NCBI GenBank assembly: GCA_019057795.1
Contig: JAHLWS010000071.1
Span: forward strand, 65,648-129,647
DNA from: Promethearchaeota archaeon
Lineage (GTDB): Archaea > Asgardarchaeota > Lokiarchaeia > Sigyniarchaeales > SOKP01
Direction of reading: 5' to 3'
DNA: 64,000 nucleotides
The position numbers and the translations under genes are program-made. The notes below the pieces were generated by a model. That model was not told the origin of the DNA and made no database searches. It saw nothing but the letters and a program-made list of their open reading frames with translations. How positions within the stretch are numbered: the stretch's first letter is position 1; each line of letters begins with the position of its first letter. This document shows, piece by piece, positions 1-64,000 of the stretch.

Positions 1-119
1 AATTTCTGGCTGCAATAATTTTTTAAATTCAATAATTTAAAACTTAATTTTGATGCGAACATATAAATATAATCGTATAAATTTATTTCACATAAGAAAT
101 TCAAATGAAGGTGAATTTT

Positions 120-539
120 TTGACTCGTATAGAAAGAAAAATAGAAATAAAAACATCCCCTAAGAAAATTTATGATATTTTAAATAATGATGAGCTTGAA
201 ACCGTATGGAATATTGTGGTAAGTGAAAGTACTACAATTGCTACTGATAAATATTCAATAAAATCTACTGTTGGTGATTTCATTTCAACTATTACGGAGA
301 GATTAGAAAACGAAAAAATATCTTATTCTATGGAGGGCAGCGCTTTTAGCACAATGGGCTATATTATGTCGCCTAAAGGTGATGGATCCGAAGTAACGAT
401 CTGGGCGGAAATTGAAGATGAGAAGCAAGAAAAAATGCTTGTGAAAGCTGCAGAAATACTTTTAGAAGGTTTGAAAAAATTCGTAGTTTTTATGGAAGAA
501 GGAGGCAACCCCGACGAATTTGATAAAAAAAAAAAATAA
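120..539 (+). CDS. SRPBCC/polyketide cyclase-like protein
   Basis: N-terminal 'TRIERKIEIKTSPKKIYDIL...WN' pattern; likely TTG start at 120 after GAAGGTGA SD (ORF track starts at 105). Confidence 0.7.
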   Translation: MTRIERKIEIKTSPKKIYDILNNDELETVWNIVVSESTTIATDKYSIKSTVGDFISTITERLENEKISYSMEGSAFSTMGYIMSPKGDGSEVTIWAEIEDEKQEKMLVKAAEILLEGLKKFVVFMEEGGNPDEFDKKKK

Positions 540-555
540 TTGTAAATCCTTAATT

Positions 556-603
556 TTAATTTTTTTTTCTTGAATTTATGTGATCTATTCTTTTTTGCAG
601 TAA
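556..603 (-). pseudogene. Remnant duplicate of purD 3' end (LLQKRIDHINSRKKN*)
   Basis: 572-603 matches purD 1926-1957 at 30/32 nt. Confidence 0.85.
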
Positions 604-772
604 TTTCTCCGAGTAAGCAAATTTCGGGAATAAAATTATTACCAACATAATCCTCAACGGTAAGTTGGCCGTAAATATCATCTCGAAGATAAAACATATA
701 AATTCATTATGCATATATTTATTGTATATTGAAATTCAAAATTAAATTGTTTAAGAGAGGTTTAAGAGTTTA

Positions 773-1375
773 ATGAGTTCGCAAATTAGTTGTCCAAATT
801 GTGGTAAGGTAAATAATATTAAAAATATATATTGCATTGAATGTGGATTTCAATTTGAAGGAAATAATTCTGTTGAGTTTCAAATTTTTGAAAATTTAAA
901 AGTAGATCTCTATAGCAGCATAATATGCATCATAATTTTTGTCGCTTTTATGATCTTAGTAACTGTTGGAATTATATCTCAATATGGCCTATATGGATAT
1001 ATTTCAATTTTAGTAATTTGGCCACTAACAATAGGTTTAATAGTTTGGGCAAAACGCTATTTTAAAGGGCTTTCAAAGTTTAGGAAGTTTACAATTACTA
1101 ATGATTTTATTGAAATAATTGTTCCTCTTAAGCCTGCCTTTCAAATTAAATGGTCTGAATTTGATTCTATTGAAATCACAAGACGAGACTCAATGGACTC
1201 TAGATTTGTATACTTTAACTTGATTTTTAAAGGAAAAAATGTAGAACATAGCTATGAATTTGAGTCAGGAAAAGATTTTAAAATGAAATCGAGGAAAAAA
1301 ATACTAATTGCTTTAGAACAATATTCTAAAGAAAGAGGAAAGGATTTTACAGGATGGAGACGGAAGGACAAGTAA
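773..1375 (+). CDS. Zinc-ribbon membrane protein with 2 TM segments and a PH-like C-terminal domain
   Basis: CPNCG...CIECG, two hydrophobic segments, GAGG SD. Confidence 0.7.
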   Translation: MSSQISCPNCGKVNNIKNIYCIECGFQFEGNNSVEFQIFENLKVDLYSSIICIIIFVAFMILVTVGIISQYGLYGYISILVIWPLTIGLIVWAKRYFKGLSKFRKFTITNDFIEIIVPLKPAFQIKWSEFDSIEITRRDSMDSRFVYFNLIFKGKNVEHSYEFESGKDFKMKSRKKILIALEQYSKERGKDFTGWRRKDK

Positions 1376-1416
1376 AAAAGGCATTAAAAGCTTAATTTAT
1401 AAATCATAAATAAATT

Positions 1417-1536
1417 TTAGAAATCAAGATAATCGGTAATAATTAGAACTGTGGATTCTACCAATTTAAAAGCATTTTCTGCCGTATCCCGATTGAAAAT
1501 CTCTGTAGGAATCCCTTCAGGTAATCCATTAGGATA
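1417..1536 (-). pseudogene. HEPN-domain C-terminal fragment
   Basis: Manual translation YPNGLPEGIPTEIFNRDTAENAFKLVESTVLIITDYLDF*, resembling the (R)YPxxLPxGxP..F...A..A end of HEPN proteins; no start or N-terminus. Confidence 0.6.
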
Positions 1537-1634
1537 TTATTATTTCTATATATTTTTATATTCATTGATAACGTGAAAGAATTCGTAATAAATAAGTTTA
1601 TAAAATTGAAGCTTGAAGGCGATAAGACTAAGTC

Positions 1635-1829
1635 TTAAGATTGTTTGTTTTGAATATATTTAACCCTAAATATCGCAAGTGCAATGCCATGAATGCCCCC
1701 GATTATACCCACTACAATTAATAATTGGTTATCATATAAATTTAATAGATAACTAATTATGATTATTAATGAACATACGATAACTGCACTCATAATTATT
1801 AGCCATTGTATCAATTTATTCCTTTCCAT
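1635..1829 (-). CDS. Small 2-TM membrane protein
   Basis: 64-aa ORF with two hydrophobic helices. Confidence 0.55.
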   Translation of the reverse strand: MERNKLIQWLIIMSAVIVCSLIIIISYLLNLYDNQLLIVVGIIGGIHGIALAIFRVKYIQNKQS

Positions 1830-1912
1830 TTTAATACTATCTTACTATTTTAATTTTTTTAATGATTGCACAATTGTTTCGTAGACTCCGAATATATGTG
1901 CATATAATGATA

Positions 1913-3232
1913 TTATTTTAGTAGAGAATTCATGTGATCTATTCTTTTTTGCAATAACTTTAAGGTTCCAACATCTTTTCTATAAAATAATTTTCCACTT
2001 ATACATCCAATTCCTTGTTCAGCAATCTTTTCTGCGCTTTCTAAATCGTTCGCAATCCCAACAACTCCTATAGCTCTTGAAGACGTAGTATAGACTTCAT
2101 TACCTTTACGGTAAACAGAAGCGTAATAATATCTCGCGCCAATCTGTTTCAACTTATTTTTATCGATTTTTACCAATTCGTCTTTCTTAGGAGCGCCGGG
2201 ATATCCTTCGGGAGCTAAATATTTACATACGGTAGCCTTATTCTCAAATTCAATATTGGATTTTAAGTTGCCATTTATTATTCCCATACAAACATCAATA
2301 AAATCGTTTTTTAATATAGGCAGTACGTTCATTGCTTCAGGATCTCCTAACCTAGAATTAAATTCAATTAATTTAATACCTTCTACAGTTTTCATGTACC
2401 CTCCGTACAAAAATCCTTTATATTCAACACCCGTTTCCGCCTTAACTGCAGCCACAACTTTCTTTATATCTTCGAGAGCTTCATCGACATCATTTTGAGT
2501 GATAAATGGCATTAGATGGTTCTCCATAGAGTAACTTCCCATACCTCCCGTATTTGGGCCAGTATCATCTTCGTAAGCTCTCTTATGATCTTGAACTAAG
2601 GGAGTACCAACGACATTTTTACCGTCAACAAATGTCTGAAGCGTGAATTCTTCTCCTTCGATTTTTTCTTCAATTATAAATAGCGATTTTTGTTTAACTA
2701 ATGTTTGACAATAATCTAAAATATCATGTTTCGAAAAAAGATGGTCACCATAAACTTTTACACCTTTTCCTCCAGTTAGACCATCTGGCTTAACTACGAT
2801 GTTTTCTACGCCTAAATCTTTAATATAATTTTCTACATTTTCCATGGAGTCAAATTTTTTACTCTTTATATTTGAACTGATTTTATACTTTTCCAAAAGT
2901 CTTCTAGTAAAGATTTTGGAGCCTTCTAGTTGAGCAGCCTCTATTCTGGGTCCAATACAGGGAATTCCATTTCTTTCTATAGCATCAACGATTCCGACAA
3001 CCAAAGGTGCCTCTGGACCAACAACAACAAAATCAATACTATTTAATTTACAATAATCAATAATTTCTTTGAAATCCATTTCAGAATGAACTTTAATTCT
3101 GCCTTGGCTTAAATCCTCTAAGCCTGCGTTTTTAGAACTCATAAAAGCATATAAATTAGCTCCACTACGAATTAAAGCTTCTCCTATTACGTGTTCTCTC
3201 GCACCGTGACCAATAATTAATACTTTGACCAT
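1913..3232 (-). CDS. purD: Phosphoribosylamine--glycine ligase
   Basis: GHGAREH, VVGPEAPL, LEGSK, KPDGLTGGKGV, QDHKRAYEDDTGPNTGGMG, EFNSRLGDPE. Confidence 0.97.
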   Translation of the reverse strand: MVKVLIIGHGAREHVIGEALIRSGANLYAFMSSKNAGLEDLSQGRIKVHSEMDFKEIIDYCKLNSIDFVVVGPEAPLVVGIVDAIERNGIPCIGPRIEAAQLEGSKIFTRRLLEKYKISSNIKSKKFDSMENVENYIKDLGVENIVVKPDGLTGGKGVKVYGDHLFSKHDILDYCQTLVKQKSLFIIEEKIEGEEFTLQTFVDGKNVVGTPLVQDHKRAYEDDTGPNTGGMGSYSMENHLMPFITQNDVDEALEDIKKVVAAVKAETGVEYKGFLYGGYMKTVEGIKLIEFNSRLGDPEAMNVLPILKNDFIDVCMGIINGNLKSNIEFENKATVCKYLAPEGYPGAPKKDELVKIDKNKLKQIGARYYYASVYRKGNEVYTTSSRAIGVVGIANDLESAEKIAEQGIGCISGKLFYRKDVGTLKLLQKRIDHMNSLLK

Positions 3233-3264
3233 TATTTACCAACAAAAATGAATAGAATTTCTAT

Positions 3265-3284
3265 TACGTATTAATACGTATTAA
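3265..3284. promoter_or_regulatory. 16-bp perfect palindrome / 10-bp tandem repeat upstream of purD
   Basis: TACGTATTAATACGTA (3265-3280); TACGTATTAA x2. Confidence 0.4.
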
Positions 3285-3490
3285 AGATAATATATAATTT
3301 AATTTGTTTTAATATTAATTTTAAAATAATTATTAATCAATGATTATTTTTCACTTTCATAGAGTTTATAGGATGGTTCTAAATGATGATTTTCTAAAGT
3401 TTATCAAATTAGAGAGATATCAATAACTTTAATATAGAACTTTAGTTAAATAAAAATTAATAGTTAAAAAAGAACCGTAAAAATACGACC

Positions 3491-6127
3491 ATGAAACCAA
3501 AAGGGATTCTAACCTTAACTGGAAAAAATCTAAGATGTTTAGCTATGCCTTTAGGAGGCATCGGGACGGGATCTATTGCTATTGGTGGAGATGGACTTTT
3601 AAAGCAATGGCAAATTAATAATAATATAAATCATCGCTCATTTGTACCAAATTGTTTTTTTGCTATAAGAACACGCGAATTAAATAATTCAGATGGAAAG
3701 ATAATTACACGCGCATTGATTAGTTCCAAACCTCACGAAGAACCTAATTTTATCCCGGCTAAATCCATTGGGGATCACATAATAAGTAAAGAAATGAAAA
3801 AATTATTTAATGCGCTACCTGAAGTTGAGAACATTCAATTTGATGGCGAATATCCCATTTCATTTTTGCAATTCAAGGATGCTTTACTCCCAATTGAGAT
3901 TAATTTGAAAGCCTTTAATCCGTTTATACCTTTAGATCCAAAAAACTCTGGATTACCAGTGATAATTTTTCAATTTCAAGTTAAGAACATTACTAAAGAG
4001 AATATTGAAGTAATTCTTTTGGGAAATTTATTAAATTTTATTGGATGGGATGGACTAAAAACATTAAGGGGCGATTCTAACCCTCTATTTGGGGGTAATT
4101 TGAACCTTCACAAACGTGTGGGTAATTGGAATGCTATTCATATGAAATCAAAATTACTTCTTAAAACCGATAAACGATACGGTGACTTAACACTAGCTAT
4201 TGATCAACCTGATGCTATGGTATCAACTCAATGGGAAGATTTTGAAGATTTCTGGTCTCAATTTTCGAAAGAAGGCGTTTTGATGGAACCAAGTGAGGAT
4301 GATATAAGTAAAATCGGAAAGACATATACAGGAAGCCTTGCAGCGAAAAAAGTCTTAAAACCCGATGAAGAAGCAGTAATCACGTTTTATTTGGCTTGGA
4401 ACTTTCCAAATCGCTTTATGGATTGGCGTTTGAATAGGGCTTTATTTCCCGATACAAAAACAGAATACTGGATTGGAAATCGTTATAATGAGTGGTTTAA
4501 CAATTCAATAAAAGTTATTGAATATGTGAGAGACAATTGGTCGTTTTTATTAGACAACACATTTAGGTTTCACGAAGATTTTTTTTATAGTACACTTCCT
4601 TCTGAAGTATTGACTTCAATTTCTGCAACATTTTCGACAATTAGGACTCCAACTTGTTTATGGATAAGAGATGGATCATTTTACGGATTTGAGGGATGCA
4701 ACGGAGTTTCTACGGGAGAAAGATCAGGAGGAAGTTGCCCTCTAAATTGTACACATGTTTGGAATTACGAATTTAGCCTAGCACATCTATTTCCTACCCT
4801 CGAAAGAACAATGCGAGTGACAGAATTTAAGACACAGCATAAATCAGGTTATATACCTCATCGTGCTGTTATTCCATTGTACTTACCACAATTTGAAATG
4901 ATTCCTGATCCTGGAGATGTCTCTCCTGCTATAGACGGAATGTTTGGAATGATTTTAAAGATCTATCGAGATTTTCTAATCAGTGGCGATTTAAAATTCC
5001 TAGAGGAATCTTGGCCTAATATTCAAAACCTAATGGAGTACATACTAAAAGATTACGACAATGATTTAGATGGCGTAATTTCTTGTGCTCAACCTAATAC
5101 ATACGATTGTTCTCTTTATGGCGTTAATACTTTTATAGGGTCGCTTTATTTAGTAGCACTTCTTGCTTGTGAACAAATCGCTACAAAATTAAATCTACCA
5201 GATTGGGCTAAGAAATGTAAGGGTATATTTGATTCTGGTCGTAAAATTCTTGATAAAGAATGTTGGAATGGAGAATATTACATCCAAAAATACGACGAAA
5301 TTAAAATAAAAGAATATCAATATGGAATTGGCTGTTTTTCTGACCAATTAGTTGGCCAATGGTGGGCATTTCACTTAGGTTTTGGATATATCTTGCCAGT
5401 TGAACATGTTGATAAGGCAATAGAATCTATAGTGAAATACAATTTTAAAGAATCTCTTGAAGGAATAACCCAAACTCCAAGAATATTCGCGTCACCTACG
5501 GACCCTGGATTATTAATTTGCACCTGGCCTCATGGAAATAAACCTACGGTTCCAACATATTACACTGATGAAGTATGGACGGGAATTGAATATGAAATTG
5601 CTGCACTATGTATTTATACAAACCGTATCGATGACGGTTTAACGATTATTAATTCGATTAGGAAAAGATACGATGGTTCACATAGAAATCCTTGGAACGA
5701 AGTAGAATGTGGCGATCACTATGTTAGGCCAATGTCATCGTGGACTTTGCTTCACGCGTTAACGGGAATTTCTTACTCAGTTGAACTTAAACAGTTCTTA
5801 CTCGCACCGAGAATAAACCCAACTAATTTTCAATCGTTTTTTATTACTAATACTGCTTGGGGTAAAGTGAATCAAGAACTAAGTGAAGGAAGATTAAATT
5901 TTTCTATATGTGTTTCTTATGGAAACCTCGATCTTAAATCAATTCTCTTGAAATCTATAGAAAAACTCAATTTTGATAAAATCAAATATTGCAAAATATT
6001 AAGCCCTAAAAAGGAGGATAATATAATAAACGCAAAATTAATTCGCAATAATTCAGGTATAGAAATTTCTCTTTCAGAAACAATTTCTATTAAAGAAAAT
6101 CAAAAACTTCTAATTGAATTAATTTAA
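3491..6127 (+). CDS. GH116 family beta-glycosidase (non-lysosomal glucosylceramidase-like)
   Basis: MPLGGIGTG, FYGFEG, NCTHVWNY, QPNTYD, DQLVGQW, EVWTGIEY, NPWNEVECG. Confidence 0.9.
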   Translation: MKPKGILTLTGKNLRCLAMPLGGIGTGSIAIGGDGLLKQWQINNNINHRSFVPNCFFAIRTRELNNSDGKIITRALISSKPHEEPNFIPAKSIGDHIISKEMKKLFNALPEVENIQFDGEYPISFLQFKDALLPIEINLKAFNPFIPLDPKNSGLPVIIFQFQVKNITKENIEVILLGNLLNFIGWDGLKTLRGDSNPLFGGNLNLHKRVGNWNAIHMKSKLLLKTDKRYGDLTLAIDQPDAMVSTQWEDFEDFWSQFSKEGVLMEPSEDDISKIGKTYTGSLAAKKVLKPDEEAVITFYLAWNFPNRFMDWRLNRALFPDTKTEYWIGNRYNEWFNNSIKVIEYVRDNWSFLLDNTFRFHEDFFYSTLPSEVLTSISATFSTIRTPTCLWIRDGSFYGFEGCNGVSTGERSGGSCPLNCTHVWNYEFSLAHLFPTLERTMRVTEFKTQHKSGYIPHRAVIPLYLPQFEMIPDPGDVSPAIDGMFGMILKIYRDFLISGDLKFLEESWPNIQNLMEYILKDYDNDLDGVISCAQPNTYDCSLYGVNTFIGSLYLVALLACEQIATKLNLPDWAKKCKGIFDSGRKILDKECWNGEYYIQKYDEIKIKEYQYGIGCFSDQLVGQWWAFHLGFGYILPVEHVDKAIESIVKYNFKESLEGITQTPRIFASPTDPGLLICTWPHGNKPTVPTYYTDEVWTGIEYEIAALCIYTNRIDDGLTIINSIRKRYDGSHRNPWNEVECGDHYVRPMSSWTLLHALTGISYSVELKQFLLAPRINPTNFQSFFITNTAWGKVNQELSEGRLNFSICVSYGNLDLKSILLKSIEKLNFDKIKYCKILSPKKEDNIINAKLIRNNSGIEISLSETISIKENQKLLIELI

Positions 6128-6210
6128 ACTAGATATACTGCTCACGAATGCTAAGATGTCCATAAATATAAAGATTTCTTAAGAATAAATGCCCATATTT
6201 GATTATATCA

Positions 6211-6786
6211 TTAAACTTTTTGACCACAACTTGCACAAAATTTTGCTTCCTCGTGCAATTCTATTCCACAATTCGAGCAATGCTTAGCTAATTTAGTTTC
6301 TTGAATTTCATTTAATTTTTCTGCTACATTCGATCCACAGTGAGGGCAAAATTTTGCATCGTCAATTATTTCTGTATGACAATAAGGACAATTTACTTTG
6401 GAAACCGGTTTATCAACGATTGGTTTGGATAGTAAAGATATAGTTTTTTTAGGCGCTTGAGTCGTTCCAGCTTGAACTATAAATGGGAATGTAATGTTGT
6501 GACCCCTCTTAGTCGTAAGTGTAGCAGTTAAATCATAAACTCCATTTTCTTTAACTAATATTGTAAATAGACGATTTTTACTATGATGCTTTGCAATTCC
6601 ACCATACCATTCTGATTTAACTAATAACCTAACCTGGGATGGCACGGACAACCTTACTCTTACTTGAGGCATATAATTTTCAGTAAGATTTTGAACAGTG
6701 AGATAGAATTCTTTACGTCTACCTAAACTTACATTAAGTGCGTCGACGTTACCTTTTAAACTAATGGTAAAATCTGATTCTGACAT
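6211..6786 (-). CDS. Ig-like domain plus double zinc-ribbon protein
   Basis: CPYC..AKFCPHCG and CSNCG..AKFCASCG. Confidence 0.75.
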   Translation of the reverse strand: MSESDFTISLKGNVDALNVSLGRRKEFYLTVQNLTENYMPQVRVRLSVPSQVRLLVKSEWYGGIAKHHSKNRLFTILVKENGVYDLTATLTTKRGHNITFPFIVQAGTTQAPKKTISLLSKPIVDKPVSKVNCPYCHTEIIDDAKFCPHCGSNVAEKLNEIQETKLAKHCSNCGIELHEEAKFCASCGQKV

Positions 6787-6973
6787 TTTTATAATCCTTT
6801 TCTTTTAATTTTGTTTAGATAATTTGAATATTTATTTGTTTATGTTATTTTAAATCATTTTTAAAAATTAATGTTTCTTCTTATAGGAATTAAATAAATA
6901 TTATTATATATAAAATTCATAGTCCAATTTTTTATATGTAAAAAAAAATTAAAAAAGATTAAAGTTAAACTAT

Positions 6974-8125
6974 TTATTTTTTATATACTCCGTAAGTCTT
7001 GCAGGTATCTATCATTGCTTTAACATTTTCGAGTTTTGCGTCGTCTGGAATCTCGGCTCCAACAAATAACCCTCCTCCTTCGGCACATTTGTCAATAATT
7101 TCTTTTGTTTGCTTTTCGATCATAGCAGGCGTTCCCAAGGTAAATAGGGAAGGTTTGAGATTTCCTTGAATGCATATATGGTCTCCAAGGATTTCCTTGG
7201 CTTTGAATATATCTGTTCTTTCGTCCATATGTAAATATAATTTGCCCTTTGGTAATTCTTTAAGGTAATGTAATCGATCTGTCCAATCCGTATCCAAATG
7301 CATTTGAACTATATATCCATTGTTCACATATTTCGAAACCATTTTCTTAAAATAAGGCCAATAAAGTTCTTCAAAATGTTTTATTGAAATGAAATCAGAG
7401 CTAGCCCTTGCTCCACCAACTATAAGAGTTTTTCCACCACTCATCGAAGCTCCGTATTCCCCCATTAATATTAAGTTATCAATCAGAAAATCGCTTGCTT
7501 CTATTATTTTATCAGGATATCGATATATATCTTTCATAAAATTAGTAGAACCTCGAAATACAGAGAATAGTTCGAAGGGAATAGCACCACCTCCATCACT
7601 AAATGTAGGAACCTGAAAATAATTCCACCACCTTTCTGTATTTTCAGCAACTTTCGCTCCAATTTTACCTAGTTTTGCCATATCTTTTATTCCGGCTCTT
7701 TTAAAATTAGCGAGCCATAAGAAACCTTCATCAATTATTTTATCGTAATCTGATGCTTTCATGAAAGGATCATCAAGACTTTGTTCAACAAGTTGAGGAA
7801 ACTCTTTTTGCCCTAACATCCGTCCAGGTAATCTCCAGTCAAGGTAAAACATAGAAAAAATATCAGGAAATGGGTTTACATGCATCATATACATTCCACC
7901 ACCAGCCATAGCTATGTCATATCCCCCTAACTTGTGGTAAATCCATTCGTAAGCTTCCTGTGATTTGTCTGGATCCTCAATCATCTCTTGGGCTGTAACA
8001 TCGTAATAGGAAACAGGTAGGTAATCTATTAACGGCCAGACGGGAACCCTATCGGGCTCTTTTAAAGCCATTGCTGTTAACACTCTTTCAACCGAAGTCA
8101 TAGGTTCTTCTTTAATAGGCTCCAT
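6974..8125 (-). CDS. UroD/MtaA-CmuA family methyltransferase
   Basis: MTSVERV..EPDRVPV N-terminus, IQGNL, GGGLF..EIP..AKLENVKAM; follows the corrinoid gene. Confidence 0.88.
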   Translation of the reverse strand: MEPIKEEPMTSVERVLTAMALKEPDRVPVWPLIDYLPVSYYDVTAQEMIEDPDKSQEAYEWIYHKLGGYDIAMAGGGMYMMHVNPFPDIFSMFYLDWRLPGRMLGQKEFPQLVEQSLDDPFMKASDYDKIIDEGFLWLANFKRAGIKDMAKLGKIGAKVAENTERWWNYFQVPTFSDGGGAIPFELFSVFRGSTNFMKDIYRYPDKIIEASDFLIDNLILMGEYGASMSGGKTLIVGGARASSDFISIKHFEELYWPYFKKMVSKYVNNGYIVQMHLDTDWTDRLHYLKELPKGKLYLHMDERTDIFKAKEILGDHICIQGNLKPSLFTLGTPAMIEKQTKEIIDKCAEGGGLFVGAEIPDDAKLENVKAMIDTCKTYGVYKK

Positions 8126-8127
8126 TT

Positions 8128-8769
8128 TTACCCCTCCCTCAACCAGTTAGTTACTATCTTTACGCCCTTAAATGCATTATCGGTATATGCGTCAGCTCCT
8201 ACTTCTTTCATCCACATCTCATCAACGGGTAATCCTCCAATAATAATTTTTACTTCCCCTCTCAATCCAGCCGATTTTAATGCTTCAGTTGTTTCTTTCA
8301 TTGAATCAAGTGCTACTGTTAATAATCCGGAATAAGCAACTATATCTGCTTTAGTTTCTTTAACTTTATTAATAAATTTTTCGGCGGCTATATCAACTCC
8401 TAAATCATGAACTTCAAATCCTGCTGCTTGTAAAAGAGTTACAAAAATATTCTTCCCGATATCATGTACATCCCCTTTAACTGTTCCTATTACAACTACT
8501 CCCAAACTCTCACTCGTTTCGGATCCTTCTTTCATTGCCGTTTCAAGAATTTTAGCTGATTGCTGGAAAATTTCGCCGGACATAACTAGTTCGGTTAAAA
8601 AGTATTCTTTTTTATTAAATCTTTCTCCAACAATTTCTACTCCTTTGCGTAATATATCGATAATTTCCTTTGGATTGACTCCTTCGTCGAGAACTTTTTT
8701 TACAAGCGTATAAGATTTCTCTTCTTCTAATTCTGTAATTGCTTGAAGAAGTTCTTCTTTAGCACCCAT
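8128..8769 (-). CDS. Corrinoid (B12-binding) protein of a methyltransferase system
   Basis: GTVKGDVHDIGKN B12-binding motif, DLGVD, SGLLT, IIGG. Confidence 0.93.
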   Translation of the reverse strand: MGAKEELLQAITELEEEKSYTLVKKVLDEGVNPKEIIDILRKGVEIVGERFNKKEYFLTELVMSGEIFQQSAKILETAMKEGSETSESLGVVVIGTVKGDVHDIGKNIFVTLLQAAGFEVHDLGVDIAAEKFINKVKETKADIVAYSGLLTVALDSMKETTEALKSAGLRGEVKIIIGGLPVDEMWMKEVGADAYTDNAFKGVKIVTNWLREG

Positions 8770-8924
8770 TATTTATTTTTACCTCCCATTTTCTTTTTCA
8801 TAAAAGCAAAAATTAAACGCCTCATTGAAAATTTCTTACCATTTTTGCCCCAAAGAACTTTACCTATTGCTTCATACATTTCATCTTCATCGGCATAATT
8901 TGGTTTTTTTGAAAATTCTTCCAT
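8769..8924 (-). CDS. Unannotated 51-aa protein coupled to the corrinoid gene
   Basis: MEEFSKKPNYADEDEMYEAIGKVLWGKNGKKFSMRRLIFAFMKKKMGGKNK*; GGAGGT SD at 8931-8936; TAATG stop/start overlap at 8769. Confidence 0.75.
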   Translation of the reverse strand: MEEFSKKPNYADEDEMYEAIGKVLWGKNGKKFSMRRLIFAFMKKKMGGKNK

Positions 8925-9072
8925 TTTAATACCTCCAAATTTCTAATTTTTTGATTTTTATTCTGTCTTAAATTATATATATTTTAAATTTTTTAAAAAT
9001 TTTTAAAATAAATCATTAATCTTTAAGATATCTTATCTTATCTTATCAGATTATTGATTTTCTTGGTATGAA

Positions 9073-9294
9073 TTACTTCTCTTTTTTCTTTCCCGCTATT
9101 TTGATATACATTAATACTCCCATAAAACCTCCCATAAATCCACTAATTAAACCACTAATAGCATGATTTATTCCATTTATTAAATTATCTGTTGGAAATG
9201 GTATTACGAAAAAATTCATGAGGAAGCTCATTATAACTCCCATAATAGCTCCAATTATTCCAGCTTTTAATGATTCCTTGACATTATTATTCAA
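9073..9294 (-). CDS. Small Gly-rich 2-TM membrane protein
   Basis: TTG start after AGGAGG; two TM helices. Confidence 0.7.
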   Translation of the reverse strand: MNNNVKESLKAGIIGAIMGVIMSFLMNFFVIPFPTDNLINGINHAISGLISGFMGGFMGVLMYIKIAGKKKEK

Positions 9295-9436
9295 GATAGT
9301 ATCCTCCTTATTTTTAATCTGTGTTTATTTATTATATTTTATTTATTTATTTGTTATTATAATTTTTATTCGTTCTTGAAACATATAAACTTTAAAGAAA
9401 AAAACATTATCGAATTAAATAATATTTTAATTTGCA

Positions 9437-10588
9437 TTGATAAAAATGTCAGAAGAAAAATATAGAAAAGCAGCAAATATAATCATAAAAGCAGGCTCGC
9501 TCCCTTTCCCGGTTAACGACACGTTGATTGAAATTTTAAAACTACTCCTTTCAGAGGAGGAATTAGAATTTATCAACGCTTTTCGTAGAAAAACCTCTCA
9601 GACGATGGAGCAGTTAATAAAGAGTAGTAAGCTGTCGGAAGCTCAAATTTTAGCGTTTATTAATCCTTTAGCTAAAAAAGGATTTATTTTTAATCAGCCG
9701 AGCTCAAAAGGTTTAATGGTCTATAGATTAATGCCAATAGTAATGGTCGGCGTTTTCGAATATATTTTTATGAAAAAAATCGAATTTTCTGAAACCGAAA
9801 AGAAAATAGCAAAAATGTTTGAAGTCTATTTTGACGAAGTAGCGGATTTTATTCAAGAAAATTACGATATGGTCTTACCCGTTTTTGAAAAAATGCTTCC
9901 GATAGATAGAACCTTGCCGAATCTAAACAAAAGCGTTCAAGGAGCTGAAATAGACATCTCCATCAATGAAGCTATAGATGTTCCTGAAGAAATAGTTTTG
10001 CCAATTCAAAAAGTCGAGGAAATCATTGAGAAATATGATGTTATCGCAGTAGGGCATTGTTTTTGTAGACACCACAGAGATTTACTAGGAAAACCATGTA
10101 AGCAAACAGACCTTAGAGAAAACTGCTTTACTTTCGGCAAATCGGCAAAATATGTGACTGAACAAGGTTTTGCTCGTTTAGTATCAAAAGAAGAAGCGCT
10201 AAAAATAATGAAAGCGTCTGAGGAGAATGGACTAGTGCATAAAGCCTTTCATCCACATTCCGATATAAAAAAAGACGAGACTAGCATATGTAATTGCTGT
10301 AACGATTGTTGTGGGACAATAGAATGGTGGAAAATGGGGCTAGCCGCTATGATTAATTCGACCAATTATCTAGCACAAGTAAACGAAGATTTATGTGTGG
10401 GATGTGGAACATGTGTAGAATATTGCTCTGTAGATGCCATTAAATTGGACGATAACAATATCGCACGAGTTATATCCGAATTTTGTATTGGATGTGGAGT
10501 TTGCTCTCATTTTTGTCCAGAAAACGCAATTTCGCTTTTAGAAGGTATGAGGAAAGTCTTTGTACCTCCGCCTAGGTTGAGAAAATAA
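9437..10588 (+). CDS. 4Fe-4S dicluster protein with N-terminal HTH-like region
   Basis: CFCR, ICNCCNDCC, two CxxCxxCxxxC(P/S) motifs; ATG likely at 9446. Confidence 0.88.
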   Translation: MIKMSEEKYRKAANIIIKAGSLPFPVNDTLIEILKLLLSEEELEFINAFRRKTSQTMEQLIKSSKLSEAQILAFINPLAKKGFIFNQPSSKGLMVYRLMPIVMVGVFEYIFMKKIEFSETEKKIAKMFEVYFDEVADFIQENYDMVLPVFEKMLPIDRTLPNLNKSVQGAEIDISINEAIDVPEEIVLPIQKVEEIIEKYDVIAVGHCFCRHHRDLLGKPCKQTDLRENCFTFGKSAKYVTEQGFARLVSKEEALKIMKASEENGLVHKAFHPHSDIKKDETSICNCCNDCCGTIEWWKMGLAAMINSTNYLAQVNEDLCVGCGTCVEYCSVDAIKLDDNNIARVISEFCIGCGVCSHFCPENAISLLEGMRKVFVPPPRLRK

Positions 10589-10625
10589 ACTTTTATAACT
10601 TTAGCGCCAAAAATTTTTATTATTA

Positions 10626-11369
10626 TTATCCTTTAATTTTTTGCTTGAATATCTCTATTGTATCTGAAATTTCAGTTAATCTTATTGAAAACTCTTTTGG
10701 TTTCAATTTCTTTAAATTTTCAAAATTTTCAATAATTTCTCTTAATTCATCAATCCAAACTTTCATAAGCAATTCGCTTTCTTTTCCTTGAATTAGTTTC
10801 CTTAAAGCTTTGGTTATTGAGGTATTAATTTTATCCATGAGTTTTTTTTCATTTACCGTGTATGATATCCTCAAAACATCTTGTTGGGTTTTAAGAGTTT
10901 CAACATCTTCTTTCATTTGAGATTTATTTTTTAGTAGTTGCTGGTTAAGTTTATTAATCTTATCCACGATGATTTCTTCTTGTGTTTTAATAGTTTGCTC
11001 CATCCTTTCTAGATTAAACGAGATATCCTTTTTTATTGCTGAAATCTCTTCTTTTGCAGATTGCTCCATCCGTTCTAGATTAAACGAGATATCCTTTTTC
11101 ATTACTGAAATCTCTTTTTTTGCAGATTTTATAGATGTTTCTAATTTAGTCATTTGATCCGTTAACTTTTGAATAGTTTCAGAGTTTTTTTTTATCGAAT
11201 CTATTTTATCTTGAACTTTATCAAATCGTTCTTCTAAATTTTTTACTTTTTTTGGCACGCTTTTTAACGAATCGATTGCGTTGTTTAATTTTTTTGTTTG
11301 CTCAATTAAATTTTGAAAATCCTTAGGGGAAATTTCTTCTAGTTCATCTTTTTTAGGAATTTTGACCAC
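10626..11369 (-). CDS. Coiled-coil protein
   Basis: Heptad-rich; overlaps the end of the upstream reading frame. Confidence 0.7.
   Translation of the reverse strand: MVKIPKKDELEEISPKDFQNLIEQTKKLNNAIDSLKSVPKKVKNLEERFDKVQDKIDSIKKNSETIQKLTDQMTKLETSIKSAKKEISVMKKDISFNLERMEQSAKEEISAIKKDISFNLERMEQTIKTQEEIIVDKINKLNQQLLKNKSQMKEDVETLKTQQDVLRISYTVNEKKLMDKINTSITKALRKLIQGKESELLMKVWIDELREIIENFENLKKLKPKEFSIRLTEISDTIEIFKQKIKG
10995..11126. repeat. 66-bp in-frame tandem duplication (22 aa)
   Basis: Units 10995-11060 and 11061-11126 encode SAK(K/E)EIS(VM/AI)KKDISFNLERMEQ. Confidence 0.9.
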
Positions 11370-12366
11370 CTTTTATATCTTTTTCAGCTTTTTTTTTACT
11401 AACTTCTTCGATTGCTTGTAGCTCTAATATTGAGTCTAGTTTTAATTCGAAATCTTTTTTAAAATTTGTTAGCTCATCTAAGGTTTTATCGATATTAACG
11501 ATAAGCGAATCAATTGGACTTTTTTTTAGATTATTAATAATATCTGAAATCATCGCTATGTTATTACCGAACGCATTAACAATATTTTCCTTAATTTCGT
11601 TAATATCGATGCCGCTTTCGTTAATCTTTTTAAGATCAATGATTTCTTTAAGAGTGACAATATCATTCTCAGAAGATTTTATAATTTTTTTTATAATTTT
11701 TGGAGTTATAATTCTATGAAGCTTACTTGAATCGATTTCTTCTAAATTAATAATTAATTGTTGAAATTCTTCCTCTTTTTTCTTAATTAAATCAAGAAAT
11801 TGCTTATAAACTCTTTTAAATTGTAAGTCATTACTTTATTCTTCTAGTTTTCTTAAAAAGTCTAATACGACCAAAGAAAATACCTCAGAAATATTATCTT
11901 GAGATTTCGCTGATATGAAAATAATGGGATAACCTTCGATATGGTATTGGCGAATGATATTTAAGAGAATTTCAAATTCTTCTGGTTTTATCAAATCTGA
12001 TTTGTTTCCTATTAAATAGATGGTACATTCAGGAGAAAAATTAGATAAATTTTTTAGATATGTTTTTTTGATTTCTTGTAATGTTTCTTTAGGATTATTT
12101 AAGTCAAAAATCAAAAAAACGGCGTCTAAATTACTGAAAAATACTGGATTCAACGGATTAAAACTTCGTTGCCCCCCGATATCCCATATATTCAATCTAA
12201 TATGAATATTTTCTAACTTATACTCCTTTCTGGCAATATTTGACCCTATGGTTGGGATATACATCGAGGGAAAATCTTTACCTACAAAAGCATTCACTAC
12301 TGAGGTTTTACCAAACCCCCAAAGTCCCAATATAGTGAGTTTGATGTTTATCTCAGAGACAATCAT
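11353..12366 (-). pseudogene. Rab/Ras-like small GTPase with C-terminal helical extension, interrupted by one in-frame TAA (11836-11838)
   Basis: G1 GLWGFGKTS, G2 PTIG, G3 WDIGGQ, G4 NKSD, G5 SAK; frame stays open after the TAA and joins ORF 11353-11553. Confidence 0.75.
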
Positions 12367-12454
12367 AATTGCTCACTTGATAAAAAATATTTAATTTAAC
12401 AATTTAATAGAATATAACAAGAGATTTATTTAAATATGCTCTATCTAAAAATGC

Positions 12455-13039
12455 TCATTTATTACTTTTTACTGAAAACCTTTTAATAGCGTAGACAATT
12501 CGTTGAATTGCTGTAATATTAGTTCCAATGGCAAGAAAAACCATGGTCCACCAGATAGCGGTGGGAAACCAGATTTGCAAAATCGAACCTATTAAAATAA
12601 TTGGCACTCTATCCGTTCTCTCCAATAACCCCACGCCGTATAAGTTTGGTACGCCTAAGGCTTCAATTTTAGCTCTGGTATAAGAAGTCAAAAAAGCTCC
12701 AACAAGCGTTATAAACCCAATATATACCTCGGTATAGCCCCCGAGTATGATTCCAAAAAAAAGTAGAAAATCTCCAATTCGGTCTAATGTAGAATCTAAA
12801 AACGCCCCTAAAGTTGTTGGTCCTTGAAGTCGAGCAATTACCCCATCTAACTGATCAAATAATTCGACAAGAAATAAACAAATTATAATAATAATTAAAT
12901 TTTGGAAGATAAATCCAAAAAAGGCTAATAATGAAAAGAAAAGTCCTAAGGATGTTATTACATTTGCCGGTATTTTGGTTAACTTTTTAGCCAGAGGGAG
13001 CAATAGTTTTTCTGAGAATTTCTTAACTCGTAATAACAT
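12455..13039 (-). CDS. CDP-alcohol phosphatidyltransferase (archaetidylinositol-phosphate synthase-like)
   Basis: DQLDGVIAR...GAFLDSTLDR signature; SYTRAKIE. Confidence 0.92.
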   Translation of the reverse strand: MLLRVKKFSEKLLLPLAKKLTKIPANVITSLGLFFSLLAFFGFIFQNLIIIIICLFLVELFDQLDGVIARLQGPTTLGAFLDSTLDRIGDFLLFFGIILGGYTEVYIGFITLVGAFLTSYTRAKIEALGVPNLYGVGLLERTDRVPIILIGSILQIWFPTAIWWTMVFLAIGTNITAIQRIVYAIKRFSVKSNK

Positions 13040-13154
13040 CTTATTTTACACCAATGTAATTAAAGAATTGTATTATTTTTTAATTAAAAGATTTATGGTA
13101 ATTTATAATTAATTAGCCCTTAAAATCATGAATAAAAAATTAAAGAAAAAGAAA

Positions 13155-14648
13155 TTAGAATCCATAAATAGGATAAAACTTCTTCTCAATATATTCTATA
13201 AAGTAACTGGGATTTAAATCCTCCCCGGTAATTCTTTTAATTAATTCGTTTGCGGGATAGATTTTTCCATGCTGGTGCACATTTTCTCGCAAATAAGTTA
13301 ATAAGTTTGAAAAGTTTCCTTTTTCATATTCGTCGGGTAAGGACGGATTCTTTTTAAGAGCGTCCCTATAAATCTGGGCGCCATATAAATTTCCTAAGAA
13401 ATAAGTTGGGAAATATCCAAAATATCCAGAACTCCAATGTACATCTTGCAAGACACCATCAGCATCGCTTGGTGGAGTGATCCCTAAAAATTCTTCCATT
13501 TTTTCGTTCCATAACTCTGGTAGCTCGTCAACCTGTACTTTTCCTTCTATAATGTCTTTTTCCATTTCAAATCTGAGAATAACGTGCATACCATAAGTAA
13601 CTTCATCGGCATCCACACGAATCAACGAAGGTTGCACCGTATTTATACTGCGATGAAAGTCTTCTATTGATTTCTTCTTTAAGTTTTTTGGAAAGCTTTT
13701 TTGCAGTTTTGGATACCAGAATTTCCAAAACTCTTTACTGCGTCCAACCATGTTTTCCCACATGCGAGATTGACTTTCGTGGATACCCATCGAACATCCA
13801 TCTGCCAAAATAGTGTCGTGAATTTTTTCCATAAATCCCATTTGATAAAGACCGTGTCCACATTCGTGAATAGTTCCAAAAAGGCATGTTGAGAAGAAAT
13901 CTTCATTTATTCGTGTAGTAATTCGCGTATCTGTAGACGATAGAGATGTTGTAAAGGGATGTACCGATTTATCTTGACGACCATGTTCGAGATCAAAATT
14001 TAGTTTTTTCATAACCTCAATACTAAATTTCCACTGTTCATCCGAATTCCATTTTTGCATGAGAATTGAAAAATCAGGTTTATCGCTTGAAGAGTCCAAT
14101 TTTTTAATAATTTTGATGAGTTTCGGTCTTGATTCATTAAAAATGTTAGCAATCCAATCGTATGTTGCACCTGGTTCGTAAAGATCAATTAGAGTAGAAT
14201 ATGGGTCGGGGTGCGTTGCTAATTTATTAGCGACTTCAATTTGCAGACCAATCATCTTTTCTAAAAGCGGTTTAAAAATTGAAAAGTCATCTTTTTTCCT
14301 TGCTTCCACCCATTTAATATGACCAAGAGAAGCAGTTTTTGCGATCTCTTCCACTAATTCGGTTGGTAATTTAACTTCCAGCTCGTATGCCCTTTTGGCT
14401 TCGCGTAAAGTGGCAGCATCAATTATATTTAAATCAGTTAGTTTCTCAGCTTTTTTTATTAACACTCCAATTTTATCTGAAATTAATCTTTCGTGCACAA
14501 TTTTACTCATGAGTGCATTTTGCGCAGCTCTTCCCTCAAATGATCCGTGAGGCAAATTAACTTGCTCATCCCACCCTAATAAAGCACGGATATAATTAAG
14601 ACGAGTTATTTCGGAAAATTGTTTTTTAAGTTCTTCTATAGGATTCAT
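13155..14648 (-). CDS. Carboxypeptidase M32 (Taq family)
   Basis: HPF, DTRITTR, HECGH, HESQS, IRVDAD, LQDVHW, GYFPTY. Confidence 0.95.
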   Translation of the reverse strand: MNPIEELKKQFSEITRLNYIRALLGWDEQVNLPHGSFEGRAAQNALMSKIVHERLISDKIGVLIKKAEKLTDLNIIDAATLREAKRAYELEVKLPTELVEEIAKTASLGHIKWVEARKKDDFSIFKPLLEKMIGLQIEVANKLATHPDPYSTLIDLYEPGATYDWIANIFNESRPKLIKIIKKLDSSSDKPDFSILMQKWNSDEQWKFSIEVMKKLNFDLEHGRQDKSVHPFTTSLSSTDTRITTRINEDFFSTCLFGTIHECGHGLYQMGFMEKIHDTILADGCSMGIHESQSRMWENMVGRSKEFWKFWYPKLQKSFPKNLKKKSIEDFHRSINTVQPSLIRVDADEVTYGMHVILRFEMEKDIIEGKVQVDELPELWNEKMEEFLGITPPSDADGVLQDVHWSSGYFGYFPTYFLGNLYGAQIYRDALKKNPSLPDEYEKGNFSNLLTYLRENVHQHGKIYPANELIKRITGEDLNPSYFIEYIEKKFYPIYGF

Positions 14649-14854
14649 CTTAGATAAGTTAGTTTAATATATTTTTAAATTTGATATATACAACTTAAAT
14701 TAATGTAAACAAAAAAAAATTTCTTTTTTATCAAAAAAATAATATTTTAAGAGTTCAGAATCTTATTAATTAAAGTTAACATGAAAAATCAGTTTTTTAC
14801 GATTTATCCAAAAATTTCTTTTACATTTAAAGCTCAAAATTTAATAAATAACAC

Positions 14855-16366
14855 CTATGAAGAGTCGTGTTTCACAAATATTTCAGCTGCTAACTCGACA
14901 TCCTCTATAGTTAGAGGTCTCGCCATGGTCCTCTGCAGCTCAGTTATCAATTGTAAGCATAACTTTAAACTTAGCGAACTTCCTTTCTTTTCGATTGTCT
15001 TTTGAAGCGTGCTTGATAATTCCTCACCAATCTTTCTCTCTTCAAGTATAGGTCGTTTTTCTTCAGGAATAACCAAGTTTATATCAAGCGTAATATCTTC
15101 TTTATCCAATTCAGCTTCTTTTGTCTCAACCGTAGAATCAGATTTTGAAAATAACATTAAATCCTCAGCTTTTTTCTCTATTTTTTGCGATGTTTGAGCT
15201 CTGTAAGTAGTTTTTGGTACTTCTGTTGATGGTGGCGCTTTTACTTCTGATTTTCTTGAAGGTAAAGGTTGTACTTTAATACTTTTAGAGAACTTAATTT
15301 TTCCAGGGATTTCAAATTTCATTTCCATATCTGCTTTTTTCCTTAGTTCAGCTTGCTCGGCTACTTTTTTCTGTAAATCATCTAAATTTTTTTTGAGCTT
15401 ATTTATATAAGTAAAGTCTTGATAGTTGTTACATATTTTTATCAATTCCTTATACTTGGAAACAGCGAGTATTAAGTTTCCCTCTCTTTCTATGTTTTTA
15501 GTTTCATTCAATAATTCTGTAAAATTATGAGGTAAAAGTTTTTTTAAACTCAACATTTTAGCAATTAAGGATTTAATTTTTTCTTTAGTGTTCGCTTCGA
15601 TTAAAGAAATTTCTTCAAAATGTGGAATATCTAATTCGTTCTTTATGAGTTTAATATCTTCATCTTCAACTAAGTCGCGATGACTTCCGAGAATCAGTAA
15701 TCTTGAAAATTTACTTTCTTGCTTTTGCAAGTTTAGGAAGTGATCAATCACTCTTATGTGGTAATTTGATAAATTAAATAGTAGGATGACCAAATCGGAG
15801 CCTTTTATAAATTTTGACCACATAAGCGAGAAGTTATCTTTAAGCGCAAAATCCCAAATATCAAATTTTAGGTTGTCAACTATATACACAGAAGTTTTAG
15901 CAAATTTCATGATTGCGCGCTCGTCATCGCTTTTCAACATGGTATAAAGCATAGTTTTTCCTGAATTAGTTGGACCTATTATTGTAATTTTTGAGTGTAG
16001 TTCGTATTGCTGTTCTCTCAAAAAATCTACAAATTCCCGCTTAACATCACTTGAATTTTTTATGTCTATCGGGTTTGGGAACAACTCTTTAAACTTTTTA
16101 GTCGTATTCTCTATCGTTGGACCAATATAGTCAAGACTATCAACCAAGTCGGTTATAAATAAAAATAATACATTCCCCTCTGATTTGTGAAATATTTGAA
16201 AATGCTCTGATACCGGCCGATGAAATATTTTACCGGGTATTGGCATTTCGATGTAGGACTGAATAATCTTTGTTACATTATTCAACTCAGCTTCTGCTAA
16301 AGCTAAAGCGTATGTGTGATTGTAGACGCAATCCCCTTGAACAAATATGTGAATTTGTCTCAGCAT
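14855..16366 (-). CDS. Longin-like domain + degenerate small-GTPase domain + helical tail
   Basis: N-terminal longin-like pattern; GPTNSGKT; WDFALKD (G3 lacks Gly); SHRD in place of NKxD. Confidence 0.7.
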   Translation of the reverse strand: MLRQIHIFVQGDCVYNHTYALALAEAELNNVTKIIQSYIEMPIPGKIFHRPVSEHFQIFHKSEGNVLFLFITDLVDSLDYIGPTIENTTKKFKELFPNPIDIKNSSDVKREFVDFLREQQYELHSKITIIGPTNSGKTMLYTMLKSDDERAIMKFAKTSVYIVDNLKFDIWDFALKDNFSLMWSKFIKGSDLVILLFNLSNYHIRVIDHFLNLQKQESKFSRLLILGSHRDLVEDEDIKLIKNELDIPHFEEISLIEANTKEKIKSLIAKMLSLKKLLPHNFTELLNETKNIEREGNLILAVSKYKELIKICNNYQDFTYINKLKKNLDDLQKKVAEQAELRKKADMEMKFEIPGKIKFSKSIKVQPLPSRKSEVKAPPSTEVPKTTYRAQTSQKIEKKAEDLMLFSKSDSTVETKEAELDKEDITLDINLVIPEEKRPILEERKIGEELSSTLQKTIEKKGSSLSLKLCLQLITELQRTMARPLTIEDVELAAEIFVKHDSS

Positions 16367-16564
16367 TTTCTTTTAAAAAAACTTTTTTTTAAGGAATTCT
16401 TTTTATCAACCTTAATAATTATTAAGATGAAACTTCTAATATAGTTTACATTACATTCAATATTTCTAAAAATGAAAAGTGATATACAGATTTTTTCAAA
16501 AAATTTAACTTTTTCTTTTCATTTTATATATTAATTGCAATTTCAATAATTTAAAATCTCGATA

Positions 16565-17569
16565 ATGCCTTTGGAACAAAATCACATAGCAAATTTTTTC
16601 AAGGATTATTCAAATCCTAGACATAAATCTGAGTTATTCAATCTTCTTAGAGATAGGATTGAGAACTTATGCGAGATTTGTTCAAAGGATCGTATCCGAA
16701 ATGTACTTAACCCAATGTGTTATCATCGCTTTTTACTTGCGCTAAGGCTCTTGAATGGGTTAGGAATTGAAGACCAACCCGAATTTTGTTATGGAGTTCA
16801 CAAAGATATAGTTTTTCGAGATTTTAGGAATAAAACGGTAATATACAAGCCAAACGATGCGTATTTATATTTAATAGATTTCTTTGATGTTTTTTTTCAC
16901 GGCGATTATAGAAAACTCAATAAATTCTTTTCTAAAAAAGATTTCAAAGATGCTAATAAGATTTTTGACGATAGGATAAATAATAGAGATGAACACTTTC
17001 AATATCTGTTAACCGATGAAAAAGGTTTTATGGTATTCAAGTACGGAGAGAAGATTCATGTTGCTTTTATTAAGGAGAATTACGCTCTCTGCAACGCTAA
17101 TCGAGAAAATATAACAGATTTAGAACTGTTATTCGGATTATGTAAACTCTTCGCACGAATTTATTTTCCAGAAATAAAGTTAAAATTAATTCCAAACAAC
17201 TGTATTGAGATTAAAACCATTATTCCTAAAGAGATACTTTTAAAAATTAGCTCTACAGAACCTACAGAAGAAGATTCTAAACGAGATAAATACATATGGA
17301 ATGTTTTCCCTAGCGAGCTTGATACTTTAAGTCAATTTTCTAAAGAAATAAACATATATTTAGATAAAAAGAAAAATTTGGCAATAAGGCTATATATTGG
17401 TATAGAATCAGAGGCCATGCTCAATCGCTCTAAACGCGTTATATTACGCTATCGAGATTTGAGATTAATATTTAACATTATCTATCGGTTGTACAATGAT
17501 TTTTACATACTAAATATTTCGTCTATGACGGATAGTACACCTCTGAAAAAGGATTTGATTGGAGTATAA
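16565..17569 (+). CDS. Hypothetical protein (Cys-containing N-terminus)
   Basis: 334-aa ORF, no recognised motif. Confidence 0.7.
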   Translation: MPLEQNHIANFFKDYSNPRHKSELFNLLRDRIENLCEICSKDRIRNVLNPMCYHRFLLALRLLNGLGIEDQPEFCYGVHKDIVFRDFRNKTVIYKPNDAYLYLIDFFDVFFHGDYRKLNKFFSKKDFKDANKIFDDRINNRDEHFQYLLTDEKGFMVFKYGEKIHVAFIKENYALCNANRENITDLELLFGLCKLFARIYFPEIKLKLIPNNCIEIKTIIPKEILLKISSTEPTEEDSKRDKYIWNVFPSELDTLSQFSKEINIYLDKKKNLAIRLYIGIESEAMLNRSKRVILRYRDLRLIFNIIYRLYNDFYILNISSMTDSTPLKKDLIGV

Positions 17570-17604
17570 AAATTATATAGGTTGAAAAACTAAATAGTTA
17601 TAAG

Positions 17605-18855
17605 TTGGTTAAAATGAGCGAAAAAAACCAAGAAAACCCAGAAATTACCAAGATAAAAGATTTCGTGAAAGATGGCAGAATTGACGACGCAGTCAAGATT
17701 ATTGCGCTCTATCTTGGAGATTCAACTCAAGAAGATTATATAGAAAGACTTGAAGATATAATCGAAATGCTATTGTCTCTCCATGGTGGACAAACCGTCT
17801 TAAGGTTTCTAATAGAACGCTTTGTTATTGACATCCCGTCTTTATTAGAAAACCTCTCGAAGCGCGATTCTGTCTTAAGATATAGCTTTCTTTTACTCTT
17901 GAAGACGATGTGTGAGCAAGAATGTTCTATTTTTCTTCCCTATAGTGAAGATTTATTAAGCTCTGAAGATCCAAACGTTAGAGAAGCCATTTTACAGCTT
18001 ATAATATTTATGGCAGGAGGAGAAAAAGATATCGTGGACGAGATGTTGATTGAAAAGATCGTTAGTACCTTAACTGATGAAAAAGATTTCGTAGTTGAGA
18101 AAGCAGTTCAAGCGTTAAAAGTTATAGGTAGAAATAATCCTTCCTCAGTCACCAAGTTAATTACTCATTATGTTAAAGAAAATCCCGAGAACGAAGAATT
18201 AAAAAAGGTTGTAGATATTGTGCTAAAATCAATCGTTACAGTTGAGAAAATCGATGAACTAGTTGAAGAGAGTGAGAAAAGGGAACCCACAGATAAGGAA
18301 TTAATAGAAAAAGAAGAGGCAAAAATTATCGATAAGGAACTCGAATTAAAGAAGAAAGAAATAGAAATCAAGAAAAAAAAGTTGGAATTAGAAGAGAAAG
18401 AAAAAGAAATAGAAGAGAAAATTATTCAAGAAAAAGAAAAAACACTTAAATTAAAAGAAGAAATCATTGAACAAGAGAGTAAAGAACAATCTGATATTGA
18501 TATTATATCAGATGAAATCCCCAAAAAAGTAAAAAAGCAATTAAAGAAAGAAGAATCTGAAATTCTCGATCAAGAAATCCTTCTAAAAAAGAAAGATTTA
18601 GAAATTAAAAAAAAAAAGCTCGAATTAGAATTTAAAGAACGCGAGATTGAAGAGTTGGCTATAATCGAGAAAGAGAAAACCTTGAAACTCAAAGAAGAAC
18701 TAATAGAAAAAGAAAGTGAATTATCGCAAGTAGAAATCGAATTACATCAAAAGAAAATCGAAGAGAAAGAGAGAAAAATTTTGGAAGATGAATTAGAAAG
18801 AGCGAAAGATAAAATAGAAGAGCTTGAAAAAGAAGCTGAAGATGGCGAAGGCTAA
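17605..18855 (+). CDS. HEAT/ARM-repeat protein with long charged coiled-coil tail
   Basis: LLSSEDPNVREAIL, LTDEKDFVVEKAVQAL; E/K-rich tail with ~58-aa internal repeat (237-bp offset, 18310/18547); ATG likely at 17614. Confidence 0.8.
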   Translation: MVKMSEKNQENPEITKIKDFVKDGRIDDAVKIIALYLGDSTQEDYIERLEDIIEMLLSLHGGQTVLRFLIERFVIDIPSLLENLSKRDSVLRYSFLLLLKTMCEQECSIFLPYSEDLLSSEDPNVREAILQLIIFMAGGEKDIVDEMLIEKIVSTLTDEKDFVVEKAVQALKVIGRNNPSSVTKLITHYVKENPENEELKKVVDIVLKSIVTVEKIDELVEESEKREPTDKELIEKEEAKIIDKELELKKKEIEIKKKKLELEEKEKEIEEKIIQEKEKTLKLKEEIIEQESKEQSDIDIISDEIPKKVKKQLKKEESEILDQEILLKKKDLEIKKKKLELEFKEREIEELAIIEKEKTLKLKEELIEKESELSQVEIELHQKKIEEKERKILEDELERAKDKIEELEKEAEDGEG

Positions 18856-18878
18856 ATTATTTAAACATCGACTAATTT

Positions 18879-19931
18879 TTATTCTTCTTCTTCGTCATCA
18901 ACCGCATCTAAATTGATGCTTGAATTTGGTTTATTCTCGCTTATTGGCGTTACATATAATCTTTTCACAATTGCTCTTATAGTCTCTATTTTTAAGCTAT
19001 CAGGTGGCAAGCCTTTTTGAATGTCCTTTGCAAGTTTGTAAGCCAGTTCTATATATTTTAAATCTTCGAGAAATTCTACAATTTGTATCTTATAATCGTT
19101 ATCGTCGATTCCAGATCCATATTCCAACAATTTTTCTTTCAATAAAATATCAATTTTTTCAGTTCTCTCAATGTAACGTATTTTTTTAACTAATTGGTTG
19201 AATGAATTGAAAATATTATATAACTCTGAACGGGGATAATCGTCTATATTTTTTAAAATGTAAAATGTAAAAAGTTCTGCTTTTTCATAACGCTTGACCC
19301 TTAAACTTATTGCTAATAGCTCGAGAAGTGCTTGCTCGTAAAGAAATTTACTTCCGATATTTGGAACGATTTTATCAAAAACCCAATCAATGAGGTTAGG
19401 CTGGTTAAATCTTTCAGCAACATCAATTAAGAGCTTAATTACAGCAAAATAAAGCTTAGCATTTTCTGTTTTGGTAGCTGTTAGAAACGAAACTAACGAA
19501 TACTTGATTCTTCCCATAGCATCTTCCAAGTTGGTGGGGGTTTCGGCGAATTTATAAAATGCCGATTCTAAAATGGGTTGGACTTTGTCTCTATTTTTAA
19601 AATCGTAAACGAAATATTCGCCCCAATTTGGACCAACTTTTTCAACCTTTTCAACTCCTTTTTTCTCTCCTTTTTTAATTTTAGCCAGTTTGGGGGTCCT
19701 CGGTTTAGCCTCTTTTAATTTTTCTAACTGAACTTTTACTTCTTCTTCAGATAAAAATTCAAGAACAATTTTGTTTTTCTCATTTGGAACAATAATTTTA
19801 AAGAAAACCTCTTCATCTTCGCTAAAGAGAGCTTCTCTTAATTCTTTTGGAAATGTTACGCCAGTTTTAGTTTTTTTTATAATATCCTCAAAAAAAAAAT
19901 CGTCGTTAGGTTTTTTCTCTTCTTGTGTCAT
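18879..19931 (-). CDS. Hypothetical protein, AbrB-like N-terminus and helical C-terminus
   Basis: GVTFPKELREAL resembles the AbrB/MazE motif. Confidence 0.6.
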   Translation of the reverse strand: MTQEEKKPNDDFFFEDIIKKTKTGVTFPKELREALFSEDEEVFFKIIVPNEKNKIVLEFLSEEEVKVQLEKLKEAKPRTPKLAKIKKGEKKGVEKVEKVGPNWGEYFVYDFKNRDKVQPILESAFYKFAETPTNLEDAMGRIKYSLVSFLTATKTENAKLYFAVIKLLIDVAERFNQPNLIDWVFDKIVPNIGSKFLYEQALLELLAISLRVKRYEKAELFTFYILKNIDDYPRSELYNIFNSFNQLVKKIRYIERTEKIDILLKEKLLEYGSGIDDNDYKIQIVEFLEDLKYIELAYKLAKDIQKGLPPDSLKIETIRAIVKRLYVTPISENKPNSSINLDAVDDEEEE

Positions 19932-19983
19932 ATTTATTTAGGAAATATAATTTTTTAATTATATGTTGTAAAGATATACAGAT

Positions 19984-20577
19984 TTACCCTGTAATATTTA
20001 CTAATTCTACACCTCTAACGGCGTAATTTTTATCTATGAAACATAGAATCGCATGTCCTTTATGAATATAGACAATTGGCACTGGATGTGATTCAGAGTT
20101 CTCAATAAAGCTTCTTTTAACCGTAATTGGGAGCACGGTATTACATACCCTGCATGGTACCATAATTTCATTGACTAAATCGAGTGAATTAAAATCTTTA
20201 ATTATTTTGTTAATTTCTTCTTTAAATGGATTAAACACAGTTGTAGAAAAGTTCCCAACATTGATGTAGGAATTAATATCATATATATCGTTAAAAACTT
20301 TTGAGACTTGTTCTATTAAGGCTTCTAACAATTGAAATTGAATCTCTGTATTAGAACCCGTCGTATATATTAAATTTTCTAACCGTATATGGACAATTTT
20401 CATATTTCCTCTAGATAAATGAAAGAAAATATTACTTACAGGATTCTGTTTAACAACATTTAAATCTAAGATATAACTTTTTAAAGATCTTGGAGGTTTC
20501 CATTCGAAAATAGTAAATTCATCTGTACTGATGTTTATGAACTCGAGATTTTGCAATATTTTCGTATAGTCTACCAT
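19984..20577 (-). CDS. Longin-like protein with C-terminal CxxC/His domain
   Basis: Strand/helix pattern ending FNPFKEEINKII; CRVC...HPVPIVYIHKGHAILCFIDKNYAVRG. Confidence 0.6.
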   Translation of the reverse strand: MVDYTKILQNLEFINISTDEFTIFEWKPPRSLKSYILDLNVVKQNPVSNIFFHLSRGNMKIVHIRLENLIYTTGSNTEIQFQLLEALIEQVSKVFNDIYDINSYINVGNFSTTVFNPFKEEINKIIKDFNSLDLVNEIMVPCRVCNTVLPITVKRSFIENSESHPVPIVYIHKGHAILCFIDKNYAVRGVELVNITG

Positions 20578-20757
20578 TCAAATCTACAAAATTTTTTTTT
20601 ATTTTAATATTATTTATTATATTTTCGATAAAAATTAACTCGATTTGATTAAATAATTATTATTTATAATATAAACCATACACTATTATAATGATTTAAA
20701 TATATGTATATTACTATTAGACTATATTATAGAAGAAATTAATGAAATAAGTTTTTA

Positions 20758-20893
20758 TTAGATCGGATATTGTCCGGATGTTTTTAGCGTTCTCATAATA
20801 GCCTTCATATTGTCTACGGGCAATTCATGGGGAATTTCATACCCAAATGCAGGCCAATATCAGCCTCCTTCAGCAGCTATCATTAATTCTTTT
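20758..20893 (-). pseudogene. C-terminal remnant of a UroD/MtaA-family gene
   Basis: KELMIAAEGG*YWPAFGYEIPHELPVDNMKAIMRTLKTSGQYPI* aligns with the C-terminus of 6974-8125; TGA at 20860-20862 in a Gly position. Confidence 0.75.
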
Positions 20894-20945
20894 CTTTAAT
20901 TTTAATACTGAAACATAAATATCAAAAAATGGAAATTTTAAAATT

Positions 20946-21776
20946 ATGAATTTCGCAAAGATCAATGGTTTAAAATTATCTTATCGAGTTTACGGAACTG
21001 GCTTTCCTATTATCTTTATTCACGCTTATGGCGCAAAAAAAGAAATATGGAAAACTCAAGTAGTAGATTTAAGTAAAAAATTCCAAGCTATTACATTTGA
21101 CCTCCGAGGCACTGGAGAGTCTGATCGACCTAATATTCCATACACCATGAAAATGCTAGCGGAAGATGTAAAGGGTTTAATGGACTTTATTGGCGTTGAA
21201 AAAGTTCATTTAATTGGTCGCTCCTTTGGCGGAATGATTGCCCAACATTTTGCGCTACAATATCCCAAAAAAGTCGATAAATTAATCTTAATCGCTACTA
21301 ATTTCGGTCGAGTTGATACAGATTGGGTCGAGATTCCTAAAAAAGGGCGCCTTGAAGAGATTGAGATGATTAAACACAATCCTTTAAAGGCTTTTAAGCA
21401 AAAATCGCGTTGGGTTTTTCACGTAAAGTTCAGAAAAGAGATGGAAGCTAATCCAGGCAAAAGATTTTTCGACATTTTTTCTATGGAAGATTTAATCAGA
21501 GAAAGCACGATCAATCCATCAAGACCCCAAGATGTAATAAATCAAGCAGAGGCTATGAAAACACATTATACTCTAGAAAGATTACATGAAATTAAAAATG
21601 AAACGCTTCTGATAGCAGCGTCCCATGATCGACAAACTCCCGTTTCAGTTATGGCTGAAATTCATAGAAGAATCCCTAACAGCGAATTAAAAGTTGTTAA
21701 TAATGCAGGTCATTTTATGACGCTTTCAAGAGCCTCGGAAGTTAACGATATAATTCTAAACTTTTTAAAAAATTAA
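20946..21776 (+). CDS. Alpha/beta hydrolase
   Basis: FDLRGTGES, GRSFGG nucleophile elbow, AGH. Confidence 0.9.
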   Translation: MNFAKINGLKLSYRVYGTGFPIIFIHAYGAKKEIWKTQVVDLSKKFQAITFDLRGTGESDRPNIPYTMKMLAEDVKGLMDFIGVEKVHLIGRSFGGMIAQHFALQYPKKVDKLILIATNFGRVDTDWVEIPKKGRLEEIEMIKHNPLKAFKQKSRWVFHVKFRKEMEANPGKRFFDIFSMEDLIRESTINPSRPQDVINQAEAMKTHYTLERLHEIKNETLLIAASHDRQTPVSVMAEIHRRIPNSELKVVNNAGHFMTLSRASEVNDIILNFLKN

Positions 21777-21903
21777 TATATTTTAGTTATTCTAATTATG
21801 TTTAAGATATTTTTTCTATGTTAAACAAATAGATTTTTATATCTTTAGATTGAAACTGTTTATTATACAATACAATTCTATTAAAATTAATTTTGTGTTT
21901 AAA

Positions 21904-23598
21904 ATGAAGGATTATTCAGATTGGGAACCGATTTACGATTATGAAAATGAATCTCCATATCTCGAGAATCACGATCGCCCATGGCTACAGTTTAGGGAAC
22001 CAAACATCCCAAAATCGATCAAATTTGAACCTATTCCGGTTCACGAATTTATTAAATTAGCAGCTAAAGAATTTCCAAATAATGTGTGTGTTTATCACAA
22101 AGCAACTGATAAAAAATACACATATCGCGAATTAATCTATATTTCTGACAGATTAGCGAACGCTTTGGTACAATTAGGTGTCAAGAAGGGAGATCAAGTT
22201 GGGATTATGACAGGAAATTGTCCTGAATTTTTATTTTGCGTTCTGGGTATAATGGAAACGGGAGCTATAGTAGTTCCAATCAATCCATTACTTAAAGAAA
22301 GCGACGTAGCTCACATAGTTAAAGAATCTGGAAATATGAATACGGTATTTGTACATAAAGCGAACTTTAGAACGATAAAAAAAGTTCATAAAAAAATAAA
22401 ATTAGAAAATATAATATTACTACAAGCTGAAGCAGCTAAAGAAGGTACTATAACTTTTGAGGAATTTATAGAGGATGTAGCCCCAGTCCAACCAGATATA
22501 GAAATTGATCCTTCAAACGATCTAGCAGCTTTATTGTTTACTGGGGGTACTACTGGATTACCAAAAGGGGTAATGTTAACTCATACTAATTTTGTTTCTT
22601 GCGCGCTTTCAACTCTATTAATGGCAGGAGAAACTGAAGAAAATGAAAGCACTTTCGGTAAAACTGTTAATTTATCAGTTATTCCTTTATGTCATTCTTT
22701 TGGTTTTTTAGTTTTGATAGCTGCGTCTTTTGGGGCGGCCATGCTCGTAATGTTTCCATCATTCAACGCCTCTGTAATTCTAGAAGCAATTGAATATTAT
22801 CGAGTTACTAATTATATTGGAGTTCCTGTTATGTATCAAATGTTAATTAACTCCCCTGATTTTACAGAGCGAGACCTTTCCAGCCTCGAAGAAGCAAATT
22901 CTGGTTCGGCGGCATTGGCCCCTGAGTTGGCTAAAAAATGGGAAAAAATTGTTGGTACTAAAGTAGGTCAAGGTTTTGGCTTAACTGAAACATCACCAAT
23001 TACACATTTGGCAGCTAAATGGATGCCTGAAATTCGATCAGAGAGTATAGGCGTACCCATTATTGATACAGATGCTAAAATTGTTAATCCCGAAACCTTG
23101 GAAGAACTTAAACCGAACGAGATTGGAGAATTATTAATAAAAGGACCTCAAATAATGAAGGGATACTGGAAAAGCCCCGAGGAAACAAATAAAACGATAA
23201 TCAATGGTTGGTTAAGGACAGGAGACCTCGCAAGAATGGATGAACAAGGATATTTCTATATCGAAGGCCGTACTAAAGATATCATTAAATATAAAGGATA
23301 CAAGGTCATGCCTCGAGAAGTCGAAGAAAAATTGTACGAACACCCTGCTATTTTAGAAGCTGGCGTAGTATCTGCTCCAGACCCAAACATCGGCGAAACT
23401 ATTAAAGCATATGTGGTGTTAAAACCAGAATACAAAGACGGAAAAGTTACTGAACGCGACATATTTGAATGGGCCAAAGAACGGTTAGCAGGTTACAAGT
23501 ATCCTCGTAAAATTGAGTTTATAAATGTTTTACCAAGAACTACTGTAGGCAAAATATTTAGAAGAAAATTGAGAGAAAGAGCGTTCAAAGAAAGCTAA
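21904..23598 (+). CDS. Long-chain-fatty-acid--CoA ligase
   Basis: FTGGTTGLPKG, GFGLTE, WLRTGD, GRTKD, GKI; ATG at 21904 preferred. Confidence 0.92.
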   Translation: MKDYSDWEPIYDYENESPYLENHDRPWLQFREPNIPKSIKFEPIPVHEFIKLAAKEFPNNVCVYHKATDKKYTYRELIYISDRLANALVQLGVKKGDQVGIMTGNCPEFLFCVLGIMETGAIVVPINPLLKESDVAHIVKESGNMNTVFVHKANFRTIKKVHKKIKLENIILLQAEAAKEGTITFEEFIEDVAPVQPDIEIDPSNDLAALLFTGGTTGLPKGVMLTHTNFVSCALSTLLMAGETEENESTFGKTVNLSVIPLCHSFGFLVLIAASFGAAMLVMFPSFNASVILEAIEYYRVTNYIGVPVMYQMLINSPDFTERDLSSLEEANSGSAALAPELAKKWEKIVGTKVGQGFGLTETSPITHLAAKWMPEIRSESIGVPIIDTDAKIVNPETLEELKPNEIGELLIKGPQIMKGYWKSPEETNKTIINGWLRTGDLARMDEQGYFYIEGRTKDIIKYKGYKVMPREVEEKLYEHPAILEAGVVSAPDPNIGETIKAYVVLKPEYKDGKVTERDIFEWAKERLAGYKYPRKIEFINVLPRTTVGKIFRRKLRERAFKES

Positions 23599-23722
23599 GA
23601 GAAAAAAATATTTTAAATTATTTATCACACTTTTTTTACTTAAATTCATCAATAATTTATGTTTTAAATATAACATCAGTATAATTTAATTTAATAAGTT
23701 ATGCGATATTTAGGGGAAAAAT

Positions 23723-25141
23723 ATGAATAAAGATGATATTTGTTTTATGTCCGCTTGCGATATGGTTGATGCGATAAGAAACCAAGAATTAACATCTGAA
23801 GAAATAACCGAAACGATTATTGAAAGAATTGAGAAAGTAAATCCAATTATTAACGCATATTGTACTCCTACTTTCGATTTAGCAATAAAGTTAGCTAAAA
23901 AAGCCGATGATGCGGTCAAAAAAGGTGCCAAATTAGGTAAATTGAATGGTGTTCCAACATCAATTAAAGATCTTGCAATGACTAAGGGAATTAGAACTAC
24001 TTTTGGTTCGAAAATATACGAACATTTTATCCCAGATGAAGATGTTATTTATGTAAAAAGACTTAGAGAAGCAGGATGTGTTATTTTAGGAAAAACCAAC
24101 ACTCCAGAATTTGGATTTAAAGGAGCTACGGATAATTTAATTTTCGGTATCACACGCAATCCATGGCATTTAGAAAAGACTTCTGGAGGATCGAGTGGTG
24201 GAGCTGCTGCCTCAGTTGCTTCTGGAATGGGACCATTAGCGCAAGGGTCAGATGGGGGTGGTTCTATTAGGCATCCTGCTGGTTTTTGTGGTGTATATGG
24301 CATTAAACCAAGTTTTGGCAGGGTAGCCATATATCCTAGACAAACCCTTTTGGCTCAAACTTTATCTGTTGCTGGACCAATTGTAAGATATGTAAAAGAT
24401 GCTGCGCTAATGTTAGACGTTATGAAAGGCTTTTACGAAGGAGACAGATTTTCAATACCATCAGATAATATCGATTATTTAGAGTTAGTGAATGAAAAAC
24501 CTGAAAAATTAAAAATTGGCTACACAATAGACTTAGGTTTCGCGAAAGTTATAGATCCTGAAGTAGAAAAGTCAATATTAAATTCGATAACTAAATTTGA
24601 CGAATTTGGTTGGAGTATTGAAAAAGTCAAAATGAAGTTAAGAAAACCTGAATTGCCATTTTATACTTTTTGGATTGCAATGATAGCTTACGACCTTAAG
24701 CAAAAGTTGAAAGAATGGGAAGACAAAATGGATCCCGATCTAGTAAAAATGGTCAAAGCAGGATTAGGATATGATGGAATGTCGCTACCAAAAGCGTTCG
24801 CTGCTCGTAACAAATTACATGAGACTATTTTCAAAATATTTAAAGAATTCGATATTTTAATAACTCCTACGACGGCAGTTCCAGCTTTTGATTTAGGTAT
24901 AATGTTTCCCCCAAAAATTAACAACATTAATGTTTCACCTACGGGTTGGCAACCATTTTCGTTTCCTTTCAATTTAACTGGTAACCCCGCAGCATCAATT
25001 CCATGTGGATGGTCTAGCGAGGGCTTACCTATAGGGATGCAGATAGTCGGAAGTATGTTTGACGAATTAAAAGTTTTACAAGTATCAAAAGCTTTTGAAG
25101 AAATCGCACCTTGGCAAGATAAAAGGCCTAACTTTGATTAA
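23723..25141 (+). CDS. Amidase signature family protein
   Basis: IKD, GKTNTPEF, GGSSGG, GSDGGGSIR. Confidence 0.93.
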   Translation: MNKDDICFMSACDMVDAIRNQELTSEEITETIIERIEKVNPIINAYCTPTFDLAIKLAKKADDAVKKGAKLGKLNGVPTSIKDLAMTKGIRTTFGSKIYEHFIPDEDVIYVKRLREAGCVILGKTNTPEFGFKGATDNLIFGITRNPWHLEKTSGGSSGGAAASVASGMGPLAQGSDGGGSIRHPAGFCGVYGIKPSFGRVAIYPRQTLLAQTLSVAGPIVRYVKDAALMLDVMKGFYEGDRFSIPSDNIDYLELVNEKPEKLKIGYTIDLGFAKVIDPEVEKSILNSITKFDEFGWSIEKVKMKLRKPELPFYTFWIAMIAYDLKQKLKEWEDKMDPDLVKMVKAGLGYDGMSLPKAFAARNKLHETIFKIFKEFDILITPTTAVPAFDLGIMFPPKINNINVSPTGWQPFSFPFNLTGNPAASIPCGWSSEGLPIGMQIVGSMFDELKVLQVSKAFEEIAPWQDKRPNFD

Positions 25142-25239
25142 TTTAATTTATTTTTCTTTTTAATTTTCATTTTAAACAAAATTTTTTACATCTAAATAAT
25201 TTGCTAATCATGACTTAACTCAACAAAAACGATAATAAT

Positions 25240-26082
25240 ATGAATAAGAAACTTTTAAAAAGGGATATATCCACTTTCCAAGAAACTCAAGTAACAGAAG
25301 AATACCGCAATTTGAACTTTTCTATTGTTCTAATTCAACCAGAACACGCTGCAAATATCGGATCAATAGCCAGAGTAATGAAAAATTTTAATTTTAAAAG
25401 ATTAGTAATTTTTAATCCGATCGAAAAAGTAGAAGTAATAAAAAGCTATAAAGCTCAAGGGTACGCCATGCACGGTAAAGATGTCTTGTTTAACTCTGAA
25501 ATTTTAACTATCAAAGACAAAAAAGATTATTTATATAATTATAAAGAATTAATGGAGCGGTTTGATTTAGTAATCGCTACTACGGCAAAAGGAAAACATT
25601 TTAGGAACATTAGGAGGCTAGCTACCTTCCCAGACGATTTAACACTACCGATCTCCGAGAATCCGTTACAAATTGCTTTAGTTTTTGGAAAGGAATCGCA
25701 TGGACTAACGAACGAAGAGATTGAAGTTGCCGACATCTTGTTGAGGGTCCCTACTAGCAATTCTTATCCTACATTAAACCTTTCTCATGCGTGTGGCATT
25801 ATTTTATACGAGATTTTCAAAAAAATTAATGTTATTAATATCGGTCGAGGAGAAAAACCCGTTTTGTTGGCGAATAAGAACGAGAAGCAGGTACTTTATG
25901 ATATTTTCAATAAATTAATTACGAAACTGAAAATTCGCACACATAAAAAAGAGAACGTTTTCTTCGCATTTAAAAATGTATTTGAAAGAGCATTTGTATC
26001 TAGGAAAGAAATAAGCCTTATTTTAAGCGTATTCTCAAAATTAGACTCGTTAATAAAAAAGAGAAAAATATATAAAAATTAA
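25240..26082 (+). CDS. trmJ: tRNA/rRNA methyltransferase, TrmJ/LasT (SPOUT)
   Basis: NIGSIARVMKNF, VFGKESHGLTNEE, LNLSHA. Confidence 0.85.
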   Translation: MNKKLLKRDISTFQETQVTEEYRNLNFSIVLIQPEHAANIGSIARVMKNFNFKRLVIFNPIEKVEVIKSYKAQGYAMHGKDVLFNSEILTIKDKKDYLYNYKELMERFDLVIATTAKGKHFRNIRRLATFPDDLTLPISENPLQIALVFGKESHGLTNEEIEVADILLRVPTSNSYPTLNLSHACGIILYEIFKKINVINIGRGEKPVLLANKNEKQVLYDIFNKLITKLKIRTHKKENVFFAFKNVFERAFVSRKEISLILSVFSKLDSLIKKRKIYKN

Positions 26083-26087
26083 AATTT

Positions 26088-26306
26088 CTATAACGCCTTA
26101 TAGTGTCTCGGCCTTCTGTTATAAGTTACAACTATTTTTTCGGGCATATCATTCAGAATTCGTTTAATAACTTTTGCGAGAGCATTATGAGTTTCATATC
26201 CCATAGCACTTGCCCATTCACTGGCTGTAGAAACTCCTAACTCCTTCAATTTATCCAAACACATTTGCTCATAAGTCCTGGGGATTACAGTTTTTAATTT
26301 TAACGT
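26088..26306 (-). CDS. Unannotated small winged-helix-like protein (~72 aa)
   Basis: (T)LKLKTVIPRTYEQMCLDKLKELGVSTASEWASAMGYETHNALAKVIKRILNDMPEKIVVTYNRRPRHYKAL*; GAGGT SD precedes ACG/TTA; first ATG at 26264. Confidence 0.7.
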   Translation of the reverse strand, partial: TLKLKTVIPRTYEQMCLDKLKELGVSTASEWASAMGYETHNALAKVIKRILNDMPEKIVVTYNRRPRHYKAL

Positions 26307-26462
26307 TTTTTTTACCTCACTTTTTAGTTATCTTATTTTTTTACTTATAAAAAATTGCGAAAATCTTTATCCTAACGCAATCAGCTTTTTTCTAAACTAA
26401 ATTTTCTTATCGAATAAAAATTAGAAGAAAGGCTATATAAAGAATGATGTAGTTCATTTGGA

Positions 26463-26486
26463 AACGAATACATGTTTTATGTAATA
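26463..26486 (-). promoter_or_regulatory. 24-bp motif, copy 1 (inverted relative to 28989-29012)
   Basis: 22/24 identity; followed on the minus strand by TATATAGCCT (26430-26439). Confidence 0.65.
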
Positions 26487-26718
26487 GGATTTAAATTGGC
26501 CAATTATGTTCTTTAAAAACTGATGTCGTTGAAATATTGCTATAAATACATTCTTTTTGACAAATTAGTAATATAAATTAAAGCAGATGATTTTGAGATT
26601 ACCAATGATTTTAACTAGCATAGGAAATATTAAACTATCTAAAGAACTATAAGTTTTTATATTTTGATCAGAATAGTTTTACAAATTATACTTCAAAATA
26701 GGGTAAAAATTAAAATAT

Positions 26719-28866
26719 ATGTCTCAGAAGAAAAATCCAGCTGAAGAATTCGTATTTGAATTTTATGACGACGATTACGCTGAATCTTTAGAAAAAACGG
26801 AACCCGATATTATTGAGAAATATAAATATATCGATTTTAAGGGTGATTTAAACGAAGAACAGCTCGATATAGTTAATAACATTAAAGGACCGATGTTGAT
26901 AATAGCGGGAGCGGGTTCAGGGAAGACGAGAACTATTGTTTATTCGGTCGCTAAATTATTAGTGTCTGGAGTGAAACCTAGCGAGATAATGCTTGTCACC
27001 TTTACAAATAAAGCCGCTAAGGAAATGATTAAACGGGTAGAAATCCTATTAGGTAAGCGCCCAAAAGGTATATGGGCGGGGACATTTCATTCCATGGGAA
27101 ATCGATTTTTAAGAAAGTATGCTAAAACGCTAGGTCTTAAGCCAAACTTTACGATTTTGGACCAAACGGATTCGAAAGGCTTGATGAAACTAGCGATTAA
27201 TCAAGCAAATATAAAAGAGCTTGAAGAAAGGTTTCCGAGTTCCGCAGTTGCTAAAAATATTTTATCTTTTTCTATTAATTGTAACAAATCTATTCACGAA
27301 GTTATACTTTGGAAGTATCCCCAATTTGACAAAGTTAAAATAATTACGAAGTTAAAAGAGGTGCTCAACATCTACAAAACCAAAAAAGCACGCGATAACT
27401 TAGTAGATTTTGACGACCTATTAGTTTTTTGGAATAGGTTATTAGACGAAAGGATGGTTGCTAAATCAATTGCTCAACGCATTAAATATGTGTTAGTAGA
27501 CGAATATCAAGATACTAACTACATTCAAGACGAAATCATTAGCAAAATTGTAAAAGAAAATCCTAACCTAAATGTTATGGCCGTAGGAGATGACGCCCAG
27601 AGTATTTACGCGTTTCGAGGGGCTAATTTTGAAAACATATTAAATTTTGAAAAGAAATACAAGGATTGCAAAAGATACGTTATAACTTATAACTACAGGA
27701 GCGTCCCTCAAATTCTCGACTTGGCGAATAATTCAATAAAACATAACAAAAAACAGCACAAGAAAAACATGAAACCCGCTCGCCCTGAGGGTGAGATCCC
27801 ATTTCAAGTAAATGTAGGAGACGAAAGGGACCAAGCTCGTTTTATTACTAGTCAAATCTTAAAATTACGTACTGATGATTACAAATTTTCTGAAATGGCG
27901 GTTCTCTGCCGGGCTAGTTTCCATTTGTTGCAAATCGAATTAGAATTACAAGCTAAAAACATCCCATACGAAGTACGAGCGGGAGTTGCATTTTTTGAAA
28001 AAGCCCACATTAAAGATTTATTGTCTCATTTGCGGATAATAGAAAACCCTTACGATGAGATAGCGTGGTCGCGCGTTTTTTCTATAATTCCTGGGATTGG
28101 GGGCGCTTCAGCAGAAAAAATGTTTCATGCAATATCAAGCACCAGTAACCCTATCGAAACATTATTGAATAAATCTTTTTTCACTACAAAAATGAAAGGT
28201 GCTCGAATTCCAGAAAAAGGAAGGAAAAGAGTAATCTTGCATGCAAAAAACTTAATTGATTTTACTTCTCAAGACGCTCCTGAAGAAATCATAAAAAGAT
28301 TAGTGAAATTCTTAGAGGATCATATTAGATCTAAATACGAAAATTGGCAAGAAAGATTAGATGATTTGACTCAGCTTGGAGTTTACTCTCAAAAATATCC
28401 GACAATTCAAAGATTTTTAGAAACTCTTAGTTTAAACTCGTCTTCTCTTGAATCGAAATCCGTCCGGATGGGCATTCAATCAGAAGACGAGAATCCGTTA
28501 GTGCTTTCTACGATCCACCGGGCTAAAGGTCTTGAATGGCGAGTAGTGTTTATTCCTATGTTGTGCGAAGATTTCTTTCCTTCAAGTCGAGTTGTAGGAG
28601 ATGCCGATGCATACGAGGAAGAACGGAGGGTTTTTTACGTTGCCACAACAAGAGCGAAAGACCAATTGTATTTGGTATCACCCTCTATGGTTAGAACATA
28701 TAGAGGTTATCAAACGGGCAGATTATCACAGTTTATAACTGAACTTAAACCAAATGTGTATCAGAAATCCTCGGTTCAATTTAAACCTACAAATGAAAAA
28801 AACAAAAGAAAAAATAAGGACATAAAATCAAATTTTATAAGTGCTTTCGACATTTATGAGAAATAA
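26719..28866 (+). CDS. uvrD: UvrD/PcrA/Rep SF1 DNA helicase
   Basis: AGAGSGKT, TFTNKAA, VDEYQD, VGDDAQSIYAFRGA, NYRS, STIHRAKGLEW, EERRVFYVATTRAK. Confidence 0.93.
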   Translation: MSQKKNPAEEFVFEFYDDDYAESLEKTEPDIIEKYKYIDFKGDLNEEQLDIVNNIKGPMLIIAGAGSGKTRTIVYSVAKLLVSGVKPSEIMLVTFTNKAAKEMIKRVEILLGKRPKGIWAGTFHSMGNRFLRKYAKTLGLKPNFTILDQTDSKGLMKLAINQANIKELEERFPSSAVAKNILSFSINCNKSIHEVILWKYPQFDKVKIITKLKEVLNIYKTKKARDNLVDFDDLLVFWNRLLDERMVAKSIAQRIKYVLVDEYQDTNYIQDEIISKIVKENPNLNVMAVGDDAQSIYAFRGANFENILNFEKKYKDCKRYVITYNYRSVPQILDLANNSIKHNKKQHKKNMKPARPEGEIPFQVNVGDERDQARFITSQILKLRTDDYKFSEMAVLCRASFHLLQIELELQAKNIPYEVRAGVAFFEKAHIKDLLSHLRIIENPYDEIAWSRVFSIIPGIGGASAEKMFHAISSTSNPIETLLNKSFFTTKMKGARIPEKGRKRVILHAKNLIDFTSQDAPEEIIKRLVKFLEDHIRSKYENWQERLDDLTQLGVYSQKYPTIQRFLETLSLNSSSLESKSVRMGIQSEDENPLVLSTIHRAKGLEWRVVFIPMLCEDFFPSSRVVGDADAYEEERRVFYVATTRAKDQLYLVSPSMVRTYRGYQTGRLSQFITELKPNVYQKSSVQFKPTNEKNKRKNKDIKSNFISAFDIYEK

Positions 28867-28988
28867 AACCGTTCTTAAAAATCTTAAAAACCTCAAAGCC
28901 TTTAGCTGTAAACTCCAGTCAGATTTCGAATGATATTCAATTTGGCATTAATCATAAAAAAGAGTTTTATTTAGCTCAAATAAAACCT

Positions 28989-29012
28989 TATTACAACAAA
29001 CATGTATTCGTT
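28989..29012 (+). promoter_or_regulatory. 24-bp motif, copy 2
   Basis: TATTACAACAAACATGTATTCGTT; followed by TATATAGCCT at 29072-29081. Confidence 0.65.
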
Positions 29013-29103
29013 GTATGTTTTACTGTAATCGTATCGATAAAATCCGTGAGTGTATTTAAAATAAAAAGATATATATAGCCTATTATGGTATTTTTAATTA
29101 ACC

Positions 29104-29568
29104 ATGTCTCAATCGTATAAAGATTTTTTAAAAAAATATAATATTGACGATTTTAAAACGAAATTACAGCTTACTGGACGCACAAAAATAGATTTCTATA
29201 ACGATATTAATAAATTACTAATGACCATGTGTAATATTTTCGATAAACTTTCAAATATTGCGCCTATGAGGGGCGCACAGGTATTAATGGGCTTAGCAAA
29301 ATTGCACGAAACAAACACCGTTATAAACAAAACGGATGTTAAAAATTGCCTAAATATCGATAGATTAGAGAAATTAAAATATGCTTTTGATTATTTGGAA
29401 AATGCCGGATACATCACGATTGAGAAAAAAACAGAAAAATTTCACATTGTAAAATTAAACGAAGAAGACAATCCAGATCTAACAGTATTTCGAGAAATTA
29501 TTCAGAAATATTGGAAATCACCTTTAGAAGAAAAGGAGAAAATAAAAAAATGGAGCGAGGAAATATGA
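29104..29568 (+). CDS. Winged-helix-like protein
   Basis: INKTDVKNCLNIDRLEKLKYAFDYLENAGYITIEK wHTH pattern. Confidence 0.6.
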   Translation: MSQSYKDFLKKYNIDDFKTKLQLTGRTKIDFYNDINKLLMTMCNIFDKLSNIAPMRGAQVLMGLAKLHETNTVINKTDVKNCLNIDRLEKLKYAFDYLENAGYITIEKKTEKFHIVKLNEEDNPDLTVFREIIQKYWKSPLEEKEKIKKWSEEI

Positions 29569-30569
29569 GAAATTCCCTTAAAAGAATAGAGTTAAATTTT
29601 GAAAATGAACAGGGCATGTTTGATTCCGTAAAAATAATCAGATCGGAGTATCTTAAAAAAGCCTTAAAATCTATTGCGTATATAATCATAATTTTAACCG
29701 TAGCGCTAAGTTATTTAATATTTGGTTATTTACCTTATTTAAACAACAATTCATTCACTTATTTAATCTCGGGAACTTATCCCTCGGGAAGCGATGTATT
29801 CCCGTTAGATTTGACTTTAAGCTGGTTATTATTTAGCACCTCTATTTTTTTGATAATATATTTAATAAGAGCAATAAACCTTAAATTTACGCCCTCTTTG
29901 ATTAGATATATCGAACGGGAGACTAAACACATAGGGTTTGAATTTAAGAAAAGATTTGAAAGTATGGGGCTTTTTACTATTTTAAATGTCGTTTCTATTA
30001 TTATTCTTTTTTATTTAGACATCAAAGCTTTTCACTTTTTGTTAAACAATACATATTTGAGTATTATCTTTAGGAATACGTTTGTTATATATCTATTTAT
30101 GAGCATAACATTACCGATCATTTGGATATTTAAAAACGATAAATTTATCATTAAAGTAAAGGAAAATATCTTTATACAATGCGAGCTACGCTATAGTCTT
30201 AGTAAAAAGGAAGATTACAATCCTAATTTAGTAGGAATTATTTTAACCTCAAATCGCTTATGTTCTAAATTTGATAAATCTGGAAAACACATATACTCTA
30301 AAATATCAGAAGGTAGATGGTTAAAAAAAAGCGACACCTCTGCAATTTCGCCATACCTACATTTTCAAGAATTTTCGGTTCCTTATAACTTTCAGAAGCA
30401 GTTTTTAAATATTACTTTAGCTCTTAACGAGTGGGAAAACAACTATGACAGTAATTTAGATTTAATGAACTATTATTTTTCAAGATCATATCCCTATTAT
30501 AATAAAAATATGATAAAGAAATATCCCCGCGATCACCAACTGATCTATCTGAAGTTTATTGGGTTTTAG
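29565..30569 (+). CDS. Multi-TM membrane protein
   Basis: 4 hydrophobic segments; ATGA overlap with upstream gene at 29565-29568. Confidence 0.7.
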   Translation: MRNSLKRIELNFENEQGMFDSVKIIRSEYLKKALKSIAYIIIILTVALSYLIFGYLPYLNNNSFTYLISGTYPSGSDVFPLDLTLSWLLFSTSIFLIIYLIRAINLKFTPSLIRYIERETKHIGFEFKKRFESMGLFTILNVVSIIILFYLDIKAFHFLLNNTYLSIIFRNTFVIYLFMSITLPIIWIFKNDKFIIKVKENIFIQCELRYSLSKKEDYNPNLVGIILTSNRLCSKFDKSGKHIYSKISEGRWLKKSDTSAISPYLHFQEFSVPYNFQKQFLNITLALNEWENNYDSNLDLMNYYFSRSYPYYNKNMIKKYPRDHQLIYLKFIGF

Positions 30570-30779
30570 ATATTCCAATTTCTTCCTATTTTTACTCGTT
30601 CAACCAATAAAATTGTTATTTATTAAAAGCTCTATTATTGGCAAAGTCGCGACAAAAATATAATTCATAAAAAAAACCATTTTTCTTAAACTACCTAAAA
30701 TTCTACTAATCCGCTTTTAAAGATTTTAAAAATTGATATAAAATTAAAAAATTAGATAAGAACTATAAAAATAAAAGGA

Positions 30780-31430
30780 TTAGATGAAGTATTTTTGCTG
30801 TAGAATTACATACTCGTCATAATCTCTAAATTCTTCATCAACAAGCGTAGCAACTATTTCGTATAACTGTCGAAAAAGTTCTTCAGGGAAAGCTTTATGC
30901 TCAAATACAATGTCACAAACTAACTCTTCTGTTAGTATTTGGGAATTAATTGGTCGATTATATAGTAAAAATTTCATCATGGAAGCATCTATTTTGGATT
31001 TTACAATATTTTTTATAATACTTAAGCTTAAGTCTCGCTTTGGATCGATAAAATAAGGAAAATTCATGTCATCGAAAATTTTAATGTAGCCTAAAGTAGA
31101 GGTTAATTTATCAACGCAATATTCTAACGAACTAATTTGAAGGGAAAACTTATCACAAAAATCCTTTTTCTTATCGTGGGCAGGGAAAGCAAAAGGATGT
31201 CTTATAACCATGTAATAAGCGGCTATGAAAAATTTATATAGATTGTGTGGTATTTTTTCTTTAATTCTTAGATATTTATAAACTATTGAGACCGTGTCAA
31301 GTATGAAATCTTGATTAACGTCAAATTGTTTTAAGAATTCCTCCCCATCCTTAATTAAACCAACTGTTATTCTATCTTTCGTGTTTAATACTTCATAATT
31401 AGTGGGATATAATTCTAACATTTCACACAC
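30780..31430 (-). CDS. Hypothetical protein, possible cyclin/TFB-repeat fold
   Basis: Helical; 'FFIAAYYMVIR...KKDFCDKFSLQISSLEYCVDKL' resembles a TFB cyclin-repeat end. Confidence 0.5.
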   Translation of the reverse strand: MCEMLELYPTNYEVLNTKDRITVGLIKDGEEFLKQFDVNQDFILDTVSIVYKYLRIKEKIPHNLYKFFIAAYYMVIRHPFAFPAHDKKKDFCDKFSLQISSLEYCVDKLTSTLGYIKIFDDMNFPYFIDPKRDLSLSIIKNIVKSKIDASMMKFLLYNRPINSQILTEELVCDIVFEHKAFPEELFRQLYEIVATLVDEEFRDYDEYVILQQKYFI

Positions 31431-31525
31431 GCATCCTTAACATTTACATTTTTTTCAAGGAAATATCGAAATATCACTTCGATAATATACAAATAACATA
31501 ACATATATTTAAATGTTGCACTCCG

Positions 31526-31542
31526 TGATCATCTTATGATCA
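31526..31542. promoter_or_regulatory. Inverted repeat in divergent promoter (candidate RHH operator)
   Basis: TGATCAT-CTT-ATGATCA between TATA-like TTTAAA boxes. Confidence 0.45.
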
Positions 31543-31610
31543 ATCATGCAAAACTTTAAATACTCTGACGATCATTTCCTTAGTAACTCCAAATTTTTGT
31601 CGGTTTAAAA

Positions 31611-32063
31611 ATGACACCAACTAACAGTAGCGAAGAAAATGAGAAGAAAAAGCCAAAGATGGATAGAGTTACTGTTAGTCTGGATGAATTTGATTACAAA
31701 GTCATTAGTAAGATGGCTAAAAACAGGAATATCGGGTTATCAGAAGCAACAAGAATAGTAATTCATAATTGGATTGAAACTAATCCAGATAAATTAAGGA
31801 CAAATTATGGTGTTGATATCAACGAACTTACAGAACAGATAGCTTTGGCTTCTATGATTGACTCTGAAAGCGAGATTATAAAAAAATTACCACAAATCTT
31901 TCAATTGGTTGATGATATCAGCTTAAAAGACTTGGCAGACCATTTGGAGATTAATGTGAAAGCAGTAAAGCATTTATTTTTCACACAAGGTGAAAAAATA
32001 AAGAAATTGGGTATAAATCTAAAATTTAAGGGAGACAGAATCTATAAGCTGAATTCGAGGTAA
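31611..32063 (+). CDS. Ribbon-helix-helix protein with C-terminal HTH
   Basis: RVTVSLDEFDYKVISKMAKNRNIGLSEATR; ISLKDLADHLEIN. Confidence 0.7.
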   Translation: MTPTNSSEENEKKKPKMDRVTVSLDEFDYKVISKMAKNRNIGLSEATRIVIHNWIETNPDKLRTNYGVDINELTEQIALASMIDSESEIIKKLPQIFQLVDDISLKDLADHLEINVKAVKHLFFTQGEKIKKLGINLKFKGDRIYKLNSR

Positions 32064-32069
32064 TCTTAA

Positions 32070-32240
32070 ATGGATAGGGTAAAAACTAAAGAATTTTCTG
32101 AGAATCCTGAATATATTAAAGAAATATCTGATATTTATTCCGGTGAGGAAACTATACGATTTGATAACCGACATCCCATTTACAAATCCTTAATGAAATT
32201 AGAGTTTGAAGATATTCTTCGAAATTTTCCAAGAATATAA
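32070..32240 (+). CDS. Unannotated 56-aa protein
   Basis: MDRVKTKEFSENPEYIKEISDIYSGEETIRFDNRHPIYKSLMKLEFEDILRNFPRI*; GAGGT SD. Confidence 0.6.
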   Translation: MDRVKTKEFSENPEYIKEISDIYSGEETIRFDNRHPIYKSLMKLEFEDILRNFPRI

Positions 32241-32263
32241 TTATTAATTAAGGGGAATCTAAA

Positions 32264-32467
32264 ATGAGCACTGAAAATATTAGAAAAGCTATTCGTGAAA
32301 GATTAGAAGAAATTTACAGGGCAGATTCAGAATTTCAGTATAATCTTTCGAAAGTTGTAATACCCTTTTCTGAATTCTTTAAAAAATCAGATTTAGTTGA
32401 TGTTGAGAAAGAATTTTCTAGTGAAAGTAAAGAGGAATATAAAAGACTTTTAATTCAGGAGCTTTAG
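32264..32467 (+). CDS. Hypothetical 67-aa protein
   Basis: AGGGG SD, operon position. Confidence 0.6.
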   Translation: MSTENIRKAIRERLEEIYRADSEFQYNLSKVVIPFSEFFKKSDLVDVEKEFSSESKEEYKRLLIQEL

Positions 32468-32787
32468 GTTAATTTTAAATAATGCAAGCTTACCTTCTTG
32501 TTCTAAAACATTTTAGAAAGAAGATTTCCTATTTAGTGGGAATCTTTTCTAATCAAAAAAATCTATGAACCTTCAAAACTTTCTACCTTTTATCTTTGTA
32601 TAGGTCGATAGAAAAAAGATAATTAGAATAGAGGTTTTTAAAGGAATACGAATAATTAAAGTTAGCTCAATATTATTGATTCTTCTAAAGTTATTTATTG
32701 ATTTATGAAAAAATTTAAAAAATCGTTATTTAATTATTATTTAATACGAATTTTAAAATTGTAATTAATTAATTTTAAGGTAATTTT

Positions 32788-33162
32788 ATGGCAGAAGAGA
32801 AAGAAGAAGAGGAAGACAATGGTTATGCGTTAGATAAAGAAGAATTAGAATTATTTCATGAAGTGCTTTTCAAACGAATAATGGACGTAATGGATAAACC
32901 TGAGGTTGATTCAAATCCATTCGAGGAAATGATAAAGGTTTTAAGTAGGTTAAGCGAAATCTTTAGCTTTAAAAGCATGATTTCTATAATTCCTGAATTA
33001 GTAGCATATGCAATGAGATATGGTATGCTGGTAGAACAAGCTTACGATAAAGATCCTACTAAATTGAAGGAAGACGAACAAGGCTTTAACGCCGAGAAAG
33101 AAGAAAAGAAGAGAAGGTCTGTTATAAAAAAGGATTTAGATAAACTTAGCCTATACTTATAA
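32788..33162 (+). CDS. Hypothetical acidic protein
   Basis: ORF with AAGGT SD. Confidence 0.65.
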   Translation: MAEEKEEEEDNGYALDKEELELFHEVLFKRIMDVMDKPEVDSNPFEEMIKVLSRLSEIFSFKSMISIIPELVAYAMRYGMLVEQAYDKDPTKLKEDEQGFNAEKEEKKRRSVIKKDLDKLSLYL

Positions 33163-33224
33163 TCATTATTCATTTTGTTATGGAGTGGCTAAAGAATTAA
33201 TAAGATAATAGGAAATAATAAAAA

Positions 33225-34079
33225 TTATAGTATTATAGAATTTTCGTCTTCTATTTTTTTTATTTTAGGCTTTTTTGTACGAATTAATTCATTTGAACCA
33301 TAAAAGATAATAATTAAGATAACGATTATTCCCAACATTATCGTATAATAAATTGGTCCTGTAAATGTGCTATTAATTGGGATGAACCAATAAGATACAT
33401 TTATTGATGTATGAAAAAGCATGACAACCAAAATACTCCTACCAGTATTATTATATAACCAAGTAAATAGTATTGATAAAAGTAATACCGATGTTAAAAA
33501 TGCGAAAAATGATTGTTCATGTTGTATTGTACTAGGAGAAAAAAAAGAAGGTAAGTGCCAGAGGCTCCATAAAACGCCAACAATAAGACTCGAAGATAAA
33601 GCATTATATTTTGATTCTAGTCGATCAAGCGCATATCCTCTCCAACCAAACTCTTCTTGTAGAGGGCCTCCAATAAAGAAAACAGTTATTATATAAGGAA
33701 TATTTATTTCCCTTCTATATAAATTTACAATTTCTGCGATAGCTATACCCTCAGTAATAATTGCTAACCCTAAAGAAAGAAAACATAAAATGGGAATTAA
33801 AACAATTGCGACTACTAAATAATGAATTTTTTCAAAAGACCATCCCCTTCTCAATAAATCAAATACACCTAAAGACCTTTCTTCCATATATGTAAGCAGA
33901 AATCCAGCAATTGTGGGGCCAAAGGTTCCTAATATTCTTAGTCCACCTACCCAATCTTCATATTGAATTGTTCCAAATCCATACATAAAGCTAGGTATCC
34001 ATAATAGCCAAGAAAATGCTAAAGTGAACATTAAATATAGCCGAAAATTCTTTTTGTCTAATTCAAGAAAATCTGGTAT
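33225..34079 (-). CDS. CPBP family intramembrane metalloprotease (CAAX/Abi)
   Basis: EEFGWRGY, WSLWHLP, FHTSIN; frame open upstream of ATG 34031 to ATA 34079. Confidence 0.9.
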   Translation of the reverse strand: MPDFLELDKKNFRLYLMFTLAFSWLLWIPSFMYGFGTIQYEDWVGGLRILGTFGPTIAGFLLTYMEERSLGVFDLLRRGWSFEKIHYLVVAIVLIPILCFLSLGLAIITEGIAIAEIVNLYRREINIPYIITVFFIGGPLQEEFGWRGYALDRLESKYNALSSSLIVGVLWSLWHLPSFFSPSTIQHEQSFFAFLTSVLLLSILFTWLYNNTGRSILVVMLFHTSINVSYWFIPINSTFTGPIYYTIMLGIIVILIIIFYGSNELIRTKKPKIKKIEDENSIIL

Positions 34080-34370
34080 AAATCAACACATCTTATATTT
34101 TTTTTATTAAAATTATAATTTCATGTAATCCAATAAATCTTTCCATAAGTTGAAATTTTTAATTATTTTAATCATTATCAAATTTCTTTTTAATAAGCCC
34201 AAGAATAAAGTATAAAACTATACCTATAATAAATCCAAAGGCAATAGTTCTGTTGTTAGTAATATTTATAATAAGATTTATTATTTAATGTCGCCTAAAA
34301 GTATATTAAAACTAAGTAAAATTTTATAATTAGTTAAATTAAAATTTAGTAAGAAATCCGTGAAAATTTT

Positions 34371-35252
34371 ATGAAATCCGAAGGTCTCACTTTTTATATA
34401 GTAGATGTTTTTGCTGAATATAGATACTCAGGAAATCAACTAGCTGTGGTTATTAGTGGAAATAAACTGTCAGATGAGGAGATGCAATTAATAGCTAAAG
34501 AAATGAATTTTTCAGAAACCAGCTTTATCACATCCGTCGAAAATTACGATGTTAGGATATTTACTCCTAAAGTAGAGTTACCGTTTGCCGGACACCCCAC
34601 GATTGGAACAGCGCATGTATTGCAGCAAGAATTTATAAAATCGAAAATCAAAACGCTATCTTTAAACTTAAAAATCGGTCAAATTGGCATATTATTTAAA
34701 TACAAAGGAGAAATTACTTCTGAGATTTGGATGGAGCACAAGGAGCCTACATTCAACGGTTTTTTCGCTCCCGATTTAGTAGCTGATGTTTTGAACTTAA
34801 ATGAAAGCGATATTGACGGCAGATTTAAAATTCAAGACATTTCTACTGGTGTCCCTACGATTATTGTGCCTTTAAAGTCGTTAGACGCCGTAAAACGCGT
34901 AAAAATCGATCACGAAAAGTACTACGCTTTAATCGAGAATACTCAAGCTAAAACTATCTTGGTATTTAGCCCAGAAACTTATAACAAAAAGAACGATTTA
35001 AACGTTCGTTTCTTTGCCGATTTTTACGGCGTTCCAGAGGATCCCGCAACAGGTTCTGCAAACGGTTGTTTAGCCGCCTATTTAGTTAAATACGAATATT
35101 TTGGTAAGAAAAAAATTGATATACGCGTTGAACAAGGCTATGAAATAGGAAGAGAATCCCTACTTCTTTTAAAGGCAGAAGAAAATGAGGAAAAATATAA
35201 TGTTACTATAGGGGGTAAAGCGATAATAGTAGCTAAAGGAAAATTATTGTAA
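34371..35252 (+). CDS. PhzF family epimerase/isomerase
   Basis: VDVF..GNQLAV, NFSETSF, ELPFAGHPT, EDPATGSA, EQG. Confidence 0.93.
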   Translation: MKSEGLTFYIVDVFAEYRYSGNQLAVVISGNKLSDEEMQLIAKEMNFSETSFITSVENYDVRIFTPKVELPFAGHPTIGTAHVLQQEFIKSKIKTLSLNLKIGQIGILFKYKGEITSEIWMEHKEPTFNGFFAPDLVADVLNLNESDIDGRFKIQDISTGVPTIIVPLKSLDAVKRVKIDHEKYYALIENTQAKTILVFSPETYNKKNDLNVRFFADFYGVPEDPATGSANGCLAAYLVKYEYFGKKKIDIRVEQGYEIGRESLLLLKAEENEEKYNVTIGGKAIIVAKGKLL

Positions 35253-35456
35253 AAGCTACTTGTAGGATAATTAATAATTTATTCAGCTCCAATAAGATTT
35301 CTAGTATATGATAAGACTTTCAAAAAAACACTACTGCTTTAAATATTTCGCTTTATAAAATCCATTAAATTGTTTCAGTGAATTAACCATATAAAAATTC
35401 CAAAATTGCGTTCAATAAAAGGATTAAAACAAAATAAAAAATAAAAAAGAAGTTAA

Positions 35457-35473
35457 GAGCGCGTAATTCGCTC
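35457..35473 (-). terminator. Hairpin plus U-tract downstream of the MFS gene
   Basis: GAGCG-7nt-CGCTC followed on the minus strand by T-runs. Confidence 0.5.
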
Positions 35474-35496
35474 CTTAATAAAATTTTATTATCTAA

Positions 35497-36885
35497 TTAT
35501 AAATTCAATTCTTTTATTATCTTTTGATTCTCGGCAACTTTATCAGGCGTTAGATCGTACCACTTCCAAAATACTAATGTACCAATCAAAATACATATCA
35601 TTGGAACTATAGCTAAATGTATGTGAATACCGAATTTCGCAGCGGCACTATATGGATCAGTAGCAAAGTCGGTGAATACATGGGCTAATGTGAAACTTAG
35701 AGCTTGGAAGAAAATTGCTAAGCGTCCAAAAAATTGTTGAAACCCAGCATAAACGCCCTCTTGTCGTCTCTTAAGCTTAACTATTGATTCGTCTACAACA
35801 TCAGCCAATACAGGGGCAATCATAGCCCAATATCCACCAATTGTTAAACCCCAAATTACCATGGCAATAACTATAAGCAAATATTCTTCGAGAAATATTA
35901 AAGGTATTGTAAAAATACCCATTAGTAAACCACAGTACACCATAACCTTTTTGTTATTGTTTGTCTTGTGAGCCGCCATGATCCATAATGGCGTTGCAAT
36001 TAAAGAACCTATAAGAAAACCGGCAAAAATTAGTAAGGTTGCTTTTTCGTCCATGCCTAATAAATTATCTACTACATACGGAACTGAAGCGGTCATCGAT
36101 TGTACTAATGTCCGATATAAAGTATATGATATAATAAAAGCAACAAAACTTTTTTGTTTCAAGGCGGTGCCTAATGATTTAATAAATGGTAGTCCCTTTT
36201 CTTGAGTTTCATGTGTTGCTAAATATTTATCAACTGCGTCTTGATCGTCTCTTACACCCGGGATTGCTAAACCTATAGCTATTAGTCCGATAATAATAAC
36301 AACTCCCCCTTGAACTATGTAAGATGAAGCATTTCCTTGTGTCAGAAAAAGAGGGGGCAAAATCGCACCGAGAGCAACACCTACAAGTCCTACGGGTATT
36401 TGTAATCCCGAAGCAGTTCTCCGTTCCTTAACTGAACGAAATTTATCGGGGAATAGAGCTGAAAAGTTTACCCAGAAAATTGAATTAAATGTATCAAATA
36501 AGCATGTTGTAAAAACTAGCCATAAAAACAATATCCAAGCACCTGTTTCGGGATTTACCGCAGGTGGCGTAAAAATAAGTATATAACTGAAAATAAAGGG
36601 AACTGCACCCATTAGAATCCAAGGAAAGCGTCTACCCCATTTTTTCGTAAACTTAAAGGGTCTGTTAGTAAAATAACCAACGAGAGGGTCGTTAATTGCG
36701 TTGTAAGCAGCGAATATAAAAAATCCTAAACCTACTAACCACACATTTAAACCAAGTTCTATCTCGTAAAAATAAAAGGCCCAAGTACCAAAAGCCATCG
36801 CTAAAAATTCGTTCATAAAGTTTCCGAAGCCATAAGAAGCCATGTTTTTTTTTGAGTGTCTTATTTCACTTGTTTCTTTTGACAA
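35497..36885 (-). CDS. MFS transporter, GPH/MelB-like family
   Basis: NAINDPLVG, WGRRFPW, ADVVDE..RRQEGVY; ~12 TM. Confidence 0.9.
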   Translation of the reverse strand: MSKETSEIRHSKKNMASYGFGNFMNEFLAMAFGTWAFYFYEIELGLNVWLVGLGFFIFAAYNAINDPLVGYFTNRPFKFTKKWGRRFPWILMGAVPFIFSYILIFTPPAVNPETGAWILFLWLVFTTCLFDTFNSIFWVNFSALFPDKFRSVKERRTASGLQIPVGLVGVALGAILPPLFLTQGNASSYIVQGGVVIIIGLIAIGLAIPGVRDDQDAVDKYLATHETQEKGLPFIKSLGTALKQKSFVAFIISYTLYRTLVQSMTASVPYVVDNLLGMDEKATLLIFAGFLIGSLIATPLWIMAAHKTNNNKKVMVYCGLLMGIFTIPLIFLEEYLLIVIAMVIWGLTIGGYWAMIAPVLADVVDESIVKLKRRQEGVYAGFQQFFGRLAIFFQALSFTLAHVFTDFATDPYSAAAKFGIHIHLAIVPMICILIGTLVFWKWYDLTPDKVAENQKIIKELNL

Positions 36886-37048
36886 ATATAATCACTTAAT
36901 TTTTTTTTAAATTATTTTTGTTATTCTTAATATTTGTCAGTGTTCTTTTTAAAATTATAGCTTTATTTTTATTTTATTTTTTTTAATCAATTTAGTAATT
37001 TATAATTTCAATTATGAAATTAGTTCTAATAAAAAAGATTTCTGAAAT

Positions 37049-37879
37049 TTATTTATATTTTAAAATGAACTCAGAAATTGGCTCAAAGTATTCTTCCTTA
37101 AATGAAATAATCGTATTATGCCCAGCATCCTCAATTAATATTAATTTTTTATCTATATTATTTGGAAGGTTTTTATATAACAATTCTGATTCAGTATGAG
37201 GGATTATCCAATCTGTTGTTCCGTGAATGATTAATGTAGGTTTTTTAAATTTTCTTACCCTAGTATCGTTTGAATATTCTTCTAACGAATCTGAAGTCAA
37301 ATATGGGCTACTAATTCGAAATAAATTTGTCATCATGTTGTAAATGCTGGCGAATCCACTTTCAAATATTATTCCGCGTAAATCAACAGGATTGTGTGAG
37401 CCAATTTCTGCAGCACATACGCTTCCAAGAGACCTTCCTAGGATGAAAAGAGAGTTTAACAATCCTCTTTGGTTCATCCATTCTTTAAATGCGGTGTAAA
37501 TTGGCATAGCATCGGATATTAAACTAGTGTAATAAGGTTCACCAGAACTAAAACCATATCCACGAAAATCAACGACCGCTAGGTTTACTTTAATCTCAAA
37601 AAATATGGGAGCAATATACTGATAGTCTAAGGCAATCTCGCCGTTTCCGTGAAATAACAAAATTGTTGGATTTTTAACATCGTTTTTATAGAAAAATCCT
37701 CCAATTTCTATACCATTACCAATATTTAACCTGAGAATTTCTGTATTTTGGTCTAAATCGTTAGGTATTGCTATTTTTCGAGGATAAAAAACAATATTTG
37801 AAACTACTGGATTGTCAATTAATATTTTCTTTTCCATTATAACGCTCCATTTTGGATTATTTAAAAAAATAAAAAGCAA
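37049..37879 (-). CDS. Alpha/beta hydrolase (ABHD13/17-like)
   Basis: FHGNGE, DFRGYG, GRSLG, IHGTTD, AGHN; true start probably the internal MEKK. Confidence 0.9.
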   Translation of the reverse strand: MLFIFLNNPKWSVIMEKKILIDNPVVSNIVFYPRKIAIPNDLDQNTEILRLNIGNGIEIGGFFYKNDVKNPTILLFHGNGEIALDYQYIAPIFFEIKVNLAVVDFRGYGFSSGEPYYTSLISDAMPIYTAFKEWMNQRGLLNSLFILGRSLGSVCAAEIGSHNPVDLRGIIFESGFASIYNMMTNLFRISSPYLTSDSLEEYSNDTRVRKFKKPTLIIHGTTDWIIPHTESELLYKNLPNNIDKKLILIEDAGHNTIISFKEEYFEPISEFILKYK

Positions 37880-38030
37880 TTAATCTTTGATTTAAGAATA
37901 TCATCGTATTCTATTAAATTCTTCTGACAATTTTATAGAAAAATAATGCTTAAAACTAATAAAAAGACTTAATTATGAATTTTATTATTAATTAAACATA
38001 TAAATTTTAATATATTACGAGTGAAAAGTC

Positions 38031-38702
38031 ATTTTAGAAAAAAGTGAGATTTTATTCGACAAGCTCAATAGGCAACCGCTAATTTTAAGCGCAATAATAG
38101 TTCCAGTTTTATCCATTTTAATTTCTATCATCTTATACGCTATAAATGATCCCTCTTTCAGCTTTATTACGCATTATCTAAGCGATTTAGGGGCAGGACC
38201 TAATGGAGTTGGTTTAGTATTTAGCATAGGAATGATACTAACTAGTGTTGTGACGATATTTTTCTTTCTACATTTAAGCACTTATTTGATCAATAGAAAG
38301 GGAAATAAATATTTCATCCTAATCGCGTTCGTCTCTGGTTTAATTTCCTCAATTGGAACTTTCTTTGTGGGAATCTTTCCCATAAATATTTATTTAGACT
38401 TGCACAATTTTTCGGCGAGTTTTTTCTTTCTTGGAGGTTTCGCTTACTGTCTATTTTTTGCGATCTCTGAACTATCCACTCCTAAAATTTCTAAATATCA
38501 AGCGTTATCTGGATTTGTTGTTTGTTTCTTTTTCTTTGTATTTATCTTCTATAGTTCTATACATTATTATGACCCTGAACTCTGCTTAATAGAATCTTAC
38601 ATCTCAGAATGGATACTTTTTTCTGTGTTAATTTCATGGATTGTTGAACACGAGATATACATCTTTAGAGCCGAAAAAAAACGTAATAGCCTTTGTTTAT
38701 AA
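38031..38702 (+). CDS. DUF998-like membrane protein
   Basis: Frame open 67 codons upstream of ATG 38232, containing a TM helix and [17 protein letters not shown]; GIFP..LH; start codon uncertain. Confidence 0.7.
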
Positions 38703-39452
38703 AGCTTTGCCTTGATTTGCGACGGCTTCCATCGCTTCTTTAACTTCTTCTGCATCCCCCAAGTAATAATGCTTTATAGGTTTTAAGTCGTCGTCTAGCT
38801 CGTAAATTAACGGGATTCCTGTTGGAATGTTTAATTTTATTATTTCATCTTCAGAGAGATTATCCAAATACTTGACAAGTGCGCGTAAGCTATTCCCGTG
38901 TGCCGATATCAAAACTCTCTTTCCTTTTTTAATTGTGGGGGCGATTGTCTCGTGCCAATACGGTAAGAATCGCTCAACAGTATCTTTTAAACATTCTGTT
39001 AACGGAATATCTTCAGAGTTTAAATCCTTATACTTTGGGTCGGTTCCAGGATACCTTGGATCTGATGACTTAAGAGCTGGTGGAGGAACATCGTAGCTTC
39101 TTCTCCAAATAAGGACTTGTTCTTCCCCAATTTCTTTCGCCATTTTTGCCTTATAAAAACCTTGTAAAGCTCCATAATGCCGTTCATTTAATCTCCATGA
39201 TCTGTAAACGGGTATCCACATTAAATCCATTACATCTAATACGATCCACAGAGTTCTTATACCGCGTTTCAGTACAGATGTAAAAGCAACATCAAAGGTA
39301 AATCCCTCATCTTTTAATAGTTGTCCCGCTTTCTTATCTTCCTCAATACCTTTTTTTGAAAGATCAACATCTGTCCAACCCGTAAATCTATTCTCTTTAT
39401 TCCAGATACTTTCTCCGTGGCGTAAAAGTACTAATTTCATCATAATAATCAC
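38697..39452 (-). CDS. gpmA: 2,3-bisphosphoglycerate-dependent phosphoglycerate mutase
   Basis: [38 protein letters not shown]. Confidence 0.96.
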
Positions 39453-39561
39453 TTTTTTTAGAAATAATTTGAATATTTAAGTAATCTATAACTAGTAAAT
39501 ATTATAAATATTTACCAATTTACTCGTAATATAAAATAAGAAAACTATACTTTTAGGTGTT

Positions 39562-40233
39562 TTGTTATTGAATAAAAGAGGAATTTTAAAAGGAGCTAAT
39601 CGTAAAGAAGCAACTTGGAAAAAAACTAAGCTTGGCGAACCGTTTAAAGAAGCTTTAGATCGGTTCAGAACCGATGTTTTAAACCGAAACGATTTTGATG
39701 CGACTTCTCTTTTGCAATTTGGTCTATTTATGTCTATGGCTGTTATTAACATTTTAAAAGAAAGCGAAAAAAAATTAGGGAAAGAAGGCCAAAAAGTAGT
39801 AATTGACGCGTTAATCAAAACAGGTTATAACATGGGCAACCAAATTTTAGAAAATATTCAATTACCAACTGAAATTTCTGATATAGAACTAATGAGTTTT
39901 TTAGCAACCATCATCAACACGCAAGCTTGGACTTCCATCGAAGATCCACGTATAGATAAGGAAGATCAATGCTCTTTCGATATAATTTGGTGTCCGTTGC
40001 AGGATGTTTACAAAGCTTTCGATTGCCGAGTACAAAGGTATTTAGTCCAAGGAATATTGAATGCATTTAGAGATTCCGGTGTTTTAAAGTCTGATTATCA
40101 AGTAGAATTCAAATCGACGATTCCCGCTGGAGCAAATACTTGCCATTTTATTATTACTAAGAAAAAACCAAACGAACAAGATAAATGGAAATCTTATTCT
40201 AAGGAATTAGAAAAGAAGGCTTTAGAAAAATAA
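39562..40233 (+). CDS. V4R/ATC-hydrolase-like protein
   Basis: WCPL..DC..STIPAGANTCHF. Confidence 0.6.
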   Translation: MLLNKRGILKGANRKEATWKKTKLGEPFKEALDRFRTDVLNRNDFDATSLLQFGLFMSMAVINILKESEKKLGKEGQKVVIDALIKTGYNMGNQILENIQLPTEISDIELMSFLATIINTQAWTSIEDPRIDKEDQCSFDIIWCPLQDVYKAFDCRVQRYLVQGILNAFRDSGVLKSDYQVEFKSTIPAGANTCHFIITKKKPNEQDKWKSYSKELEKKALEK

Positions 40234-40368
40234 TGATCTAATAAATATTTAAATATTATAAAAATCAAATAATTTTTTGTCTAAACTTAAATACAAAAAA
40301 AAAGTAATAAGAATTAACGCTCCAAAAAATAATTAAGATAAATTCTATTAAATCGATTTATAAAATCA

Positions 40369-41061
40369 ATGATTAAAGTGAAAAATAAAAGAAACTATTG
40401 GTTGAGTGCCTTGTGTTTTTTAATTTTTTTCATAAATTTTCCAATAAACTCGGTTAGCAACACAGTCTTAGGTGAATCTGTGTTTCCTGCCGAAATAAAC
40501 GACGAATTCGTCTGGAAATCTGTAAATGCCACCGAATCGTGGTATATGGAAGTTAATTATATACGATTTACCGCTACAAATATATATAATGAGACTAATA
40601 ATGATAAAATTTATCTATTCGTAAACTATACGCTTGAATATTATTATAGAAATAATTGGTTACCAGAATACATTAACTCGTTTTATATGGCTTATAATAA
40701 AACTTTAGACTTTTTAAATTGGTCAGCAGAAGGGTTTCAACGTGGAAATTTGTTCTTGTTTCCAACTCCCGTTAACTATTCCCTAATTGGAGAGGCAATA
40801 AAAATAGCCGGTTTTTTTGACTATTCAATTTCGGGGAAAAAGCTCATTTTAGACTATAGAAATAGCACTACTATTGAATTAACTATAGATCCTTCTGGAA
40901 TTTCTACGATAATAGAAAAAATTACGAACGGCACCACAATATATCGTTGGGAACTAAATAAAGAAGAAATCATTATTAGGGTTCCTTTTGGAAACTACTA
41001 TTTAATCGTTTTGATAATAAGCGTAATGTCTCTCGTAATCGTTAAAAAAAAAAGATGTTGA
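40369..41061 (+). CDS. Secreted protein with C-terminal Loki-CTERM-like anchor
   Basis: Signal peptide; VPFGNYYL + TM + KKKR tail; many N-x-S/T sites. Confidence 0.7.
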   Translation: MIKVKNKRNYWLSALCFLIFFINFPINSVSNTVLGESVFPAEINDEFVWKSVNATESWYMEVNYIRFTATNIYNETNNDKIYLFVNYTLEYYYRNNWLPEYINSFYMAYNKTLDFLNWSAEGFQRGNLFLFPTPVNYSLIGEAIKIAGFFDYSISGKKLILDYRNSTTIELTIDPSGISTIIEKITNGTTIYRWELNKEEIIIRVPFGNYYLIVLIISVMSLVIVKKKRC

Positions 41062-41101
41062 TATCTTTCAATCATTAATTTTTTATTTGATTTATTTATC
41101 C

Positions 41102-41983
41102 TTAAGTACTTTCAATATCTCCTTTATATATATCAAATGGGACTCTTTCATTTGTGTCGACCAGCCTTCTTAAAAAGTTTTTTTTGCTGTCCTCAAGTGC
41201 TTTCTGGGTTGGCTGGTACTTTCTCGCGGGTTGACCGATGTATATGTAGTTAGGTTCTAATATTTGTCCTATGTGCGTTACTGCCCAGATACCCAGAGTT
41301 GTACTTTTTCCTATAATAGTTCCTGGTGCAACAATTGAATGTCCTCCTAAAACAACATGATCGCCAATAATAACCTTTTTGATTAAAAGATGATCGTTGT
41401 TATCAATTCTAACGATCATACTAGACATAATAACCGCACCTTGACCAACCATCATGTTGTCCCCTAATTCAATAAATTCGGTATCCAACCACCCGTCGAA
41501 AAGAGTACTTTTAAAATCGGTACGAACGCCCAATAATTTAAAAGCAAGATTGGTAGCCCAGGGGAAGCAGAAATTATTCCAAATCCAAAATACAAACTTT
41601 TTGACAACAACTCGTAAACAAAAGTAGTAATAATCGTTATTGCCGTTAATTTCAAATAAACCCTCGCGTGGTTTGTGCAATAGTTTCAATATAATCAAAA
41701 ATAGTTTTCCTAGTAAGAGACTAACTAGCAAATACGCGCCCCACCACGCTAAAACATCTACAAAGATTATAAAAAGCCTCCAGTGTAAAAAGTTCGAATT
41801 CATAGCACTTGGAAAGAATGTTAAGATCATGACTAATGGCATAAGAATGGATAAAATATGTAAAATTATAAAAATTAAGGACGCAACAGGATACCAATGA
41901 AAGGTATTTGTTGTTATCGGATACGACGCGGGCGCAATTGAATCGCGTCTTTTTTCGGATAAGTTATTTTCTTTATTCTCCAG
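41102..41983 (-). CDS. Membrane protein with one left-handed beta-helix (hexapeptide) unit
   Basis: KVIIGDHVVLGGHSIVAPGTIIG; frame open upstream to CTG 41983, which overlaps the upstream gene end. Confidence 0.8.
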   Translation of the reverse strand: MENKENNLSEKRRDSIAPASYPITTNTFHWYPVASLIFIILHILSILMPLVMILTFFPSAMNSNFLHWRLFIIFVDVLAWWGAYLLVSLLLGKLFLIILKLLHKPREGLFEINGNNDYYYFCLRVVVKKFVFWIWNNFCFPWATNLAFKLLGVRTDFKSTLFDGWLDTEFIELGDNMMVGQGAVIMSSMIVRIDNNDHLLIKKVIIGDHVVLGGHSIVAPGTIIGKSTTLGIWAVTHIGQILEPNYIYIGQPARKYQPTQKALEDSKKNFLRRLVDTNERVPFDIYKGDIEST

Positions 41984-43607
41984 AGTAATCGCCTTCTAAA
42001 TAATCGATAATATCTTCTTTTTTCATTCGTTTAGCTGGAAACCCAGTATAGATGGCATTGCCGTCTAATTTATCATATTTAAGCGTAGTGCAACCCGGTA
42101 AAAATGTCGAATCCTCTCCAACCTCAGAACCGGGCAAGCCTCCCGTTGTGGCATTAAGTATAGATCTATTACCTATTTCTACACCAACAAATATTAGATT
42201 CTCCTCTCCATATACTCCATTAACTAAATGATTTGTAATATGGGAAGAAGTACCCAAATAACAATAATCACCAAAGTTTATGTGACTGTGGATAAAAGTC
42301 TCTTCTAGCACCGTACCTTTTCCAATTTTATTGGATTTTATAAAATTCAACTCCCAATTGAGTAACCATGGGAATGGAGAACGTGAAAATGCAAAAATAG
42401 GATATTTCATGAGAAATGACCTAAAATGATAGTAATCAAGAGTAGTTGATGACGTATCTAGATTTCGATCGAAAACACCCTGAGAAGGACCTCGTTTATC
42501 TGCTAACTTATAGAACCATCTTGTAAATAATGCCACGAAAAATAAATGTAATAAATAGCAAAATATAAAGATTAATGGAGTTAAAAGTATTAGGCCGTAG
42601 TTATATGGATTTAAAAGAATTTCGAGTGTAAAGGGTTGAGACAATAGATTCGGCGCTAAAAATCCAAACAAAAACAAGTAAAAAATAAATCCAGGCAATA
42701 AAAAGGAAAATCCTATTATTATTGTGCCGGATATAATATAAAAATGAAACGGAACTGATAAATTTGTTCCTTGTGCTGTTAAAAATTCTTCGGTTTGCGT
42801 GATAGAGGGATCTTTTTCAAAAAATCTTTTTTCAATTACTTCTTTATTAGTAATAACGCTAGTTTCTAACGCTTTTTTAACGGGTCTACCCCGATATATG
42901 GAATTACTATCTAAATGCTGATTTATTTTGGTTATAGAATTTGAATCGAGGATAGTGTTTGGTTCAATAATAGTGCCAGGTAAAATAAGAGAATGGGCCC
43001 CAATAATTACATTGTCCTTTATAACTACTCTTTTAAAAATCAATCTATCTTTTACAATCAAGTTCGACATAATCACGGTTCCTTGGCCAATTCTAACGTT
43101 TCTCCCAAGCGTAACAAACTCGCAATCAACCCAACCATCGTGTAAAGCGTTTTTAAAACTAGTTTTTACTCCAAATATTTTATATGCTAACATTTCAAAA
43201 AAAGGAAGAGATAATTGGCGCGCGAGCCAAATAGGCCATTTCTTTATTACGGCTCTTAAACTCCAATAACAATAATCTTTATCATCTTTTTTAAAATAAA
43301 ATACGCCTTCTTGAGGCGGGTGGATTAAATTAGTAATTAAAAGAAATATTTTTGAGACCAGAATAGAACTGATAATTAAAATGAAAATTCCTACAAAGAA
43401 GATTAACGGAAAGAAAACATAAAATATTACCCCTGCCAGATAAAAATTTTTCCAATAAAACCAAAACCAAAAAATAAGTGGTTGAGAGCTCAGAACTATT
43501 ATTAATAAGTAAATGACTATGTAATACTTTTTAGCCAGCGTATTTGTCGTTCTCGGGCCTTCTCTTAAAGAAGCTGGTATAGAAATTTTTAATCCACTCT
43601 GCTTTAT
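41973..43607 (-). CDS. Membrane protein with two TM-pair + hexapeptide units (Pls/PosA C-terminal-like)
   Basis: Frame open 138 codons upstream of ATG 43193, including 2 TMs and HPPQEGVF..DYCYWSLR that match the sister units; start codon uncertain. Confidence 0.8.
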   Translation of the reverse strand: MKQSGLKISIPASLREGPRTTNTLAKKYYIVIYLLIIVLSSQPLIFWFWFYWKNFYLAGVIFYVFFPLIFFVGIFILIISSILVSKIFLLITNLIHPPQEGVFYFKKDDKDYCYWSLRAVIKKWPIWLARQLSLPFFEMLAYKIFGVKTSFKNALHDGWVDCEFVTLGRNVRIGQGTVIMSNLIVKDRLIFKRVVIKDNVIIGAHSLILPGTIIEPNTILDSNSITKINQHLDSNSIYRGRPVKKALETSVITNKEVIEKRFFEKDPSITQTEEFLTAQGTNLSVPFHFYIISGTIIIGFSFLLPGFIFYLFLFGFLAPNLLSQPFTLEILLNPYNYGLILLTPLIFIFCYLLHLFFVALFTRWFYKLADKRGPSQGVFDRNLDTSSTTLDYYHFRSFLMKYPIFAFSRSPFPWLLNWELNFIKSNKIGKGTVLEETFIHSHINFGDYCYLGTSSHITNHLVNGVYGEENLIFVGVEIGNRSILNATTGGLPGSEVGEDSTFLPGCTTLKYDKLDGNAIYTGFPAKRMKKEDIIDYLEGDYSGE

Positions 43608-43785
43608 CTATAACTCTAGTGATATTAAATATATTATAATATAGTAAGAAATTATCTCTTAAAACCATAATATATAATATATTAATTTAAAGTTTATCTC
43701 CAAATTTCCTAAAGTTTTAGATACATTAAAAACTAAATTCAATATTATTATTTCAATTTTAATAAAGGATGAAGGATGAAATAGA

Positions 43786-45315
43786 TTGAGTGAAGAATTT
43801 TGGTGGTGGACGGACCCACAAAAAGCGATTTATAAGGATGTTAGAGAGTTTGTAGAGGATAATTTCGAAGAGGCAGAGGAATATTTCTGGAATACCAAAT
43901 TCCCATGGCCATTAGTAAAGAAAGTTGCTGAAAAAGGGTATTTTGGAGTCGGTGTTCCGAAAGAGTACGGTGGTTTAGAATTGGGCGCTACCGGAAGTTG
44001 TATTGTTGCAGCCCAACTAGGCAGACTTTATGCTGTAGGACATGTATTCACCGTAAGCATGTTAGCTGGGTTGGAACAGCTATTAAGATTTGGTACCGAA
44101 GATCAAAAACGATCTTGGCTTCCCAAAATTGCGAAAGGTGAAGAATTAGGAGCTTTATGCATTACCGAACCTTTTGCGGGATCTGACGCAGCTAATGTTT
44201 TTACTTCCGCTGTAAAGGATGGAAACGAGTGGATATTAAATGGTAAAAAGCGATTTATCACTGGAGCGGGAGTTTCTGACAGATATTTTATTTACGCAAA
44301 AACAAGCAATGACCCAGCTATTCGCAAACAATACGGTCATATAACTTCTTTTATGGTTGAAAAAGGTAGACCAGGATTTTCTTTAGAAAAAATTAACCCC
44401 TTGATTGGATTTGATAATGTCCCAAATGGATACATCGATTTTGATCACGTTAGAATTCCTGATATTAATCGTATTGGTGCAGTTGGGAACGGTTGGAACG
44501 TGATGATGGCAGGTTTGAACTTTGAGCGACTAATTGGTGCTGCAGTTTTTGGAGGTTTGTTTGAAGATATAATTAATTTGTTGTTTCACTTTACTAAAAG
44601 GCGAGTTCAATTTAGAAGAACAACTAATCAATTTCCAGGGATTCAAAACGAAATTGCTGAGATTATTTCGCTTGCAAAAGTATCGAGATTATATTCTTAT
44701 CACTGTGCTAAATTGATCGACAACGGAGGAGAACCAATGGTAGAAGCTTCAATAGCAAAAATGATTAACACAGAAGCTGCGAGAGATATTGGACTTAAAG
44801 CCATTCAAGTATTGGGAGGAGATGGTCTCACCAAGTTTTTACCTGCTGAAAGAATCCTACGCGAAGCTAAAATTGGAGAAATCGTTGCTGGAACAAACGA
44901 GGTCCAAAAAATGATTATCTATAGATTTTGTGCTATGCTTCCTAAATATAATAAACCCATGAGGTTGAAATGGAACGAGAAAATTAATGCCCCGATAATT
45001 TCGAAAAAAGAATCTACATTCAAAGGATTAGATGTAAACGAGGAAAACGTGTTAAAAGTTATATCTCACGATTACAAAATAAATCCCGGATTATATATGA
45101 CTCCAGACGATGTACGAGAAGATATAGGAGGGGGGCGCTCCGAATTGAGAAAGATTTTTGAAACGCTAGAAAAACAGGGATTAATCGTTATTCATCGCGA
45201 CCGTTCGGGAAAAGTAGCGTTAGTTAAATCTACTTACGAAGGATTACAAAAATCTTTTCCAAAAGAGTATTACCAATGGTTTCCAGCGTGGTACGATAAC
45301 GCCGATAAATTTTAA
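43786..45315 (+). CDS. Acyl-CoA dehydrogenase with C-terminal wHTH-like extension
   Basis: CITEPFAGSD, LNGKKRFIT, RVQF, IQVLGGDG, AGTNEVQK. Confidence 0.9.
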   Translation: MSEEFWWWTDPQKAIYKDVREFVEDNFEEAEEYFWNTKFPWPLVKKVAEKGYFGVGVPKEYGGLELGATGSCIVAAQLGRLYAVGHVFTVSMLAGLEQLLRFGTEDQKRSWLPKIAKGEELGALCITEPFAGSDAANVFTSAVKDGNEWILNGKKRFITGAGVSDRYFIYAKTSNDPAIRKQYGHITSFMVEKGRPGFSLEKINPLIGFDNVPNGYIDFDHVRIPDINRIGAVGNGWNVMMAGLNFERLIGAAVFGGLFEDIINLLFHFTKRRVQFRRTTNQFPGIQNEIAEIISLAKVSRLYSYHCAKLIDNGGEPMVEASIAKMINTEAARDIGLKAIQVLGGDGLTKFLPAERILREAKIGEIVAGTNEVQKMIIYRFCAMLPKYNKPMRLKWNEKINAPIISKKESTFKGLDVNEENVLKVISHDYKINPGLYMTPDDVREDIGGGRSELRKIFETLEKQGLIVIHRDRSGKVALVKSTYEGLQKSFPKEYYQWFPAWYDNADKF

Positions 45316-45534
45316 ATATATTCCTTATTTTTCTTTTTTAATTTTAATCGTTAATCTTGAAATCTTTAAAAAAATTAGCGTTTTTAACATGGTCTATAAC
45401 ATAAATTGACCCACCGATATAAAAAAAAAATTATGAAACTTTATGAACTTAATTTTCAAGTTTTTTGAAGTTAATATGACCTTAATGGAATTTTGAATAA
45501 GACCAATTGTTTAGTGAGGATAATAATCAATTTT

Positions 45535-45939
45535 TTATGCTGTGGAAGCCTTTTCCAAATCAGATAACTTTTTTTGTAATGCCTTTAATTCTGTATTTAC
45601 CGCTTTAATTTTTGTCTTTTTCTCGTTATCAGCTTCCTTCAGTTTTAGATTTAATGTTTTGTCTTTTTCTTTAACTAATATGGATGATTCTTTTTTTAAC
45701 CCTTTTAAAGAAACATTTAATTCTTTCTTTTTTGTATTCCATTCAGCAGCTTTAGCTATAGCTTCATCAAACTTCTCCTGCTCGTTTTTTAATTTAGTAT
45801 TATTCTCATTAATTTTAGGATTATACTCTCCCTCAACTTCACTTTTAATAGAAGAGCTTTTCTCTTTAAATTCTTCTTCAATTTTACTTATTTCATCCTG
45901 TTTTAATTTAATTTGTTCTTTAATTTCATTTTCCGACAT
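45535..45939 (-). CDS. Coiled-coil protein
   Basis: E/K-rich heptads. Confidence 0.65.
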   Translation of the reverse strand: MSENEIKEQIKLKQDEISKIEEEFKEKSSSIKSEVEGEYNPKINENNTKLKNEQEKFDEAIAKAAEWNTKKKELNVSLKGLKKESSILVKEKDKTLNLKLKEADNEKKTKIKAVNTELKALQKKLSDLEKASTA

Positions 45940-46202
45940 TAAATTATATCACTTTTTTTTAATATTTTTTTCAATTTGGGCTTTGTAAGCCAAATAATAA
46001 ATTATTGGTTTCGTATTTAACTGTTAGTATTTCTACATTTCAATAAGAAAGAGGTTAAATGTAATTAAACAAACCCTTTTCTGATTTTAAGGAGTATTTT
46101 CTTAAAATTATTAAATAGCTCCATCTACCAAGAAAATACCTTATTAAAAGTATTTAAATGGTCGTGGGTAAGAAAAGACTTCTTTTCTTCTTTTTTTTTA
46201 AT

Positions 46203-46940
46203 TTAATCTTTAATTTCGAAATTCTTAATTAAATTAACTTTGTTTTTGAGGTCTATAGTAATAGCTAATAGGATTGTTTCTTCGGATTCAATAAACTCTG
46301 GATCCAGCATTACGAAGTAAAAAATGTTTCCTTTAGTTTCATAGCCCATTTCCATGTCACCGCATTCTTCCGGAAGAATTTTTAAAATTTCATCGGGAGC
46401 ATGCTGTTTCAATACTTCATATATTGAATTTTCGAGTTTTGATTGCTCTTTGCGAATTTCTTTTATTGTCGAAAAATCAAATTGACCCATGGATGCTCCA
46501 GCTTTAGTATTTAGCTCGTTCCATTCCTTAAACAGTTCGCTTAAACTTGACATAGTAAGACTAAGTCCAGGTTTAAAATAAATCTTTTTATTAGGTACAA
46601 AAATATTTAAAAAAGTAGTTTTACCAGTCCCCGTTTCCCCGTATAACATAAATGCCCTACCATTTTTAACGCTCGACATATAGAAATAGGCGATAATTTG
46701 ATATATTAACGGTATTTTATCAAACCCTGATATATCGCTAAGAATTTGAATTATTTCCAAACATTCTGCTTTCTCATCGTAGTTTACCCGGAACTGAATA
46801 AAAAATTTGTAATATTTATCGTTCGATTCTTTATATTTTTCGTGAATAACCTCGTATTGATCGTATTCTCTGAATAAATTGTCCAGAATTGCTTTTTTTA
46901 CCTTCTCGGATTTTATTCTTAAAAACTCCCGAAGTGTCAT
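46203..46940 (-). CDS. P-loop-containing protein
   Basis: FMLYGETGTGKTT Walker A, no clear Walker B; ATG 46940 after GGTGAGG. Confidence 0.6.
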   Translation of the reverse strand: MTLREFLRIKSEKVKKAILDNLFREYDQYEVIHEKYKESNDKYYKFFIQFRVNYDEKAECLEIIQILSDISGFDKIPLIYQIIAYFYMSSVKNGRAFMLYGETGTGKTTFLNIFVPNKKIYFKPGLSLTMSSLSELFKEWNELNTKAGASMGQFDFSTIKEIRKEQSKLENSIYEVLKQHAPDEILKILPEECGDMEMGYETKGNIFYFVMLDPEFIESEETILLAITIDLKNKVNLIKNFEIKD

Positions 46941-46962
46941 TTGTTTCAAGTACCTCACCAAC

Positions 46963-47094
46963 CTAAAACAACTTAGCTATTTTTTTATCGTATTTTTTAT
47001 AATGGTCTTCTATATTATCCAAAATCTCAATTGTTCGTTCTTCTAAATAATCCCAAATTGCTTTCTCTCGTGCTAACTGTTCTTCCTTATTCAT
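46963..47094 (-). CDS. Unannotated 43-aa protein
   Basis: MNKEEQLAREKAIWDYLEERTIEILDNIEDHYKKYDKKIAKLF*; GAGG SD; overlaps RHH stop. Confidence 0.6.
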   Translation of the reverse strand: MNKEEQLAREKAIWDYLEERTIEILDNIEDHYKKYDKKIAKLF

Positions 47095-47230
47095 TTCGGT
47101 ATTCCTCTTTATAATTCTGGTTTATCCATTTACGCAAAAGTTTAGATCTATCTGTATATTCTTTTTTTGCGATTATGTCCATTTTACTTACATATTCCTC
47201 ATCTAAGGAAAAATTAACAACTTTACTCAT
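47087..47230 (-). CDS. Unannotated CopG-like ribbon-helix-helix protein (47 aa)
   Basis: MSKVVNFSLDEEYVSKMDIIAKKEYTDRSKLLRKWI; GAGGT SD. Confidence 0.8.
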   Translation of the reverse strand: MSKVVNFSLDEEYVSKMDIIAKKEYTDRSKLLRKWINQNYKEEYRNE

Positions 47231-47422
47231 TTATTTATTACCTCTTTTTTTATATACTTTTATTTAAATAATAGTATGTAGTATATATTTATAAATCCCA
47301 TTGTGAATTTGGCGTTTTGGTCAAGGAATCTTACTGTTGTTTGCTGTCCTAAAATGAGGTCGTATTAATAGGAAACTATAATTAACAAAAAACTTAAATT
47401 AACAAATGATGTTACTATAATT

Positions 47423-47938
47423 ATGAAAGAAAAGAACTATTCTAAACAAATTTTAGATGTTTTATCGGTAAATCTCGCCGGAACTACTTCTAAAGTTATC
47501 GCTTCTTATATTGGAAAAGATGAACCTTTTACACGAGTGTATTTAAATCGATTAAAAAGAAGAAATAAGGTTGAAATTCAGGGGAAAAGGGGAAAATTTA
47601 ACATTTACCATATATCTGCTAGGACGGGTTATGAACATAGGATTGAACATTTAGAAAGGGAAAATAAACGCTTAAAAAAACTAAATGAGCAATGGGAAGA
47701 CTGGCTTAGTGATGCCGTGAGAAAAAATCATATCCTTAAACAAGAAAATGAAGACTTAAAAGCAAGTTTGTTAATGAAAGAACAACACGGAGATAATTGG
47801 AAAGATAAATTTAATTTATGGAAAAAACAGCAGGAAGAGAGGGAAAATAATATGACTGAATTAATTATAAAATTAACCGAATTAAATCAACAAAAAAGGC
47901 AATTACAAAAATTAGAAGTATTGAAGAAAAACAAATAA
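47423..47938 (+). CDS. wHTH plus coiled-coil protein
   Basis: TSKVIASYIGKDEPFTRVYLNRLKRRNKVE..Y; heptad tail. Confidence 0.65.
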   Translation: MKEKNYSKQILDVLSVNLAGTTSKVIASYIGKDEPFTRVYLNRLKRRNKVEIQGKRGKFNIYHISARTGYEHRIEHLERENKRLKKLNEQWEDWLSDAVRKNHILKQENEDLKASLLMKEQHGDNWKDKFNLWKKQQEERENNMTELIIKLTELNQQKRQLQKLEVLKKNK

Positions 47939-48250
47939 ACTTTAAATTATTTTCACTCAAATAAAAAAATATTGTTCTTAAAAACATTGAATGATTTGAA
48001 TTATCCTCGAGTTATTAATAAGATGAGAAGCACAAATTACTTACCAAACCAATGGAATTAGTCTTTTTTTTACTTTCTTGGTGTATTCCGAAAAAAACAT
48101 CACCAAAAATTATAATTAATAATAATATCAACACGGAAAACTTTTTGGCCTCTTCTGTCATACATAAAGAGATAATTAAAATAATTTTAAATGTTTGGCA
48201 TTGTTGATTTAAAATAATTACACAAAAATATAATCAGGTTATTTTCAAAA

Positions 48251-49192
48251 ATGAAAAAAAATAAATCTATTTTTAGAGGGAGTAATATTGCTCACACTTA
48301 TTCTATCGTGGCAAAAGATCCTAAAACGGGGGAGATGGGAGTTGGCGTTCAAAGCCATTATTTCTCGGTTGGGAATATCGTTTCTTGGGGCGAATCTGGA
48401 GTTGGAGTCGTAGCTACTCAATCGCTTGTGAATGCTTCGTTTGGTTTACGAGGTTTAGGACTTTTAAAGCAAGGAATGTCACCAAAAGAAGCTTTAGATT
48501 CTTTAATCTCTGAAGATGAAGGCAGAGATGTAAGACAAGTTGCAATTTTAGACGCCCAAGGAAGAGTTGCCGCTCACACGGGATCGAAATGCATCAAACA
48601 CGCTGGACATATAGAAGGTAACAACTTTTCAGTACAAGCTAACATGATGCTTACCGATAAAGTCTGGTCAACAATGGCTAAAAGTTTTGAATCGAATGTT
48701 AATTTACCCTTAGCTGAAAGAATCGTAAAAGCAATGGAAGCGGCAGAAACTGTAGGAGGTGATATCAGAGGAAAACAATCTGCAGCGATTTTAATTGTAG
48801 GCGGTAAAGAAGCCAAAAATAAGTGGGAAGATAAAATCATCGATTTAAGAGTCGAAGATAACGAGCAACCCGTAAAAGAACTCTCAAGATTGTTAAAGCT
48901 CCATAGGGCTTACAAACACATGGATGAAGGTGATTTAGCTATAGAACACAACGACATGGAGAAAGCACTCAAGGAATATGATTCGGCACTAAATTTGTTT
49001 CCTGAAAACCTTGAAATGAAATTTTGGACGGCCGTATCCTTAGCAAATAATCAAAAATTAAAAGAAGCGTCGGAGCTATTTAAAACTATTTTTATAAAAG
49101 ATAACAATTGGCGTTTGCTAACAGAAAGGTTGCCCGAAAGCGGACTATTGAATCTTACTAAAAAAGAGTTAGAAGACATCTTATCTTTATAA
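48251..49192 (+). CDS. DUF1028 family Ntn-hydrolase-like protein with TPR
   Basis: HTYSIVAKD..GVGVQS, GVVATQS, AHTG, GGDIRGKQSAA, DLRVED. Confidence 0.88.
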   Translation: MKKNKSIFRGSNIAHTYSIVAKDPKTGEMGVGVQSHYFSVGNIVSWGESGVGVVATQSLVNASFGLRGLGLLKQGMSPKEALDSLISEDEGRDVRQVAILDAQGRVAAHTGSKCIKHAGHIEGNNFSVQANMMLTDKVWSTMAKSFESNVNLPLAERIVKAMEAAETVGGDIRGKQSAAILIVGGKEAKNKWEDKIIDLRVEDNEQPVKELSRLLKLHRAYKHMDEGDLAIEHNDMEKALKEYDSALNLFPENLEMKFWTAVSLANNQKLKEASELFKTIFIKDNNWRLLTERLPESGLLNLTKKELEDILSL

Positions 49193-49210
49193 TTAAGGGA
49201 TAAACTGCTT

Positions 49211-49753
49211 CTAAATTTGGAATTGATTGTAATAATCGTTTTTATCTATTAAAAAAAACATTGATTTTTTTTTAAGATTGGCATCTTTACGTAAAATAAT
49301 GCCCATATATTTCATTCCCGACCTTTCTGCAACTTTCCAGCCTCGTGTGTTTCCTTGATCTATATACGCTACTATTTTATCTAGTTTAAGCTCTGAAAAA
49401 GCGTATTCGAAAATCTTTCTAAGAGATTCTATCGCGTAGCCATTTCCCCAATACTCAGGCCGCAAAAAATAATAACATTCCATCGGCATATTGTCTTCTA
49501 AGGTAATTAAACCACAAAAACCTAAAAAATCTCCAGTACTTTTAAGTATTAATGCATAGGAAATTACTATTTCTTGACATTGATAAGAATCAATAATAAT
49601 TTTAAATAATCGGTTGAAGCTAGTTGATGTCATACCTTCCATAAAACTTACTACATTATCAAAGTCTTCTTGAGTAAATTGTCTGATCATTAATCTTTTA
49701 GTTTTCAAGGTGCTCGGAGTTATTATCATAATATTATTATAACTGTTTTTCAT
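49211..49753 (-). CDS. GNAT (RimJ/RimL) acetyltransferase
   Basis: LKTKRLMIR, YWGNGYAIE, N..KVAERSGM. Confidence 0.85.
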   Translation of the reverse strand: MKNSYNNIMIITPSTLKTKRLMIRQFTQEDFDNVVSFMEGMTSTSFNRLFKIIIDSYQCQEIVISYALILKSTGDFLGFCGLITLEDNMPMECYYFLRPEYWGNGYAIESLRKIFEYAFSELKLDKIVAYIDQGNTRGWKVAERSGMKYMGIILRKDANLKKKSMFFLIDKNDYYNQFQI

Positions 49754-49982
49754 TAGATTCTATCTCTTCAGGACCAAAAATATCCAAGAGTTTTCCAGCA
49801 AATTTTTTTAATAAACTTGCTTTCGCTATGGCAATTCCTTTTTTAGAATGACCGAATACAAGAACTTGATCCCCCGGGTTTATGTTGAAATGTTTTCGGG
49901 CTTCAATAGGAATTACGATTTGACCTCTTTCGCCTACCTTTACAGAACCATAAAAATACTTTCCTTTAGCAACTTCCGTCAT
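49737..49982 (-). CDS. AbrB/MazE/SpoVT family DNA-binding protein
   Basis: GSVKVGERGQIVIPIEARKHFNINPGD. Confidence 0.9.
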   Translation of the reverse strand: MTEVAKGKYFYGSVKVGERGQIVIPIEARKHFNINPGDQVLVFGHSKKGIAIAKASLLKKFAGKLLDIFGPEEIESNEKQL

Positions 49983-50049
49983 GATATCTTAAAATCTAGT
50001 TAAATTGTAACTTATAATTATTTAATATTGTTCATAAGATTTAAATATT

Positions 50050-50090
50050 TATGAATAATATGATAAGTATGAAAGATATGATATTAATGA
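50050..50090. promoter_or_regulatory. (T/A)ATGA x5 with exact 9-bp period (candidate AbrB operator)
   Basis: Copies at 50050, 50059, 50068, 50077, 50086; inverted TCATA at 50032. Confidence 0.6.
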
Positions 50091-50112
50091 TTATAATATT
50101 AGTGATTTCATT

Positions 50113-50877
50113 ATGAGTGAGGAAAAGCCAAAATATGGATGGTATGTTAAAAATTTAATTTTAGCTTTTAATACAGTAGGATTGTTCGGTATAATTGTTT
50201 TCATTATAGGATTAATCATTCTAGGAATGCTCGGAGTAATCCTAAGTATCATAGGTATAGCCTTAATGGTATTTTTTTTATGGCCGGGAATAGGATTGGC
50301 AGTAATGAATGTTATTTTAGATAAAGCGGATTCTGAAGTTCAAGGCATGGATATAATAAGTAAAATCCAATCTCCGAGAGTATTAGACATTGGATGCGGA
50401 ACGGGGAGAACAGCAATAAAAATAGCTAAATCTCTACCAAAAGGAGGTCATCTTAACGGTATAGATATATATAATGTTAATGCAATATCGGGTAATTCTC
50501 TTGAAACGGTTAATCGAAATGCAGAATTAGAAGGAGTAAGTGATAAGACTACGTTTCAATACGGTTCTGCAACGGAAATACCTTTTGAAGATAATAAATT
50601 TAACATCGTAAACTTATCTTCGGTACTTCACGAGGTACACGATTATGAGGATAAAGAAAGGGCAATGAAAGAGATTCACCGGGTGTTAAAACCAAAAGGC
50701 TTTTTGATTATAGGTGAATGGAATCGATATTCTTGGCAATTAATCTTATATTCTGGGATATTCTGCCTGGTGTTTCAAAAACGTAAGTATTGGGACGATT
50801 TAATTAGAAAACATGGGTTCAAGATACTCAATTACGAAAATTTTGGGGGATATGTACAGTTCACTGCTCAAAAATGA
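50113..50877 (+). CDS. Class I SAM-dependent methyltransferase with N-terminal TMs
   Basis: VLDIGCGTG, IPFEDNKF, LHE, RVLKPKG. Confidence 0.9.
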   Translation: MSEEKPKYGWYVKNLILAFNTVGLFGIIVFIIGLIILGMLGVILSIIGIALMVFFLWPGIGLAVMNVILDKADSEVQGMDIISKIQSPRVLDIGCGTGRTAIKIAKSLPKGGHLNGIDIYNVNAISGNSLETVNRNAELEGVSDKTTFQYGSATEIPFEDNKFNIVNLSSVLHEVHDYEDKERAMKEIHRVLKPKGFLIIGEWNRYSWQLILYSGIFCLVFQKRKYWDDLIRKHGFKILNYENFGGYVQFTAQK

Positions 50878-50892
50878 AGCATTAATATCTCA

Positions 50893-51279
50893 TTAATCAA
50901 TTAAAATCTTTAATCCTTGCACTAGTTGTCTTGGAGTAATCCCATATAAAAAAGCTGAATGGAGCGTTTTAATGTCGTTTTCAATATTAGCAATGTCTTT
51001 ATTTAGAGTTTTGTAATCTTCTGCAATCTCTTTTAACTTCGAATAAGAAGTTTCCTTGGAATTACTTAACAATCCAAAATATCCACCGAACGCAGTAATC
51101 ATATTATTAATTAATTCCATTTCTTTATCAGAAAACGATTTTAAGCAATCTTCACAAACTATTCCAAACGACATTCCAATCTTTTTAATCTTAAAGTAAG
51201 AATTGGTGTTACTTCGGCAAAGAAAGCATTTAACGGAGCTAAGTTTTTTCTTCTCTCTTACCAGTTCAGATGTTATCAT
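50893..51279 (-). CDS. Hypothetical zinc-finger protein
   Basis: CFLC...CEDC. Confidence 0.6.
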   Translation of the reverse strand: MITSELVREKKKLSSVKCFLCRSNTNSYFKIKKIGMSFGIVCEDCLKSFSDKEMELINNMITAFGGYFGLLSNSKETSYSKLKEIAEDYKTLNKDIANIENDIKTLHSAFLYGITPRQLVQGLKILID

Positions 51280-51599
51280 GAAATTGAGATAAATCTTGCA
51301 TATTTAAACAAAAATTTTAGAGTATGCAAAATTTAGAAATGGAAAATTTTTTTTTAATTAGTTATTGTAATTTAGTAATAATAATAGATTTAAGCAAAAC
51401 GAGAGCAATTTTTTCTACTTCGCTTTTTTGAGCTTTCAAGCCATCCCTTTTTAGTTTTCCAGTAAATTAAATGAAATTTAATTACCTAGAATGGAAAATA
51501 AGTATAAATAAAATCTTTTCTTAAATTTTAAACATCTATAAAAAAATTCTTAATCCAAAAGAAAGTATAATAAAAACAAGACTTATATGAGGTATAATT

Positions 51600-52166
51600 A
51601 TGGGTTCAAAATCTTCGTCAGGAAAAGGTTTAGTGATACTTGCTTTAATTATAGGTATATTGGGATTGGGACTTGGAGTGGTTTCATTTATGCAAATCCA
51701 AATAGGAGAAGCTTCTAAACCTATCGTAGGACTTTGGGAAAGTTTATCCCGAGATATGGATAATCCCGATTTTAATACGGAAAATGATTGGCTTATTGAA
51801 GTTGATGACAATAAAATAATAAATTTCAACTATGTTATCTTAGATCAGGGCGCTCAACACAAGAATACGCGTTTCCACTTAATGAAAAGTGGTTGGTACC
51901 GGGTTAATATACATGTCATGTTGAGCGGTGTGTCTAGTGCGCAAGGTTGGTATAGGATATATGTATTGAAAAATGATAGCACAATTTTATTTCTATTGTA
52001 TGAAGTTAGTATTAATCAAAATCTTCAAGTCAACAGGCAGTTCTATATTTCTAGCGATGGTAATGACTATTTTGAATTAAATTGCTACAACTCTGGTGAC
52101 AATTTTTTTATCGAAAGCCAACAAGTATTTAATCAACTTACCATAGAATATGTTGGAGAATATTAA
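51600..52166 (+). CDS. Type II membrane protein with C1q/TNF/BclA-like beta domain
   Basis: N-terminal TM; RFHLMKSGWYRVNIHV, NDYFEL, NQLTIEYV. Confidence 0.55.
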   Translation: MGSKSSSGKGLVILALIIGILGLGLGVVSFMQIQIGEASKPIVGLWESLSRDMDNPDFNTENDWLIEVDDNKIINFNYVILDQGAQHKNTRFHLMKSGWYRVNIHVMLSGVSSAQGWYRIYVLKNDSTILFLLYEVSINQNLQVNRQFYISSDGNDYFELNCYNSGDNFFIESQQVFNQLTIEYVGEY

Positions 52167-52312
52167 TTTATTTAATTATAGTTTCATAAAATTTTTTTTT
52201 AATAATAAAAATCGTTATTTGGTTTGCTGTTTTTTTTTGCTCACTGAATTTTATACTTACCCAAATTTTAAGCTTTATCTCTTAGATCTGCTAAATTAAA
52301 AACTACAAGGAT

Positions 52313-53467
52313 CTACAGGATTGTTTCCAAATCGTCTAATTTTTTTAAGAGCCAATTTTTAAACTCATTAAAATTTTCTACTGAAGGTATTGGTTCTAAA
52401 GTACCTTTTACGCTCTTATTCTTGATGCTTACAGTAGGGTTAATCGGTTTATGCAAGGTATTACTATGAGGTTTGTTTTCTTCGTTTACTTCGGGTAAAT
52501 AAGCAAGTGGGATTTTTAATTTATCGAAGATAATTTGGAAATCTAAAAGATCGTTCTCATTCGCTTGAAGTTTAGTGTATATAATTTTAATCCATTTAGA
52601 CAAAAATTCGGGGGGGATTCCTTTTTCCCAGTGGTGGTTACGCAAATAATTGTATAGTTTTTTAGGGTAGAAGAGCTGTTCAACCTCTAAATTAGCGGGA
52701 TTTACTTTATCAAAGCGATAATCGTGAAGTAATTTTATAAACTCTTGCCCGATTTTACGGTTAGTTTTCAAAATATCCTCGTATTCGTAAGAAAAATCTT
52801 TTAGCGGTTTAGAAAACTTTTTTTTGGGCATTTTTTTTGGTCTTTCGAATTTGGGTATTTGGATCTTAAAATATAACCTAGTAAAAGTTAAAATCTTGTC
52901 CCAAAAAATCTGATCGTAATCGCGCATAAGTTTGGGAAGATTGTCCGCGTTATTCTTGTTATTTAAATCTACGAAGATTTTTGTTGCTACGCTTTTAATT
53001 TTAAGAATTTCGTCTAATAATATTTGTTCGTTTTGAGAAGTTTGGATTAGATGTTGCTCAAAAGACAAATTAACTCTTTCCGGCTCGTAATTAAGAAAGG
53101 AATTGTTCTTTTTGTTGTAAAAAATAAAACTATGGCCATTTGCTAAATGCTCTACATTCTCGTGCGTGTTGATTACGCAGTGTATGTTCGGGGATTCCAA
53201 TAAGATTTTGATATCTTCTACTTTAGCATTCATTATGTAATAAAATGTAGGTTGTTGAGAATATGAGCTACTAACTTCAAATTCAATGATTTCGCGAAGA
53301 TTATGTAATACGGTAGAGTCCAAATCAACTACATCGTACCCTACAGAAAAACAATCTAAAGAATGGATGTGTTTTAAATCGACGTATGGATATATTACCA
53401 AGTTTTTTTGCTGAAAGAATAAAATATTTAAAAATTCTGGTGATATGAAATCGTATTTAGTGTCCAT
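52313..53467 (-). CDS. Hypothetical protein
   Basis: 384-aa ORF with AGGAG SD, downstream of the MglA-like gene. Confidence 0.7.
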   Translation of the reverse strand: MDTKYDFISPEFLNILFFQQKNLVIYPYVDLKHIHSLDCFSVGYDVVDLDSTVLHNLREIIEFEVSSSYSQQPTFYYIMNAKVEDIKILLESPNIHCVINTHENVEHLANGHSFIFYNKKNNSFLNYEPERVNLSFEQHLIQTSQNEQILLDEILKIKSVATKIFVDLNNKNNADNLPKLMRDYDQIFWDKILTFTRLYFKIQIPKFERPKKMPKKKFSKPLKDFSYEYEDILKTNRKIGQEFIKLLHDYRFDKVNPANLEVEQLFYPKKLYNYLRNHHWEKGIPPEFLSKWIKIIYTKLQANENDLLDFQIIFDKLKIPLAYLPEVNEENKPHSNTLHKPINPTVSIKNKSVKGTLEPIPSVENFNEFKNWLLKKLDDLETIL

Positions 53468-53510
53468 AATTCGTCTAATTCTCCTAAATTGTTAAATATA
53501 TAGCCTAATA

Positions 53511-54164
53511 TTAAAGCCTAAAATAATTGAAAATTATTTGGATCATTAAGTCTTCAAAACATCTCCGAACACTATCTCCTTTTAAAGCCACAGTTGGATA
53601 CACTACTGGCGTTCCATCATCGAACTCCTCGGATTGTGGGAGCCCAAGCTCTACTTTAAAGGCCTTTAGAGAAATAGCATTTTCCAAATCTCTCTTGTTT
53701 AGCTGTATTACATATGGAATCCCCTTATCGTGAGTAAAACTGCTTAATTCTCGAAAACTTCGCTTGTTTTGTTCCATTTTTTCAGGGTCGGAATCAGCTA
53801 CAAACACTACGCCGTCAGCTCCATCCAATACATACTCTCGTGTAGATAAAAATCGTTCTTGTCCTGTTGCCGTAACTATTTGCGTAATAATGTTGAATTT
53901 GATCTCTTTAAGATTGAAATAAAACGAAAGTCTGATTGAATCTTGCCATAAAGTTCTACCATCGGTCGTTTCTATGGAATATCCTGCATTTAATTTCACG
54001 CCATCGAACTTTTCTCGCAGCCTAAAATAATTGGTTGTCTTACCTGACTCTCCAGGTCCCCAGTACACGATTTTGAACTGAAGCACCTCTTTTAACGCGT
54101 TAAAACCCGATTCACTACTGATTTCTGCTTTTTTCTTCTCATCTTTCTCGGAATCTACGATCAT
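53511..54164 (-). CDS. mglA: MglA-like small GTPase
   Basis: KIVYWGPGESGKTTN, GRTLWQD, TATGQ, GADGVVFVADS, NKRDL. Confidence 0.85.
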   Translation of the reverse strand: MIVDSEKDEKKKAEISSESGFNALKEVLQFKIVYWGPGESGKTTNYFRLREKFDGVKLNAGYSIETTDGRTLWQDSIRLSFYFNLKEIKFNIITQIVTATGQERFLSTREYVLDGADGVVFVADSDPEKMEQNKRSFRELSSFTHDKGIPYVIQLNKRDLENAISLKAFKVELGLPQSEEFDDGTPVVYPTVALKGDSVRRCFEDLMIQIIFNYFRL

Positions 54165-54190
54165 TTTTCACGCTACACCTTTAATTATAA

Positions 54191-54723
54191 TTAAGCGGAT
54201 TGAAACACTTTCTTTTTTAATTCTCTAAGGTATTCTTTTAACTCTCGTTCGGTCATTTGTAGTTTGGTCATAATAGTTTGATTTCTAGTGATAGCCTCTT
54301 TAATTTTTTGCGAGAACTTTCTCATCTGCAATATTAATACACCAATATTTACCATGTTATCGACTAAAGAACGACGAGAATCTCTCGTTTTCCTTTTTTA
54401 TGAAGTATTACATCTCCAATTGATTTAACGTAAAGTTGCAAATCTTTGTAGATCAAAGTTGCTCTGATTAAAGAGTCTGTCTCGAAAAAATCTTGAGCTT
54501 GCCTAGCAACTCCGTATAGAGCGGCACCGATCGAGCTTAAGTCCCAATAATTCAATTTACGATCAAATCTAGAGTCGATTGCGACGATTTTCGCGTCTTG
54601 ATCAATTGCAATAAGCCCATAAATGTATCCTCTTCTAGTTAACATTCCATAACTATAACGGATTTCGTCCAAAACAATTGTTATTTCGTTTTCGTACAAC
54701 GCTTTGGGTACAAATAATGTCAT
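54191..54723 (-). pseudogene. mglB: MglB/Roadblock-like protein, frameshifted near 54366
   Basis: DLSSIGAALYGVA roadblock core; C-terminal VDNMVNIGVLILQMRK...QSA* lies in the -1 frame (54364-54191). Confidence 0.75.
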
Positions 54724-54835
54724 TTTCTTCTCTAACACCTAATTGTTTATTGATAGAAAAGAAATAGTCTTGGATAATATAAAGGAAAAAATCTAAATAA
54801 AAATTATTGGGTTTAAAAACATAATTCTCGATTAT

Positions 54836-55675
54836 TTGGTAACACTTACGATTATTATCATGATCGAATCGAAGAAAAAAGAATCGGAATCGTTCGAACA
54901 CATCAAAATAAAGAATTTTTTTTACGATAACCTCCCCTTTGATAACAACGTAAAAACTATTAAACTAGAATATTCGATTGGCAATCGAATAGCCGATGTA
55001 TATTGCATGCTAGAGAATGGAAAAGAAGTAGTAATTGAAATTCAGCATTCAATAATTCTTTCCAAAGATTTACTCCAGCGCACTAAAGAGTACAACGAAC
55101 ATAATTGCTATGTTTTATGGGTTTTTAATGGAAGTTCTTTTGAGAGATTACCTAAGATCGGAGATAAAATCCGAATTTTAGGTTTTGAGAGAATTTCTAA
55201 CATATTGTATCGCGGGCGCGTTTATTATATCAACATGACAAAAACTGGACTCCATAGCCCTGTTTATCCTCTATATTTTGCTAATTATTACGAACGTAAA
55301 ATTTCTGATTACGGATTTAGCTATTACAAAAAGTCCAAAACCAAAAAAAGCGTTGTTCCAAGCGAAATTCCGTCTCTTAAGTTAAAATTATTTAAAAACA
55401 AGGGATATAAATTAGCCGGCTTTCACGACGATAACATTCGAAAGACTTGTACCGAATCCATACACCAATTCTTAATAGATTACGAAAATGTTGAAGAAAA
55501 AGTTAAAAATGTTAAAAAAATGAAGTCTAATCAAAAAAAATTGTTCATAATCATTGCTATGTTCGGGCGACTATTTGGATTATATTTGCTCTTTGACATG
55601 TTAAGACACCTTAAAGTTGTCAGTAAAGAAGACTTTCATTACATGAAAGTAAGCTATATTTATTTGGAATTATAA
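54836..55675 (+). CDS. CoiA-like PD-(D/E)xK nuclease
   Basis: ESFEH..K, LEY..RIADV..VIEIQHS..RT..Y..VLWVF; ATG likely at 54860. Confidence 0.75.
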   Translation: MVTLTIIIMIESKKKESESFEHIKIKNFFYDNLPFDNNVKTIKLEYSIGNRIADVYCMLENGKEVVIEIQHSIILSKDLLQRTKEYNEHNCYVLWVFNGSSFERLPKIGDKIRILGFERISNILYRGRVYYINMTKTGLHSPVYPLYFANYYERKISDYGFSYYKKSKTKKSVVPSEIPSLKLKLFKNKGYKLAGFHDDNIRKTCTESIHQFLIDYENVEEKVKNVKKMKSNQKKLFIIIAMFGRLFGLYLLFDMLRHLKVVSKEDFHYMKVSYIYLEL

Positions 55676-55696
55676 AATTGAGATAAAGTTTGATTG

Positions 55697-56626
55697 CTAT
55701 AAAATTTTTAAGGTAGAATTTTTAGTAAAGACCAACTCTTTTTCGGAAGTATAGGAGTTTTCCTTGACGGCCAAATTGGTTATCGAAACGCAATCCCAAT
55801 CGCTTACTAACTTCAAGCACTCGATCGCTTCCATACCCCAAATTTTCACGTGTATCGCGAAAGACTCGACATCTAAAAGTAAAGTAAGTAAAAATGATTT
55901 CTCGCCCGATTTAAGATCCAACTCTTTAAAGTCTTCTATTTTAACATGTCCTTTTACCGAACTAACGAACTTGTTTTGAAGGATAAATTCTTTTAAGCTT
56001 TCTTTCGGAACTGTTTTATAACTTTTTTCGCGGTTTTTATCGATATTAACTGAATCGAGCTTGTCTCTCCTCCCTTGGCTAACATCTTTAGGGGAAAGAA
56101 CTAACTTTCCTTTTCTTCCGAGGTGAACTTCGAGGTTGTCGCTTCTCCCGGCTTTTGAATAACCCCCTATTAAGCGAACGAGCTCGTTTACCCGAAAATA
56201 TTCGTTTTTCGCCGTCTTCGCGTGGTCGTCCCATAAGACGATCTTAACGGTCTCGGTTGAGTCGACCAATAAGAAAGAACAAACCGCGCCCATAGAACCA
56301 TCTTTTCTCGTAAATTCTCGGGTTTGGAAAATTTTAAGTATTTTACCTAACAATACTATATTAGTCATAGACTCTTTAACTTCAGATATATCGATAGTGA
56401 AATCGTCGTAATCGAATTCCTCCTCGAGATCTTCGTATAATTGTGGATCGATTTCAGGTGAATGAAGATAAATGCCGTTTTCTTTAGCGATTATAAATAA
56501 AATACCCTGTTTTGACATAAATCCGCCAAATTCTTTTTCTTTACTTTGAACCTGTCTCTCTAATTCTTCTTCTGAGAATCCTGATTCTAATAATTTTTGA
56601 TACAAATCGTCTATAGAAGCGCTCAT
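55697..56626 (-). CDS. RPA/SSB-type OB-fold protein (DUF2240-like N-terminus)
   Basis: FGGFMSKQG, REFTRKDGS.G.V..LVDSTETVKIVLWD, second OB with IWG. Confidence 0.85.
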   Translation of the reverse strand: MSASIDDLYQKLLESGFSEEELERQVQSKEKEFGGFMSKQGILFIIAKENGIYLHSPEIDPQLYEDLEEEFDYDDFTIDISEVKESMTNIVLLGKILKIFQTREFTRKDGSMGAVCSFLLVDSTETVKIVLWDDHAKTAKNEYFRVNELVRLIGGYSKAGRSDNLEVHLGRKGKLVLSPKDVSQGRRDKLDSVNIDKNREKSYKTVPKESLKEFILQNKFVSSVKGHVKIEDFKELDLKSGEKSFLLTLLLDVESFAIHVKIWGMEAIECLKLVSDWDCVSITNLAVKENSYTSEKELVFTKNSTLKIL

Positions 56627-56752
56627 ATTCCTACTTTAGCTAATTATACAATTTAGTATAAATTCAAATTAGAGTTTTAATTATTTAAACAAAAAAATTA
56701 AAATCAAGTTGTAAATGATTTTCTTAAAAGAAAAGAATTATTTGATAATTAT

Positions 56753-57232
56753 ATGCCCATAATAGATTCTTCATCTGAAAAAAGTGAAATTATTGAAGCG
56801 CTAAACGATTTACTCTTAAAATATAGAGAGCTAACCGAAAATGGCGTTGTTTTCAAACTTAAAAAAGTAAAAAGTCCTTTAGACCTTCTTGGTGTATTAG
56901 ATTTTTTAAAAGATAAAATTCAGAGATGGGGAAACGACGATATATTTACTTACTGTGCCAATTTATTTGAAGACTTTAATGTCATAATTATTGGAGCTAA
57001 AAACATTGAAAAAGCAAAAGAGCTAATAATTTCTGTTTTTCTTTCCGACCTTATTAAGAATGAAGATGAGAGCGGACTCGACGTTATTTTTAAAAACGTA
57101 AACACATTTAACGAGTTTGAAGAATGGTTGAAAAATGAAATTTCAAAAGGCATTTCAAATGGCTATCCCCCAGATCCAGAAAAGGCAAAAGAACTAAAAA
57201 AACATTTAGAGACTATCTTAAAAAATATTTAA
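56753..57232 (+). CDS. Hypothetical protein
   Basis: 159-aa ORF. Confidence 0.6.
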   Translation: MPIIDSSSEKSEIIEALNDLLLKYRELTENGVVFKLKKVKSPLDLLGVLDFLKDKIQRWGNDDIFTYCANLFEDFNVIIIGAKNIEKAKELIISVFLSDLIKNEDESGLDVIFKNVNTFNEFEEWLKNEISKGISNGYPPDPEKAKELKKHLETILKNI

Positions 57233-57345
57233 TTTATTAAACCCAATATAAATATGATCCTCAGAAATACAAAATATATACATGGACGTTTAAATTTACT
57301 TAAAAGTAAGCTAAAATATTTAAAGAAAAAACTATAGTAAATAGT

Positions 57346-57735
57346 ATGAATATAAATAAAAATACCAAGTATGAAGCGTTCAAACTCAAGAATTTAAAGA
57401 GTAAAAAGTATTACAATAAATTTACTCCAGCCCCAGATTCTTCAGAGACGCCGAAGGAACCCATCTCATTACCCGACGCTTTTATGAAATTAATTGATTA
57501 TGTTGGACTTTGCTTATCAATGATAAGCGACAAAAATTTTATGGACATCAAAGTAGATTTAGTATATTGGGGGGATCAATTGCTCATTTCGGCGGAAGCA
57601 GGGGATAGGACAAAATTTGAAGAATCTGAGGAAGAGTTACTCTTTAGGATAAAGCTAATTCTTCCCACAGATAAATTTGATTTTGTAAAACCCAAATTTG
57701 ATGAGTTTTTAGAAAGGTTATCGAAAAGTTTCTGA
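57346..57735 (+). CDS. Hypothetical protein
   Basis: 129-aa ORF. Confidence 0.55.
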   Translation: MNINKNTKYEAFKLKNLKSKKYYNKFTPAPDSSETPKEPISLPDAFMKLIDYVGLCLSMISDKNFMDIKVDLVYWGDQLLISAEAGDRTKFEESEEELLFRIKLILPTDKFDFVKPKFDEFLERLSKSF

Positions 57736-57802
57736 AAAAAGACTTCCCGAAAATTCTTTTTTTTTTTAAGAGTCTTACAACATTCTTGAAAAGATAAAAA
57801 AG

Positions 57803-57876
57803 GGAAGGAACTGGATTGCATCCAGGTAATTTCACTATCGATAGTGAAATCATTGAACATCAATGAACTTCTGAAG
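57803..57876. other. Cluster of three adjacent hairpins/palindromes
   Basis: CTGGAT-TGC-ATCCAG; perfect 22-bp ATTTCACTATCGATAGTGAAAT; CATTGA-ACA-TCAATG. Confidence 0.6.
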
Positions 57877-57904
57877 CCCGATCACCGTATTAATCCACTC
57901 ATCC

Positions 57905-58669
57905 TTACTTATTCTTCATTTTTTTCTTCATTCTTTTTATCTCTTTAGCCTTGTGGTCTTTCATTTCATAAGTCACGATTGCTCTCCGTACTTTCTCTGA
58001 TAACGTCATAGCTACCATTATCACGAATACAATCGCTCCACCACCCGATGCAATAACCAAGACAAGGTTTGTTGGACTTATAGGACCTTGCGTTCCTATC
58101 CACGTGAAATCAGTACGCAATGGAAGCCAATAAACCCAGTGTATTATTGCGAAAAATATGATGCAAGATATTGTTACAACCCCCACCACAATTATTATTG
58201 CTACTCTTCGCTTAGTTAGTTTAACCGCTCCAATAAGGATACCTGGAAAATAACAGGACAATATGAAAGCAGGTACCAACACTAAGTACATGTTCAAAGG
58301 TATCCCTAATACTCCCATTTCCATAAAAGCCATAAAAATCGATTGGAGTACTATGATTATCAAAAACGATATAATTGCCTTCTTTTTTGCCCCACTTAAC
58401 CAATTAGAATATACATACGCTAGCAATACTAAACCCACTGCTACTGCCACGAAAAGCTCACCCCAAATCGACCAATAGGGTGGCATGTTTTTGTAATTAG
58501 GTGTCTCGGTGTTAAAAAGATACCCCATAAGTCTTTCATATCCTTGTAGTGAAAAATATGTTGGTATCAATGCTAACCAATAGAGCGTTAGACTTTCCTT
58601 CCATCGGACTACAAGGCTTTCGATCTTCGCCTTTTCTTCAGGAGTCCATTCATATGAATCTCTAGTCAA
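57905..58669 (-). CDS. Multi-TM membrane protein (~6 TM)
   Basis: TTG start after GGAAGG; hydrophobic segments. Confidence 0.7.
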   Translation of the reverse strand: MTRDSYEWTPEEKAKIESLVVRWKESLTLYWLALIPTYFSLQGYERLMGYLFNTETPNYKNMPPYWSIWGELFVAVAVGLVLLAYVYSNWLSGAKKKAIISFLIIIVLQSIFMAFMEMGVLGIPLNMYLVLVPAFILSCYFPGILIGAVKLTKRRVAIIIVVGVVTISCIIFFAIIHWVYWLPLRTDFTWIGTQGPISPTNLVLVIASGGGAIVFVIMVAMTLSEKVRRAIVTYEMKDHKAKEIKRMKKKMKNK

Positions 58670-58972
58670 TTTCCTTCCCTTCGTATATTGGTAAATTTAA
58701 TATTATATTATCAAAGATTATAAGTAAATCAAGGAAATTTACATATTTGTGAAATTTCCCTCTATCAAGTTCTTTAAGATAAACACATATAAAAATATTT
58801 TGCCGATATAGTGTTTTATAAAATAATATTGTTGCCTGTGTTCAATTATAAAAAAAATTGAATAAAATTTAATTCTAATTAACTCGACATAATTCACATC
58901 TCAACAACCAAAATCACAATATAAAAATTACTAATTGTAGATAGTCTTTACGTTTAATATGTTGAAGTCCAT

Positions 58973-59182
58973 ATGATCGATATGGAAAAACCGGCATCTT
59001 ATTACGATTGGGAAAAGAATTTTAAGAAGTCTTCTAATAAGCGCAAAAACGAGCCAAAAGAAGCGAGGGTCGTTAATTCAATCGGGCTTCCAGACGATTT
59101 TTTTAAAAACTACTTAAAAATGTGGAAGTATAATTATCTTTTTAAAGACAAATTCGAACCCCATAGTCATCGTATCCTCTAA
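58973..59182 (+). CDS. Hypothetical small protein
   Basis: 69-aa ORF only. Confidence 0.45.
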   Translation: MIDMEKPASYYDWEKNFKKSSNKRKNEPKEARVVNSIGLPDDFFKNYLKMWKYNYLFKDKFEPHSHRIL

Positions 59183-59313
59183 TTCTAATTAAAAAAATAT
59201 TTTATACTACGCAGAAGTCATTTTGATATTATACTAATTTTAATTTAAATTATCATTTCATTCGCTATAGCTTATAGTTATTAATAATTTAAGATTGAAG
59301 AGATTTCGAATTT

Positions 59314-59712
59314 ATGTCAGAATTTTTGCTCGATTTTTTTGTTCTCGCGGAAGGAGGAAAAGTGATTTTTAGCCATTCTTCTCTTTTAAAATGCGATGAA
59401 CAACTGCTAGGTGCGTATTTTCACGCAATAAATGCGGTTTATAAGATTTGTTTTCAGAGAGATTTACAAAAAATATCAATGAACCAATATCGTTTGCATT
59501 TTAAGAAGATGGAACCATTTTTCTTTATTGGTATGTCCTCAGTTGACATTGGCTACAAATCAGCTAACAATAATTTTGAACATTTAGCCCACCTATTTTA
59601 CGATAAGTTCCAGCATAATTTGCCGCAATATTGGGAAAGCGACATAAAAATGTTTCATTGCTTTAGTTCTGAAGTGAATAAAAAATTAAAGGAAATTATC
59701 GTAGAAGGATAA
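59314..59712 (+). CDS. Stand-alone longin-like domain protein
   Basis: FFVLAEGGKVIFS, DEQLLGAYFHAI, FYDKF..WESDIKMF..F. Confidence 0.7.
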   Translation: MSEFLLDFFVLAEGGKVIFSHSSLLKCDEQLLGAYFHAINAVYKICFQRDLQKISMNQYRLHFKKMEPFFFIGMSSVDIGYKSANNNFEHLAHLFYDKFQHNLPQYWESDIKMFHCFSSEVNKKLKEIIVEG

Positions 59713-59720
59713 AATCGAGC

Positions 59721-59930
59721 TTAAAAATCAACAATAAAAACAGAGTAATCCAAAGCTGCTTTTATATCATCTTCAGTAAGCCTTGAATATTCATCTATTA
59801 TCTTTTGAAAGGTTGCTCCATCGCGCAACATTTTCAAGACTATAGATATTGGAATTCTCGTTCCTTTAAATACTGGCTTCCCAGATAAAATTTTTGGATC
59901 GATATTAATTCGATCAGCATATCCTATCAT
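59721..59930 (-). CDS. DUF433 family antitoxin-like protein (orphan)
   Basis: RINIDPKILSGKPVFKGTRIPI..Y..LTEDDIKAALDY. Confidence 0.9.
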   Translation of the reverse strand: MIGYADRINIDPKILSGKPVFKGTRIPISIVLKMLRDGATFQKIIDEYSRLTEDDIKAALDYSVFIVDF

Positions 59931-60072
59931 TTTTAATCATCATTTTACAATTTTCTAATAATTAAATTATATTCCCTCTACTTATAATTTACTATATTTC
60001 TATATGGGAACATTTCTTTCTGATCAAACGATGGCTTGAAAAGGCACGAGAAGTAAAAGAAATAAATAAACT

Positions 60073-60678
60073 TCAGTTTAAGTTTCCGGATTTATTTATC
60101 TTTAACTTGTTCCTAGCCATGTGGAAGGCGTAGGCAGAACAAGAACACAGGGCTCTTAAATTTTTTTGGAGTATATAATTGTTGTTGGTTAAATTTGCAT
60201 CGTTTCGATCGGTAACAAAAATTACAAGGGCAAGCTGAGTTGGAACGTGAGGCCAAAAAAATTTGCGACCTAACAAGATGTGTAGAAGCTCTAAATTTTT
60301 TTTTGCTCGCTGATAATCGAATATAGGGGCGATTTTATAAGCTTTATGAAGGTACACTCGTACTTTTCGATAAAGACGCTTTCTCTCAGGAGTCCACGCG
60401 ATGTAACCAGAACGTAACATTTCGTTAAAAGCTTTTACTTCTTTTAGAAATTTGCTCATAATGTCTAAAACGAGATTGTTAGGTACATGCGTCTGTACCG
60501 CGATATTTTTGACGAGAAAGTGACTTAGCTCTATAACGCTGCTATCGCCGTTAGTTAGGCTCTCGCACCTGAAAAAATGATCTAATACTCTTTTTTTAAC
60601 TATAAAACGCTTAGATAATTCGCTCAGCACTTCTAAATTTTTCACCAAAAATACCGATTCGCTCGTATTACCAGCCAT
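60073..60678 (-). CDS. Hypothetical protein with TFB/cyclin-like C-terminus
   Basis: LALVIFVTDR..ILQKNLRALCSCSAYAFHMARNKL resembles the TFB HTH. Confidence 0.5.
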   Translation of the reverse strand: MAGNTSESVFLVKNLEVLSELSKRFIVKKRVLDHFFRCESLTNGDSSVIELSHFLVKNIAVQTHVPNNLVLDIMSKFLKEVKAFNEMLRSGYIAWTPERKRLYRKVRVYLHKAYKIAPIFDYQRAKKNLELLHILLGRKFFWPHVPTQLALVIFVTDRNDANLTNNNYILQKNLRALCSCSAYAFHMARNKLKINKSGNLN

Positions 60679-60744
60679 TATTTATTCAATGTCATAAACT
60701 TTAAAATCATTAAAAAAATTATAAATGTTAAAACCGTTGCTCAT

Positions 60745-61845
60745 TTATAAAGAAAAATTAGAAAGAAAAGTTTTTTGTACGGTTCGCGGGTTTGCTTTCT
60801 GCGTTTCGAAATAGTCTCGGCACTTATCGAAATTCGCAAGTAGCTTGGCTAAATTGTTTTGTACTCTTTCCCTATTTAAATAATGTTCTTCGCACAATAA
60901 AGAAAGAGTTTGTTGTTCGTTGGGAAAGTTCCAATTTAAACTAGGGTACTGAGTAATAACTTCGGGTAGCAAAAATATTTTTCTAACTTCTGCAATCAAT
61001 TCATGAGTAAGGGAAGAAAAATCGTAGTTTTTTTTTTCCTGGTAAATTACATTTTCCAAATTTTTGTGGTTTTTAACGAACTTATAGGCGTGTTTCGGTC
61101 CAATTTTTCTGATCCCCGGAAAATAGTCGTTTCCAATAAGGATTCCTATGTCGACGAGTTGGAACTGGTCGATTCCTAATCGCTTTAAATTTGCTTTCAG
61201 GTTGATTACCACAGGTACGACCTTTTGGTATTTCCAACGCCCTTGTACCTTCCTTCTTAGCGATTTCGAGAGGTTCTGAAGTTGTCTCGGGCACTCGAAC
61301 AGTAGGGAATCGAAATCCTGGGAGTTGGAATAATGAGCGACCTTATCCTTGACCAGTTGGGCGCATTGAGATTCTGCCGAAGCGGGAGAACTTATACAAG
61401 GGATCCCTAAAGCTCCTAAGAGCTGTTTCGATTCTTTGATGATATTAGGCCATAGATACTCTCTGGACATCGCGATTTTTTTTGCGTTTTCCCTGTTCCC
61501 GGAACGAAGCATCGATCGATACAAATTTTGCGTGAAAATAAAATCGTTAAGTCGGTCTTTCGTTTTTAACTTCTTGAGCTCTGAGTCGAGTCCGTCGAAG
61601 CAGAATATCGGGAAAATCTTCTTGGAGTAGTAAAAGTTAATCCTGTACAACAAACTGTAGAGGTGAGATATCGGTCTTTGGGTTCGATCTAAGATTAGCC
61701 CAGCGCGAGAGCCGTCTGGGTTTTTTCGGGCGAAGTTAAATAAGCTCATAACTATGTTTGGGGCGTCTATTGCCAAAATTTTACCAGCTAACTCGGAAAA
61801 TTCGATTTTATTTCGGACAATGAGCTCTTGAAGTTTAACTCCCAT
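60745..61845 (-). CDS. fen: Flap endonuclease 1-like protein (divergent)
   Basis: MGV, AIDA, SHL..LYR, FDG, AESQ, SQDFD, GNDY.PG..IGPK, PIP-like QKTFLSNF. Confidence 0.88.
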   Translation of the reverse strand: MGVKLQELIVRNKIEFSELAGKILAIDAPNIVMSLFNFARKNPDGSRAGLILDRTQRPISHLYSLLYRINFYYSKKIFPIFCFDGLDSELKKLKTKDRLNDFIFTQNLYRSMLRSGNRENAKKIAMSREYLWPNIIKESKQLLGALGIPCISSPASAESQCAQLVKDKVAHYSNSQDFDSLLFECPRQLQNLSKSLRRKVQGRWKYQKVVPVVINLKANLKRLGIDQFQLVDIGILIGNDYFPGIRKIGPKHAYKFVKNHKNLENVIYQEKKNYDFSSLTHELIAEVRKIFLLPEVITQYPSLNWNFPNEQQTLSLLCEEHYLNRERVQNNLAKLLANFDKCRDYFETQKANPRTVQKTFLSNFSL

Positions 61846-62055
61846 ACAATCTATTTAAACGGGTTTTATAAAAAGAAAAAAAGCTTAAAATTAATACTTA
61901 TTTACCCCCAAAGTGATGTTTTTTACTCCTTTTTCTCAATTTTTACCAGTAATATTCTTGAAACCATTTATATACAAAAAAATATATTATTAACACAGTT
62001 ATTGACATTGGAATCTTTTCTTAATTTAAAAAATAAAATGGTGGAATAATAAACA

Positions 62056-62427
62056 ATGGAAAATAAAGATTCGATTATATTGTGCTATATTGGTGGAATT
62101 CTAATGGTACTAAATCCTATTGGTTTAATGATTTTAGATTTCACCTTTTATTCTTATTCGTTAGATTATGAAAGTACTGAAATGTTTAATTTTGTACTTT
62201 TTCTAATTACAGGGTTTTTAATTATAATTGGAGGAATTGCAGTTATTTATGGTGCTTTTATTATAGCGAAGGATCGTTCCAGATTAGGGATTAAAATTAT
62301 TAGAGTTGCTGTTCTTATTATTGTGATATTTCTCTCAGCCTTCATGAGTCTATTTAGTATCTTAGGTTTAACCCTTACGGTTATTGCCTACCGGAGCTTA
62401 GACAAATATTACAAAAGTCCGAGATGA
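62056..62427 (+). CDS. Small multi-TM membrane protein
   Basis: 3-4 hydrophobic segments. Confidence 0.65.
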   Translation: MENKDSIILCYIGGILMVLNPIGLMILDFTFYSYSLDYESTEMFNFVLFLITGFLIIIGGIAVIYGAFIIAKDRSRLGIKIIRVAVLIIVIFLSAFMSLFSILGLTLTVIAYRSLDKYYKSPR

Positions 62428-62463
62428 TCCCTTCTTCGAATCTAATTTACCGAATAGATGGAA

Positions 62464-63252
62464 TCATTTTCCAAGTTTGATAGCGTCCTGAGGACAGACG
62501 TTAACACATCTATTACAATAATAACATAGCTCCTTTTTGCTATCTCGTTCTGCTTGATGAGTAGGACAAATCTTTTCACACAATCCACATTCATTGCAAT
62601 CTTCTGTTCTTATGTATTTATATTGGCTAAAACGACCTATTACAGAAGCTAATATTCCAAATGGACAGAGAAGTCTGCACCAAGGACGATATATAATAAA
62701 ACTTGCAATTGCTACTGTTATTAAGGAAATTCCGGGAATCAAAAACAGAGAGGCAAGTGGGTTGGTAAAAATTTTAAAGCCAGTGAAAGGGTTGATTATT
62801 TGTAGTAATGAAAAACTCCAAAAAATTGCTAATACGACTATAACTCCAAAGAAAATCCACCTTATAATAGTTGCGGTTTTAAGTGAAATATCGATTTTAT
62901 ATTTTACATCCTTTTGTTTTTTGATGCTTGACTTAAAATTAATTTTTGAAATTAATTCTTGTAATGCCCCCACTGGGCAAGCAAAACCACAAATTATGCG
63001 TCCAAATAAGAAAACCGTTAGTAATAATATTGATAATATTATTATCATGGGGAGTAGATTAATAATGTTACTACTCTCTCCAATAGCCGAAAGAATAGTT
63101 TGAATTGGTAAAACTGCATTAGGTACACCACCTAAGATAACGCCTCCAAGAAAGACTACGATTGTATAAATAATTAAGCTGTATTTTTTACTCAACTTGC
63201 CTTTGTTTATTAGGAGTAATGCTACGATAGATACAACAATCCATATTAACAT
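62464..63252 (-). CDS. Membrane polyferredoxin (NapH/YccM-like 4Fe-4S binding), possibly 5'-truncated
   Basis: GRIICGFACPVGALQE, RPWCRLLCPFG, two CxxCxxCxxxCP; upstream frame contains stops. Confidence 0.85.
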   Translation of the reverse strand: MLIWIVVSIVALLLINKGKLSKKYSLIIYTIVVFLGGVILGGVPNAVLPIQTILSAIGESSNIINLLPMIIILSILLLTVFLFGRIICGFACPVGALQELISKINFKSSIKKQKDVKYKIDISLKTATIIRWIFFGVIVVLAIFWSFSLLQIINPFTGFKIFTNPLASLFLIPGISLITVAIASFIIYRPWCRLLCPFGILASVIGRFSQYKYIRTEDCNECGLCEKICPTHQAERDSKKELCYYCNRCVNVCPQDAIKLGK

Positions 63253-63465
63253 GGGAAGTGCCGTAAGTAATTACCACCAAACTAACGAAACTACCACTAA
63301 AAAAGTGAAATTACACCCAAAAATTGTAAATCCCCAACAAGCAAACCCAAATTATTGGACAATACTATCAATTTCTTCATCATTCCCTTGTTAATACCAT
63401 AATCCAATTCCTAGAAAACTGTTCCAAGAATTGGGGCCAAAGCGTAAAAAACTATCCCAAAAAAT

Positions 63466-63498
63466 CCGGACTAATAGCTCTTTTAGTTTAACTCCCAT
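63466..63498 (-). pseudogene. Remnant duplicate of the FEN1 5' end (MGVKLKELLVR)
   Basis: 27/33 nt identical to 61813-61845. Confidence 0.8.
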
Positions 63499-63552
63499 AA
63501 AAACTGAAAATCTTTTAAAATTAATAAAGAAAAAAAAAGAGGGGCTAAGAAT

Positions 63553-63663
63553 TTAGAAAAATGGTAAAAACAAAATATTGTTTATAGTTAGCGCCAATGC
63601 CAATAAAAAAGAAATCGATATAGTACTGACCGAAACGAGCGCTATTTTCCATTTGTCACTCAT
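63553..63663 (-). CDS. Small hydrophobic ORF (36 aa), possibly truncated
   Basis: MSDKWKIALVSVSTISISFLLALALTINNILFLPFF*; GAGG upstream. Confidence 0.35.
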   Translation of the reverse strand: MSDKWKIALVSVSTISISFLLALALTINNILFLPFF

Positions 63664-64000
63664 CACATTGTTTTAACCTCTTATTTCGAAGTGGTTAGTA
63701 ACTAAATTAAATTAGTTTTTTATAAATGAAAAAAATGCTCTCAAAATTTTTGTTTATAAACAAATAAACAAATGAAGTATTATCAGAGTTAAAACAAAAA
63801 AGTATGAGTGATTTAATAGTTTGAAAAATAAAGGAGACAGGATAATAATTTACTCTCAGAAAAAAAACTAAATTTTTCACCAACTTTATCGACAAAAGGA
63901 ACTTAAAAATAAGCAACCGCTAAGTTTATATTTGTGAAAAACATAATTATATTTAAGTATGCCAGTATCTGTATCGAAATATTTACCTCGCAATAAAGGA

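Follow-up and report, generated by a model that had tools for sequence, protein, structure and literature searches.

Two components of the locus described here have already been published, each separately: a Roadblock-GTPase-DENN trio and the flap endonuclease paralog Fen1-2. Liu et al. (bioRxiv 10.1101/2020.10.19.343400, section 10) described an Asgard operon that encodes a Roadblock (LAMTOR1-like) protein, a small GTPase and a DENN-domain protein. They called the GTPase Rab-like and assigned the operon an FLCN-like role, as exchange factor of trafficking GTPases. Fen1-2 was named in PMC12680538 (Nat Ecol Evol 2025) as a divergent, long-branched second FEN1 alongside the canonical Fen1-1 in Lokiarchaeia, and according to this work the two have coexisted over long periods. 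Fen1-2 is handled there as a replisome gene and by phylogeny only; the term "GTPase" does not occur in the main text. A related regulatory case is the TFB3-dependent DNA-damage regulon of Sulfolobales, which covers Ups pili, the Ced DNA importer and recombination (PMC6101594). Our literature search found no paper on a linkage of the trio with Fen1-2 or on a promoter shared by them, and none on swapping of NYN/HEPN RNase domains onto the DENN-like protein. Here, we describe a Lokiarchaeia genome in which extra divergent DNA-repair paralogs, a flap endonuclease and a single-strand-binding protein, lie beside a small-GTPase switch. All positions refer to the window, the whole stretch of 64,000 nucleotides that was analysed. 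A sequence-only reading had proposed an undescribed Asgard module that couples a polarity GTPase switch to the processing of incoming ssDNA, with the gene-end duplication scars of the window as a conceivable by-product, and all genes that it named are present where it placed them. The comparisons below support this proposal in part, namely an undescribed Asgard module in which DNA-processing paralogs of its own are linked with a GTPase switch of MglA type, and to the published Fen1-2 they add the genomic context, a candidate shared promoter and a fixed Glu-to-Ser change.

The conserved core comprises Fen1-2, the cyclin-box protein u201, a short RPA paralog, the Roadblock/MglB-MglA-DENN-like operon and the zinc-ribbon gene u128, and these form five transcription units (Fen1-2; u201; the RPA paralog; Roadblock-MglA-DENN-like; u128). 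In same-genus loci the genes from Fen1-2 to the DENN-like gene lie on one strand and in one order (Fen1-2, u201, RPA paralog, Roadblock, MglA, DENN-like), and this order recurs in loci of other genera that were picked via the DENN-like gene. Within one Promethearchaeia (Lokiarchaeia) family, order and strand are constant across at least ten genera, and the order was seen in about 30 of the 34 public loci with a full upstream flank. This co-location is far beyond chance. The flanks serve as an internal control: of 77 loci, 24-43 have the upstream block E340, C100, A78, B123 and Fen1-2 onward, and the genes downstream of the module are each common to at most 19. L044 has a compact version in which the genes lie 23-91 bp apart. 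The small CxxC...CxxC zinc-ribbon protein u128 (50893..51279, minus strand; from the translation) has orthologs directly 3' of the DENN-like gene in 19 loci and a paralog on C32. Fen1-2 and the DENN-like gene are gained and lost together: among 135 family genomes 78 have both, 7 only Fen1-2, 19 only the DENN-like gene and 31 neither. Several family genomes in which Fen1-2 was not found are 98-99% complete.

Fen1-2 (60745..61845, minus strand) matches XPG_I at 4e-19 and reaches 260 bits against NCBIfam fen_arch, below the 352-bit cut-off. Comparison with the canonical copy bears out the earlier observation that SAESQ replaces EGEAQ, and six of seven acidic residues are retained. The tail had been called PIP-like and kept; its Q-x-T-L-D is indeed conserved, but the aromatic pair is not, and the tail is degenerate. 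Canonical FEN1 and a 580-aa canonical RPA sit on C70, and the single PCNA also lies elsewhere in the genome. The copies at the locus are therefore not the sole copies, and since the genes are moreover co-located in many genomes, both grounds on which the sequence-only reading could have been refuted fall away. In the tree, the Fen1-2 paralogs of the family form one clade (support 99) apart from canonical FEN1 and sister to the paralogs of the sister family. This congruence with taxonomy points to vertical inheritance.

The gene u201 (60073..60678, minus strand) is kept between Fen1-2 and the RPA paralog across relatives. Its product has a predicted N-terminal helical domain and one TFIIB-type cyclin box with a conserved HTH-like motif. 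Residues 96-201 of the structure model (pLDDT 82.6) align with TFIIB, Brf and TFB at Z 8.2-7.0 (VIA-align). The former label "TFB-like" thus fits the C-terminal 105 residues, which resemble one TFIIB/cyclin box, and the likeness is limited to this part; hhalign of u201 against the genome's own TFB gave no match. The RPA paralog (55697..56626, minus strand) combines an RPA1-type N-terminal helical domain with two OB folds and is without the zinc-finger C-terminal domain. Its top PDB match is Pyrococcus RPA (N-terminal domain and OB1, 9e-23), and it hits NCBIfam replication factor A at 4e-24, far below the cut-off. Two further copies of this paralog lie on C20 and C27.

The GTPase gene (53511..54164, minus strand) belongs to the MglA family, with the P-loop GPGESGKT and the motifs GRTLW, TATGQE and NKRD; a PDB profile search returned MglA at 1e-29 and the next family at 5e-9. 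The Roadblock/MglB-like gene (54191..54738, minus strand) is assigned weakly at the sequence level (E 0.15 to 9jue_D), and its language-model features score 0.90 to Robl_LC7 clusters. It is a single 177-aa ORF in relatives and is split here into ORFs of 124 and 54 aa by a 1-bp deletion near 54367 that is seen in the DNA alignment; the extra base is present in related strains of runs X5 and X7 and missing in run X2 of the same study. Because this gene is frameshifted and the RadA paralog is apparently split in the strain, the programme may be decaying here. The third gene (52313..53467, minus strand) encodes the 384-aa DENN-like protein u384. Its AlphaFold model (pLDDT 82) has an alpha/beta core with a helical domain (residues 1-205), a second helical domain that holds the invariant LYxYLRNHHW motif, and a C-terminal helix. 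VIA-align gave Z 10.2 over 163 residues against the folliculin DENN domain and Z 8-9.7 against AAA+/STAND cores, the latter for residues 1-120 only. The modest structural score, together with the published description of a similar operon, makes a modest case for a DENN identity. The family is narrow, with 147 representatives among 1.84 billion proteins, and 36 of 39 long homologs carry NYN or HEPN-like extensions. On C69 lies a second Roadblock-GTPase-DENN trio, after which come a TPR protein and an OB-fold/zinc-ribbon protein, and this arrangement is kept in two other genomes. Both the predicted extensions and the OB-fold neighbour on C69 would be independent links of the GTPase trio to nucleic acids.

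A promoter-like motif, TTTTTT(C/G)TTTAWAW, in which a T-run is fused to a TATA box, stands before each of the five core units but before no insert within the window. On the minus strand it is found 35 nt 5' of u128 (51302..51314, TTTTTGTTTAAAT), about 50 nt 5' of the Roadblock gene (54777..54790, TTTTTCCTTTATAT), about 60-70 nt 5' of the RPA paralog (56683..56695, TTTTTGTTTAAAT), 5' of u201 where it overlaps the Fen1-2 stop codon (60745..60757, TTTTTCTTTATAA), and 35 nt 5' of Fen1-2 (61866..61880, TTTTTCTTTTTATAA). The match at 54777..54790 is a candidate promoter of the Roadblock-MglA-DENN operon. The exact core pattern occurs five times against 1.03 expected, and 0 of 100 shuffles reached five; genome-wide the motif stands before 56 of 4277 ORFs (1.3%), and the densest cluster of the whole genome is the core-module region. 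In relatives it precedes the Roadblock gene in 25 of 26 loci, u201 in 25 of 25 (relaxed form), u128 in six of seven (strict form) and Fen1-2, at 33-43 nt, in 18 of 29. Since it stands before MglA in 0 of 27 loci, MglA is read together with the Roadblock gene. Roughly half of the relatives lack the strict motif before Fen1-2 and the RPA paralog, and in some compact loci without it these genes may be co-transcribed with the upstream gene. In this genome the motif also precedes A78, a stand-alone D110-like zinc-ribbon gene, both Roadblock copies, small membrane proteins and the RPA paralog copy on C27, and on other contigs it precedes a RadA paralog and an operon, on C82, that encodes a DUF87 HerA/VirB4-like ATPase and two predicted membrane proteins. 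The RadA paralog, the ATPase operon and the core units would thereby belong to one candidate promoter class.

The remaining genes of the region, namely CoiA, longin, DUF433 and membrane genes, are strain- or genus-specific inserts that do not share the motif. The CoiA_nuc-like nuclease gene (54836..55675, plus strand; Pfam 2e-10) covers just the first 87 of 158 profile positions and is one of three dispersed genome copies. It had been counted as part of the module, a role that is largely refuted: it lies inside the module in a few genus-level relatives only, is missing from most loci, and has no motif in any of three relatives. The block at 56753..59930 (u159, u129, TM254, u69, longin-like, DUF433) is missing in most relatives, and junction evidence shows related strains without 57223-58868 and without 59713-60084. 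Its longin-like gene (59314..59712, plus strand) is a weak match (5e-5) present in the closest relatives only, and so drops out of the proposed module as well; the DUF433 match is 1e-21. Because the interval from the RPA paralog to the Roadblock gene can take up unrelated genes, the two halves of the module are not a single transcript.

Since the core paralogs stay beside the GTPase switch across the family and share an unusual promoter-like element, they probably form one separately controlled programme of DNA recombination or exchange. We give about an even chance to the view that a second recombination/repair toolkit, inherited vertically, dispensable and under regulation of its own, has its central part in this region, and we infer that it serves inducible recombination, repair or DNA exchange. 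A role in exchange is plausible because the same candidate promoter class precedes the RadA paralog and the membrane-protein/HerA/VirB4-like ATPase operon. A dedicated transcription factor would turn the gene set on, with a TFB paralog and/or u201, which could recognise the T-run that stands in place of a BRE, as candidates. The RPA paralog would then cover single-stranded DNA, the RadA paralog would pair it, and Fen1-2 would cut back the resulting 5' flaps, possibly held on the single PCNA via its tail. The MglA GTPase might set the place or time of machinery assembly; Roadblock/MglB would be its GAP, and the DENN-like protein would be either an exchange factor or an effector adaptor. If bacterial MglA is a guide, the machinery might come together at one particular place in the cell, for instance a site of contact or import. 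Many relatives have a DENN-like protein that would carry an NYN or HEPN RNase along, which hints at removal of RNA or RNA:DNA hybrids as well. Possible triggers are DNA damage, cell contact or incoming DNA.

A defence system against viruses or plasmids, which we consider unlikely, would likewise be in keeping with the swapping of NYN/HEPN domains, the variation in copy number and the patchy presence. Here the RPA paralog would sense foreign ssDNA or replication intermediates, the MglA/Roadblock/DENN-like switch would signal, and Fen1-2 and the RNase fused to the DENN-like protein in relatives would act as effectors. Three unrelated RNase-type domains are exchanged at one position of the DENN-like protein, up to four diverged copies occur in one genome with extra copies in the host genome, and the distribution is patchy even among the nearly complete genomes. 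In addition there are strain-level insertions and deletions within the region, and the sister-family version has a SIR2-TPR gene as its neighbour, the second trio a C5-methylase fragment. However, no core protein matched a PADLOC model, the inserted genes are mostly metabolic rather than defence genes, and the partners are recombination-protein paralogs (RadA, RPA, FEN1), with a PCNA-type tail retained in Fen1-2. Chromosomal position and flanks are also stable across the family and the tree follows taxonomy, unlike typical mobile defence islands.

It is quite improbable that the locus has no joint function and that a trafficking-type GTPase operon and replication paralogs are neighbours through undecayed gene order. 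Unrelated genes do enter freely between the halves, three of four sister-family loci show a loose link or none, and the published trio was read as membrane-trafficking-like. Against this, both halves have a rare promoter-like motif in common, their presence and absence are correlated, and the module persists though downstream synteny is broken; a separate second arrangement unites the trio with another OB-fold protein, and RNase domains are fused onto the DENN-like protein.

A sub-functionalised housekeeping role, in which Fen1-2 and the RPA paralog would process Okazaki fragments or R-loops and the GTPase would be a cell-cycle timer, strikes us as decidedly improbable. The largely intact active site of Fen1-2, its Q-x-x-L tail, the single PCNA of the genome and the long coexistence with Fen1-1 (PMC12680538) agree with it, but Fen1-2 was not found in several nearly complete genomes, the candidate promoter class is private, and the ties are to a RadA paralog and a membrane ATPase operon, not to replisome genes. 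Finally, a streptococcal-type transformation module with a core of CoiA and a dedicated SSB, or the replication kit of a domesticated mobile element, both raised by the sequence-only reading, are very improbable indeed: a CoiA_nuc-like gene lies in the module here and such genes occur within 10 kb of it in at least five arrangements, but this genome, for which marker genes indicate 100% completeness, gave no ComEC match, and its DprA match stayed below the cut-off. A mobile origin is disfavoured by the conserved flanks, by a paralog tree congruent with taxonomy and by the inserted genes, whose listed families include no integrase or transposase; nor did a PHROG search match any core gene.

The toolkit favoured here shares features with several described systems. 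Like CoiA/SsbB of streptococcal and Bacillus competence, it has a CoiA_nuc-like nuclease near an extra ssDNA-binding protein; however, CoiA is a variable insert here, the SSB is RPA-type and not bacterial, and the genome has neither a detected ComEC nor a DprA above cut-off. DENN, small GTPase and Roadblock folds come together as in eukaryotic Folliculin-FNIP/Rag GTPase/Ragulator, whereas the GTPase here is of another type than Rag, no longin domain is fused to the DENN-like protein, and the partners are predicted to act on nucleic acids, with no evident lysosomal or nutrient context. As in the Sulfolobales TFB3 regulon, a dedicated TFB-related factor and a promoter class may switch on both recombination genes and a membrane ATPase system. 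So far as they were compared, the components of the two are not homologous, pili were not identified here, and the GTPase switch has no counterpart in that regulon. With the MglA/MglB switch of Myxococcus xanthus and Thermus thermophilus the locus shares a GTPase with TxxGQ, the RTL arginine and NKRD, for which MglA gives the top PDB matches, and an upstream Roadblock-type partner, which has a C-terminal helix here. The host, however, is an archaeon, the third operon member is DENN-like and not RomR/RomX, and the candidate co-regulation is with DNA-processing paralogs instead of motility genes. The operon is likely identical with the one published by Liu et al.; it has three co-oriented genes of the same kinds, and folliculin DENN is the top structural match of the third protein. 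In contrast to that description, the GTPase is clearly of the MglA family, and beyond it the operon shares its candidate promoter class and synteny with Fen1-2, the RPA paralog and the cyclin-box protein, while its DENN-like member often ends in a predicted RNase.

Small GTPases and their Roadblock, longin and DENN partners are a main argument for eukaryote-like trafficking control in Asgard archaea, and the Roadblock/small GTPase/DENN module is widely cited as an Asgard forerunner of eukaryotic membrane-trafficking regulation. Here, one such GTPase switch is tied to DNA-processing paralogs by synteny, co-occurrence and a common promoter, and in relatives to RNases. If this is true, the reading of this signature operon would change. 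The window carries a conserved, dispensable and vertically inherited set of paralogs together with the GTPase operon, with a rare promoter-like element common to them. We infer from this arrangement a separately switched programme of recombination, repair or DNA exchange.

The comparison covered 20-kb loci around the gene for the FEN1 paralog Fen1-2 (same genus) and around the gene for the 384-aa DENN-like protein (u384), the latter in other genera and in 77 public contigs. When synteny across Asgard genomes was checked in this way, the same-strand order Fen1-2, u201, RPA paralog, Roadblock, MglA, 384-aa protein was found to recur throughout one family. It is complete in about 30 of the 34 loci with a complete upstream flank, and in one genome the gaps measure just 23-91 bp. 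Downstream of the module, as an internal control, gene order differs between genera. Upstream, the conserved block extends to two small membrane proteins, a zinc-binding protein, a 340-aa protein and a RadA paralog, and in other genera a stand-alone zinc-ribbon protein directly ahead of Fen1-2 belongs to it as well. In the host genome the upstream part forms the start of another contig, C32, and the end of the window's contig therefore probably joins C32. The RadA paralog that neighbours the module elsewhere is split at C32:7048-8263 into two overlapping ORFs in different frames. Most loci lack the genes inserted in the window (CoiA, longin, DUF433, u129, u159 and a 254-aa membrane gene), and the longin, which the sequence-only reading had counted as a member, thus drops out. 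Segments 57223-58868 (u129 and the 254-aa membrane gene) and 59713-60084 (DUF433) are absent from the contigs of related strains, which join there with 15-26 other letters between. Among the sequencing runs listed as carrying the region none is of RNA; one labelled RNA covers a small share of it and is probably DNA. With its frameshifted Roadblock gene, split RadA paralog and several inserts, the window holds a somewhat decayed module.

The genes also occur together. Of 135 genomes from the family, 78 carry Fen1-2 together with the 384-aa gene and 31 carry neither, while 7 have Fen1-2 only and 19 the 384-aa gene only; the counts are given without a statistical test because related genomes are not independent. 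Several genomes lacking Fen1-2 are 98-99% complete, and from this and the counts we conclude that the module is accessory and inherited as a unit. Another genome, a 4.9-Mb MAG with 9% contamination (G008), holds four diverged module copies (L036, L037, L039, L050) of 70-90% DNA identity, upstream membrane genes included, which reflect either a segmental duplication or several co-binned strains. In the sister family, one complete genome (locus L046) has a loose neighbourhood and three other loci have Fen1-2 only, sometimes with RadA. Since three of these four loci lack the linkage, we confine the module to the one family. The order in L046 is a Hel308-like helicase, the RadA paralog, a 419-aa Fen1-2 with a basic tail and a SIR2-TPR protein, continued in inverted orientation by MglA, Roadblock, a DENN-like protein of 499 aa and a 411-aa protein with a TFIIB zinc ribbon.

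The gene at 60745-61845 (minus strand) is Fen1-2, which a recent study of Asgard archaea described, discussing its phylogeny and not its gene neighbours (PMC12680538). The protein has the XPG_N (4e-5) and XPG_I (4e-19) domains of Pfam and the H3TH region expected of the FEN1 subfamily of XPG/Rad2 nucleases, together with a 5_3_exonuc match (2e-6). Archaeal FEN-1 structures are its nearest PDB matches, with a query profile that held one canonical sequence, and the archaeal FEN1 equivalog TIGR03674 of NCBIfam scores 260.5 bits, below its cut-off of 351.95. In an alignment of the paralogs six of the seven active-site carboxylates and the gateway lysine K91 are invariant, and the equivalent of R100 is variable. 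The first Glu of the EGEAQ motif is Ser in every Fen1-2 of the host's family, confirming the divergent SAESQ seen at first, whereas the sister family's paralogs retain the Glu. The PIP-like tail was said to be kept, which holds in part: compared with the PIP box Qxx[LIM]xx[FY][FY], the Gln and the Leu at +3 remain within a conserved Q-x-T-L-D, but the aromatic pair is gone and variable hydrophobics replace it. In a maximum-likelihood tree the family's Fen1-2 paralogs form one clade (support 99), sister to those of the sister family and separate from canonical FEN1. The genome encodes a canonical FEN1 elsewhere, with intact EGEAQ and the PIP box QVSLDSFF, and a 580-aa RPA on contig C70, the only gene of the genome with a Rep_fac-A_C domain. 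The genes in the window are therefore not the housekeeping set. PCNA is encoded by one gene only.

The expected RPA paralog is present at 55697-56626 (minus strand). Over residues 14-203 of its 309 aa, an RPA1-type N-terminal domain and the first OB fold match Pyrococcus RPA (PDB 8aaj_A, 9e-23). NCBIfam replication factor A gives 4e-24, yet every NCBIfam score lies far under its cut-off; the zinc-finger OB domain is missing. The u201 gene (60073-60678, minus strand), taken at first for a TFB-like factor, retains this likeness in its C-terminal 105 residues, which model as one TFIIB-type cyclin box (residues 96-201 against the cyclin boxes of TFIIB, Brf and TFB, Z 8.2-7.0). The rest of the likeness does not stand, as u201 has one box instead of the two cyclin-fold repeats of TFB, no cysteine ribbon in place of the N-terminal zinc ribbon and B-reader, and no Pfam match. 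Comparison by hhalign with the genome's own TFB (probability 0.25%) and with the TFIIB-ribbon protein of the sister family gave nothing, and Foldseek against the PDB gave no significant match. In 27 loci among L131-L189 (for example L131:5244-5579) a stand-alone zinc ribbon with an acidic tail (YYCPRCKS...IEC..C.L.F) lies just upstream of Fen1-2, sometimes with a second copy behind the DENN-like gene; it has a weak Pfam match to RPA_interact_C (0.0044). This ribbon and the cyclin box of u201 look like the two halves of a TFB.

The GTPase of the operon (53511-54164, minus strand) can be assigned to the MglA family by fold and by motifs alike. In a PDB profile search MglA structures reach 1e-29 against 5e-9 for the next GTPase family, 20 orders of magnitude apart, and the hallmarks GRTLW, T(A/C)TGQE and NK(R/Q)D (here TATGQE and NKRD) are invariant in the alignment. 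Of the MglB-MglA-unknown operon first proposed, MglA stands and the unknown is best read as a putative DENN-like gene; the MglB position is taken by a Roadblock-like gene, weak by sequence and frameshifted here. This gene lies directly upstream of MglA in all loci. Its fold assignment draws on an E of 0.15 to a Roadblock chain and a language-model score of 0.90 against Robl_LC7 clusters; Pfam gives no match. A 1-bp deletion near 54367 (within 54360-54370) splits it into ORFs of 124 and 54 aa, and in relatives it is a single ORF of 177 aa, as judged by DNA alignment. A second sample of the same study shares the deletion, and related populations of two other studies carry the extra base and an intact frame.

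Directly downstream of the GTPase, u384 (52313-53467, minus strand) has no family match, and none of 39 DENN-like homologs matches Pfam DENN even at E 5. In a predicted structure (39-sequence alignment, pLDDT 82) the best structural matches of residues 1-202 are the DENN domain of folliculin (Z 10.2, rmsd 3.3 over 163 residues), followed by DENND10 (9.8), SMCR8 (9.2) and DENND1A (8.1). The model opens straight with the alpha/beta core and has no N-terminal longin (u-DENN) module; separate longin-like genes occur near the module in two arrangements. Cores of AAA+, STAND and clamp-loader proteins reach Z 8-9.7 over the first 120 residues only, and Foldseek prefers clamp-loader subunits (E 3e-3). 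These best Foldseek matches, along with Fen1-2's PIP-like tail, suggested a clamp-loader delta-like protein; we rank it below DENN because the AAA+ alignments cover no more than residues 1-120, a Walker A motif is missing and the gene lies right behind MglA. An atlas shape search returned AAA+ cores only (residues 1-122, TM about 0.26), and an atlas feature search with residues 215-384 gave no usable match. u384 belongs to a narrow family: 147 representatives were found in 1.84 billion proteins. Most Asgard archaea have been predicted to carry a Roadblock/small GTPase/DENN operon (bioRxiv 10.1101/2020.10.19.343400), and the trio of the window is therefore most likely this operon. A second trio with the same promoter motif lies at C69:104935-110677 (L060:8935-14677), preceded by a C5 DNA methylase fragment and followed by a TPR protein, a 475-aa OB-fold/zinc-ribbon protein and a 234-aa zinc-ribbon protein; two other genomes conserve this arrangement (L121, L122).

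A motif T5-7 (C/G)1-2 T3-5 AWAW stands 35-80 nt ahead of five genes, those for Fen1-2, u201, the RPA paralog, the Roadblock-like protein and the zinc-ribbon protein u128. It is always on the coding strand, and it is absent before the inserted genes, MglA and the DENN-like gene. The window matches the exact core pattern 5 times where 1.03 matches are expected; none of 100 shuffles reaches 5. Of all 4277 ORFs in the genome, just 56 are preceded by the motif at a distance of up to 130 nt, and the window region is the densest cluster. Relatives have it before the Roadblock gene (25/26 loci), u201 (25/25), Fen1-2 (18/29) and the RPA paralog (16/25), and never before MglA (0/27). Across the rest of the host genome it stands before the genes for the RadA paralog, for A78 (a small membrane protein of the upstream block) and its paralog and for a zinc-ribbon protein, before both Roadblock copies and, on contig C27, an RPA paralog copy and a u201 fragment. 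These two (the fragment has 81 aa) adjoin a complete TFB gene at C27:6859-10520, one of about eleven TFB genes in the genome. An orphan copy at 57318-57330 (minus strand), in a strain-variable segment, runs towards u159, a convergent gene, and into its 3' end, with no core gene after it. On contig C82 the motif precedes an operon for two predicted membrane proteins and a 652-aa DUF87 (HerA/VirB4-like) ATPase, which might encode machinery for DNA translocation within this regulon; a PDB sequence search with the ATPase found nothing. This operon (C82:186197-189288) adjoins the A78 paralog, and its proteins of 106 and 252 aa are called membrane proteins from hydrophobic N-termini only.

A role of the module in defence is a serious rival to the recombination reading. 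About one third of the DENN-like members in other genera are longer than u384. In these long forms (n=39) the C-terminal extension is NYN in 19 (Pfam 6e-14), of the FRNKxxH type in 10 and of the RNxxxSH type in 7, the latter two being HEPN-like, with one member that matches HepT (1.8e-4). Such swapping of RNase domains speaks for defence, as do the varying copy number and the patchy distribution. However, the flanks are stable, and the nature of the partners, recombination-type paralogs, points away from defence. The seven core proteins match no model of PADLOC 2.0, a mostly bacterial library. Searches of Pfam, NCBIfam, PADLOC and PHROGs with u384, u201, the Roadblock gene and u128 gave nothing beyond two weak PHROG matches of unknown function (u128). 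The analogy to streptococcal competence, by which CoiA and a dedicated SSB would process incoming DNA, fares worse. A CoiA_nuc-like gene is indeed present (54836-55675, plus strand; Pfam 2e-10, profile positions 1-87 of 158), but it is not a core member and is absent from most loci. In a genome 100% complete by marker genes there is no match for ComEC, and the best DprA match, 21 bits, is below the 29.6-bit cut-off, so that neither of these expected genes was found; with CoiA outside the core, the analogy is unsupported. CoiA_nuc-like genes lie within 10 kb of the module in L131, L143, L151, L154, L161, L184 and the window, in at least five different arrangements and never with the promoter motif; at about three copies per genome, this recurrence exceeds expectation. 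An origin as the kit of a domesticated mobile element is not supported, and the inserted ORFs across loci (64 in 52 unrelated clusters, mostly metabolic) include no integrase among the families listed for them.

In the proposed, separately switched programme, whether for recombination, repair or DNA exchange, the substrates of the RPA and RadA paralogs and of Fen1-2 would be single-stranded and flapped DNA. Where or when assembly takes place would be set by the MglA switch, on which Roadblock would act as GAP and the DENN-like protein as an exchange factor or an adaptor, and u201 and/or a TFB paralog might read the T-run standing in for a BRE. A further-reaching version seems to us possible and rather doubtful: that the Roadblock/GTPase/DENN operon of Lokiarchaeia is instead the switch of a private recombination and DNA-exchange programme with its own promoter code, a dedicated TFIIB-like factor and a second set of RadA, RPA and FEN1, perhaps in concert with a membrane ATPase for DNA transfer from cell to cell. 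The Fen1-2 lineage has been proposed to be related to eukaryotic FEN1 and was recently placed near its root; the module offers a concrete, testable function for it. The parts are all small soluble proteins, amenable to expression and assay. The data point to a regulated recombination or gene-exchange programme, with a promoter code in the style of alternative TFBs, in the closest archaeal relatives of eukaryotes.

Among the known systems, the trio and Fen1-2 have each been published individually, while their linkage, the common promoter and the RNase swapping, as read from the genomes, appear to be new; we found no paper on these three in the literature on Asgard flap endonuclease, GTPase, Roadblock and DENN. 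The nearest functional analogue of the module is the TFB3 damage regulon of Sulfolobales with its Ups pili and Ced importer (PMC6101594). As in this TFB3/Ced/Ups regulon, one promoter-like element is common here to recombination genes and membrane-ATPase genes.
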